Source: Octopus sinensis (lineage: Eukaryota). Taken from it: a stretch of 64,000 nucleotides of DNA. Made by a program: the position numbers and the translations under genes. Below, one piece after another: positions 1 to 64,000 of this stretch. The DNA is taken from assembly GCF_006345805.1 (NCBI RefSeq), contig NC_043014.1:2604001-2668000 (forward strand), written 5' to 3'. Positions within the stretch are counted from its first letter, which is position 1. Each line of letters opens with the position of its first letter. The notes below the pieces were generated by a model. It was not told the DNA's origin and searched no databases. It was given only the letters and a program-made list of their open reading frames with translations.

Positions 1-328
1 TTTAGGACTAATGTTGCTGTAATTTAGCCCCAGGGACATCTCCAGCTGGCTATACGACCCGATCTGTGTCCTTATATTTTCGAACAAGGGAATCTAGCAC
101 CCCCACTCGTTATTCTGTGCTGATGAAGGGTAATAACCCAGAAATGCGATACACAGATATTGTTTTGAGCTGAGTGGGTGTGCTAGATTCCCTTGTTCGA
201 AAATATAAGGACACAGATCATGTCGTATAGACATTTGGAGACGATGTCTCCTGGGGATGAATTACAACAACATCCATCCTAAACCAGGACTGCCATATTA
301 TGTTGGCAAACAATCTTTACTACAAAGT
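1..328. mobile_element. Fold-back element with long inverted arms around a ribozyme-like loop (truncated by window start)
   Basis: 1-100 is the reverse complement of about 176-283. Further copies at 43697-43795 (partial), 44686-44905 (loop deleted) and 46143-46400. Confidence 0.75.
114..157 (+). ncRNA. Minimal type-I hammerhead-like motif in the loop of a fold-back element
   Basis: tctgtg-CTGATGA-a gggt aata accc a-GAAA-tgcga-TA-cacaga. 6-bp stem I, intact core boxes, stem II with an A.A mismatch at its base, short near-palindromic stem III. Confidence 0.6.
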
Positions 329-1007
329 ACTGTTGCTGAATTATCTTGCGTTGTGAGATTTTAAAAGTAGTAATTTTCTAATTTAGTATGCCTTTTTATT
401 CACATTGGTTTGATTTAACCCTGCATTATCTTGTAACTTTGAGATTTCAAAGACATTATTGTTTATGTTAGCATCGTATTCTAGGGTAGGTGCGAGAGTA
501 GCTGGTTTGAACTCAAAACATGCAGAAAACTTGTACTGGATTTGGCCTGTTTAAATGCTAAAGAGTTAGGTGGAAATATTACCCTGCTTGGAAGCAGGTG
601 AGACTTAGCAATGGGAAGGACATCCGATCATATTATATCTGTTTTAACAATTCATCTGACCCATGCAAGCATAGGAAAGTGGATGTTAAAACATTGTTGA
701 AGATTGATATATTTTCAAGATTTGCAGCATTCAGATGAGATTCTCAATTGCTGTCCTCCTTCCATGTTGGGCTTTAGACAATTGAAGTTCCACTAGTATT
801 TTGAGAAAACAATGGAATTTATAAGTTTATAGAGTCAAAAACTTGAAATCTCAAATAAGGGATTTCTTTAGAAAAAATAATATATTGGGTTGTTAGTTTT
901 CTGTCTTTTTCTACTTGGTACACCATTGTTATATGTTTGAAAACAAATCTTATAGAAATTTCAAAGACAAAAAGTTGTAGAAGAAATAAATCTACAAAAA
1001 TAAAACA

Positions 1008-1487
1008 TTAACCCTTTCGTTACCGTATTTCTGTTGAGATGCTCTGTGTTTCTTTCATTTACTTTAAATATTACAAAGAATTCAGTAAAATAACTTCGTT
1101 ATCATTCAGCTAGTGTTAGGAACATAAATTGTGACTAAGGTTTGGTTGAAGATTTTAATTCAGAACTTATGAAAACAAGACATTTGTACTCAGACCCAGA
1201 GACAGTTTCAGCCGTGTTGGTATCAAAAGGGTTAAGAATTGTTTCTCTATTATATATATTTTAACCCTTTTGTTACCATATTTCTGTTGAGATGCTCTGT
1301 GTTTCTTTCAATTGATTTTAAATATAACAAAGAATTTAGTAAAATAACTTAGTTGTCATTCAGCTAGTGTTGGGAACATAAATTGTGACTAAGGTTTGGA
1401 AGATTTTAATTCAAAACTTATGAAAACAAGACATCTGTACTACAGAGCCAGAGGCGGTTTCAGCCAGGTTGGTTATGAAAGGGTTAA
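1008..1487. mobile_element. Tandem pair of piggyBac-type MITEs (1008-1235, 1261-1487)
   Basis: Each unit starts TTAACCCTTT and ends AAAGGGTTAA; TTAA target site plus CCC...GGG termini is the piggyBac signature. The two units are highly similar. Confidence 0.8.
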
Positions 1488-1704
1488 AAAAGAAGGATAA
1501 AAATAGTTTCGTGTTGAGGCACAAGACATTGGAAAGGATTAAAATAAACAGGGGTTGGAGAAGCAAATTTATCTAACAATCCACTAACACAAAACAAACC
1601 CCAGTTATAAAAACTAACCCTGAACTCGAAGTATTATCCATTATTTTGTGTTTGGTGTATTCTTGTGTCCGTCATTGATGTTTGCTCCTCCATTTCCTTT
1701 GCAG

Positions 1705-1780
1705 TTGTGTGCATGGTGTGGACCAACATGTCCCTATGTTACATGTGGAGTCGATGATGACGTGAACAACAAACTGTTTG
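1705..1780 (+). CDS. Candidate internal exon of an unidentified plus-strand gene
   Basis: Strong pyrimidine tract ctcctccatttcctttgcag| and donor TTG|gtaggc. Only one frame is open: LCAWCGPTCPYVTCGVDDDVNNKLF. Protein family not recognised. Confidence 0.45.
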
Positions 1781-4700
1781 GTAGGCCTGTCTACCGCCAC
1801 TACTCTCCTACCACCACTACACACCTCCTACTACTGCTGTCGTCAGCGTTGTCTTGTCTTGGCTTTTTTAGTTTTATATATGTATATATATATATACACA
1901 CTCGACTTAATTGCGTATATATATATATATATATACGTCTGTATTGATGTAATTGTTGCTGCTGAGTGGAGTTTTTTTTTTTTTTTCATCTGTTCCACGA
2001 GATTTGTGTAAATATCTGCTTAGGCTGTAGACGATGGTAGCTCCTCACAGTTAAGCCCAGGCTGCAGCACTGCCTTCAGATGTAAACAAATATATGTTCG
2101 CTATTTTTCTCTTATGCACAGCCCACCCCCACAAACAACCAAAGCCTGTCCCTTTCGAAACTGTTGGGCTTGATGCCTTAAAAAAATTTATTATGATTGT
2201 ATTTGAATCCAAGCCAAGGTTAATTTTGCCTTTCATTCTTTCAGGGAAGTGGGGGAATAAAATAAAGTACTAGTGAAATACTGGGGTTGATTAAATTGAT
2301 TCCCTGCCCTCCCTCCTTCAAAACTGCTGTCCTGAAACCATTGAAGGTTGGGGGCAGTGGAAAGAACACTAGGGTCAACTTGTGCCTTCATCTTTTCAGG
2401 ATTAATGAAATTGAGTACCTGTGAAGTACTTCTCTCAGAATGGTTGGCCTTGAACTTAAATTTGAAACTTTTATATTTTTAAAGCCAGAATTATTAGGAC
2501 ACCTTTACATTCTGGGTTCAAATCCCAGAGTATCAAGTGCTTAAATTAAAAACCATTACATTTATTGTTGCATTGCTGAAAACTTGCTCTTTGGATATCA
2601 CTGTGTCTCGTATCTAGCTTAATCTTTTAATTCCCCCCTTTGATTTCTCCCTGAATTCTGAGATTAGAAAGAAAGGCTTGGGTTTATAAGATTTTTTTTT
2701 TTAAACAATTTATTTTTGAGTTCTATATTTTTATATTGTTTTTAATCCCTAAGATGTCATATAAATAACACAGCACCAGAATAGTGACCATTTGTCAGCA
2801 TTTGAATATGCTTGGATTGCATTTCCTGATAGTAAATTCATTGCTGTGTGATTTTTAGGCTTCATTTTGTTTTGTGTGAGTGACTGGAAATATGGAGAGA
2901 TAAGCTATAGGACTCCAGGTTTATTTATCATTTAAACACAACCAGTTCAGATTTTGGTATTGTCCATCTATATGCAGGATGACCATGACATTACTAGCAG
3001 CAGGGATGTTCCTGTCTTCACAGCAGAGGTGACCTGGTCTCTTTTATAAATACACAATACTTTTAGTACAGCTATCCCTGTTGACATAAATATGCAGTGC
3101 TCATAGCAGTTGTGATGGCCCTTGTCTGCTTGTGGTAGAGCACTCACATTAAGGGCCATGTTCCCTGTCAACATAAAAATAGAGTATTCACAGCAGAGGT
3201 GGATCTGTCGCTTTTACAAATACATTATGCTTATGGTCCAAATTAATAGGGCTCATTGTAGAGTTGTCTCTCTCCACATGAAAAATATATATTTTACTCA
3301 CAGTATGTTAGGTATTTCTAGTATCCAATATACACTAGATTTATGTTAGCACGTCGGGCAAAATACTTAGCAGTATTTCGTTTGCCATTATGTTCTGAGT
3401 TCAAATTCTGCCGAGGTTGACTTTGCCTTTCATCCTTTCGGGGACGATTAAATAAGTACCAGTTACACACTGGGGTCAATATAATCGACTTAATCCATTT
3501 GTCCTCTCTGTGTTTAGCCCCTTGTGGGTAGTAAAGAAATAGAAATAGTTATTTCATCTGCTGTTACATTCTGAGTTCAAATTCCGCCGAGGTTGACTTT
3601 ACCTTTCATCCTCTTGAAGGGTGGTCAATAAATTAAGTACTAGTTGCATACTGGGATTGATCTAATCGACTGGCCCCACTCCCCAAAATTTTCGGGCCTT
3701 GTGCCTAGAGTAGAAAACAATATACACTAGATTTGTTTGTCCCTTCTGGTAGTTTCAAAGAACTCACTCAGTTTGTCCAGGAGTTACTGTAATTACCAAA
3801 AAGGGATCAAAAAATTGTTACCACATTGGACAAAAGTGGTTGAGCATGGCAGCTATTCTTTGGCCTTAGTTTCTCTGCTGCATACTTGCTCAGCTATCAG
3901 GTCACCTTGTCAAGGCTTCACCAGATAGATGTGTCACAGCCATATAGTATGTATCAGCCTGTTACCATCCATTTAAATATACAAATACATAAACTGGTTC
4001 CAGTAAAATTCAGATACTTAAACCGTTCCACTTCCTGGGGTTTAATCTTTTAGCATTTAAATGAACCAAAATATTTGACGGGTTTTATGCTCAGACCAGC
4101 CAGATTGGGTCTCTCAGACCCATCTTACAATGTTCTAAAAATACAGAATCACACCATCAAAATCTTGAAGATAGAACAATTATGCATAATTAATTCAAAC
4201 CAATATCAATAAATAGGAATCATCATCGTTTAACGTCCGTTTTCCATGCTAGCATGGGTTGGACGGTTCAACTGGGGTCTGTGAAGCCAGAAGGCTGCAT
4301 CAAGCCCAGTCTGATCTGGCGGTGTTTCTACGGCTGGATGCCCTTCCTAACGCCAACCACTCTGAGAGTGTAGTGATTGCTTTTTACATGCCACCGGCAT
4401 GAGGGCCAGGCGAGGCTGGCAACGGCCACGATCGGATGGTGCTTTTTACGTGCCACCGGCATAATAATGCAATTTAATGTGAATGCTAAAGGGGTTGAAA
4501 TGTAATCAACCCTCTGGTGGGATTTGAGTAAATATCAGCATTTTTTTACATCTTCACTTTCCATGCTGATATGGCCTGAAGGAGATTTTGAGGCTGGGTC
4601 TAGGACTGGATTCTTTTATTACCAACTTCTGTTTCCAAATAAGCTGTGTTTGCTGGTCTTTATGCATGATACACTGCTGAATGACTGGAACTGTTTTTAT

Positions 4701-6321
4701 GGCATTCACAGATGTTAGTTGTCCACCAGATCCACTCACAAGGCCATTGTAAAAATGCACTTGACCCAGTGAGGATTGAACCTGAAATCAAGTAGTTGGG
4801 AAGTAAAATTTTCACTCAACCACACAGCCATGCATGTGAATGAAGATAGATGTTGAGTAGACTTGTTCGGTGGAAACTGAAAGAAACCTTATTGCCTGTA
4901 TTTATAAGAGAAAGATCTGGAAAATTTATCCATTACACATGTTTCATTTGCTAATAGGAATAAACTTGTACATGTTGGATAAACGTATAAGAAATTTCCT
5001 ATTAGAAATTTGTGAGAGAATCAAATAATTTCTCACCTAAATAATGTGTTGGTGTGAACAAGTTTGTATTTCCTTAATTTTCATATTTGATTAGAAACAA
5101 AGGCTGTGCTTGCAATCCTTTACAAAAACATATCTGGACTCCTTGACATATTTGGACAATCATTGTAATCAATGATTTATAAGGTTTCCAGTACTGCCTG
5201 ACTGGCCCCTGGTAAAAGCACCCACTACACTCTCGAAGTGGTTGGCATTAAGAAGGGCATCAAGATTGGAGCCTGGTGCAGCCATCTGGTTTGCCAGTCC
5301 TCAGTCAAATTGCCCAACCCATGCTAGCATGGAAGGTGGGCGTTAAATGATGTTTGTTTGATAGACTTTGAAATTACATTCTTTGGAAACAAATGAGGGT
5401 TGGGCCTCAAGAAGCACATCCAGATGGAGAAGACTGCTTCTCATCTGATCCATGCAGGCATGGAAAAGTGGATGTTAAAATGACGAATTGTGAAGCAATG
5501 GATTAGAATTAGCTGGGTATTGGGAAAATGCCTTGTGGTAATTGTATCTGTTGGTGTTCCAAGTTTAAATCCCACTAAGATCAACTTCGCCTTTTTTTTT
5601 TTTTTTAATATCAGTACCAGTAATGTTTTGGTCAATAGTATCGACTAGCCCTTACACCTAAATTAAAAACTAGTGGACAGGTCAGCCTTAAAGTTATAGC
5701 AATGCACTGGCCTGCTGGTTTCTTCTCTGGCCATCCCCAATGAGGAGGCCTTGTGTGTTATCTCCTTTGGTAACTCTTTCTTTGCCTCTTAATGTCAGCA
5801 TCTAACAAACAATGCCTGTTTCTTGGGGGTTTACCAGACATCCATTCCTTCATATTCAGTTCCACTAATTGAACAGTGACTAATTAGAAAGTGATTTGTT
5901 ACTGTATTTAATGGCAATTAAACGATGCACGACCACATTTCAGTTACTCATAATTCAGGAATAAAAAGAATTTTAGTACATTAAAGCACAAAAGCTCAAC
6001 TTAGTATATAATACAACTTTGGGTGGTATTCTTGGAAACAATTTCTTCAGTGGATGTTAAAATGAATTGTGAAGCTAGAGATTAGTAGGGTTTGGTAAAA
6101 TGCCTTGTAGTAATTGTATCTATTGGTGTTCCAAGTTTAAATCCTGCTGAGATCAAATTTGCCTTTTTTTAAAAAAATATCAGTGTATCTTATTTGCCAT
6201 CAAATACAAATTAAAGTTTTATTTCAAATTCTGCCCTTGATTTTATTATGATTGAATAACATTTTTTGTCTTTGCTAAGTTGGAACCTACTTTACTATTT
6301 CTGTCGTTTCTATCTTTACAG

Positions 6322-6770
6322 CTATGAAAAACGGTTATTTTAGAACCCAGATGAAATTGCAATCTGCTCAAGTACGAATCATCATCATCATCATGTTTCC
6401 ATTAGTATTTGGTTCCGCACCGTTTGTCACCAATTCAAAATCAGTGGTATGGATATATATACTACAACCGTTGACCATTAACTCTAACAAGACTTTCGGT
6501 TTTGTATTGACTGCATCGTTTGGAACGTTCCGCAGTTGGCTCACTAAACCTGCTTTTTCCACATCAAACCTCCATGCTCAACTCGTATCCATATTTTAAA
6601 AATGAAATAAAAATGTTTAAAAAATAAAAATCAATTTTTAATATTTTTCCCTAGAATTTCAACTTATTTAGCTACAAATAAAAAAAAAAACAACAGGAAT
6701 TAAAAGAAATTCCTCTCTTTGTAATTGTACAAAAATCTTGTAAATAAATAAATATATATATTTTGAATTC
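6322..6770 (+). other. Candidate terminal exon (coding part to TAA at 6599 or earlier, plus 3' UTR) of the same unidentified gene
   Basis: Acceptor ttctatctttacag|. Joining 1780 to 6322 gives an open frame (A)MKNGYFRTQMKLQ...; tandem AATAAA near 6744-6753 after an A-rich tract. The true frame is not established. Confidence 0.35.
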
Positions 6771-9700
6771 AGACCCTTGTGTACTCTGGACGGTATATTT
6801 TAGGGCCTTAAATGGTTGTGGGGTTAGCGAGGGGAAGATATTGTTGAGTCCTTGCTATTGAATGTAGACTGATTGAAAAGAGGTTTAGTGATTCGTTTTT
6901 GAACTTTTTCCTTTCTACACCCAATGGTGGCAATAACTTAGGGGACTGCAATACCACAAAATCTACAACCAATTTTGACTAATATTTTGCCAAAGATGGC
7001 ACGATGTAAATGATTTGTGAAACAACAGAACCAATATTAAATGGAAAAGATGGGTCCCCATATATAATAAATGATGGCTATGATCTTGTTCATGTTATTT
7101 TAGTAGCAAAAACTTAGTTGCTCTTTTAGTTTCTGTTAGCAACGATGTTTTTTAGTCTTGTCTTTTAGAATTTGCCATGTTTATGGAAGATAAGGAATGG
7201 TGTAATCAGTGACGAATGACATCCTAAGGGGGGTGAACTGGCAGAATTGTTGGAGGAATTGCACTGAATGCTATGCAGTATTTGTTTCAGATTTCTGTAC
7301 TGCAGGTTCAAATCCCACCAAAGTGTCCTTTGCATTTCAACTGGAGGGAGAGATGAGAAAAAAAGGATAGGTACCTGTGAGAATGTAGGACCAGGTGCCG
7401 TGTGGTTTTTTATGTTCAGGCTCTGGTCTGAATACTAATCTATGGGTGTTCCCACCCTATCACCACTTGGCACCTTGGTTGTTTTTTTTTTTTTCTCTCT
7501 CAGGGTCCACTTTAGCAAATCTTTGGGCCACATATCCCTAGTTTAGAGGCTACCTCTCTCTCTCCTACCAGTTCCAGAAACCCTGCAAAAGGTCATGGAC
7601 ACTGCCTAGTCCCTTGACAAGAAAAACATTGAATCCATATTCCCGGTTTTACACCAGTTCTTACAACAATGACATGGCTTAGTCAGCCTCTTCCGCAAAT
7701 AACTTTTCTTATTCTAAGTGTTTAGTTATTTTTATTCTCTTAGTTCTAGCTGAAACTAGTGTCAGCCAAACAGCACGGTGACCAGTAGCCATAATTTAAT
7801 CTCATTACATATTGATGTGTCTTCTTGTCCCCACTTCTCTGAGCTACCCAGTTCTAGTCCACCCCTAACACTTGTTCCTTTCCTCCAAGTTACCCCGGTT
7901 GTTTAGTTCACCTCTATCCACATCCTATTCATATCATAAACAATAAACCGATCTACTGACGAGTAGATGTGTCTCTTCGGAATCTCGACATTCTGTTGTG
8001 AGTGCCAAACTTATTAAAAATGGTTGTCATAATCATCACCATCATGATCATCATCATCATAATAATAAAAATTATCAAAAAAATATATATTCAATGAATA
8101 AAAAATTTAAAACAAAAAGGATTTCTCTTCTTTTCTTTTCAATAATTTAGTTTTTTGCTCCTTAACCCTTTCGTATTCTGATTTATCAAATGTGATATTT
8201 ACCTTATTTTGAATTAATCACGAATTATCTTGTGGCTTCAAGATAAGGCGGCGCGAGCTGGCAGAAACGTTAGCACGCCGGGCAAAACGCTTAGCAATAT
8301 TTCGTCTGCCGTTACGTTGTGAGTTCAAATTCCGCCGAGGTCGACTTTGCCTTTCATCCTCTCGGGGGTCGATAAATTAAGTACCAGTTACGCACAGGGG
8401 GTCGATGTAATCGACTTAATCCGTTTGTCTCCTGTGTTTAGCCCCTTGTGGGTAGTAAAGAAATAGAAATAGGTATTTCGTCTGCCACTACGTTCTGAGT
8501 TCAAATTCCGCTGAGGTCGACTTTGCCTTTCATCCTTTCGGGGTCGATAAATTAAGTACCAGTTACGCACTGGGGTCGATGTAATCGACTTAATCTGTTT
8601 GTCCCCTCTGTGTTTAGCCCCTTGTGGGTAGTAAAGAAATATATCTTGTAGCTTCAAGGTTTCAATGATGTGACAGGCCAGGTGTGGCTAGTTTCAACAT
8701 AAAACCTGTAGAATATTCAGGTGATTTGACCAGTTTAAATGCCAAAGGATTAAAATTATTTTTTGGAATCTTCGGGATTTGAAATCATAATCATCGTTTA
8801 ATGTCTGCTTTTCATGCTGGCATGGGTTGGACGATTTGACTGAGGTCTGGCGAACCAGATAGCTGCACCAGACTCCAATCTGATCTGGCAGAGTTTCTAC
8901 AGCTGGATGCCCTTCCTAATGCCAACCACTCCAAGAGTGTAGAGGGTGCTTTTACGTGCCACTGGCATGAGGGCCAGTTTGGTGGTACTGGCAACGGCCA
9001 CGCTCAAATGGTGCTTTTTATGTGCCACCTGCACAGGAGCCAGTCCAGCAGTACAGGTGACAACCTCACTCGAATGTTTCATCTGCCACTGGCACAAGTG
9101 CTAGAATTCCAGGAATCAACTTATTTTCAAACTTTTGGGTTCATATCCACAATGGTCATCATTGCTTTTTGCCATCCTTACATGGGGTGGCTTGAATTTG
9201 ATTTGCTACAGCTGGCTGCCCTTCCTATCGCCAACCCTCACCTGTTTTCCAAGCAAGGTAATATTTTCCCAAGGACAAACTGAAAATAAGGGACACTGCC
9301 AGCGCTGGATTAGCCATTAAATAAAATAAGCATGTGTTGAGGGCATCAAGGGAGAGGGGGCACCACAGAAATAGTAAATGGTTTACAGTACAAAAGAAAT
9401 CACTTTAAAATTACAGAGATGTACTTGCATGGCAAGTGACCTGATCCGAGATTGGGTGCTGGAATGAAAACAATTGCAGTATGGAAGGTGTTTATAAGCC
9501 ATTTAAAAACACACATAAAAACCGTTAGATTCACTTCAACATTTGACCTGTTCACTAACAAAATTCCATGCAGCATGGAATTTTGTCAGTAAACAGGTCA
9601 CCCCATCGAGTAAGGGAGACCGCTCACATCAGACGTTGGTCCCATTCGGGCTCCATAACAAAAGCAGTAATAAGTGGATTGTTCCAGGTTATCAACTCAC

Positions 9701-10799
9701 CTTGTATCAGCACAACTGATGCATTGGTATTTGCCTATTGAAAGGCGGCGAGCTGGCAGAATCGTTAGCATGCCGAGCGAAGTATTTCGCCCGTCGCTAC
9801 ATTCTGAGTTCAAATTCCACCGCGGTCGACTTTGCCTTTCATCCTTTCGGGGTCGATAAATTAAGTACCAGTTACGCACTGGGGTTGATGTAATCGACTT
9901 AATCCGTTTGTCCTCTCTATGTTTAGCCCCTTGTGGGTAGAAAAGAAATAGGTATTTGCTTATTGATCTACCATTGATATAGATATACAATATGGCAGAC
10001 TCACTTCAACCTTAGTTTCTTTACATTGTGAGAAATGTAAGGCAACGTCAAGCTTCTCCAGTTTGGTCAATCTATTGCACTTCATTCGGTTCTAGTCCTC
10101 ATGCATTTATGGTCTCTCTGGAAGTCTGGCACCAAGTCTTCCCATACTGTACCTAGTTTTTTACCATTTTCTTTCTCCCAATGTTCAAAGAGAAATTCTT
10201 ACCATTTCACATGGTTGGCAGCTACAGAATGACAAGCTGCAAGGTTACATTTTTAACTGGCAGCACCTCAGTGTTTTGCGGTGCCAGGGATTTCCTCCAT
10301 TGTAATCCCACCTCGCCTGAGGATTTTCAGAATTTTCTGAAGATATTGTGAAGTCATTTTCTGAAGACATCATGCTGGTTCCAGTTAAAAAAAAAGTGCC
10401 CAATATACTCTGTAAAGGGGTTGGACAATTGGAACCTGTTGTGGCCCCTGGCCTTAGCAGTTCCTGTCAAACCGTCCAACCCATACCAGCATGGAAATGG
10501 ACATTAAATGATGATGACTGGTGGTAGTTGTCCAGCTTCTTAACCACATTTCCTGTCATACAGTTCTTGTAATGGGTTATTAAAAAAAAAAACTGGCTTA
10601 ACGGAATCTATTACTTAGGTGCAGACACAATTGGGTGTTTAAGAACTTCATTTCAAAACCAACTGGTTTTCGGTTCAGTCCCAGTGCAGTCAAATGCCTT
10701 CTATTATAGCTCGGGGACAACCCAAGCCTGAGTGTGTCTGACAGATGGAAACTGAATGAAGCTTGTGTGTGTGTGTGTGTGTGTGTATCCATGCATGTG

Positions 10800-11260
10800 A
10801 TTGCCTTCCACCAGCTCACTGTAAAACAGTTTCTTTGGGTGACCTTTTTACGTGTCGGGTGGCCTGCCCACCTGATTTGTGTTCTATTCAGTGGTGTGTA
10901 AATGCTGGGTAGATCAGCTCGAGCAAGGACCTTTGTGTCTGGGGCCATGTCTTGCTAGGTGGTGCTCAGCAGTTCACGTAGAAGTGGTTCAGCTTTTTGG
11001 CTAATCAGATCAACCCTGACACAAGACCACCCTCCCTGGCAAAGCTGCACCAACAGATGCACCACCTCCTACAAACAGGGGGCACAAAGAAAGTGCAAAA
11101 TGTGCAAGTCCAGAGTGAAGTCCTTGCCTCTAGTTCTAACAGACCCCTAGAGTCCAACTGGTGACTGAGCCTTCCAAGCATGCATTAGACTGACCAGCCA
11201 GTTGGGACACACTGTTCTGTCCCCTTCTCCTATGTGATGTCCTTGGTCAGCATCAACAAC
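10800..11260 (-). mobile_element. RTE/BovB-like LINE fragment
   Basis: PDTKVLARADLPSI...QIRWAGH motif in the ORF track. Confidence 0.6.
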
Positions 11261-13975
11261 AAATGAACTAATAATACATACAGGTGTGTGTTAGTATAAC
11301 ACCTTTGCTAAATATTGCATCATAGGCGGGAGGGGAGCTGGCAGAAGTGTTAGCACACCGGACGAAATGCCTAGCGGTATTTCGTCTGCCGTTACATTCT
11401 GAGTTCAAATTCTGCCGAGGTTGACTTTGCCTTTCATCCTTTCAGGGTCAATTAAATAAGTACCAGTTACACACTGGGGTCGATATAATCGACTTAATCC
11501 ATTTGTCTGTCCTTGTTTGTCCTCTCTGTGTTTAGCCCCTTGTGGGTAGTAAAGAAATAGGTATTTCGTCTGCCGCTACATCCTGAGTTCAAATTCTGCC
11601 GAGGTTGATCTAATCGATTGGCCCCCTCCCCCAAAATTTCGAGCCTTGTGCCTAGAGTAGAAATGAATACTGCATCACAGTTTTAGTGTCTGATATTCTG
11701 TGAAAACATGTCCGGGCATGAGAGAGACATCACCTTGCGCAGAAACTAGTGAAAGTTGGTGACAGGAAGAGCATCCACTCACAGAAAAGGGCCTCAACAA
11801 AATCCTTCTAAACCATGCAAAGATGGGGGAAAGGTGGGCATTGATGATGATGATGATGATGATGGCTATATGCATGAAAAAAAAAAACAATAAGTATTGA
11901 CATATGCAATGTTCATTTATCTTTTGTTTCAGTCATTAGGCTCTGGCCATACTGGGGCACTCCTTGAAGACATTTAGTACTTATTCTCTCAGTCACTTTT
12001 GACAAACTGAACATTCACCTAATACATGAAGTTGTTGTGAGTCAAGCTGGGACCAATGTGGACAGTCTAATCTTGTGTTTTAGATAGCTTGTCATTAATT
12101 ACTCTTTTACTTGTTTCAGTCATTTGACTGCGGCCATGCTGGAGCACCGCCTTTAGTCGAGCAACTCGACTCCGGGACTTATTCTTTGTAAGCCCAGTAC
12201 TTATTCTATCGGTCTCTTTTGCCGAACCGCTAAGTGACGGGGACGTAAACACACCAGCATCGGTTGTCAAGCAATGCTAGGGGAACAAACACACACACAC
12301 CTACATATAGATATATATATACATATATACGACAGACTTCTTTCAGTTTCCGTCTACCAAATCCACTCACAAGGCTTTGGTCGGCCCGGGGCTATAGCAG
12401 AAGACACTTACCCAAGATGCCACGCAGTGGGACTGAACCCGGAACCATGTGGTTGGTTTAAACAAATTTTATGCACAACACAGTGGAAGTCACTTGTTGT
12501 TACCAGGGATAATGTAAGCGAAAGCTTATTGAGGATGTAAACAAACCAACACTGGTTGTCAAGCTGTGGTGGAACAGAAACATGGACACACACACACAAC
12601 AGGCTTCTTTCAGTTTCTGCCTATCAAATCCACTGGCAAGGTTTTTGGTCAGCTTAAGGCTACAGTGAGCCCTGCAGTAGGACCGAACCAAGGGGGAATC
12701 AAATTCATTACCACAGAGCCTCACCTGCACCCGTTGTGAGCATTATTATTATTATTATGTGGCGGATAACTGGCTTCCGTGCTGGTGGCATGTAAAAGGT
12801 GCCATTCGAGCATGATCGTTACCAGCATCGCCTTACTGGCACCTGTGCCGGTGGCATGTGTAAAAAGATTCGAGTGAGGTCATTGCCAGTACCGCCTGAC
12901 TGGCCCCCGTGCCAGTGGCACATAAAAGCACCCACTACACTCTTGGAGTGGTTGGTGTTAGGAAGGGCATCCAGCTGTAGAAACTCTGCCAGATCAAGAT
13001 TGGAGCCTGGTGCAGCCATCAGGCTCGCCGGCCCTCAGTCAAAATCGTCCAACCCATGCTAGCATGGAAAGCGGACGTTAAACGATGATTATTATTATTA
13101 TTATTATTAATATCCATTTGCCAGCCTCGTCTGGCACCTGTGCCGGTAGCACGTAAAAAGCACCCACTACACTCACGGAGTGGTTAGTCTTAGGAAGGGC
13201 ATCCAACCATAGAAACACTGCCAGATCAGACTGGGCCTGGTGCAGCCTTCTGGCTTCCCAGACCCCAGTTGAACCGTCCAACCCATGCCAGCATGGAAAA
13301 CGGACGTTAAATGATGATGATGATTATTAGTATTATTATTATTATTATGTGGTGAGGAAAACAACAAAAGTTAGTGGCTGATATTGTTAGACATGCGTTG
13401 CTGAGGGGTTAGCAAAATACACAACATCTGTTGTAAGATTTTACTGAACGATGGACTTACCTGAAACTCAGGGTGTTACACTGTGGGACTAAACCTGGTA
13501 TCAACAGGTATGGGTGATACTGTACTACCTCAGTTCAACAGGCTAAGCAAGCAGATATACAAGGGGCACAAAGGTTAACGAACATGGGAAGATAATTAAA
13601 AGCAAGAGCAAACAAAAAGAAAAAGAAGCACAATGAAATTTGTGTACGAAATTAATTTAATTTAATTTTAAAAAAAAAACAAACAGAAATTATAAACAAG
13701 TCCCTAAATGACATCTGGATATTAACTGGATATTATCTGGATCTTAATGGAATTTCTGCATTAACTGAATAGAGACAACCACAAACAATATGTATGTGTG
13801 TGTGTGCATGAGAGAAACCACAAATGGTATCATTTTATGCTTGTTTTCCATAACTGCATCGGTTGGAGAGTATGGAAAGTTGACAAAATGACAATGAGAT
13901 TACCATTTGTGGCTCCCCTTCTCATATATATAAAATTGTCTATATATCAGCATGTATGTATATATACATACATAC

Positions 13976-14011
<36 letters not shown>

Positions 14012-14027
14012 TTTAGATATTTCAATT

Positions 14028-14088
14028 AACCTGAAGATTGACTGTAACCATAACTCGAATTGTACAGCCATGAAACGATCGTAGTGTT
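14028..14088 (+). ncRNA. Degenerate minimal type-I hammerhead-like motif
   Basis: aac-CTGAAGA-ttgactgta...tacagccat-GAAA-CGATCG-TA-gtgtt. Palindromic stem III and GUA triplet; stem I is eroded. Confidence 0.55.
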
Positions 14089-14265
14089 TTACTCTTTATA
14101 TTTTATTAAACTTTTAATACTTTTGATATTTAAAATAACATAAATTAATTTTATGTATTGGCTTGTTTTTCATTGTTTGATTTGCCTAATAGTGGTTTTA
14201 TCTCTAATTTAATATAATATATATATATATATCTGTAAATTAATGTTACCATTATACAATAGTCA

Positions 14266-14328
14266 AGATAAAACTCTGAGTTTCAGATGCCGAAGTGGAA
14301 ATCCACAACACCATCTCTTCGGTTATCT
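14266..14328 (-). ncRNA. Hammerhead-like motif with a core substitution (CCGAAGA), between ~35-bp inverted repeats
   Basis: agataa-CCGAAGA-gatg...catc t-GAAA-ctcagag-TT-ttatct. 6-bp stem I; same ctcagag stem III as the 23680 motif. Flanking inverted arms at about 14231-14266 and 14343-14380. Confidence 0.55.
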
Positions 14329-14443
14329 GGCCATCTAAGAGATTGGCTATTGTATAATGGTAACATATTAATTTACAGATAAATTTCCTCTATTTACATA
14401 ATATTGAGGTCTCTTTCTTTCTTTTGTTATCTTACCGTTTTTA

Positions 14444-14478
<35 letters not shown>

Positions 14479-14564
14479 TGTATGCCATTGTCTATATGAA
14501 TTGTCTGCTAACCACAGAAAGATAAAAGATTGTCTCTTACTAACATGCAGATAACATCACAGAG

Positions 14565-14627
<63 letters not shown>

Positions 14628-15039
14628 CACACAGACACACACATATATACGTGGGTGCGTGTGTAGTATATACCCAGAGCAAAAAATGTCAAACAAACAA
14701 AAAAAGCATCAGATATAAACTAACAATTAATTTCAATTAATTGGATTCGATAAAACATTTTTTTTTCAAAAATCATCTCCCCCCCTCCTCTGTTCTTGTT
14801 AAGTTCTAGCAATTTAACATACCAGACTTTACACAAAATAATTCTTTTCTGAAGAATTTACAATGATAATGCGGAGGGGAGGGGAAGAGGGGGGAGATAT
14901 GGGTGGGAGGAAGAGGAGTAACGGGGGGAGGGGGACAAGCTCCTACCCTTCCGGTCAATTACTCAAATAATTTTTTTGTTGTTGATTAAAATGACTTTTA
15001 TTTTGTTATACATACATATATGACTATATATATATATAT

Positions 15040-15071
<32 letters not shown>

Positions 15072-16134
15072 TTTTCTTTTATTCCATTTGTAGTATTTCC
15101 AGAGCAGCAAATTTTGGCCATTATGGAGATGGGGCATCAATGCTTTAAAAATTTTTTTTTCTATTTATTCTTTAAACATTTTTACATTCTTATAATAACT
15201 ACCAATTTTTTTTTTTTGTCCATTTTTGGTAAGCACTTCAATAAGAAGTGATCTGCCATAGTTTCTTTCAGACAGGCAATAACTTTTATCAACTGTTTCC
15301 CTCCTGAAAGAAGGGGGGTGACGATAAAACAAAGTCAACTGAAGTTAAACCACTTCGACTCAAAGACAAACCATAACCCACCCCAAACCCCTGCCTCCAT
15401 GGTAAATATTTCTTCTGAAGTTCTGCCAATTCCAAGAGTATAACAACCTTTCTGCAATATCTATAATACAGATTCGTTTACCATTATTATTATTATTATT
15501 ATTATTGTTGTCATCAGCCATTTTATTTCCAAGGAAACAAGCTTCTGTTTATCTGATGTGTGTGTGTGTTGGTGTGGTCGAGGATGGAGGTAGGGGTGCG
15601 CATGGTCATGATTAAATTGAAATTACAAAATACATGGTTTTCTTAAAAAAATTTACAAAAAAAAAAAAATTAAAAAAAAAAGAAGTTGGTTAGAACTCGT
15701 TTGGAGAACTGGAAGTTTCTGGTTGGTTTATATATTTTTTTATTGTATGTATTATTGTTGTTGTAAGTGGTGGTGGCAATAGTGAAGGGGGAAGGGGTGG
15801 GGGAACGAGCAGCGAAACCGTTTCCCACTTGACGACAACGTCGAAGAAGTCCTCGGAATATTCTCGCGGTTGTCCTGCAGTGATTAGTAACAATAGTAGT
15901 AGTAGTAACAGTTGGTGTTGTGGTTGTAGTAGTATGTCAATGAGCAAATGTGTGCAGACTAATAAGGCAAAATATATAGGTCCTGCACACACACACACAC
16001 AAAAAAAAAGGGATCTGGTATGCAGGACATTCGCTTCTCCACCACCACCATTACCATTATCTCCATCATCACCACCACCACCACCACCACCACCACCATC
16101 ATCATCCTCAGTAGGTTCAATACCAACTTCTAAT

Positions 16135-16199
16135 TTAGTCGTCCCAATCATCGTCCAAATTTTCATCATCATCGCTGTCTTCCTCATCACTTTCACCAT
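16135..16199 (-). CDS. WASL: WASP last coding exon, acidic Arp2/3-binding tail
   Basis: tttttgcag|ATGGT...GACTAA. (D)GESDEEDSDDDENLDDDWDD*: acidic tail with the conserved Trp three residues from the end. Confidence 0.95.
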
Positions 16200-17209
16200 C
16201 TGCAAAAACAAAAAACCAAAAAACAAATGAACAAACAGATTTTTGCGAGGTACATCTTTCTCTTTTTCTTGTTTTCTTTTTTTTACTTGTTTCAGTTCCT
16301 TGACCACTGGACATTTAAAATTTTTTTTGAAAGCCTGGTAGTTAATCTTATTTCTTTACTACCCACAAGGGGCTAAACACAGAGAGGACAAACAAGGACA
16401 GACAAATGTATTAAGTCGATTACATCGACCCCAGTGCGTAACTGGTACTTAATTTATCAACCCCCGAAAGGATGAAAGGTAAGGTCGACCTCGGCGGAAT
16501 TTGAACTCAGAACATAGCGATAGGTGAAATACCTATTTCTTTACTACCCACAAGGGGCTAAACACAGAGAGGACAAACAAGGACAGACAACCGGATTAAG
16601 TCGATTATATTGACCCCAGTGCGTAAATGGTACTTAATTTATCGACCCCCAAAAGGATGAAAGGCAAAGTCGACCTCGGCGGAATTTGAACTCAGAAAGT
16701 AATGGCAGACGAAATACCGCTAAGCATTTCGCCCGGCGGCGTGCTAACGATTCTGCCAGCTCGCTGTCTTCTGTAGTTATTCTCTCTGTATCTTTTGCTG
16801 AACTGCTAAGTTATGAGGACAGAAATGCAGCAACAACCGGTTACGAAATGGTAGTGGGGGACAACACAAACACACAAGCACATGTGAGTGTGTGTGTGTA
16901 TATATCATCATCATCATCATCATCATCCTTTAACGTCCACTTTCCATGCTAGCATGAGTTAGACGATTTTGACTGAGGGCTGGCAACCAGATGGCTGCAC
17001 CAGGCTCCAATCTTGATCTGGCAGAGTTTCTACAGCTGGATACTCTTCCTAATGCCAACCACTCCAAGGGTGTAGTGGGTGCCACTGGCATGGGGGCCAG
17101 TAAGGAAAAGTTGTTAACGATCACGCTTGGATGGTGCCCTTTTACGTGCCACCGGCACAAAAGCCAGTTGGCTACTTTGGCAACGATCACACTCGGATGG
17201 CTGCTCTGG

Positions 17210-17244
<35 letters not shown>

Positions 17245-17247
<3 letters not shown>

Positions 17248-17537
17248 GTGAGTTCGATTCCTGCACCAGGCAGCGTGTTGGGTTCTTGTGCAAGACACTT
17301 TATTTCACATTGCTCCAGTTCACTCAGCTGTAGAAACGAGTTGTGACATCACTGGTGCCAAGCTGTATTGGCCCCTTTGCCTTTCCCTTGGATAACATCA
17401 GTGGCATGGAGAGGGGAGGCTACTATGAACGGGCACCTCGAATGCTGGTCTTCTGTAAGCTTACCTGGACCAGTGCCTTGGAGGGGAACTTTCTGGGTGC
17501 AATCCCATGGTCATTCCTAACCGAAGGGGGTCTTTAG
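17245..17537 (+). mobile_element. 5'-truncated tRNA-derived SINE family E
   Basis: B box GAGTTCGATTCC followed by ttcttgtgcaagacactttatttcac. Related segments near 27130-27245 and 43970-44095(-). Confidence 0.6.
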
Positions 17538-18289
17538 CCTTTGTGTATCTCTTGTTTCAGTCATCAGACAAAGCAAAAACAATCACTTGGGTTATATGTG
17601 ATGCTTTGAGGGCAAATCAAGACGAACGTCTCCAGTCTTCTTATTCTGCCACCCAGAAGGCTAACCCCTGAACAGTACTGACCAACAGACCCTTAAGGGT
17701 GTGGCCAATGAAGGAACCTCTCTATAGTGTTTGCTTGATCCTTGATTTGGCTGTTAGAAAGAGCAGCCATATCCTGCAGAAATCAAACACTGATGTAAAT
17801 GGAAGGACACACTGGACAATGTAGCCCTAGGTAAGAAAAAAGTTGGAAAGGTCATGGCAAGATCATCTTTGATCACAGGTTGGCTGGATCAGGGCTGTTT
17901 GATGGGTGGGGCGGGGCGGAGGGAGGTAAACAAGAACAACAATCACGTCCTCTCCACAACCAACAAAGGAGGGAACCACTACAAGGTCATTCAACCTGCT
18001 AAGAATAGCAGTTAAATCTCCTTCAAATCACAGATGTGTCTTGAAAAAGAGGAAGGACTCCTTGAATATTGTACTCCTAGATGTACTATGCTTCAGAGAG
18101 GGACAGGGCTAGCTGGGAGTGGAACACTTTGATTAGAGCTGACTTCAGAGACTAACTCCTCACCACCGCCATCACATACAGAATCATCATCATCATCATT
18201 TAACGTCCGTTTTCCATGCTAGCATGGGTTGGACGGTTCGGCCAGGGTCTGGTAAGAATAGAAATAAATAAATAGAAAATGTTATTTAC

Positions 18290-18392
18290 CAGATCCTTGC
18301 AAGGTTTTCTTTCTGTTGGCCAGTGCTCGGGACAATGCTCCGACAATTCCAGTGTCCTCAATGCCAGGGGACTGCGGGGTGCCGGCTTCCAC
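18290..18392 (-). CDS. WASL: WASP coding exon, central (C) region of VCA
   Basis: cacttgcag|GTG...TCTG|gtaaat, 103 nt, phase 0-1. VEAGTPQSPGIEDTGIVGALSRALANRKKTLQGS carries the GIVGAL...L..R motif. Confidence 0.94.
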
Positions 18393-18609
18393 CTGCAAGT
18401 GAGAGGAGGAAAGAGTAGAGAGAGAGAGAAATGTAGAGAAAATAATGAGTGGAGTGGAGTAAGTAGGTGGAGTGGAGTGGAATGGATTGAGTGGAGGTGA
18501 TTGGTGAAGAAGGGAAATGTGAGAAAGGCGAGGAAAACATTGAGTGTGAATAACAAGATGGGAAACTGGAATGAAACTGGAGAACCAGGTTTAGAGTAAA
18601 CCAGGATGT

Positions 18610-19076
18610 ACGATCCAGCTGCTGGCTCTGTGGTACAAATGTCTTGCTTAAAAAATTCTGAATTAAAATCTTCCACCAAACCTTAGTCACAATTTATGTT
18701 CTTAATGATATCTTAATCTTCCTAACTTAATGATAACGAAATTTTTTTACTAAATTCTTTGTTATATTTGAAATCAATTGAAAGAAACACAGCATCTTAA
18801 CAGAAATATGGTAACAAAAGGGTTAAAATATATAATAGAGAAACAATTCCTAATCCTTTTGATACCAACCTGGCTGAAACTGCCTCTGACTGAGTACAAA
18901 TGTCTTGTTTTCATAAGTTCTGAATTAAAATCTTCCACCAAACCTTAGTCACAATTTATGTTCCTAAAACTAGCTTAATGATAACGAAGTTATTTTACTA
19001 AATTCTTTGTTATATTTAAAATTAATTGAAAGAAACACAGAGTATCTCAATGGAAATATGGTAACAAAAGGGTTAA
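18610..19076. mobile_element. Same piggyBac-type MITE dimer in the opposite orientation
   Basis: Reverse complement of 1008-1487 including the spacer; units end ggtaacaaaagggTTAA at 18826 and 19076. Confidence 0.75.
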
Positions 19077-19148
19077 GAAAGTTAAAGACACTTTGGATAC
19101 TGTGGTCCTAAATACAGGGTCTGTCTTGAAATAAGACATGATGGTCAC

Positions 19149-19399
19149 CAGGGCCAGCGCTAGTAAGTGTGGGGCCCAATTAGATAATTGTCAATGGGGT
19201 CCTCTACTCTACAAAAACTGAAGATCGATGTTTTATGCTTTGTGCAGTACACCAGTCCTAACCAAAAGGTGTTGAGGGTTTGAGATTCCACCATTAGCCA
19301 CAATGAAATAATAGAAAGTCATCATGGTGTCCTCTGCTCAAGTGTCTGTGTGGGGCCCAATTTGAACATGTCCATCTAATTGGCTTAAAATTAACCCTG
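19149..19399. mobile_element. hAT-type MITE
   Basis: CAGGG...CCCTG termini flanked by a perfect 8-bp duplication ATGGTCAC (19141-19148 and 19400-19407); subterminal gtgtggggcccaatt repeats. Confidence 0.8.
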
Positions 19400-19539
19400 A
19401 TGGTCACTGCTAGACAATCTTTAATCTTAAGCCTATTGAATAAGGACTGACCTGAGCTAAACAAGAGAACAAATGCAAAGGAAAGATAGAGAGAGAAAGA
19501 GAAGAGGTAAAGACAGAAAGGGAGAGAGGTGGAGGTGTG

Positions 19540-19574
<35 letters not shown>

Positions 19575-19628
19575 GGGAGAAAGAGGGAGAGAGAGAGAAA
19601 GAAAGAAAGAAAGCAAGCCATAGGTTAC

Positions 19629-20140
19629 CGGTTTCAAGTTCTTCATGCCAATATTGCGGATCTCACACATGAGGTTGCCTCTCTTGTCCTCAGACGCCGG
19701 CTGCGATGAGCTGTTGGGGGTGACCTTCTTCAGCTGTGCTCCACGATGGATCTCGTCCAGCAGGGCCGATCGATTTGAATCGCCCGAACTCGGCCTGCCA
19801 CCGTCCGGCTCGGACCTTCCGGGTTGGGGTAACGGGGGTAAGCCATGGGACGGCGAGCTGCCGGCATCGCTGCCTTCCACAGACTGCTGCCGCTGCATGG
19901 GGGGTGGCGGAGGAGGGGGCGGCGGTGGAGGGGGAGGAGGGGGAGGCGGCGGAGCGCCAGGAGCCTTTGGGGGAGGCGGGAGGTTGGAGCGTGCTGGCGG
20001 CGGCGGCGGGGGAGCAGTGGTGTTTCGTGTAGGCACTGAACGAGACGGGGGCACGGGAGCTGTGGATCGACTGGGAGGCACGGGTGGTGGCGCAGCTGAC
20101 CTTGCTGGGGTCGGTGGCCCAATATGACGAGGTGGTAGGG
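19629..20140 (-). CDS. WASL: WASP coding exon, proline-rich region and two WH2 motifs
   Basis: ctcctttcag|CCCTA...AAACCG|gtaacc, 512 nt, phase 1-0. Poly-Pro tracts followed by RSALLDEIHRGAQLKKV and RGNLMCEIRNIGMKNLKP(V), two WH2 motifs as in N-WASP. Confidence 0.95.
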
Positions 20141-20366
20141 CTGAAAGGAGAACACACAGAAGATTACACACAAAACATTACTGCTGTATAGGCAACAGTA
20201 CTTTCTCACCACCACTACTACTACTTCCATAACCACTGGCACCAATATCACAACAGATACATACCATTCTCCCACCACTACTGCAACAATAAAAGTACTG
20301 CAAGAGCAGAACTAAACTACCATAATACTCATGACCTGTACACTGCTTAAATAGTGGCAGTGCACT

Positions 20367-20587
20367 GCAACGACACTGGCAGTGCACTCCGGTGGCACTG
20401 GCCGTGCACTGGGGCGACGCTGGCCGTGCACTGGGGCGACGCTGGCCGTGCACTGGGGCGACGCTGGCCGTGCACTGGGGCGACGCTGGCCGTGCACTCC
20501 AGGCGACGCTGGCTGTGCACTCCAGGCGACGCTGGCTGTGCACTCCAGGCGACGCTGGCCATGCACTCCACTCCGGTGACGCCGGCA
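20367..20587. repeat. GC/CpG-rich 22-23-bp minisatellite
   Basis: About 9 copies of gcact(gg|cca)ggcgacgctggc(c|t)gt in the intron upstream of the poly-Pro exon. Confidence 0.9.
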
Positions 20588-21174
20588 GTACAATACAGCG
20601 AACAATCACTTATTTACCCAGATGTCCACCCAGGCAGAAACACATGCACACACCACTCAGACCGTTACTACTCAACCCATAACGAACTCCAAGAATATTT
20701 ACCAGCAGCATCATCACCATCACCACAGTCTATGATCAGATTGTGGTAAGAATGTGTTTCTGATTACATAGAGAGAGAGAGATGCAGATATACACAAACT
20801 ACGCTGAGGCATTTTGCCCCAACATTTTGTGGTGATGGTCAGCTCTTTCTGATCCACACAGAGAAACAGAGGAGAGAGAGGAAGAGAAGAGAGACAGAGA
20901 GATAAAAGAGAGAAGAGAAGAGAAACCCTTACTCTTATTACAAAGGGACAATAATGATGCCGTCTGTCCTCCCCACCTCCACTTACTGTGGGACGGTGGT
21001 CAACTGTTTCTCACTCACACACACACACACACACCCAGAAAGAGAGACACACACACACACACACACACAGAAAGAGACACACACACACAGAAAGAGACAC
21101 ATACACAGAGAAAGACACACACACACACACAAACTGAGTATACTGAGGTAGTTTGTCCCCCGCTCCGTACTTAC

Positions 21175-21352
21175 TGTGTGGTGGGGGCGGCGGATGCTGT
21201 TTCTGGTCCATCTCCTTCTTCACGGCATCGATTCCTCCGTTCTTTTCGACAAAGTCGTAGATGAACGTCAGGGTCTCCTTGTCCACCTCCTGGCTCGACG
21301 CCAGACCAATCGATTCCAGAAGCTGTTTCATGTGTTCTTCCATCTGATTTAT
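21175..21352 (-). CDS. WASL: WASP coding exon, GBD autoinhibitory helices
   Basis: tgttttag|ATA...CACA|gtaagt, 178 nt, phase 0-1. INQMEEHMKQLLESIGLASSQEVDKETLTFIYDFVEKNGGIDAVKKEMDQKQHPPPPPH. The IYDF.E..GG..AVK.E motif retains the regulatory Tyr (WASP Y291 / N-WASP Y256 equivalent). Confidence 0.95.
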
Positions 21353-21378
21353 CTAAAACAACAAGAACATACAGTAGC

Positions 21379-21416
<38 letters not shown>

Positions 21417-22879
21417 CAGTGGAGGAGGAGGAGGAAGAAGAGGGGGACACAAGTGGTGCAAGACATACAACATCATCATCATCATCATCGTTTAACGTCC
21501 GCTTTCCATGCTGGCATGGGTTGGACGGCTTGGCTGGAACCGGTAAACTGGAGAGCTGCCCCAGTGTTGGTCGTGTAGATATTTACCCATTTTCATCTAT
21601 CCACCTACCTATCCACCTACCTATCATCATCATCGTTTAACGTCCGTTCTCCATGCTAGCATGGGTTGGACAGTTCGACCGGGGATCTGGGAAGCCAGAA
21701 GGCTGCACCAGGCTCCAGTCTTATCTGGCAATGTTTCTACAGCTGGATGCCCTTCCTAATCACTACAATAAATCTCAAATATTGCAAAGCCATGCTCTGG
21801 ATTGGATAACACTCTAAATACATCCTGTGTCTTCGTTGTGTAGAGGAAAAAAGGGCAGGGTGGTGTCCCCTTACAAATCATTTCCAGATTTGTTGAACCC
21901 TCACCAGAGAAGCAGTAGTACCCAGCTCCCTTCTTTTACCAACAGCATAGAACATTCACCACATATAGAAAGTTATCCTAAGTTAAGCTAGCACCGTAGT
22001 GGATAGTCTAATTTGCATATTTCTGCATTAGATAACTCATCTTTAACTAAATACATTTTACGCACACACACGTGGAAGTTATTATCAGGGATAATGTTAT
22101 CAAAAACTTAAAGGCATCAAAAACAGTGGGTCCTCCCAAGCATCCTTAGAATACTGTTATACTGGCCTTAATGTTATCAGCCAGTTATTGTTATCTAAAT
22201 AGCTTCCCGTGGAACCTGGGCTGAGTATACCACTTCTACACTTAATATTACACACAAGCAGAATCAGGAAGACAGTGTGCAACCGTGACAAAGCTGGACC
22301 TTTGGAATCATGGTTACAAACCATCCAACAGGCTTCTGTACAGTTTCCGACTGTCCGGTTTTATTTACAAGGCTGGTATTGGCCCAAGGGTGCTGGTGAA
22401 GATCCTTGTGTGTGATGCCATGATATGGGACTAGACATGACACCTCATGGTTGCTCGAATAATTAAGAAGTTTCTTTAGTAACTCTGTGTGAGTATTCTT
22501 TTGTTTTTTTACTTGTTTTAGTCATTTGACTGCAGCCAAGCTGGAGCACTGCCTTTAGTTGAACAAACTGACCCCAGGACTTATTCTTCGTAAACCTAGT
22601 ACTTATTCTATTGGTCTCTTTTGCCAAACTTCTAGGTTATGGGGACATAGACACACCAACAACAGTTGTCAAGGGATGTTGGGGGGACAAACACACACAC
22701 AAATATATACATATGTATAATATACGATGGGCTTCTTTCAGTTTCCATCTACCAAATCCATTCACAAGGCTTTGGTCATCCTGAGGCTATAGTAGAAGAC
22801 ACTTGCCTAAGGTGTCACACAGTGGGACTGAACCCAGAACCATGTGGCTGGGAAGCAGACTTCTTACCACACAGCCCCT

Positions 22880-23193
22880 CCTACACCTATTGAAAAAATT
22901 GGAGACAACAAGAAGGGGTACGGTTGGACATTTAGTTCTAATCCCTACAATTGTTTCCAGGCAACGTAGTCCTCCAGATATGCAGGGAATTGATCAGGCA
23001 ACCGCTACCCTGCATTATGAGAGCTGAACCTACGGAATCAATATTTACATGTCACCTGAGGAAACACAATTAGATTTAATAATGCAGGGAAACGGTTGCA
23101 TGATCAGGTACCTGCATGGCTGGAGAACTACGTTGTGTGGAAACAATTGTAGTGACTAAAAAATAAATGTCCAACCACTCCAATTTTTTTCAA
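22880..23193. repeat. Fold-back element with long inverted arms
   Basis: ttgaaaaaattggag...ggttggacattta...tacaattgtttcca...ctccag...tgcagg is mirrored by cctgca...ctggag...tggaaacaattgtag...aaatgtccaacc...ctccaattttttt. Confidence 0.75.
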
Positions 23194-23337
23194 TTACCTA
23201 TTCACACACGACAGAAGCCCAAATGCAAACCTGGAAGTACACATAATACCACAACTGGATAGTATAGGGTAAATCTGAAGGTGGATGAACTCTATACTGT
23301 ACTACGTTTTTAACACAACATGCCATAACTATATATA

Positions 23338-23378
<41 letters not shown>

Positions 23379-23515
23379 TATATATATATATATAATATAT
23401 ATAAAACAGTTGCAGTGTGGAAGGTGTTTATAAGCCATTTAAGAAACGCACAAAAACCATTAGATTCACTTCAACATTTAAATTTATTTGACGTTGATAT
23501 GCAAGTACATCTCTG

Positions 23516-23566
<51 letters not shown>

Positions 23567-23679
23567 ATATATATACCGGAGTAAACACATAAATGTGAAA
23601 CAAGGTGGAAAAAAGAGTACTCAAATACCAGGAGTAGAGTAATATGCTTTATTTAAAGCAGCAGAAAATTCAACAAAAC

Positions 23680-23717
23680 CTGTTACTCTGAGTTTCACGT
23701 TCCCGTTCGTCAGACAG
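23680..23717 (-). ncRNA. Minimal type-I hammerhead ribozyme motif with canonical core
   Basis: ctgt-CTGACGA-acg ggaa cgt-GAAA-ctcagag-TA-acag. All core nucleotides present, 4-bp stem I, 3-bp stem II with GGAA tetraloop, GUA cleavage triplet. A mutated mirror copy (CCGACGA) lies on + at 23731-23768. Confidence 0.8.
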
Positions 23718-23800
23718 TTTCTAGCAAAAACTGTCCGACGAACGGGAACATGAAACTCAGAGTAACATGTTTTGTTGAATTTTCTGCTGCTTTAAATAAA

Positions 23801-23842
<42 letters not shown>

Positions 23843-25199
23843 TATATATAAAGGTGTTATTATTATACCACTTCCTCTTGTATATTGTTTATCATAAATG
23901 TTGACACCAATCTCTCAGACGATATATATATATATATATGTGTATATGCATGCAGATAGTGTATAGTTTAAACACTATCTCTATATACTTCAGACGGCTG
24001 ATTTGATTTCGCTTCGGAAGTGACACAAGTACCTGACATTGATAAGCCACAGCAATGGCAAAATATGCATCTGTTGCTCAGGGAGTCACTTCTGGGGGGC
24101 GATTTTGTTTCGCACAAGTCTGAATCACACTGTGTTGTTTATTAACACAATATGTCTTTAAAGGTATTTTCCCTAAACAAAAACTGCAGCCTCTCGCTTT
24201 TTAACAACATATATAAATGTTATATTGATAACATTTCTACTAGAGAGTTGCTTTCACTGCATTATTCAAACACACACACACATAAATATCAACAGTTTCT
24301 GGGCTGAGCTAGATTAGGGACTAAAGGCGAAACATAACTGATGATTGTTGGTGTCCCTTTTATCAAATGTGTGTATATATGTTTATGTATATAAATATAT
24401 ATACACAAATATACACACACACAGTTAAAAGAAAATGGAGATATGGCAGTTAATAATTATTATTAACAAATTAGAAGCAACCATCCCTTTACGAGGTTAA
24501 CATATTCTCTAATTAAATTTATATATATATGTATATATGTGTATGTATATATATATACACAAATACACACACACACACACACACAGAGTTAAAAGAAGAA
24601 AATGGGGATATGGCAGTTAATTATTATTATTATTAACAAATTAGAAGCAACCATCCCTTTACGAGGTTAACATATTCTCTAATTAAATTTATATATATAT
24701 ACACTACCTAGAATGTAGACAGTAAAGTATACACACTGTGACAAGTGTATTATACTACAGAGAGGGTACAATATATCTCAAATGACAGCCAAGGAAATGT
24801 TTAGTGACATAACATACATACAGACATGTAGGCCACTACACACATCCACTAAACATACACATCCACACAGATTATACATGGTGACATTACACACACACAG
24901 ATATCTCTCTCACTCACACACATACACAAATAATGAAACAATATTGATTTTTTCCAAATGGTATTTCGTACAAAATCTACATGTAGGATGGTTTTACTAA
25001 CATAGACACATGGACTGAGCCATGGAGACAGAGGAAGGAAGAGAGACAAAGCAAAACACATGAGGACATGGAGGTACAGGTAGATGTAATTAACACTGAA
25101 TCATGGAGACACAGACGTCCTCTAAAGTACACACATAGAGACAGCAGAAGTACTCCAAGGCACAAATAGACATCATGTAATGTAAATTAATACATACAG

Positions 25200-25630
25200 G
25201 TACACACACACACAGAGGACATTTGATAGAAGCAGGCACACACACACATGCTCAAACACACACACACACACACACTGAGGACATTTGATAGAAGCAGGCA
25301 CACACCACACACACATGCTCAAACACACACACACACACACTAAGGACATTTGATAGAAGCAGGCACACACACACACACATGCTCACAAACACACACACAC
25401 TGAGGACATTTGATAGAAGGAAGCACACACACACACAGAGAAACATTTGATAGAAGCAGGCACACACACACACAGAAACATTTGATAGAAGCAGGCGCAC
25501 ACACACACACACACACATACACAGAAACATTTGAGAGAAGCAGGCACACACACACACACACACACATGCTCACAAACACACACACACTGAGGACATTTGA
25601 TAGAAGGAAGCACACAACACACACACACAA
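25200..25630. repeat. Compound minisatellite, acatttgatagaagcagg + (CA)n
   Basis: About 8 copies of the core separated by variable-length CA runs. Confidence 0.9.
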
Positions 25631-25993
25631 GGATAATGGTTAGAATGAGTGAGAGGAGACATCTAAGAAGAGAAAAAAAATGTAGAGAAAGTTGAGAGCG
25701 GAAGGAGTTTTGTGAAAGAAACGGGAGAAGAAAGGATATTCATACAACAACAACAGCAGCAGCAGCAAAATCGGAAAATAAAATCTACTGAAATCAATCA
25801 GGTAGGTAGCAAGCTGTCACCTGGAATGCAATGATGTCACACAAAGGCTAATTGCAATTGGTAGGAAGGTGTTAGTTTAGGGGTTTCATATTGAAATCAT
25901 TGCATAAGAAATCAGTTTCAAAAACACAAACAAAAAATTAAAAATAAAAACAAAAAAAGGGTACCAAACAAACATGAACCAGTAAAATCAACT

Positions 25994-26202
25994 TTAACCC
26001 TTTAGCATTAAAAAGGGCCAGATCTGGTCCAGATATTCTACCTGTTTGATGTTCAAGCTGACCAGATCTAGCCTCTCACACTTACCCTACAATGTCATTG
26101 TAAAAATGAACAATCACATCGTCAGACTCTCGGAGTTATGAGATAATCCAGAATTAATTTCAAAGCAACGTGAAACAGATAATCCGAATGCTAAAGGGTT
26201 AA
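25994..26202. mobile_element. piggyBac-type MITE, second family
   Basis: Perfect 16-bp inverted ends TTAACCCTTTAGCATT / AATGCTAAAGGGTTAA. Related copies at about 45549-45771 and, split by later SINE insertions, about 4040-4496, 8162-8753 and 40740-41359. Confidence 0.8.
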
Positions 26203-27417
26203 TCTTCAAATAATAACGATTTGCAATCAAAGGTGAAAAAGGAAGGTGAGTAGGGAAACACAAAAAGTTCCAATTTGGTTACTGAACAAAGAACGGTAAT
26301 TGGTGTTATCTAAAGAATTCTTTAACTACTAACACTATGGTAACAACAACAACAACTACGATTGCTATTGCTACCACTATTACTATTTAAACCAGTAACA
26401 GCATAAACAACAACATCAATTGCAACACCAAAATAACAAAAAACAAAATAAAACTAGCAATTATGTTTAGTACTCATTAATTAATGTAATGTTCGTTAAT
26501 ATTTCAGTCTTGAAACCATGCCTCAAACCTTTAACATTGGATTAATTAAATTATTTTTTAATAAAAGATTTGTAACTGAATAAGATTTTAGTGTCAGCAC
26601 AACCACTTCTTGTTGTCATTGTTGTTGTTCTTGAAGGCGGCGAGCTGGCAGAATCGTCAGCACCGGGCGAAATGCTTAGCGGTATTTCGTCTACCGTTAC
26701 ATTCTGAGTTCAAATTCCGCCGAGGTCGACTTTGCCTTTCGTCCTTTCGGGGTCGATAAATTAAGTACCAGTTACGCACTGGGGTCGATATAATTGCCTT
26801 AATCCGTCTGTCTGTCCTTGTTTGTTCCCTATGTTTAGCCCCTTGTGGGTAGTAAAGAAATAGGTATTTCATCTGCCAAGGTCAACTTTGCCTTTCATTC
26901 TTACAGGGTCGATAAATTAAGTACCAGTTGTGTACTGGGGTAGATGTAAACGACTATCCCCCTCCCCCAAATTTCAGGCTTTCTGCCTAGAATAGAAAGG
27001 ATTATTGTTGTTCTTGTCACCATCAAGGTTTCATTACTTTTCTAGACATTGCTGTAGTTGTACCAAAGGTTGCACCATTGTAGAGATGGTATGTACAACA
27101 ACCATACAGGGTGCGTGTGAAATCTTGTGCCCTAGTGGTTAAGCTGTCACACTCATTATTGCAAGGGCATAGTTTCAATTCCCAAGTGAAGCAATGCGTT
27201 GCATTCTTGAACAAACCATTTCCTGTTGCTCCGTTATCACCTGGACACCTGACATTGCAGTACACTGAACACCTGTACAGGTAACATCAGTTTAACAGAT
27301 GGAGTGATGTAATACTCAGCACAAAGATCTCATCACTAGAAACAAAACCATCTGAGCAGGTTGTTCAACAAGGTTGTGGAACTTTCATCTGTTGTCTACA
27401 AGAGGTGACTCCACTTA

Positions 27418-27475
<58 letters not shown>

Positions 27476-27581
27476 TACACGAACAAGGTGGAAACAAAAT
27501 AGTACTTGAATACTGGAGGTAGAGTAATATGCTTTTTTTTCTTTTATTGAAGCTGCAAGAATATAAAAAAAACCTGATCAC

Positions 27582-27621
27582 AACTGCCTGAAGAACAGGA
27601 AAGTGAAACTGAGTAGCAGTT
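27582..27621 (+). ncRNA. Minimal type-I hammerhead ribozyme motif
   Basis: aactgc-CTGAAGA-ac aggaaa gt-GAAA-ctgag-TA-gcagtt. 6-bp stem I and canonical core. Upstream flank (aacaaggtggaaa...gtagagtaatatgcttt) is homologous to 23595-23650. Confidence 0.72.
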
Positions 27622-27949
27622 TTTTGGTGATGTTCTTCCAGCTTTAATAATACACACGCATATAAAATCATCATCATCATTTAATGTCTCTTTTCCATGC
27701 TGACATGGGTTGGATGGTTTGACTGAGGTCTGGAGAACCAGCAGCTGCACCAGTCTCCAATCTGATCTGGCAATGTTTCTACAGCTGGATGCCCTTCCTA
27801 ATGCCAACCACTCAAGAGTGAAGGGGTGCATTTTACATGCCACCGGCATGGGAGCCAGTCAGGGGACACTGGCATCGATCACATTCAGATGGTGCCTTTT
27901 ATGTGCCCGGCACAGAAACCAGTCAGGTAGACTTGGCATATATATAATA

Positions 27950-28017
<68 letters not shown>

Positions 28018-28019
28018 CA

Positions 28020-28450
28020 ATATTGGCCAGACTGTCAGATGCTGTTATACACCAATGGTCACAAAGCACTTTCAATTCTGTCTTGATTATGCCATTCTTT
28101 TCCATCTTGAGCCAAATTGCTTGACCACCTTCTTGATGGCCTTTTCCAATCTTTTGGACACCACTTGGCAAATGCAGGGGTTCACCTTTTGTCTGTGGAC
28201 CTTGTGACATGCCTGACCTTGTACTTTCGGCACTCTGTAATCATATTCACTCCACTCCATTCTTGTAGCAGCCCATGTCTCCTTGTGTAGAAGGATACAG
28301 GTAGGACAACGCTATTGAAGAGTCTGGCATGTCTGGCATTGTCTGGCATTGTCTAGCTTTTTTTGGAGCGCATCCGTTATTAAGTCAAATACCTGCCATG
28401 CTGCCCTATTCGTCTTTGAGATTTCAGCACATATTCATACATAGCTGACT
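28020..28450 (-). mobile_element. RTE-clade LINE 3' fragment
   Basis: Degenerate EISKTNRAAWQVF, ARLFNSVVLPV and a GHVTR...KRPSRRW-like segment. Confidence 0.6.
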
Positions 28451-29574
28451 ACAAGACATAGTAAGTGAGAGTATACCACAGTTGGTCATAATAGAACATG
28501 GAAGGTCATAGCAGGATATGACTGATCTCAGGACACAGATCAGAGTAAATTATAGTTTGTCATACTTGAACAAAGACAGTCAAAGCAGGAGATGGTTGGT
28601 CATAGGACATAGATCGCAGTAGACTATAGTTGGTAATAGTAGGACATGGATGGTTATAGCAGGATATAACTGATCTCAAGACACAGATTATAGTAAAATT
28701 TAGGTCATAGGAGAACATGGTTGGCCATAGTAAAGAAAGAAGGATTAAAGATAGGGAGTCATCAAAGGCAGAGTTATTTCACTGGAAAGGACAAAGGTTG
28801 CTTCAACAAAAACCAAGAAGTAGTTATAGTTAGGGTCATCATCATCGTTACCATCATTATTAATGATCAGTTATCCAGTCATTCAACAAACTCTTTCCAT
28901 CGTTAATACCATCACCACCACCACCACCACCAATGTCTCCACCCACCCCTCGTTCCTCAATAATCCCTTTCACCACTTATTTCTCCTAATCCTCAGCCAC
29001 CCACATCACCCATAAATATTCTTTTCTATTCTAGGCACAAGACCCAAAATTTTGGGGGAGGAGGCCAGTTGACTAGATTGACCCCAGTACGCAACTGGTA
29101 CTTAATTTATTGACCCTTAAAAGGATGAAAGGCAAAGTTGACCTCAGTGGAATTTGAACTCAGAACGTAAAGACAGATGAAATACCGCTAAGCATTTCGC
29201 CCAGCATGCTAACGTTTCTGCCACCTTATCTCTGTCATAAATATTGTCCTATCAATGAGGGATTTTCTACGAGGTCACTCGACCTGGTAGAAATAGCAGC
29301 CAAATTTTCCTCAAATCATATCCTACAGCTTTAAAAAAAAGAAGTACATACACCAACATGATAGAAAACAAGATTAGATGGTCACAGCTGGAGTGCCTTT
29401 GGTGATAGGCAGGCCTGGGGCTAAACACTAACGTAATTATTGTCATTGTCATCACCAGCCATGGAATTTATCATTATTCTTCTCCTCCTCCTCCTCACCT
29501 CCTGCTCCCAAGAATTCATCATCATCATTCACAATCCATCTCTTTCTATCTCCAAAAGGCCAGCCAGCCAGCCA

Positions 29575-29641
<67 letters not shown>

Positions 29642-32600
29642 CAGAGATGTGGCAACATCCAGCTTCTATAATTCTTAATCTTTTAGTTTCAGCTATTGTA
29701 CTGTGGCCATACTGGAGTACTCAAAGAAATCAACCCCAGTACTTTTTCTTTTTGCCTAACCAATAAGCTATGGGGATGTAAACAAACCAGTACCAACTGT
29801 CAAATGGTGTTGTGGGCACCCACACAGTGTCATCATAACTGTCACCATCACCATCATCATTAACATCCACACACCATGCTGGCATGGGTCGGATGGTTTG
29901 AGAGGATCCAGTAGGTTTAAGGACTGCTTTGTGCCCCAGTGTCCACTTCGGCATGGTCCTTATGGCTGGACGCTCTTCTTAACACCAGCCACTTTGCAGT
30001 GCGTAACTTGGTGCTTTTTTTCGATGCTACCAGCAATAGTGAACCTACTAGGCCAGCTTGCAAGACTATGGACCCGAAGAGAGGCAGCTTTAGGCTGGAA
30101 GCTGAAGAGTTAAGGGATGAAAAGAAGGGCCAGAGCAGAACGGATTTCTTACTCTCAAAGCCCAAAGCTATAACAGAAGACAACACCTGTGCGAAGTGCC
30201 ACGCAGAAGGACTGAATCAGAATCCATGTGACTGCATAGCTAACTTCTAAACCACACAGCAACACCTGTAAACTAATACGATATGCTTTTCCAATAAATC
30301 CTTACTAAGAAAGGATTTAGACAGGTAAATGTTACAAGATTAATGGAGAGTAAATGACGATGGGATTAATGTATAAAAGTGCAGGATTAACATTGACCCA
30401 AACACTTGTTCGTCAGGTCACGTTGGAGTGTGTTAATTAAGATTACCTCCAGCCCAACCAAATACCTTCAGCCTTCTCGTGACCAGATTTCTAAAGCAAT
30501 TTCATAGTTTTAGGTTTTGGCTGATCATGGAAATGATAAAGAATTTGCAGGAACTTTGTACAATAATTAATTTTTTAATTAATTACCATATTTTTGTTGA
30601 AATACATTCTCTTTGTTTTAATTAATTTAGTAAAATAACTCATTATTAAGTTGGTGTTTCGAATATAAAAGTGAATTTTGATGGAAAGTTTTAATTTAAA
30701 TCACTTAGAACAAGTTTGTATCATACAAGCAGGGGTGGTCACATGTGGGTTGGTATCGAAATGGTTAAACAAGGGTTTGGAGCATAACAAAAAAAGTTTT
30801 GTTGAATTATAATTAAATATTTAAAAAAAATTAAATAAAGTACTAATCAAATACATTCCGAGTTTAAATGCCACAAAGATCAACTTTGCCTTCCATCCCT
30901 TTGAGTTTGATAAAATACCAGTCATACATTGGGTTTAATGCAATCAACTAAATTCTTCCATCATCATCATCATTGTTTAATGTCTGCTTTCCATGCTGGC
31001 ATGGGTTGGACAGTTTGACTGAGGACTGGCAAACCAGGAGGTTGCACCAAGCTCCAATCTGATCTGGTGAGGTTTCCACAGATGGATGCCTTTCCTAATG
31101 CTAACTCCTCCAAAAGTGTAGTGGATGCTTTTTACGTGCCACCAGCACGGGAGCCAGTCGGGCGGACCTGGCATCGATCACATTCGGATGGTGCTTTTTA
31201 TGTGCCACCAGTACAGGAGCCTGTCAGGCGGGCCTGGCATCAATCATGTTCGGATGGTGCTTTTTATGTGCCACCAGTACAGGAGTCAGTCAGGCGGGCC
31301 TGGCATCGAATATGTTCAGATGGTGCTTTTTACAAGCCTTTGGCACGGGAGTCAGTCCAGCTGCCAAAATTTGGAACTATAATCATTTTGTCATTATTAA
31401 TAAGGTGACAAGCAGACTGAATCGTTAGACATTGGACAATTAGCGGCATCTCTTCTGGCCTGTTTATGCTCTGAGCTCAAATTCCGTCATGGTTGACTTT
31501 GCCTTTCATCCTTTTGGGGTTAATAAAATAAATACCAGTCAAACATTGGGGCAAATGTAATCAATAAGCATCTTTCCCTCTAAATTGCCGGCCTTGTGTC
31601 AAAATTAAAATGAACTACTATATTATTATTATTATTATCATCATTATTATTATTATCATCATTATTGTTATTATTATTATTATCATCATCATCATTATTA
31701 TCATTATTATTATTATTATTATCATCATCATTATTATTATTATTAGTATTCATTTGGCTGTTGTGCTTTGAGCTCAAATCCCTCCAAGAGTGACTACCTT
31801 TTATCCTTTTGGGGGTTGCTAAATGAAGCACCCCTTAAGCACTAGCAATAATACAACCAACTACCCGATTCTCCTAAAGTTTCAGGTCTTGCGCTCATAG
31901 TTGAAAGGATTATTGTTATTATTACGGTTAGCTGGCAGAATTGTTAGCATGCTGGGCAAAATGCTTATCAGCAGTTTGTCTCCACATTCTGAGTTCAAAT
32001 TCTGCCGAGGTCGACTTTGTCTTTCAACATTCTGGGGTCGATGAAGTAAGTACCAGTTAAGCACTGGGTCGATGAAATAAGTACCAGTTGAGTATGGGGG
32101 TCGATGTAATCGACTTAACCCCCTCCCCTCAAATTTCAGACCTTGTGCCTACAGTAGAAAGGATTATTATTATTATTTTCATTATTATTATTCAAATTCT
32201 TGCAGGTAAGTATAATAATTATGCAACAACGGAAAGGGTTACGGCTAAGTTTTTCAAAAGTATATTTCATACAATAAAAGGCAAAATAACAGAGGAGGTA
32301 AATTATGGAACAGAATAAAACAACTTCACAGACAACATGCTGTGTGCAAACAGGGGGTCGACATATAGGGGGGTGCACGAGTGTGTGACTGTGTGAGTGC
32401 ATGTCTGTCTGTGTGTGCCTAAACAAGGAGGGGGAAACGACGACGGATGAGGCGGGCAGGGTTAGTAATCACTGGCAGAGTTGTTAAAAGAAAGTTAAAA
32501 ACTTACCGATGGGGGGAAAAGTCCATGAAAAGTGGAGAGCATGAGGATTTTAGGATGACAAAAGAGAGAGAGAGAGAAATAGGAGAGTTGGTTCATAATG

Positions 32601-32849
32601 TGAGGAACAGAGGACTCAAACGCTTAGCAAATTACAGTATGGCAGCAGCAGTAGTAGTAGTAGTAGTAGTTGTAGTAGTAGACATACAAATGGATTGATA
32701 TTTCAGACTGATTGAGGTTTCTCTGAGTAATTCTTGAGCAGGAGTTTCGAAAATTTTTACACTAAACATTTGATACTTCCACTGAGGAACAGTGACTTTG
32801 TGTTGTTCTAGAACTTTCTAGAGACATTCCAACTGGATAGTCAACATTA

Positions 32850-33920
32850 GTTTCATTACAGTATAGAATTGTGGATCATAGTAAAACTTTGTAGGTCATG
32901 GGGCATCATAGCAGAGAATAGTATATCAGTCGGATCAAGTGGAGCATAGTTAATCGTAATAGGACACAGTTGATCATATATTATAGGATGTAGTTTATGA
33001 TGGTAGGAAGAGATAGTTTATCATAGATCATAGTTGAACACAGTAGGAGAATATTGTTTATCATAAGATATGATTAATCATATTAAAACATCATAGCTCA
33101 TAATAGAATGAGGTTGATAATAGCAAGTCATAGTGATCAAAATAGATCATAGTAGGATGTAGTTGATCATAATATTAATCCTAATTGGTCATAACAGTTG
33201 GACAGTTGTTCATAACATTAAGACATTGATCATTAAGGCAGAACACGTAATAGGACACACTGATCATTGTAGAACATAGGTGATTATAGTAGGACATAGC
33301 TGGTCATAGTAAGATATAATAGATCACAGCAGATAGTTGGTCATAGTTTGATCTCAATAGTTAAAGTTGATTATAGCTGAACATCAGACCAATCATAGTG
33401 ATGGCACATAATTGATCATAGTAGGATATAGTTAATCATAGCAGTAGAACATAGTTGACCATAATAGGACATTAAAAGTGGTCATTAAAAGATAGTTGAT
33501 CACAATAAGACATAACTAGCTGGTCATAGTAAGACATAATTGACCATAGTAGGTCATAGCTGATCACAGTTGATCATCGAAGATCACAGTTGATCATCGC
33601 AGGTCATAGCTGATCACAATTGAACATCATAGGTCACAGCTGATCACAATTGATCATCGTAGGTCATAGCTGATCACAGTTGATCATCGCAGGTCATAGC
33701 TGATCACAGTTGATCATCGCAGGTCATAGTTGATCATCGTGGGTCACAACTGATCACAGTTGATCATCGAAGGTCATATTTGATTACTATTGATATATAA
33801 TTACACAGTATATTACACCTGATTACAGAAGGACATATTTGACCATAGTTGATCACGGGACCTAACTGATCATCAATTGATCAAAGCACACAGTTGATTG
33901 TAGAATAGCAACTGATTATA
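32850..33920. repeat. Degenerate ~10-bp-period TGATCA satellite
   Basis: gttgatcata-like units, homogenised into 30-bp units (tgatcacagt tgatcatcgc aggtcatagc) at about 33545-33780. A related tract lies at about 28480-28730. Confidence 0.85.
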
Positions 33921-34114
33921 ATGGGACACAGACAATCAAAACTTCCTGTTTAAAATACATTCAAATAACAAAACTTATTCTACAAAAGATTACACACTGA
34001 TGATACATATATAAGGCCTTACTTTTGTAACATTACACGAAAAGCTCAATGAGAAATGATGACAAAAAAAAGGTTACAATAGAGAAAAACCCAAAATGAT
34101 GACGTTATACTTAC

Positions 34115-34160
34115 ATCTACTTTTTTACAGTCAGGGTCCCAGCCTAAGTGTTTAATATGT
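34115..34160 (-). CDS. WASL: WASP coding exon, second half of CRIB
   Basis: tttttctcgtcag|ACAT...GAT|gtaagt, 46 nt, phase 2-0. (R)HIKHLGWDPDCKKVD completes the CRIB H..H.GWDP motif. Confidence 0.92.
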
Positions 34161-34469
34161 CTGACGAGAAAAAGAAAGAGAAGAAAGGAAATTACATGTG
34201 GAAGCCATAAAAGATACAAACTTGGACAGCGTTCAATAGACACCCCTCTTCCTCCTCGTCTTCCAAAACCAAAAACCACCAGTGTCCCCATTGTGACTTC
34301 ATAACAAAATCCATCCCTGGGCTCAAATGCCATTCACACCTCCATCGCAAACAGACTCAGCTTCTTGGTGTTGTTATGTCTTCCTTTCTAACTTAAAGTC
34401 CTCTCCTTCAAACATTCATACGTCGAAACCAACGGCAGCAACCGTTATTATACTATATGGCAGCTGAGT

Positions 34470-35235
34470 TACCAGTGCCGGTGGCACGTAAGAGAACCAT
34501 CTGAACGTGGCCGTTGCCAGCCCCGCCCCCCACTGGCCTCGTGCCGGTGGCATGTAAGAGAACCATCTGAACGTGGCCGTTGCCAGCGCCGCCCCCACTG
34601 GCCTCGTGCTGGTGGCACGTAAGAGAACCATCTGAACGTGGCCGTTGCTAGCGCCGCCCCCACTGGCCTCGTGCCGGTGGCATGTAAGAGAACCATCTGA
34701 ACGTGGCCGTTGCCAGCGCCGCCCCCACTGGCCTCGTGCCGGTGGCATGTAAGAGAACCATCTGAACGTGGCCGTTGCCAGCGCTGCCCCCACTGGCCTC
34801 GTGCCAGTGGCACGTAAAAAGCACCATCCGTTCGTGGCCTTTGCCAGCCTCGCCTGGCCCCCGTGCCGGTGGCACATAAAAAGCACCATCCGATCGTGGC
34901 CGTTTGCCAGACTCGTCTGGTACCTGTGCCGGTGGCACGTAAAAAGCACCATCCGTTCGTGGCCTTTGCCAGCCTCGCCTGGCCCCCGTGCCGGTGGCAC
35001 ATAAAAAGCACCATCCAATCATGGCCGTTTGCCAGACTCGTCTGGTACCTGTGTCGGTGGCACGTAAAAAGTACCCACTACACTCATTGAGTGGTTGGCG
35101 TCAGGAAGGGCATCCAGCTGTAGAAACATTGCCAGATCAGACTGGGCCTGGTGCAGCCTTCTGGCTTCCCAGACCCCAGTTGAACCATCCAACCCATGCT
35201 AGCATGGAAAGCGGATGCAAAACGATGATGATGAT
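34470..35235 (+). mobile_element. (GAT)n-tailed SINE-like family C with an expanded internal ~62-bp tandem array
   Basis: Five near-identical gtgccggtggca.gtaagagaaccatctgaacgtggccg units plus variant units, then ggaagggcatccagctgtagaaac...acgatgatgatg. Other copies near 4219, 5190, 8785, 12770, 13118, 16905, 21622, 27668, 30960, 42785, 44402, 46995, 50458, 51260, 52470, 56164 and 63040. Confidence 0.82.
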
Positions 35236-35410
35236 TACTGCTACTGCTACAAGAGTTTGATTCCATCCAGGGTGCCTGCCTCCAAAAGTGAGACTCTGTG
35301 CCAATGTTGGTTAGTGATATGAAGAATAAGTCAGGCAACCAAAGATGATTGGTTTGCAAAAAGAAAAACAAGGAAAAAAAAAAGAATAAGAAAAAAATGC
35401 AAAATCTTAC

Positions 35411-35510
35411 CGGAAGTTGGTAGGTTGTCCAATGTCTTGTTTTGTTAGGCGGGACTTTTTCTTCTCTTTCTTTATTGTTGATTTCTTCAGCGTACCATGT
35501 TGCGTAGAGC
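35411..35510 (-). CDS. WASL: WASP coding exon, basic region and first half of CRIB
   Basis: cttccag|GCT...TTCCG|gtaaga, 100 nt, phase 1-2. (G)STQHGTLKKSTIKKEKKKSRLTKQDIGQPTNF(R): poly-Lys basic region plus the LTK.DIG.P.NF CRIB motif. Confidence 0.93.
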
Positions 35511-35788
35511 CTGGAAGATAATAAACAGACTATGTATGTGTGGTTAAGAACCTTGTTTTTGTGACTTTGTGGTTTCTGGTTCAGTTCCACCACGTGGCAC
35601 TTTGAGCAAGTGTCTTTTAACTATTGCTTCAGGCTGACCAATGCTTTGGAAGTGAATTTGATAGAAACTGTGTGGAAGCCCATCATGTGTTCACACACAC
35701 GACTGTGTCTGTTTGTCACCCCACTACCACCACTGCTTGAGAACCAGTGTTGGTTTGTTTATGTCCCTGTAACATAGCAGTTTGGCAA

Positions 35789-36178
35789 ATATATATAAAG
35801 CTGAAGTTGTCTTCAGTGTATGGCAGGTTTGGCAGCCTTCAATTAACACTATCTCCTCCGAGACCCTGTGGCGCAAGTTGACCAAAATTGAGATTATGAT
35901 AGAAGAAGGCTTGCTCTTCCTTCCGTATAAGAAAAAATTCAGATCAGACCATGTTAACACCAAAAATTATTTACATCAAAAAGGTGCTTTTTTTCTATGA
36001 AAATCTCTATTTTTTACGATTTTTTTACTGCTGTGTCAGCATTTTTCGGTGTATTTCAACCAGAGAAATGTTCACTTAAAGAGAATAACAAGCTACATAA
36101 AGCAAAATTTTTACTTTTCAAAAATTCCAGTTCTAAAGGGTCAAAACAAACCCAAGCAATGCCGGGTGATACTGCTAG
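35789..36178 (+). mobile_element. Non-autonomous Helitron inserted in a SINE
   Basis: TATATATAAAG 5' end; 3' end aaacccaagcaatgccgggtgatactgCTAG|T matches the 62104 element. Confidence 0.65.
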
Positions 36179-36469
36179 TTCCCATATAAACTTAATCGGG
36201 TGGAGTTAATTTTTTGTTTATTTTTGAAAGTTTGGAGATGGTTAGCCATGTGGGTCTTTATTTTTTTCCCAGAGCTTCAACTGTGCATCGATAGATAACA
36301 TTTCTTTTCTCACATGAATTCTTAAAATTAAAATTTATGTAATATATACGACAGGAGCAGACGAGCCAGAAGGCTCTGTCAAGTTGTATCTGTGTGTTTG
36401 TGAGAGAAAGAATGTATGTATGATGAGCCTAGATAACAAAAACATCTTGCTAAAAAAAAAGGCCCTTAC

Positions 36470-36574
36470 CTCCAGTATCCGGGGTTTTCTGTAAAGGTGC
36501 CTTATTCAAAGTGACGTTATTCTGGGTCATGTTGCCTTGCTGGTTCCGTTGAGCATTCTGCTGGTTCCTCCGTT
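36470..36574 (-). CDS. WASL: WASP coding exon, linker after WH1
   Basis: ttttctcgcag|AACGG...GGAG|gtaagg, 105 nt, phase 1-1. (E)RRNQQNAQRNQQGNMTQNNVTLNKAPLQKTPDTG keeps frame between the flanking exons; no conserved motif. Confidence 0.8.
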
Positions 36575-37373
36575 CTGCGAGAAAAGTAATAGAAGACAAG
36601 GATTTCAATAATGAACATTTGTAAGCCATATCTATGTATTTCACTGACCAGTGGCTATTGCTTATGCTTATGTTACACAACCACAAGTCAACTTTTAACG
36701 TCCTTCTACTATGCTGGCACTGATTGGTCAGTTTGACAAGATCCAGTTGGCTGGAAACTGTCATGCTCCAATGCCTGCATTATATCTATCATCATCATCA
36801 TCCATATGTAACATATGCCCTCCTTATGCCTATTCACCTTCTCCTTGACTTACAACCAAGTTCCGTTCCGACTGACTGGTCAGAAGCTGATCTGGTTGTA
36901 TGTCAGATTTATATTTTTCAAACCATTTTCATTCAAATGGGTTGTAAAAATATAAAACAAAAATCTAATCCATAATTTTTGTACCTAACGTGAAAAATAC
37001 ATAATATGCATTCTGTTGTAATGTAAACAAAAATTAACGAAAAAATTAATACAAATGAAATTCCGCCGCATATATTCAAAAATATTAAAAAATTGTTTCT
37101 GTGCAAAAAGTGGAATTGAAAATAAATTTTTAATCTTCAGTCATGTTCTTGGGATGAGGTAAATGGATTTTCGAGAAACATTGTGAACTTTGAACAGATT
37201 TTTTTGTCATATATCTTATGATAAGAACGAACAGACTCTTGAATGATACGTTCAGACTTTGCAAAACGTTAGACTTTTTGCGGTCGTAAATGCGGAGGGC
37301 CATAAGTCGAGAAGGTGTATACAAATGCTTTCCTTATGCCTATATGACATCTTGTATCTACATAAGTGAGAGC

Positions 37374-37414
<41 letters not shown>

Positions 37415-37415
<1 letters not shown>

Positions 37416-37672
37416 CTATAATACAAATAAGAATATGGAGAAACAAATTTGGTTTGTTCATCAACTTACGGATATTAGAATGCTGGATTATTTAGTCATT
37501 TTATAAAATGAGAACATCAAAAGCATACAAAAATATTATATTGATTTATATAATATTTTTGTATGCTTTTGATGTTCCCATTTTGTTAAATGAATAAATA
37601 ATCCAATATTCTAATATCCGAAAGTTGATGAACAAACTAAACTTGTTTCTCCATTTTCTTCTTTGTATTATA
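37415..37672. repeat. ~260-bp imperfect palindrome (fold-back)
   Basis: Arms of about 125 bp, ataatacaaa...aaaaatattata / tataatatttt...tttgtattat, centred near 37545. Confidence 0.85.
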
Positions 37673-37857
37673 AATTTACGGTAAAAATATTTCTTTACCT
37701 TCACCCGTTTAATACAATAAATGAGTTAATTGCTTTGCAATTATAAACATTTATGTATTAAGAATTTGGGTACTTTACCAACAGTATATTGGATAAATGA
37801 TATCCCATAGTGGGTTACACCCATAACCCCTATCTTACTTTGTAGTATATATATATA

Positions 37858-38156
37858 TCACGTGACTGACCAGTCCATCAGATGTAGTTACACATCGCTG
37901 GTCACAATGCGTTCGCATTGTTTTAGCCTTCGAATGACGCCACTCCGCTGGCTAAGCGAGCAGGCCAACAGAAGAAAGAGTGAGAGAAAGTTGTGGCGAA
38001 AGAGTACAGCAGGGTTCGCCACCACCCCCTGCCGGAGCGTCATGGAGCTTTTAGGTGTTTTCGCTCAATAAACACTCACAACGCCTGGTCTGGGAATCGA
38101 AACCGCGATCCTGTGACCGCGAGTCTGCTGCCCTAACCACTGGGCCATTGCGCCTC

Positions 38157-38158
<2 letters not shown>
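37858..38158 (-). mobile_element. tRNA-derived SINE family D, apparently full length
   Basis: Head ggaggcgcaaTGGCCCAGTGGttagggcagc...GGTTTCGATTCCC with A and B boxes; 3' tail similar to the RTE fragment end at 28020-28070. Confidence 0.8.
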
Positions 38159-38194
<36 letters not shown>

Positions 38195-38850
38195 GTCATT
38201 CCACAAGTACTGTTTGAAAACTGATATCTGTCAGCTGGATAGCTTCAGTTGTTATTTTAAAGTGCCTGAATAACAACACCACATCTTACTGTGACCGTTT
38301 AGTATAGTCAGATAGTGATTTACATCATCACATTACAGTTACTACAATTCATACTGTAACCAGTTATTGGTTTGGCAGCCTCTCCTAAAGACAGACATTT
38401 TACGAATCCAGAAAATGCACTAAAACAGCAGAAACAATCCAAACTATTCGTGGTGTTTAGAAGAATTTGGGAAATGGATTTCACTGAATTTAACGCAAAA
38501 CATCTGTACAAGACTAGTCCTGATCTGCACTTCTCTACTCTCTTGTGAATGGATATCACCATTTATGGACAAATTAGTGACTAATGATGATTTAAGAGCA
38601 TGTTAAGTGATGCAGACAATGGTTTAATGAAGGTGAACTGGTCAAACTACAACCCAAAGGAGACCATCACCCAAGTGTTAGCACTAACAAGGTCACCAAG
38701 TATCTTGCAAGACAAAGCCCCTCCACCCTCTTCAACTGGGATGGGGGGTAGTATGGAAGGGGTGTGGTTTTGTGCCATTTGAGAGATTTAAAGAACAGAG
38801 AAGTGCGATGCGTTTCTGAGAGATATTCTTTGAATGATTTCCTCACTTAC

Positions 38851-38950
38851 CTTCCTTCTTCTTCTGCCTCTCCAGGATTTTACTACGGACGACCTGTACA
38901 AACTTGGCTGCTTCATCTTCATTGGCAAAGTTTATACCAGCCTGACAACA
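38851..38950 (-). CDS. WASL: WASP coding exon, WH1 C-terminus
   Basis: cttttccag|TGT...GAAG|gtaagt, 100 nt, phase 0-1. CCQAGINFANEDEAAKFVQVVRSKILERQKKKE carries the CQAG.NFA.E.EA..F motif. Confidence 0.95.
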
Positions 38951-38991
38951 CTGGAAAAGAAATAGAATGCAATGAGACATTGTCAAGTTTT

Positions 38992-39386
38992 TCTCTTTTA
39001 CTCTCCTTTATTTGTTTCAGTCATTTGACTGCGGCCATGCTGGAGCACCGCCTTTAATCGAGCAACTCGACCCCGGGACTTATTCTTTGTAAGCCCAGTA
39101 CTTATTCTATCGGTCTCTTTTGCCGAACCGCTAAGTGACGAGGACATAAACACACCAGCATCGGTTGTCAAGCAATGCTAGGGGGACAAACACAGCCACA
39201 CACTCACACATATATATACACATATATACGACGGGCTTCTTTCAGTTTCCGTCTACCAACTCCACTCACAAGGCTTTGGTCGGCCCGAGGCTATAGTAGA
39301 AGACACTTGCCCAAGGTGCCACGCAGTGGGACTGAACATGGAACCATGTGGTTGGTAAGCAAGCTACTTACCACATAGCCACTCCT
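38992..39386 (-). mobile_element. tRNA-derived SINE family B (CORE-like ccttgggcaagtgtctt)
   Basis: Head aggagTGGCTATGTGG...GTTCAGTCCC; TSD acattgtcaagtttt (38977-38991 and 39387-39401). Other copies at about 12100-12457, 22505-22880, 40849-41243, 43270-43975, 47570-47935, 50680-50845 (all -) and 35540-35780, 39515-39670, 63790-63960 (+). Confidence 0.88.
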
Positions 39387-39677
39387 ACATTGTCAAGTTT
39401 TCTACAGTTGTCTGTCTGTCTGTGTGTCCCTATTTCTCCCACTTCATGTCTCTACAGACAATACAAAACAGAATACACAAACAGTAAAATAAAAAAAAAA
39501 AGACTAGAAGCACTGACATGATTATGTGGTTAAGAAGCTCATAGTGCAACCATATGGTCTCAGGTTCAGTCCCACTGCATGGTACCTTGCACAAATGTCT
39601 TCTAATATGATCCTGGCCCAACCAATGCCTTATGAGTGAATTTGGTAGATGAAAACAATAGAAACCTGTCACATATC

Positions 39678-39711
<34 letters not shown>

Positions 39712-40249
39712 CATACATACATACATACATACATACACACACAGACATGCTGATGATTGCTTCATCTTGAGAGATGATAGCCCTCCCATCAACACACACA
39801 CCACACCCCAATCACACAGCACAGTCACTCTATTGACGAGCCTTTAGATGACTTTTAAGACCAGCTGCTGACACGGTTTAAAACACAAGTGACGACAGAT
39901 ATTACTGAAGTTTCCTCTATATCTTTGCCCTTTGGAATCTGATTCCGAAGGAATGTTTTTATGAACTAACACATGTCTTTTAGAGGAAAGGGGTTAATTA
40001 CACTGACCCTAGAAGGATGACCCTAGAAGGATGAAAGACAGAGTTGACTTTGATGGAATTTGAACTCAGAATGTGAAGAGTTGAATCAAACGCTGTTAAG
40101 TATTGTGTCCGACACACAACTGACTCGGCCAGTTTGGTGCCTTAATAAAGATAATGGTCGATAGTATTCAGCGTGGCGCCATAACCTTTGTAGGTTTGAC
40201 TGATTTAATTAATCCCAATAACAAATAGCTAAATAACAAGAAAGCAGGA

Positions 40250-40730
40250 AGGACTGGAGATTGACTGTTATATCCAGCCCTTAATCACAAAAAGCAGAGC
40301 CCTGGAGGGAAGATTCTAGAAGGTTTACCAACCCAAAGGCTGAAGACGCTCGACCTTTATTCTCTAGAAAAACGACGACGCCATGGTGATCTCATTCTCG
40401 CCCACAACATCATAAGCGGAAAGTGTAACCTCTCAAAAGAGCTGTTCTTCACTCCTGCTCCAGAGCGTCAGCTGCGGGGTCATTCCGAAAAGCTCTATCT
40501 GCGACGATTTCATCTCAATCGAAGGAGAGGGGCTTTCTCCGTCCGGGTTGCGGATCCGTGGAATAAGCTGCCAGACGAGTTGGTGAAGATGCCGACGACC
40601 GCTCGGTTCAAAGTCTCCCTTGACCACAAGTGGCCTGAACTCTTTACATGAACACCACCCTGTACATAACTCCATGTCCCCCTACATGGCCTTGCTTTTT
40701 GCTTTTTGAGCCAAAAAATTAACTTAACCC
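40250..40730 (+). mobile_element. 5'-truncated CR1-type LINE (ORF2 C-terminus and tail)
   Basis: RLKTLDLYSLEKRRRHGDLI...LRGHSEKL...AFSVRVADPWNKLPDELV...FKVSLD...* (TGA at 40649-40651), a typical CR1 ORF2 tail. Confidence 0.85.
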
Positions 40731-41413
40731 CACAAGAATTAACCCACTGACATTCAGATTATTTCTCTGTCAAACGTAATACTCATTAATTCACATTGAT
40801 TTAAATTAATCGTGCATTATCTCATGGCCTTGAGCTTTCAATAATGCGACTCTTTTTACTTGTTTCAGTCATTTTGACTGCGGCCATGCTGGAGCACCGC
40901 CTTTAATCGAGCAACTCAACCCTGGGACTTATTCATTGTAAGCCCAGTACTTATTCTATCGGTCTCTTTTAGCCAAACCGCTAAGTTACAGGGACGTAAA
41001 CACACCAGCATCGGTTGTCAAGCAATGCTAGGGGGACAAACAGACACACACACACATACATACATATATATACATATATACGACAGGCTTCTTTCAGTTT
41101 CCGTCTACCAAATCCACTCACAAGGCTTTGGTTGGCCCGAGGCTATAGTAGAAGACACTTGCCCAAGGTGCCACGCAGTGGGACTGAAACCGGAACCATG
41201 TGCTTGGTAAGCAAGCTACTTACCACACAGCCACTCCTGCGCCTGATTAATTTTAGAATGACATTGTAGGGTAGGTGTGAGAAGCTGGATGTGGCCAGTT
41301 CAAACATAAAACAGGTAACATTTTGGTCAGATAGGGTCGGTTTAAATGCTAAAGGGTTACACTGGAGCTTGTCCAGGCTTCAGATTGAACCCCCGTCTCA
41401 CAGTCAAACTTAC

Positions 41414-41500
41414 CTCAGCTTCAAATGTGTGGAAGAATGAACGAGGGCTCTTGTATTTCAGTTGATTGTACATCTCTTGTTCCCATAGCAACTGCTGCCG
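41414..41500 (-). CDS. WASL: WASP coding exon, WH1 middle
   Basis: ctttctttag|CGG...GAG|gtaagt, 87 nt, phase 0-0. RQQLLWEQEMYNQLKYKSPRSFFHTFEAE carries the LLWEQE.Y...Y..P..FFHTF motif. Confidence 0.95.
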
Positions 41501-41649
41501 CTAAAGAAAGAAAGACAAAGGATTCAATGATGGTGCGGGGAAAGAAAGATTAAAAAAAAACAAAAACATTTAATGAAAAAGATATTTTAAATCCTATTTT
41601 AAAAAAAATACATGGTGGCAGCACATAAAAAGCCCTGTTCGAGCATTGG

Positions 41650-42700
41650 ACCCCAGTGCATAACTGCTACTTATTTAATCAACCCCAAAAGGATGAAAGG
41701 CAAAGTCGAACTCGGCGGAATTTGAACTCAAAACGTAAAGACGGACGAAATACCTATTTCTTTACTACCCACAAGGGGCCAAACACAGAGGAGACAGACA
41801 AGGACAGACAAACGGATTAAGTTGATTATATCAACCCCAGTGCGTAACTGGTACTTATTTAACCAACCCTGAAAGGATGAAAGGCAAAGTCGACCTCAGC
41901 AGAATTTGAACTCGGAACGTAGCTGCAGACGAAATACCTATTTCTTTACTAACCACAAGGGACCAAACACAGAGGAGACAGACGGAATAAGCTGATTATA
42001 TCAACCCCAGTGCGTAACTGCTACTTATTTAATCGACCCCAAAAGGACGAAAGGCAAAGTCGACCTCGGCGGAATTTGAACTCAGAACGTAGCGGCAGAC
42101 GAAATATCTATTTCTTTACTACCCACAAGGGGCCAAACACAGAGAGGACAAACAAGGACAGACAAACGGATTAAGTTGATTATATCGACCCCAGTGCGTA
42201 ACTGCTACTTATTTAATCGACCCCGAAAGGATGAAAGGCAAAGTCGACGTCGCCGGAATTTGAACTCAGAACGTAGCGGCAGACGAAATATCTATTTCTT
42301 TACTACCCACAAGGGGCCAAACACAGAGAGGACAAACAAGGACAGACAAACGGATTAAGTTGATTATATCGACCCCAGTGCGTAACTGCTACTTATTTAA
42401 TCGACCCCGAAAGGACGAAAGGCAAAGTCGACCTCGGCGGAATTTGAACTCAAAACGTAAAGACGGACGAAATACCTATTTCTTTACTACCCACAAGGGG
42501 CTAAACACAGAGGGGACAAACAAGGACAGACAAATGGATTAAGTTGATTATACCGACCCCAGTGCGTAACTGCTACTTATTTAATCGACCCCCGAAAGGA
42601 TGAAAGGCAAAATCGACCTCGGCGGAATTTGAACTCAGAACGTAGTGGCAGACGAAATACCACAAAGCATTTCGCCCGGCGTGCTAACGTTTCTGCTAGC
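41650..42700 (-). mobile_element. SINE family A with six tandem ~184-bp body units
   Basis: Single head near 42700. The ccccagtgc unit marker recurs near 41651, 41836, 42006, 42190, 42374 and 42558. Confidence 0.88.
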
Positions 42701-43496
42701 TAGCAGCCTTTGGTGATATACCATGATGTGTTGACCTGTCAAACCAAGTGAGACCGTAGTCATGGTTGATATAAGTGTCAGGTCAATGGCATGTAAAAAA
42801 CGTCCACTACACTCTTGGAGTGGTTGGTGTTAGGAAGGGCATCAAGCTGTAGAAACCATGCCAAATCAGATTGGAACCTGGTACAGCTCTCCGTCTTACC
42901 AGTCTTCAGTCAAACTGTCCAACCTATGCCAGCATGGAAAAGTGGATGTATGATGATGATGATGTAATTAAAACTGAAGGAGAAAACTGGATTTCGAGAA
43001 TCAAGTGGTAACCATGGGAGACACTCCAGCTGAAGAATTAGCAATCAAGTTACATAGAAATTAAATTACAATGTAATTTAATTTGATTATGGAATTGAAA
43101 ATCTAGGTGAGGCCGTGTGGAAAGAAGTCTACTTCCCAACCACATGGTTCTGGGTTCAGCCCCACTGTGTGGAACCTTTGGTATGTTCTACTATAGCCCC
43201 GGGCCAACCAGGACCTTGTGAATGGGTTTAGTAGATGACAGAAACTGAAAGAAGCTCTTCATCTACACTCTTTTATCCTTTTACTGGTTTCATTCATTTG
43301 ACCATGGCCATGCTGGGGCACCACCTTGAAGGGTTTTAGTCAAACAAATCGACTCCAGGATTTATTTTCAAGCCTTACACTTATTCTATCAGTGTCTTTC
43401 ATTGAACCGCTAGGTCACAGGGACGTAAATACACCAGCACCAGTTGTCAATCGGCGATGGGGGACAAACACATACAAAGAAACACAAATACATACA

Positions 43497-43562
<66 letters not shown>

Positions 43563-43815
43563 CAATAATAATATGAGGGAATATTATTCCAAACTTACAG
43601 GGAAAAATTCAATTTAGAAATACTAAATCAAATTTCACAAAATATAATATATATATATAAATTAGAAAAAAACACCTTTTATCAATTCAATCAAACTGGT
43701 TTAGGACAAATGTTGCTGTAATTTAGCCCCAGGAGACATTGTCTCTAGATGGCTATACAATATGATCTATGTTCTTCTATTTTCGAACAAGGGAACCTCC
43801 TGGGTTTTTTTTCTA

Positions 43816-43853
<38 letters not shown>

Positions 43854-46309
43854 GGCTTCTTTCAGTTTCTGTCTACCAAATCCACTCACAAGGTTGGCCC
43901 GAGGACATAGAAGACACTTGCCTAAGGTGCCTGGAACCATGTGGTCAGGAAGCAAGCTTCTCACCACACAGCTGAGTGAACTGGAACTACGTGAAATAAA
44001 GTGTCTTGCTTAAGAACAGAACATACAGCCGGTCTGTGAGTCGAACTCACTACCTCATGATTGTTAGCCCGATGCTTTAGCCACTGAGCCATGTGCTCTT
44101 TTTTTTGCCTATCATGTAATTAAAAAGATATGTGTTAATTATAAGTAATAGAGGAGGGGCAGAGCCTGAAGAAAGATAAAATATTCAGTGATGGGGTGAG
44201 GGGGGGAAACAAACATGAAAGGAAAAAATTGTGATTAGAAAGGTATTTGAACCCTTTTGATATCAATCTGCCACGAGACCACCCTTGATTAGATTAGATT
44301 AGATCTCATTAAAACTTGTTTTAAAGGGATCTAAATCAAAATCCGTCGTTAAAGTTTCATGTTAATTTATGTTTCAAACACCACATTCATTAGTGGCAAA
44401 AGGCCCCTTGCCGGTGGCACGTAAAAGCACCCACTACACTTTCAGAGTCGTTGGCGTTAGGAAGGGCATACAGCCGTAGAAACTCTGCCAGATCAGATTG
44501 GAGTCTGGTGCAGTCTCCTTGCTTGCCAGACCTCAGTCAAATCATCCAACCCATGCTAGCATGGAAAGTGGACGTTAAACGATGATGATGATGACATTCT
44601 TCATTACTTTCAAATTAAGTAAAACGAAGGCAGTGGAGAAAATTACTATTTTTAAATCTCACAACGAGAGATATTCAGCAACAGTACTTTGTAGTAAAGA
44701 TTGTTTGCCAACAGAACATGGCAGTCCTGGTTTAGGACGAATGTTGCTGTAAATAAGCCCCAGGAAATTCCCTTGTTTGAAAATATAAGGACATAGATCA
44801 TGCCATATAGCCAGCTGGAGACGATGTCTCCTGGGGCTAAATTACAGTAACATTCATCCTAAACCAGGACTGCCATGTTATGTTGGCAAACAATCTTTAC
44901 TATGAAGGCAAAGTATTTCAATAGAAATATAGTAACACAAGGATTAATTTCATTTAATATGTGTGTGTGTGTGTGTGTGTAATTAAAAAGTATTCTTTAA
45001 TTATAAATTTGATAATAGAGGAAGAGCAGTGCTTATGAACCCTTCAGCAACCCTCCACCCCCACCTGTAAAATTGATGAGGATCAAGTTCAGTTTGAATA
45101 TCAGCTGGTCAACATTTGGTGGACAACATGAGCAAGTGAGATTCCTGAGGGTTGCAGTAGTTCTGGGGAGAAAGGACTGGGTGATGTTATTTAGTGTGGG
45201 ATACGGGAGGTGAGGCCCAGTGACATTGATGAGAGATGCTGTGCGTACATAGGGGCCACACGACCAAGTAATTCTGGGAAGCAAAGCATTTTGTGGTGAT
45301 AGACAAATGGAGAGAGAGAGGAGAAATAGCATGGCTGTGAAGCTGAGAATGTAGAAGCTAGACCCTTGCCACCCAGTTGAAGATGCCTTCTTTTAGATGT
45401 AGTTTCAGATGTGTAACTTCAGCACTAACCTGCTATGAAAGGTGATATAGATTGACGGAGTGGATAAATGAGCCTCTTAACTCCGATCTGAGACCAGACA
45501 CAGCTGAAGGCAATTCAACTGTTTACCAAAGATTCACACATCCATTCTTAACCCTTTTAGCATTCAGATTATTGTCAAGCATAAAGCATATTTGTTCCCA
45601 TTGATTTGAATTAATCTTGCATTATCTTGTAACTTTGGTATTTCAATATGATTGTTGATTTTCGGAATGACATTGCAGGGTAGGTGTGAGAGGCTGGATC
45701 TGGTTGGTTTGAATACAAAACAAATAGAATATTTAGGCTGGATGCGACCAGTTTCAATGTCAACGAGTTAAACTGCTCCTAGAGTCACCTCAGTTCTTCT
45801 GCGCTAGTAATCTGCTTTTTGAGCAACTGTTTGGAGATTTGAGCAACTGCACGAATGGACCCCAACAAAGCATATTAAGAATTAGAGAATCAACCAGCCC
45901 CTAAAACACAATAAACACTAATTCTAGAAATACATAAAACCATCATCATACTTATTCAAACTGAACTTGACCCTTTTCAATTTTACAGGTGGGGGTGAAG
46001 GGTTGCTGGAGGGTTCATAAGCTCTGCTCTTCCTCTATTATCAAATTTATAGTTAACGAATACTTTTTAATTACTCACACGCACACATATTAAATGAAAT
46101 TAATCCTTGTGTTACTATATTTCTGTTGAAATACTCTGCCTTCATAGTAAAGATTGTTTGCCAACATAACAAGGTAGTCCTGGTTTAGGACAAATGTTAC
46201 TGTAATTTAGCCCCAGGAGACATTGCCTCTAGCTGGCTATACGACACGATCTCTGTCCTTATATTTTCGAACAAGGGAATCTAGCACCCCAACTCAGCTC
46301 GAAACAATA

Positions 46310-46354
46310 TCTGTGTATCACAATTTCTGGGTTATTTCCCTTCATCAGCACAGA
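46310..46354 (-). ncRNA. Second copy of the 114-157 hammerhead-like motif
   Basis: tctgtg-CTGATGA-agggaaataaccca-GAAA-ttgtga-TA-cacaga, in the loop of the same fold-back family (46143-46400). Confidence 0.58.
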
Positions 46355-47138
46355 ATGAGTGGGGGTGCTAGATTCCCTTGTTCGAAAACATAAGGACATA
46401 TTGCTACAAAAAAATAACCATTATATAATATCCATAAAAATAAAGCAAAAAACAAACTCAAAGATCTCCAAATCTTTTCATGAGAGACAAGAAAGCCTAA
46501 AGACACATTTCCAAAAGATCTAATTCTATGGAATCCACATCAACAGGCAGGAGAGAAAGAGAGAGAGAGCTACTGAAGGTGATGCAGGAGATTTAGGATT
46601 ACTGTTATCGCCTTCCAAATGTTGGGAATGAAAGCAACAAGAGAATCAGGAATTGGCTGGATTATACAGACGAAGGATGCTACTTGTACCAGGAAGTGAT
46701 TAGATGCTATTATGACAAGTGCTGTTATTCCTGGTTAAAAGATGTGGTTTACTCTTTGCTTTTTTGTTTTTTCCCACTGAAATTTTGTTCATATCTTTTT
46801 TTATGAAGTTCTCTCAAAGTCAAGTGTAATGGCATTGGCCTGTTTTTACACAACATATTAAATGTAATGTGAGTTAGGTGGTATGGGAAAAACAAGTCAG
46901 AAAAAAACCCCAGAAAAGATACTCTTTCACACACACACATTATGATACTAACCATGTGTGCATGTACATACGCACGCACACACACACATATATATCATCA
47001 TCATCATCGTTTAACGTCTGTTCTCCATGCTAGCATGGGTTGGACGGTTCGACCAGGGTCTGGGAAGCCAGGGCTGCACCAGGCTCCAGTCTGATCTGGC
47101 AGTGTTTCTACAGCTGGATGCCCTTCCTAACGCCAAAG

Positions 47139-47174
<36 letters not shown>

Positions 47175-48112
47175 CCATATGTACACATATACATACATGC
47201 ATACACATATGTACACATATATGCATTTATATATATATGTGTGTGTGTATACATATACACACATTTGAAAGAATATAAGTAACAACAATATGAGCAATAT
47301 TTCAAAACCTTTGTTCCTACAGCTGTTTCAATAACTCATTACATAATATTAAAGATAATCCTACTTATGTAATTCTACCACACAAGAATCACGTTTTTGG
47401 GGGTGGAGGGGGTTTCACAGATGAATTATAGATTTCAAATCAGCTCTTATGTAGGTTGAAGATTCAAGGAGAAAGTAAAATGAAAAAAAAAAAGAGAAAA
47501 TAAAATAAAGGAATATTGAGATGAAAAATAGGAAGAAAGCCTGAAGGTGGAAGAAGATGGCAGAAGACATACTCTTTTACTCATTTCAGTCATTTGACTG
47601 GAGCCATGCTGGAGCACCGCCTTTAGTTGAGCAAATCGACTCCAGGACGGCTCCAGTCATTTGACTGGAGCCATGCTGGAGCACCGCCTTTAGTTGAGCA
47701 AATCGACTCCAGGACTTATTCTTTGTAAGCCTAGTTCTTATTCTATCAGTCTCTTTTGCTGAACCGCTTAGTCACGGGGACGTAATCACACCAGCATCGG
47801 TTGTCAAGAGATGTTGGGAGGACAAACACAGACACACAAACACACATATATACGACGGGCTTCTTTAAGACTCCGTCTACCAAATCCACTCACATGGCTT
47901 TGGTCGGCCCGAGGCTATGGTAGAAGACACTTGCCCCTGGAAAATGGCTCAACATGGAAGATATTACAAGAAAACATGAAGAAAGAGGAAGATGATGAAG
48001 AGGAGGTATAAAGGACTTTGTGAACATATTTAAAAAAAAACACAAAAAACAGACAACAAAGTATGATGTTGGTGAGTGTAATTAATAGAAGCATTCCTGG
48101 TTCCGCTCTTAC

Positions 48113-49423
48113 CTCATCCATGGCATACACTTGTGCAAGGGACTTTAAATAATCAATCAGAATGGGATCAACCTCATAATATGATTGATGGTCTTCATTC
48201 TCCATATTGGAATCCTCGGTTCCATAATAATTACCATTGTCCAAAGAGCTGTTGTAATTATGGTAATTATTATTATTCTCCTCAAAAGCTCCCATAGAGT
48301 CTGGGTTTGTTTGGTAAGATTTGTAGCCGAGGGCCGAGCTGTGGTGGTGGCCACCAGTGGTGTTAGGACCAAACCCTTCATACTGACCATACCCTTGAGA
48401 TTTCTCATTGTATGCATCTGTTTTGCTGGATTCCTGGTAAGCACCGGTCATTTTATAGGGGTCGTATTTGTTATGGGAGGGGCTTGCTAGGTAGATAGCC
48501 TTGCTCCACATTTCACGAGGGTTAAAATTCCTATCGGATATTTTTGTAGTTGAAGCTGTTTGGTGGTGATGGTCATGGTGATCAGAATGTTGGGGGTCCT
48601 GATGGTGATGGTCGTGGTGGCTTGGCTGATAAACAGAATTGGTTGAGTCGTAAGAATTATGTCCATTGTACAATGCAATATTTCTATAATAGCTACGAGC
48701 ATGCTCAAGAGCCTTAGACCATCGGTCTTGAGGTTTCGCCGTGTCATATTGAACCGACTGATTGTATTCGTTATTATTATGATACACCGTACCATTGTGG
48801 TAAGAATGGTTAGATTCCAAATGGTGGTACTGAGAATTTTCATATTCAGAAGAAATATGGTTAGAATGGTTAGTCATATTACTGGAATTCTCTTTCTGGT
48901 AACCATTAGACATTTTGTCTTGATAAAACCGGTCATTCTGTGAATGTTTGGCTCCGTACGTCTGGGAGTGAGAGTCATATGGTACTTGGACGTCTCTAGA
49001 TGTTTGTCTGTAAACAGTTTGGTCAAAAGATTGCTGGCTATTAAACTTCTTTGAACTGGACAACTGACTGTGTGTGTAGTGAGTGGAGGTGTGATAGGGC
49101 TGTTGGTCAGAAGTCTGTTGGAAGTCAACTTGGTCAATGGAATTATTCTGACCATAAGAATACACAGGTTCAGCATGTTTGTAAGTGTGATGTTGTGTGC
49201 TATAGTCGGACTGAGAACTGGAATGGTGTCCATTGTATTGATATTCTTGGATAGGAGACAAAGTCTGGTTTTCGTGTGCCTGTTGTTGTGGTTGGGACGT
49301 CCAATGGGTACCATAGTCTAAGTATTCTTCCGATGGATCTTTCTCGCACAAACCGTACGGATCATACTTCCTATTTCCATTGAACGGTCTGTATGAGTAA
49401 CGGTACGGTTTGGTCGCCGCCAT
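48113..49423 (-). CDS. Candidate alternative first coding exon of the WASP gene (437 codons, low-complexity H/Y/N/Q/S-rich), or exon of a nested same-strand gene
   Basis: Stop-free 1311 nt from an ATG (in-frame TAA directly upstream) to ATGGATGAG|gtaaga. Phase 0, compatible with the phase-0 acceptor at 41500. No transposon motifs seen in the translation. Confidence 0.7.
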
Positions 49424-49948
49424 TTAGCCGAAGAAATCGGTGCAAAAGGAAGAGTTATTGGGAAATATTAGAATGCAGCAGTTTCTTTTTGTTTTTGATT
49501 TTTACTAATAGACAATCCATCTATTGTAACTATAAACTTGATATTGAGACAGCTACAGTAATTTCTGTGGATTAACAGCATGTAATTGGGGGGGGGGGTG
49601 ATGTGGTTCACAGGATGATAGTGGTGGCGGTGGGAGAATAGAATGCTGTTGCAATACAGATTAGGATTACCAATAGATAATCATTAAAAAGGATTATTGC
49701 ATCAAGGTATGTTCTCATTCTTCACCGAGTGGAACCCCTCCCCTACCATTGGTGGATTAATGGAATCTAGAGAGACTGCTGTCTAGTGGTGGCTCTGCGC
49801 TTTATTACTGAGGACATGGAGTCACGTGTTGGTCATAGCTTTGGCTGGCAATAAACGCTGAATCACACTGCGTAAGGTTAATTATGCAGCCATGCAAGGG
49901 ATTCTGGGAAATAAGTATGACGACAACAGAATGACCAAAGAGAGAAGA

Positions 49949-50002
<54 letters not shown>

Positions 50003-50415
50003 TCACCATATACATACACAGAATCTTGTATATAGTCACACACACACACACAGAACCATGTTTTTGAATAAGATCTTTGTCTTATTTGTTTCAGTCATTA
50101 GACTGTGGCCATGCTGGGGCACTAACTTGAAGAATTTTAGTTGAATGAATCAACCCCAGAACTTAAGCATAGTATGTATTACATCAATCTCATTTGCCGA
50201 GCTGCTAAGTTACATGGACACAAATACACCAACACCAATTGTCAGATGCTGGTCGGGGAGACAAACACACACACACATATATATAATCAGCCGAAATTAC
50301 TACGATGATCCGGTTCTTGACTGAAGACTGAGGGTTTCGAATGTCCTGTCCGTGTTTATTGTATCGTCTTCTAAGAGTTATACGTTCTTGTCCATGTTGT
50401 ATTTTTCTACATACC

Positions 50416-50453
<38 letters not shown>

Positions 50454-50599
50454 CATATGGTGTTGGAAAGGGCATCCAGCTGTAGAAACACTGCCAGATC
50501 AGACTGGAGCCTGGTGCAGCTGCCTGACTTCCCAGATCCTAGTCGAACCATCCAACCCATGCTAGCATGGAAAACGGATGTTAAACGATGATGATGATG

Positions 50600-50680
<81 letters not shown>

Positions 50681-53159
50681 CACACGATGGGCTTCTTTCA
50701 GTTTCCGTCTACCAAATCCATTCACAAGGCTTTGGTCGGCCCGAGGCTATAGTAGAAGACACTTGCCCAAGGTGCCATGCAGTGGGACTGAACCCAGAAC
50801 CATGTGGCTGCGAAGCAAGTTTCTTATCACACAGCCATGCTTTTGCCTGTCATCACCATCATCACAAGCAGACATTTACACCAATATATAATGAAGCCAT
50901 AGTCAATTTTACTGAATTTCTCAAAAAAACTTGGTTGCATTAAAAAATTTATTGAAGAACAGAGGCAGCCTAATTGCAAGAAATATATAATTATGAAAGT
51001 TCATTAACAAAGGTGGAGTGTGCTGTTTAATTAATCAAACACGCAGTAACATTACATACTACTATATTTGAAGGTGGTGGGAAAGAGAAGGTGAAATCAG
51101 TTCGTTATCTCTCAGAATGAGTAGCTAATTAATATTTCCAGTAAGTAGTAGTACACAAATGCAACTGGGGGGATTAGCAATGAAAAATAGCTTGGTGATG
51201 GAGGTGGTAATGGTGGCAACAGTAGAGATGGAGGTTGCAGTGGTGGTGGTGATTGTAGACATCATCATCGTTTAACGTCCGCTTTCCATGCTAGCATGGG
51301 TTGGACAGTTCAACTGGGGTCTGGGGAGCCCGAAGGCTGCACCAGGCCAGTCAGATCTGGCAGTGTTTCTACAGCTGGATGCCCTTCCTAACGCCAACCA
51401 CTCCGAGAGTGTAGTGGGTGATTTTATGTGCCACCGACACAGGTGCCAGACGAGGCTGGCGAACGGCCACGCTCGGATGATATTAAATGAAAATAATGAT
51501 ATTAAATGAAGACAATGATATTAAATGAAAATAATAAATAAATAAATAAACGACTGCTTGAAAAACAGAACCAAAATTAATGAAACAAATAAAAACACAA
51601 AAGAAGGAAAAAAAAACTATGTAAGTTACAAAAAAATTTTTGAAAAAATATCTTGAATTTTTTCAGTAATTTAGTCTGAAGTGGGTGGGAAGAATTTGGT
51701 TTAGAGATAAAGACAGATTTTCCCAAACTTAGAGCCTTAATATTTCAGGTTCAAATCCTTCTTTGGCCATATTTCTTAGCAAAATGCAGGGCCTGTGTAT
51801 TTTAATTAATTTTGTAAACAATCGAGAACAACGGTCTGGTAGAATCGGTTGAGCATCAAAACAAAATGCCGGCATATATTTAGTCAGAATGTAACTACGC
51901 CTAACATTATGCTGTGTGTTGGAAATCAGCCAAGGTCAACCTTGTTGTTTATCCTCTTGAGGTCGATAAATAAAAAAAAGAGAGAGAGAGAAAGAAAGAA
52001 AAGAGTAGCAGAGAAGTATTGCAGATGATGAAATATTCCCATGATGCACCAACTGAGACATGAATGGGGAAAATCAAATGATTAAGACTAAAGCTTAAAG
52101 GATGGGTTAACGGTTTACTGAAAGAACTTTGACATTATCAATCTGGTGCTTGGAACAGGAGTAGAATATGAAGTACAAAGTGTATCATGATGATATGCGT
52201 AGCTGTTGTTCTAGTCATCATTTAACACTCATCTTCCCTGCTGTCTTTATATGGACAGTTTAACAGGATCTGACGAAACAGAGGGCAGCGTTGAGGTCTA
52301 ATGTCTGCTTTGGTATGGTTTCTACTGCTGGATGCCCATCAAATTGCCAGCCATTCTATACAATGTACAAGGTAGGGTTTTTTTTTGTGTGTGACACCAA
52401 CACGAATATGGTCACCAATTAACTTACAAGACCCCTTGACTTGAGTGTGGGTATGGTATTGAGGGAGGTGGTTCGTGCTGGTGGCACGTAAAATGCACCA
52501 ATCCGATCGTGGCTGTTGCCAGCCTCGCCTGGCACCTGTGCAGGTGGCATGTAAAAAGCACCCACTACACTCATGGAGTGGTTGGCGTTAGGAAGGGCAT
52601 CCAGCTGTAGAAACTGCCAGATCAGACTGGAGCCTGGTGCAGCCTCCTGGCTTCCCATACCCCGGTCGAACTGTCCAACCCATGCTAGCATGGAAAACGG
52701 ACGTTAAACGATGATGATGATGATGATATATATATATATATTAGTGTATCCATCTTTGGTAGGGTCAACATAAAAATACTTTGAGTGAGAAATATCATTC
52801 AATAACTAGAATTTCTATGCGAGTTACATTAAGTTTTATACTCAGATGGTACAACAAGCAGATGTGCTTGTAGAGCATGCTGTGTACTATCCTATACAGG
52901 CTCAGGCTCAAGACACACAGACACACACAACCATTTTAATGTACACTTTTCCATGCCTGCATGAGTCAGATGATAACCCTATTGAATCAGATTTTTGTAC
53001 AACCAGATGCTTCTCCTGTTGGCAACTCTCACCCGTTTTCAAACAATATATTTTCCCTGGTCTATCAAGCAACAAATGGCCCTGATGGGCTTTCACAGAG
53101 GCTTGAAAACAAACAATATTATCTGTATGAACAGTGACTATCTGTGCAGATATACAACC

Positions 53160-53545
53160 AGGGGGAAGTACAGGACTGGTACGAACATGGATAGCATCCC
53201 CAAAGTCCATTCCCTCCTCACCGTGGTGGGGACGCTGTTAACGGAACTTCGGTTCCTGGTAGGGCCACCCAAGGTGGATTGGTCCGACACCAAGTGGTAT
53301 TAGGGCAACAACCCAGCAGACGGGGCTCTGGTGAAAATCCTCGGAGTGTCTGCTTCGGCAACCGGTAGCTCCTCGGTTGTTCTGTCCCTGCATCTGTGGA
53401 CAATCTGCGGCAAACAGGATGTCTCCACATGCGGGATTGTTGGGGACCGCTTGTGAAATCCACATATTTCCATGAAACTTCTTCCATGAGTAGAAGAAGC
53501 CGACTCAACCCACCCAGGGTGAATGCCGCCACAAGTACAAGTAAG
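53160..53545 (+). mobile_element. Internally deleted derivative of the same RTE-like element
   Basis: GC-rich segment ending in the terminus shared with 61570-61620 and a caagtacaagta tail. Confidence 0.5.
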
Positions 53546-53770
53546 AACCTGGATAGTTATATGACTAACTAAAGTTGAAGCTAGTAGGAATCTGGGTAGA
53601 TGTAAAACAAACCGGGGTACAGGTAGGATTGAGCCAACCTGGGTGGATATACAAGTAGCTGGGGTAGAGATTGGTATGAGATTAGGTGGAGTGAACCTGG
53701 GTAGATGTTCAAATAGAGGCTGGAGTAGAGACAGAGAGAGAGAGAGGAAATGGTATCGTTTCTGAGTCAA

Positions 53771-54190
53771 GGCGGCGAGCTGGCAGAACCGTTAGCACAC
53801 CGGGCGAAATGCGTAGCCGTATTTGGCCTGCCGTTACATTCTGAGTTCAAATTCCGCCGAGGTCGACTTTGCCTTTCATCCTTTCGGGGTCGATAAATTA
53901 AGTACCAGTTACGCACTGGAGTCGATGTAATCGACTTAATACCTATGTCTGTCCTTGTTTGTCCCCTCTGTGTTTAGCCCCTTGTGGGTAGTAAAGAAAT
54001 AGGTATTTCGTCTACTGTTACGTTCTGAGTTCAAATTCCGCCGAGGTCGACTTTGCCTTTCATCCTTTCGGGGTCGATAAATTAAGTACCAGTTACGCAC
54101 TGGAGTCGATGTAATCGACTTAATACCTATGTCTGTCCTTGTTTGTCCCCTCTGTGTTTAGCCCCTTGTGGGTAGTAAAGAAATAGGTAT
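53771..54190 (+). mobile_element. tRNA-derived SINE family A (dimeric body), recent insertion
   Basis: Head ggcggcgagcTGGCAGAACCGTTAG (A box) and GAGTTCAAATTCC (B box); 18-bp TSD ggtatcgtttctgagtca. Other copies at about 3345-3720, 8267-8640, 9743-9955, 11325-11670, 16350-16768(-), 26636-27005, 29017-29226(-), 31930-32165, 57515-57655(-). Confidence 0.88.
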
Positions 54191-55168
54191 CGTTTCTGAG
54201 TCAGTGATTGCAGTTTGGTGACGGATGTGAGTGAATGTTTGCCACCAGACAATGAAAGAGAACAACCAGTAGGTTTGGATGGGGAAAAACCCTGAAAAAC
54301 TAAGCAGTTTATAGTACAATATTGCATCGGTCAGCTAATTTCCCTTGGGGTGGTTTTGTGTAGGTGAGCAGGTAAGTGTTTACGCCAACACATAAACCAA
54401 CTCTTCACAAAATAACAAGGTTAATAAAATAATGAAGCTGTGTTTAATTAACACTAAGCTTTTTTTTTTATGGAATGTGAAAGTGGTGGTGGTGGTTGCA
54501 GTGGTTGTGAAGGTGGTGGTAAGAGTAGTGATGGTGATAGTGGGGGTGACGATGATGGTAGTGGTAGTGGTGGTGGTGGTGGAGAGAAAGTGAGCAACAT
54601 TAATGTGTTGGCTGCAAATGTAAATTAATTAGACAAAAGGTTGTTAAACAGCCAAGAAAAGAAAAAAAGTACATATATAAATAACAAATTAGACGCCTAT
54701 ATACGTTGCAACATTCGAGCGGAATTAGCAGAAGATCAATCTAATAAATAAGACAGATGTTATGCTAATGAACAGACCTAACACAAAACACACACAGGCC
54801 ACATGGAGATATATATGTGCGTGTATATATATATATATACACACAAACACACGTCTTGTACACACATGCACACATATGCACTCGTGAACTTAATAGCTTC
54901 GTTATAATGGCTGCGAGGAATTTAGTAATTTATAAATAAAGTCAAGGCAATATATAATTTAAGTACAAGCTACATACGGGGTGTGGGGTAGGGCGGGGCA
55001 GGGGGGGTCTAGATGCTAATCAATGAACTCCCTACGCCCCCCACTCGCCCCTCCCCCCCAGTTATTGATCAGTCATGTATTTTATTATCCCAGCAATGAT
55101 GACCTTGATGGGATATATTGACTGACAGGTCTGCTGGGTCAGGGTTAACCTGGAGTTAAAGAACAACA

Positions 55169-55540
55169 TCTCTATATATATAAACGGCAAAATGTCTGTG
55201 TGTGTGTGTGTGCGTCCTTTATACAAATCCACAATTTTTCAGTTAGAGGGCTCACACTTTCTATGGTCATTCAAAACCATCCAAGGGTGGTCGTGCACAT
55301 CTTTACATTTCCCCAGTCACCCCGCAAAGCCATTAAAAGATCAATAGAAGTGACTTTTTTGTGAATTTTCTATCCAAAATCCAATCAAAATGCCTGAAAC
55401 TTGATACGCCAATTGAATACCAGCTAGCTGTATGTGATTGGTCGGAGATTTGGACAGTACTCGCGTGTATGTGCGCACGCACGCAGCTGTATATGCATGC
55501 ACTAGCACTATGACCTGGCAACACCGGGTCATAGTGCTAG
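55169..55540 (+). mobile_element. Non-autonomous Helitron
   Basis: A|TCTCTATATATATAAA 5' end, 3' hairpin actagcactatgacc...ggtcatagtg, CTAG|T terminus, no TSD. Confidence 0.75.
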
Positions 55541-57242
55541 TCTAGACATATCCTACGATGTATGTATGTATATGTCTGTTTATTATACATACACATACAT
55601 ACACACTATCATCGTTATCATCACCATCGTTTAACATCCAAAAACCTTGTGAGTCACTTCGGTTGACAGGAAGTGAAAACAAACCCCCCGTGTGTGTGTC
55701 CTCATTTCTGTATCATGCACTAATCAAAATTAATTATAATTGCTACAATAAATTTTCTATGGCCCATGCAAGAAAAAGGAAACTAAACATTAAAGCCATG
55801 ATGAAAATAATGCTGATGATGATGATGTGTGTGAGTGTTAAGGAGTGTTCTTTCAAACAGTGTGCCATGTAGTGGCACTTTAGACAAGTGTCTTCCACTT
55901 CTGCTAAAGCCTTGGGCTGACCAACACTCTGGGAGAGCTTGGTTGATGGAAACTGTGTCGAAGCCATTTCAGTTGTTCACTTAAAGTTTTCAATGCTAAA
56001 ACAGGTTGGCTGGAACTTATCTGAAGAAAGAATTTGTATTTGGATGCTCTTGCTGCTGCCAACCCTTAGCTATTTTCCAAGTGACGTGTGTGTGTGTGTA
56101 TGTACGTTCACATTTATGTATGTTTATATGTGCATATGTTAGTACATGTCTGTTTCTATGTATCATCATCATCGTTTAACGTCCGCTTTCCATGCTGGCA
56201 TGGGTTGGACGATTTGACTGAGGCCTGGTGAACCAGATGGCTGCACATGGCTCCAATCTTGATCTGGCAGAGTTTCTACACCTGGATGCCCTTCCTAACG
56301 CCAACCACTCCGAGAGTGTAGTGGGTGCTTTTAAAGTGCCACCGCAAAAGCACCAACTACATTCTCGGAGTGGTTGGCATTAGGAAGGGCATCCAGCTGT
56401 AGAAACTAAAAAAAAAAAAAACCATCAGTGACCGAAAGCATATCCCTAGAACTAAGTACTGTAATAAATATAAATTACTAAAAATAACCAACAGGCTGAC
56501 AAAATAAAATATTGGTATTGATAAGATTAAAAAGGGAAAGGAGAAAAAACCTGTCTCTGGTGTTCTAGGATGGACTAAAGACAAATGACAAATGACTAAA
56601 GACAAATGATTGAAACAAAAGCAAACTAAACAAAATGCGTGTGCATGGATACATGTGTATGCACACACATCGATTAATGACTGACCAAGGAACAAGAGTT
56701 ATGTAATCCTGTTCAATAGCTCACAGTTGTTTCTGCTGTAAGCAGCATTGCACTCATAGTTGAGTGCTTGCGTAACATCTTATAGCTCTGCCAAAACCAT
56801 TTCAGTAAACCCTCAACACCATCATTTAACATCTGTTTTCCATGCTAGCATGGGTTGGACAGTTTGACAGGAGCTGGCCAGGTTCCAATGGTGAGTGTTG
56901 TCATGGTTTCTACAGCTGGATACCATTCCTAATGCCAACCACTTTACAGAGTGCACTGGGTGCTGTTTACACGGCACCAGCACAGGTGACTTTTACGAGG
57001 TGCTGGCATGTATGTTTGTTGCAGAAAGCATTTAAATCTGTGGAGTTGATTACATACAGAACCATGAATTAAATCTGATAGAGTTGAAGGTGGAAAAAAC
57101 CCAATATTAATTGTTAATAAACTCCGCTTTAAAGCAGAATTATATTAAGTTCTAACTACTGGTCAATAGTATGGTTATACCTAGGAGGGATCATAATGTA
57201 TGTACACACATGATATGAAAATTAAATGCCAGTGAAACCAAC

Positions 57243-57383
57243 CTGCACATCGTATATCCGAAAGTAGTAAGAACGTCTGCTGTTGTCTTTGACAAAGCAG
57301 ACGGCTCCAGAATGTCTCTTGTTCCATTGCTGTAAGTTGGGTCGTTCTGCAAGAAACAGCTGGCAAAGGGCTGATGCTAAAGT
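57243..57383 (-). CDS. WASL: WASP/N-WASP coding exon, N-terminal half of WH1 (EVH1) domain (probably exon 2; exon 1 not found in window)
   Basis: tttgcag|ACT...CAG|gttggt, 141 nt, phase 0-0. Encodes TLASALCQLFLAERPNLQQWNKRHSGAVCFVKDNSRRSYYFRIYDVQ, matching the WASP-family WH1 motif W.K...G..C.VKDN..RSY..R..D. Confidence 0.93.
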
Positions 57384-57859
57384 CTGCAAAAGAGTAAAAT
57401 AATAATAATAATAATATAATAATAATAATCCAGCATTAGAAGCTGTGCAAAGACAATATAATAATAACAATAAAAATAATAATAATAATAATAATAATTA
57501 TGATGATGATGATTTCAAATTTTTGTCACAAGGGCAGCTTGGGGGGAGGGGATTAAGTGGATTGCACTGACCCCAGTGTTTCAGTGGTACTTAATTTATC
57601 AACCCCAAAAGAATGAAAGGCAAAATCGACCTCGGTGGAATTTGAACTCAGAATGCAGCTCATCACCTTCCATGATAATAATAATATTAACGATTTCTTT
57701 CATTTGCACCAGGGTGAAGGATGAAGGGGACAAAACAAAGACAGACATAAAGTGTGGGGGTTTTACAGGTAGTGAAAAAGAAAAAAGTATACATGGCATA
57801 CATTAAAAGAAGGGAATTATAGAATGTGGCACTAGAAGAAAAAAAAAAAGAAAAAAGTG

Positions 57860-59935
57860 ATAGTGATGGGGTCCTCCTGATATAGGCGGACCTCTAGGGA
57901 GGGTTGAGGAACCCCACCATCCAAGATCACCTTGGATACCAAGGATGAGTGCCCTCTCCAAATCTCTTTCTTCCGACTCACAGGTCTACTCTGAGAGTGG
58001 TACCATTCACTCTTGCCATTTTCACAACCTTCACTCAAGGACAGCACCTCCCTCTCCACCTTCACTTTATTATCCGAGTGAAACTTGAAAAAGTCAATGA
58101 GGAATGTTTCTGTCCTCATTCCTTCTAACCTCGTCCACCAGAGACACCCTGTTTTGCCAGAGCCACCCTGTTCATCACCTCTTCCCAATTCTTGTCCACC
58201 TGAAGGTCGGGACTGAACCAGACCCCGATCAGTTTAACAGGTCCATCAGCCCAACGTCCGCTGCTGCTGTCCAACAGCATTGATCTGCCTCTCCAGGTAC
58301 CCAGTTGCAATTCCACCAACTTGTCAGCGTTGATTTTGGCTTCTGCAATCGACTCATACTCCCTTACAATGGAGTTGACCATCTCCACATCAGAGGCATC
58401 CCAATACCATGATGGTGACATCATCTGTGTATGCCGACACTGCTCTCCTGAGTCCAATTTTGAAAGTGAGACCTCTTAACTGTTCCAAGTTCTGCAGCAG
58501 TAACTTGAGAGCCAACGCATACAGAAGAGGTGACAGCAGGCAGCTTTGACGTACTTAACATGCAATACTAAACGGTTCTGATAGGTGGCCATTTACTTTG
58601 ACCACCGAACAGGTGCCACTGTCCATTGCAGCAATCCAGCCTCTGAAAATGGGTCGGAAATCGGCCGCTTTTAAGACAGTTTCCAAGTAGCAATGGTTGA
58701 CTATCGAAAGCTTTCAACTATCTAAATTGATCAGGGCCCCATCAAAGCTAGCTTTAGTTATTGCCCTCTCTACAATTTATTGCATTAAGGTGGAGGCTGT
58801 CATGGATGGACCGGCTTGGGATAGCAGCACATTTGTGCCTCCCCGGCCAGCGACAAGCACAAACTTTTGTGCTAACACCTTGGCCAGAATCGTAAACTGT
58901 GTTTAGCAGAGTTATGGACTGAAAATTCCCTAGCATGTCCCCATTGCTGGCATCTTTTCTCAGCAGCATTAAACACCTTGGCTAACAGCACTAGGAATTC
59001 TCCCATTCTGCTGCCAGTTATTGCAGACATCTGCCAAGAAGCTACCAAACAAATCTGACACAAATAAACCGGGCAGTTTGCAACTTGTGCAATTGCTCAT
59101 CGCTTCCTGTATTTTAGTGGCTGTAATCAGCTTTATGCAGAACCTCATATCCATTACCAAGAGCCGTGGTAGGTTGTCCAGGTACGAAGTAAACTCTGCT
59201 ACTGTTGCCAATTCATCACCCTCTCTAAAAATCCATGCAAAGTGCTGCTGAAAAGCCACACATACCTGTCCTGAACCAAGTAGCACATACCTGTCCTGAT
59301 CCATCAAAGACTTTGTGTTTTTGTTTTCAGGTTGCATCACTACCATTCAGGCCCATTGGATGGCTTCAGATCCTCCGAGTTTTAGTGCACAGGCCTTAGC
59401 TCTGACAATGCACCCTTCATGTTTCACCTCAAAGAAATGGTCAAGGGCTATTCTCACTGCTAACACATCAATTGCGATGCCTTTACTAATAATCTCTTCC
59501 AGTTTGCTAACAAGTTCTCCCTCTAATCTATTTCTCTCTGTTGCTAATTCTTTGCTAAACGCTATCAATTCTACTCAAATTGCTCTCTTCAGAGCAATCT
59601 ACCACCAGTTGTTGATGATTGCCCCTGTCAACCACCACTTAACTATTTCACTAATCCAGTCTCTGTAGTCTTTGTGAGCCAGTAAGGACACATTCAACTT
59701 CCAGTAACTGGGTCTCTGTCTATGGGTCCTATCTAAACCAACTGTGCGTATCACAAATTTGTGATCTGAGTAGCTGACCAATTTAAATTGTGAAGAACCA
59801 ATGCTATTCCTATCCTCTGACCGTACAAATATTTTATCTTAATATGATCTGGATGACCCATTGTGGTTGCTCCTTGTCCACATTGGCGCATCTGGGAAAT
59901 CCAGTCAGTACCTGTCAGAAAGCTGGAAAGTCCAA
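57860..59935 (-). pseudogene. Decayed L1/Tx1-clade LINE ORF2 (endonuclease end and reverse transcriptase)
   Basis: Frameshifted motifs in the expected order: SDHKFV, YWKLNVSLL, KLPGL, NFQSITLLNT, IPSRSIHD, LLSPLLY, SAYTDDV (YxDD), AKINADK, LIGVWF. Confidence 0.85.
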
Positions 59936-61088
59936 AGAAGGAACTTTGGATGTAGGTTAGAAACCAGTTCTTTCTTTATTGGCAAGAAATCTTGGAAAAC
60001 TGAATGACATACATACATATAGTGAAGCTTCATGTAGCGAACCTGTGCATCAGAATAGGGTGTAGCAAACGTGTGAAGTGGTGCTTAATGTAGTGACCAT
60101 GGGCAAGGGAGCTGAATGTGGTGAAAATGAGCAGCTGAGCTGGGTGTAGTGATCATGTGCATTTGAGCTTGATTCTGTGAACATGGGTAGCATAGCTGAA
60201 TGTAATGACTTTTTGTCAATGCAGATAACTTCCTGATGTTATTTAACAATTAGTTGTAGTGGTAGGGGGAGGAGGAGGAGATAATGATGACTAACAACAA
60301 CAACAACAGACTGGATAAACATGTTGCAACACAAATCATTTCATCCAAGTGTCATCTCCGGTTTATGTGACAGTTTTTTTTGTCCTACTTAGAACCACTG
60401 CAACACGTTCGTAAAATCACACGCAAGCTCACCTACGCCCTCACCTACACAGTCCTCTTCTTGCAACCAAAATATAGATCACATAACCCCTGCTCCTTCT
60501 CTCCCATTTCAGTTTCATATCACGATTTTAAGTATCCTCAATGAAGCTCACGATTTACGATTAACACTAAAAACATTCACACAATCTCATTGTTCTCAAT
60601 TTAAAGAACACTCAGACCACTCTGAAGTACTCTAAAGTACACGCATCCACACACAATCCTATTTAAGGTACATTTATACCATCACATAACACCCCACTTA
60701 AAAGTGCATACTGACATATACATACATATGTTCCCCAAACTGTGCCCAGTTAAATAATATTCATTCCACTCCCCTGTTTTTTTTATTTAAATTCTATTTA
60801 CACCACATCATGTCTTTCCTTCCATTATCTCCGACTGAAATCTTAATTGATACCATCCCTGTTTCCAATTTGGAGCAAACACATAACAGCATTCGTCTGT
60901 TTCCAATTCAAAGCATACTCTTACCACTTCCTCTATTCCCAGTTAAAAAAATGTTAGTGTATACATGCAATATATACATATATATATATAAATATATTAC
61001 AATTAATAAGAGGAATGACTACTAAAGTGGATTCCTATACACTAGAGATAGACATCAAATCGCTTTCCCACAATATATATATATACAG

Positions 61089-61119
<31 letters not shown>

Positions 61120-61140
61120 TATATACACACATACATACAT

Positions 61141-61480
61141 ATGAGGGGGAGAGTCAAAAGGTAATGCCATTTTGTTTAGGACAGGTGTAATTACCAACAC
61201 AGGATCAGGTATCATACATCAAAATGAAGCTGGTTCTAGGTGGATCACATCCCTACTTCTCAACATAGCTACCGTTTCTCTCAATAGCAATGTTCCACCT
61301 TTTGAAATGAGAGCATGTATCTCTGCCCCGTAAAATTCTGTTGACTGTTCTTAGAGCCACTTTTTCACAACAGTTTTCACTTCCTCGTCACTGGAATAAT
61401 GTTTGCCTCTCAAACCCTCTTTCATGGAGCCAAGAGATGATAGTCAAGTGACGAGGAAGTGAAAACTGTAGTGAAGAAAT
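61141..61480 (-). mobile_element. Mariner transposase C-terminal fragment with one TIR
   Basis: TA-TGAGGGG terminus. Minus strand reads DYHL...KEGLRGKHYSSDEEVKTVVKKWL...EFY...W...IERNGSYVEK*. Confidence 0.75.
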
Positions 61481-61569
61481 TTGATAGATTTTAATTCAAA
61501 ACTTATGAAAACAAGACATTTGTACTCAGCCAGGTTGGTAACAAAAGGGTTGAATATCTATCGGTGTGT

Positions 61570-61855
61570 CCTTGTCCTTGTAGCAACATTCACCCTGGGC
61601 GGGTTGAGTCAGCTTCTTCTACCACCCTTGAGGCATCTTGAACCATGGCAGCTGACGCATGACGGTCCTGTGCCAGTTCACTGGAGATAGCAAGCCAGTC
61701 ACAGTTCCATCGGCGCAGGCTGACCACCCGTGGTCCCGTGAGCACGGAGAGGTTCTCCTTGATCGTTGTAACCCAGGTGCTCAGCTGCCCGCCCGCGCGT
61801 TTCTGCCAGTTGGGAAGTGGAGTTGGGAGAAGGACATCATGGCTCAGTTCACCCA
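61570..61855 (-). mobile_element. RTE-like LINE 3' end
   Basis: WQKRAGGQLSTW...RRWN..W...AQDR...* followed by a caag-repeat tail. The same terminus (gaagaagccgactcaaccc.cccagggtgaatg) occurs on + at about 53494-53545. Confidence 0.7.
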
Positions 61856-62103
61856 CTGTGTGTGTGTGTGTGAGTATACACACACATACATACATATTAC
61901 ATGAAACAGTAATATAGATGTACGACTGCCACCGATACATTTAAAGCTCTACGTAGATTACAATCCTATAGTCCGCTTCCTGTGTAAGTTATTACGTAAC
62001 CTCTATACTGAGTAGCATCACTACATATCAACTACAATGCAAATGTAGGAAAAATAAGGATAGACACAAGTTTATCTAAACTTGTGCTCATCCTTATTTC
62101 TAA

Positions 62104-62602
62104 CTAGCAGTATCGCCCGGCGTTGCTCGGGTTTGTAAGGGAAATAACTATATAAGCATTTTTAGAGAGTTATAGCCAAAAAATAGCAAAAAAATGCATT
62201 AAAAATGGAAAAAAAATTTTGGTAAATTTTTTTTTAAATCATTGACTCATCGTAGACATTTTTAGAGAGTTACTTCCCTTATATAATAGCGAAAAAAATA
62301 CATTAAAATGGAAAAAAATGATGGTAAATTTTTTTTTAAATCGTTGACTCATCGTAGACATTTTTAGAGAGTTACTTCCCTTATATAATAGCGAAAAAAT
62401 GCATTAAAATGGAAAAAAAGATGGTAAATTTTTTTTTAAATCGTAGACTCATCGTAGACACGCGCTAATACCCAGAAGGGCTCGATATGAATCACGACTA
62501 TAAGATACCCGGTTTTGGTTAAACTGCACCGCAAAATGTGGGAGTAGTTAGGAATCTAAATCGTAGGAGACAGACACACAACTTGACTTTTATATATAAA
62601 GA
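62104..62602 (-). mobile_element. Non-autonomous Helitron with internal ~107-bp tandem repeats
   Basis: Minus strand starts A|TCTTTATATATAAAA and ends cccgagcaacgccgggcgatactgCTAG|T. Three internal repeats of tttttagagagtta...gactcatcgtagaca. Confidence 0.75.
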
Positions 62603-64000
62603 TGTATTAAACGCATACACACCCAAACAAACATATAAGAAGCTTCTTTCAGTTTCCATTTACCAAACCCACTCACAAAGCTTCAGTCAGCCTGGAGCTA
62701 TAGTAGAAGACATTTGTCCAAGTTGCCATGCTCAATACCTACAAGATTATAATAATAATTCATACTATTAATAATCTCCAAATTCTACGAGGGGAGTTGT
62801 TTTCTGTTATTTCTCTACGAAATTAACATGAAACTTCCAAGACATTTGAGCAGGATCGAGGAGTTGAGGAAACAAGCTGTTCTCAAAGACATTAGAAATG
62901 TAAAAGGAACAATAAACATCAGAAGAGAGTATTGTAGTTCGCTTGAAGCCTTGTGTATTGTTTGTAAAGAATAAAAAGTTTTGAATGGTACAACAATGTA
63001 CTAAAATAAAGACAATGGGCTATATACCTGTTGTATTTAACCAGTAAGGCAACGCTGGTAACAATCACGCATGAATGGTGCCCTTTTACATGCCACCGAC
63101 ACGGAGCCAGTTGGCTGCTCTGGCAACGATCACGCTCGGATGGTGCTCTTGGCACCCTACTAGCATGGGCACAAGTGCCAGTAAGGCGACGCTGGTAATG
63201 ATCACACTGGAATGGTGCACTTTTATATGCCACTGGCACGGAAGCCAGTTAGCCGCTCTGTCAATGATCACCCTCATATGGTGCTCATTGCACCCCGCCA
63301 GCACAGATGCCAGTTGTCGAATTTGATTTTGATTTCACTTGCCTCAACAGGTCTTTGCAAACAGCGTTTAGTGTCCAAAGAAGGAAAAGGTATGCATAAG
63401 TGGGCTGGTTACGCTCCTGGCATAGGCCACAGGTTATGGTCTCATTTGGCTTGCCGGGTCTTCTCAAGCACAGCATATTTCCAAAAGTCTCGGTCGCTAG
63501 TCATTTCCTTGTTGTACCATTCAAAACATTTTATTCTTTATTAGAAGTTAAACTAGGATAGAAGAACAAATTCTTAGAAGTCTTACTTTCTTACAGTGCA
63601 ATGGCCACCGGTTAAGGGGTCTGTCCCTATCCTGGAGGGCCCACATCTTCAATGTAACCCAAACCATATTGATGCTACTGGATTTTGTTTCCAGAGTTTT
63701 CGTGCACTTCCAAATATGGTATGCAGGTAATGCCACATCTGATTGCAAAGGTGTGTTCATTACAACCAATAAAAGACGATAATATGGAGGCACAGGCACG
63801 GCTGTGTGGCAAGGAAAAGCTTGCTTCCCAACCACATGGTTTCAGGTTCAGTCCCACTGCACGGCACCTTGAATAAGTGTCTTTTATTATAGCCACGGGC
63901 TGATCAAAGCTTTGTCAGTGGATTTGGTAAACGGAAACTGAAAGAAGCCCATTGTGTGTGTGTACTTGTGTGTTACTGTCTCTTCGCCTTGATTCTGCAT

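Follow-up and report, generated by a model that had tools for sequence, protein, structure and literature searches.

We confirmed that a 437-codon open reading frame (ORF) on the minus strand of the Octopus sinensis genome (49423-48113 of the window, i.e., the whole analyzed stretch of 64,000 nucleotides of contig NC_043014.1) is a genuine exon of WASP in octopus that is both spliced and under selection. Our reading, which we hold to be probable, is that this exon has its own promoter within WASP intron 2 and would give rise to a WASP of 868 amino acids (aa), in which the WIP site is replaced by a tyrosine-rich tail that likely retargets the Arp2/3 activator.

Gene structure and coding potential

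The frame comprises 1311 nt (437 codons) with zero stops; its ATG at 49423 directly follows an in-frame TAA, and its 3' boundary at 48113 is a phase-0 donor, GAG|GTAAGA, in frame with the exon beginning at 41500 (acceptor tttag). When positions 47901-49500 were shuffled 1000 times, the longest stop-free frame was 191 codons. Without splicing, the genomic frame would extend to 502 aa (47915). The encoded sequence is rich in serine (13.0%), tyrosine (11.0%), asparagine (9.2%), glutamine (8.9%), and histidine (8.7%), and contains the motifs KYDPY and WSKA twice each as well as His clusters. The stop-free frame, the TAA before the ATG, the donor in phase, the richness in Y/H/N/Q/S, the duplicated motifs, and the His clusters had been claimed in the original prediction and were found again in the window sequence or on recount. 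Additionally, four repeated 5-mers were identified in the ORF, compared with 0.16 on average over 5000 shuffles, and three of the four are overlapping parts of a single His repeat.

Only one copy of the exon exists in the 2.7-Gb genome at both the protein and DNA levels, with the exception of simple-repeat matches to its His tract; it is therefore not a repeat fragment. The genome yielded no paralogue of the motif region (best other match E 0.12, with stops), and a genome scan for the WSKA pattern in a loose form was uninformative.

The WASP gene lies on the minus strand of the window, and the alternative ORF is located downstream of exon 2 and upstream of the 41500 exon, in intron 2 (Table 1). 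The shared part consists of nine exons between 41500 and 16135, which together encode 431 aa, including the C-terminal half of WH1, the basic region, CRIB/GBD, the proline-rich region (PRD), two WH2 motifs, and the C and A regions. The donors of canonical exon 2 and of the alternative exon are both in phase 0, and the alternative exon stands in for canonical exons 1-2 (83 aa), giving modelled lengths of 868 aa for the alternative isoform and 514 aa for canonical WASP. In the exon model, the downstream shared exons are all intact and in frame through the stop. The GBD/CRIB was identified as a Pfam PBD match above the cut-off at residues 557-615 of an Octopus bimaculoides protein with the same exon (P0001, described below), and in window exons 35510-21175, including the basic region; the PRD and the C-terminal VCA with its terminal Trp are present in the in-frame exon model, which ends in DDDWDD-stop. 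On this model, the alternative ORF would, with very high probability, be translated into an 868-aa protein. The retention of basic-CRIB-PRD-VVCA proposed in the original prediction agrees with the exons, which are intact in the frame model; no contig was seen to connect the alternative exon with the VCA exons.

Table 1. Positions of WASP exons and of features of the alternative exon (window coordinates unless a contig is given).
Feature	Position	Strand	Remark
Canonical exon 1 (36 aa)	G000:C18:2680068-2679961		Outside window
Canonical exon 2, N-terminal half of WH1	57243..57383	-	Absent from isoform
Alternative 5' UTR, extent reached by contigs	49424..49564	-	Contig ends 49564, 49540, 49495
Alternative exon, coding part, 437 codons	48113..49423	-	ATG to phase-0 donor GAG|GTAAGA
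Conserved block 1 (aa 1-35), RKYDPY, PY-NLS-like	49319..49423	-	Consensus in PMC7930572, accessible text
WSKA motif 1 (about aa 229-247, AKPQDRWSKALEHARSYYR)	48683..48739	-	Weakly predicted helix
Conserved block 2 (aa 297-323)	48455..48535	-	WSKA motif 2, then HNKYDPY
Invariant 19-aa end of exon (aa 419-437)	48113..48169	-	Predicted single helix with shared-exon start
First shared exon (RQQLLWEQE...)	41414..41500	-	Acceptor used by either upstream exon
Shared exon, last WH1 strand and C-terminal helix	38851..38950	-	
Shared exon, linker	36470..36574	-	
Shared exon, basic region and CRIB start	35411..35510	-	
Shared exon, CRIB end	34115..34160	-	
Shared exon, autoinhibitory part of GBD	21175..21352	-	
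Shared exon, proline-rich region and two WH2 motifs	19629..20140	-	
Shared exon, central (C) region	18290..18392	-	
Last coding exon, acidic region	16135..16199	-	Ends DDDWDD-stop

Broken frames were also observed at 57832-59838 (minus strand) and 40265-40651 (plus strand), which we take to resemble pieces of LINE reverse transcriptase. In the WASP introns, short GC-rich units arranged in tandem arrays at 34416-35100 and 20178-20749 give several overlapping open frames. WH1-like stretches that span positions 9-86 or 9-88 of the profile, with one TAG each, are present on four small contigs (G000:C12602, C9082, C10146, and C8901; L005, L006, and L008); they are possibly processed pseudogenes of a WH1/EVH1 gene.

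Splicing of the alternative exon

Twenty sequencing runs were listed as holding the ORF, of which 17 were guessed to be RNA and none was recorded as such; their RNA origin is argued from the spliced joins and uncovered flanks. The run data are assembled contigs only, without strand, transcription start, or expression level. Four runs were aligned to the alternative exon and four to the 41500 acceptor exon. Exon coverage in the four runs extended from 48113 to about 49.5 kb and was zero on both flanks. In three of them (X2, X7, and X12, from three studies with two organism labels), contigs departed from the genome at 48113, and the 28 letters past this position matched uniquely to 41473-41500; the contig of the remaining run, X1, ended 9 nt before the donor, and no junction was visible there. 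Furthermore, a single 1642-nt contig of run X10, from a fourth study, bridged the alternative exon, the 41500 exon, and the 38950 exon, with 1425 letters on its upstream side (the first 30 corresponding to 48115-48144) and 128 letters past 41414 on its downstream side (the 30 shown belonging to the 38950 exon). The predicted splicing to the WASP exon at 41500 was accordingly recovered in contigs of four studies. None of the three outcomes named beforehand as speaking against the prediction was found, namely the absence of splicing to WASP, a broken frame in relatives, or splicing into a different gene.

The canonical junction 57243->41500 was seen in X1 and X4, and two incoming ends were present at the 41500 exon in X7. 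The canonical entry in X1 and X4, together with the alternative contigs of X2, X7, X12, and X10, indicates that the junctions 48113->41500 and 57243->41500 both exist. Contig depth for the alternative versus the canonical form was 23 versus 304 in X1 and 9 versus about 336 (by subtraction) in X7. Depth being a poor measure, these values give a hint that the alternative form is minor in X1 and X7, and the unbroken contig hints that it is dominant in X10; likewise, the differing contig depths among runs are only a hint of tissue bias.

Among other records, an 80-nt record of X2 has 30 letters in common with exon positions 48269-48298, the remainder being absent from the window. Under one organism label, runs X7-X17 hold 0.19-0.44 of the words and X18 holds 0.95, from which it follows that the label covers two genotypes or species.

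Selection and distribution

The alternative exon is under purifying selection. Between X7, a second lineage, and the window, there were 23 coding substitutions, 19 synonymous and 4 non-synonymous, with a pN/pS of 0.06-0.09 (p 7e-10 to 3e-7, according to a transition weighting of up to 8), and two 3-nt deletions, both frame-preserving. X12 carried the differences of X7 plus one second-position change.

The exon frame is also intact in two further genomes. P0001 (XP_014771603.1; Octopus bimaculoides, 679 aa, partial) has the same join into RQQLLWEQ and showed 90.9% identity in the alternative exon versus 92.6% over the shared exons. For P0002, identity in the exon is 79.7%; it keeps both the frame and the GT donor, and its sequence reads through the retained donor; the frame thus survives many indels at 80% identity. 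The RefSeq model XP_014771603.1 is marked 'partial' and stops in the PRD, and its RefSeq name is 'putative uncharacterized protein DDB_G0282499, partial', not WASP. The original prediction had known of no such WASP isoform, which holds for the name, whereas the join itself is already contained in this RefSeq model.

A phmmer search with P0001 over 1.84 billion representatives gave 977 matches, 150 of which were listed. Among the best 150 of the 977 matches, only P0001 and P0002 had their best stretch inside the alternative exon, and weak homologues from squid, cuttlefish, or other molluscs may stand among the remaining 827. Among the matches listed that could be placed by motif, none carried an extended non-canonical N-terminus with its join at the boundary used in octopus; about one third of those listed had no motif match and were judged by their first 80 residues only. 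P0063, considered as a long-N-terminus homologue, was rejected because it retains an intact exon 2 and is probably a mis-fused model. No longer homologue (766-2185 aa) was found among 933 candidates, which is weak evidence. The junction-region search returned only P0001, P0002, and the canonical WASP P0003; no family matched the alternative exon in the Pfam search, no usable match was obtained in an ESM Atlas search with the exon, and none of 281 pattern matches in the JGI metagenomes was confirmed. Within the limits of these searches, the exon looks octopod-restricted, with two homologues and none clearly outside octopods. In another WASP model, P0007, the C region is present in two tandem copies, which recalls the mutually exclusive exons of Aplysia WASP described in the accessible text of PMC3298513.

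Remnant of the WH1 domain

In agreement with the original prediction that half of WH1 is replaced, P0001 matched the Pfam WH1 profile at positions 54-110 of 111 only. A complete N-terminal WH1 is absent from the alternative isoform and present in the canonical isoform of the same gene, and the lost exon (57243..57383) bears a Trp aligned with the Trp of N-WASP and WASP. P0001 was folded with a 20-row alignment consisting of P0001, the window ORF, and 18 homologues from the best 150 of 977 matches; these homologues were picked as starting at or near the shared exon, and three include the preceding strand. The model showed a continuous helix across the junction (residues 417-447, pLDDT 65-73), three strands, and, after the strands, a long C-terminal helix (pLDDT 88-94). 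Residues 448-492 alone superposed on EVH1 domains over 44-45 residues out of about 110 (Z about 6, rmsd 1.1-1.4). Independent folding of the WH1 remnant is only predicted.

WIP binds the folded WH1 domain. Because about 45 of 110 WH1 residues are left, the strand with the conserved Trp is gone, and WIP needs a folded WH1, the alternative isoform should not bind WIP, a prediction that follows from established structure and that we consider very likely. The accessible text of a survey of WASP-family genes also describes WIP as a ligand of intact WH1 (PMC3298513).

The disordered N-terminal tail

The 437-aa tail was predicted to be disordered, as had been proposed for the N-terminus, with a FoldIndex of -0.28 (negative in every segment scored) and an AlphaFold pLDDT of 33.5, a low value that partly reflects shallowness because the alignment held three sequences. 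Weak helices were modelled from this alignment at residues 231-255, 302-313, and 420-434, the last of which (pLDDT about 50) corresponds to the terminal helix of the original prediction.

Across the three sequences, 321 of 437 positions were invariant. Conservation was high for Tyr (43 of 48), Phe (8 of 8), and Trp (3 of 3) compared with His (20 of 38) and Gly (10 of 20), and the aromatic residues together (54 of 59) were more often invariant than the other residues (267 of 378; Fisher p 4e-4). Aromatic residues are generally conserved in proteins, and therefore this signal is not specific to aromatic 'stickers'. Invariant runs of at least 19 residues were located at 14-35, 297-317, and 419-437; three such runs arose in 0.13% of permutations, and they take in KYDPY at its first occurrence, WSKA at its second (immediately ahead of the other KYDPY), and the tail helix. 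These patterns suggest that the tail may retarget the isoform via aromatic and short-motif contacts, which we regard as reasonably likely. The tail also has the sequence characteristics of prion-like domains, being disordered, rich in S/Y/N/Q, and conserved in its aromatics; formation of condensates by the tail, suggested by this composition, is a tentative and somewhat doubtful proposal.

The same features could be read as those of a nuclear or Transportin-chaperoned WASP, in which the two KYDPY motifs would be PY-NLSs and the Tyr/Ser/Gln/Asn tail would enter nuclear condensates. Both motifs fit R/K/H-x2-5-PY and are kept in three of three sequences, where they fall within or next to the longest two stretches of invariant residues (22 and 21 aa). 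The motifs are disordered and locally basic (+3 and +2, the net charge of the whole tail being -22), as in the consensus given in the accessible text of PMC7930572, i.e., R/K/H-x2-5-PY in a disordered, locally basic segment. However, the motif is loose, and since 26% of 5000 shuffles gave at least two such motifs, KYDPY as a PY-NLS is a lead only. Moreover, an acidic residue stands before each PY, and WSKA...YDPY fits the hydrophobic-type epitope only with A and K admitted as hydrophobic, a pattern set post hoc. We thus consider a nuclear WASP unlikely, and import of the isoform by Transportin, as suggested by these motifs, is similarly doubtful. The tail as a retargeting element of a WIP-independent Arp2/3 activator is the reading that we prefer.

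Transcript ends

The contig 5' ends (Table 1) had no loose ends, and the length of the X10 contig implies an end at about 49539. That the alternative exon is a first exon, as originally predicted, is well supported by these ends at 49495-49564, but it is not proven, since the evidence consists of contigs and contigs cannot show a start. The X1 contig begins at 49564 directly after CCACAG (CAG at 49566-49565), an acceptor-like context with a C run upstream, as would be expected if the exon were an internal cassette or followed a hidden upstream exon instead of having its own promoter, and a 12-base G/C run at 49588-49599, upstream of the contig ends, could truncate coverage. On the other hand, 5' loose ends were found in none of the four runs, while forks elsewhere leave 28-30 loose letters, no exon farther upstream was observed, and such an arrangement appears very unlikely. 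Even with an upstream exon, the protein would start at the ATG at 49423 because an in-frame TAA precedes it. The alternative 5' UTR contains an out-of-frame upstream ORF of 21 codons (49520-49455, minus strand), which stops 31 nt upstream of the main ATG and could lower the translation of the main ORF.

At the 3' side, no contig joining the alternative exon to the VCA exons was seen (the X10 contig extends about 128 nt beyond 41414), and the model in RefSeq stops in the PRD. These observations would fit a truncated isoform, in which early 3' ends produce a protein of tail plus GBD that lacks VCA and would act as a scaffold or Cdc42 decoy. This is highly improbable, however, as RefSeq labels its model 'partial', the downstream exons are all intact and in frame to the stop, and no alternative 3' end was seen. 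Finally, a non-functional by-product of transposon origin, cryptic splicing, or chance might account for the apparently low level in two runs and for the finding of no homologue beyond three octopod-like sequences among the best 150 of 977 matches, but it is extremely improbable for a single-copy exon with a pN/pS under 0.1, a frame that many indels at 80% identity have left unbroken, and a length that no shuffle nears.

Proposed mechanism

Under our preferred reading of an own-promoter exon, transcription would begin near 49.55 kb at an alternative promoter, and the exon would be spliced into the mid-WH1 coding region alongside the canonical form, possibly with expression that varies with cell type. 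The invariant last 19 residues of the exon would form a helix capping the WH1 remnant. The product would be a likely WIP-independent, Cdc42-gated Arp2/3 activator; as the GBD and VCA are retained in the model, autoinhibition and its release by Cdc42 should persist, which we consider likely. The tail would serve as a multivalent docking arm, with aromatic stickers and the KYDPY and WSKA motifs, and might place the protein in a compartment unreached by canonical WASP-WIP. A bolder version, which we regard as quite improbable, is that a new octopus exon, with no relatives known, creates through the choice of promoter a WIP-free, condensate-forming Arp2/3 activator that is imported by Transportin via two PY-NLSs and makes branched actin in the nucleus or in an octopus-specific compartment of one cell type, with half of WH1 refolded as a helix-capped mini-domain.

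Such a locus offers a natural test of WASP function without WIP, and of the way in which a new disordered targeting arm could be added onto a conserved actin machine within one lineage.

Comparison with known systems

The isoform derives from the same gene as canonical WASP and resembles canonical WASP and N-WASP in retaining the basic region, CRIB/GBD, PRD, two WH2 motifs, C, and A, but differs from them in having 437 unrelated residues in place of exons 1-2 (83 aa). The low-complexity domains of the FUS/hnRNP type are rich in Tyr/Ser/Gln. The octopus tail resembles the PY-NLS domains of these proteins in its Tyr/Ser/Gln-rich disorder and R/K/H-x2-5-PY motifs, whereas it is His/Asn-rich, Gly-poor (4.6%), and attached to an actin nucleation factor. 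XP_014771603.1 is the orthologous isoform with an identical join, although as an automatic partial model its join was machine-annotated but not recognized as WASP; this 'uncharacterized' RefSeq octopus protein is now identified as a WASP isoform. No published description of the octopus isoform was found in a literature search that covered few subscription journals, and the accessible parts of PMC13229842 and bioRxiv 10.1101/2025.10.27.684948 contained nothing decisive on it.

Alternative WASP promoters have a precedent in C. elegans, in which two isoforms of WASP, termed WSP-1A and WSP-1B, arise from two transcription starts (bioRxiv 10.1101/2024.09.23.614059); partial loss of WH1, as in octopus, is not mentioned for either form in the accessible part of that report, and no resemblance to the octopus exon emerged. 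In the available text of the WASP-family survey, a neural WASP transcript with exon 2 skipped was absent from cDNA data and judged a likely artefact (PMC3298513). The N-terminal WH1 strands are lost in both this transcript and the octopus form; however, the former is a plain deletion, whereas the latter adds a large selected exon and was seen in four studies.

A functional analogy may be WAWH, a WASP without WH1 reported from amoebae, Thecamonas, and Anolis, the type II form of which bears an N-terminal extension of its own that includes a serine-rich region (Kollmar et al. 2012, PMC3298513, accessible text). A GBD-PRD-VCA arrangement without a working WH1 is common to WAWH and the octopus isoform, which by analogy would work like WAWH. 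Nevertheless, WAWH proteins, as described there, are separate homologs, whereas the octopus form is one of the transcript isoforms that the WASP locus produces, with half of WH1 and a Tyr-rich tail; because it shares exons with canonical WASP and keeps the C-terminal half of WH1, it is not a WAWH. In the same text, one alternatively spliced WASP was found (Aplysia, C region), single transcripts were considered probably characteristic of WASP-family genes, and a halved WH1 was doubted (PMC3298513). With respect to this single-transcript view, as far as it is set out in the accessible text, the octopus locus provides a selected and transcribed counter-example.
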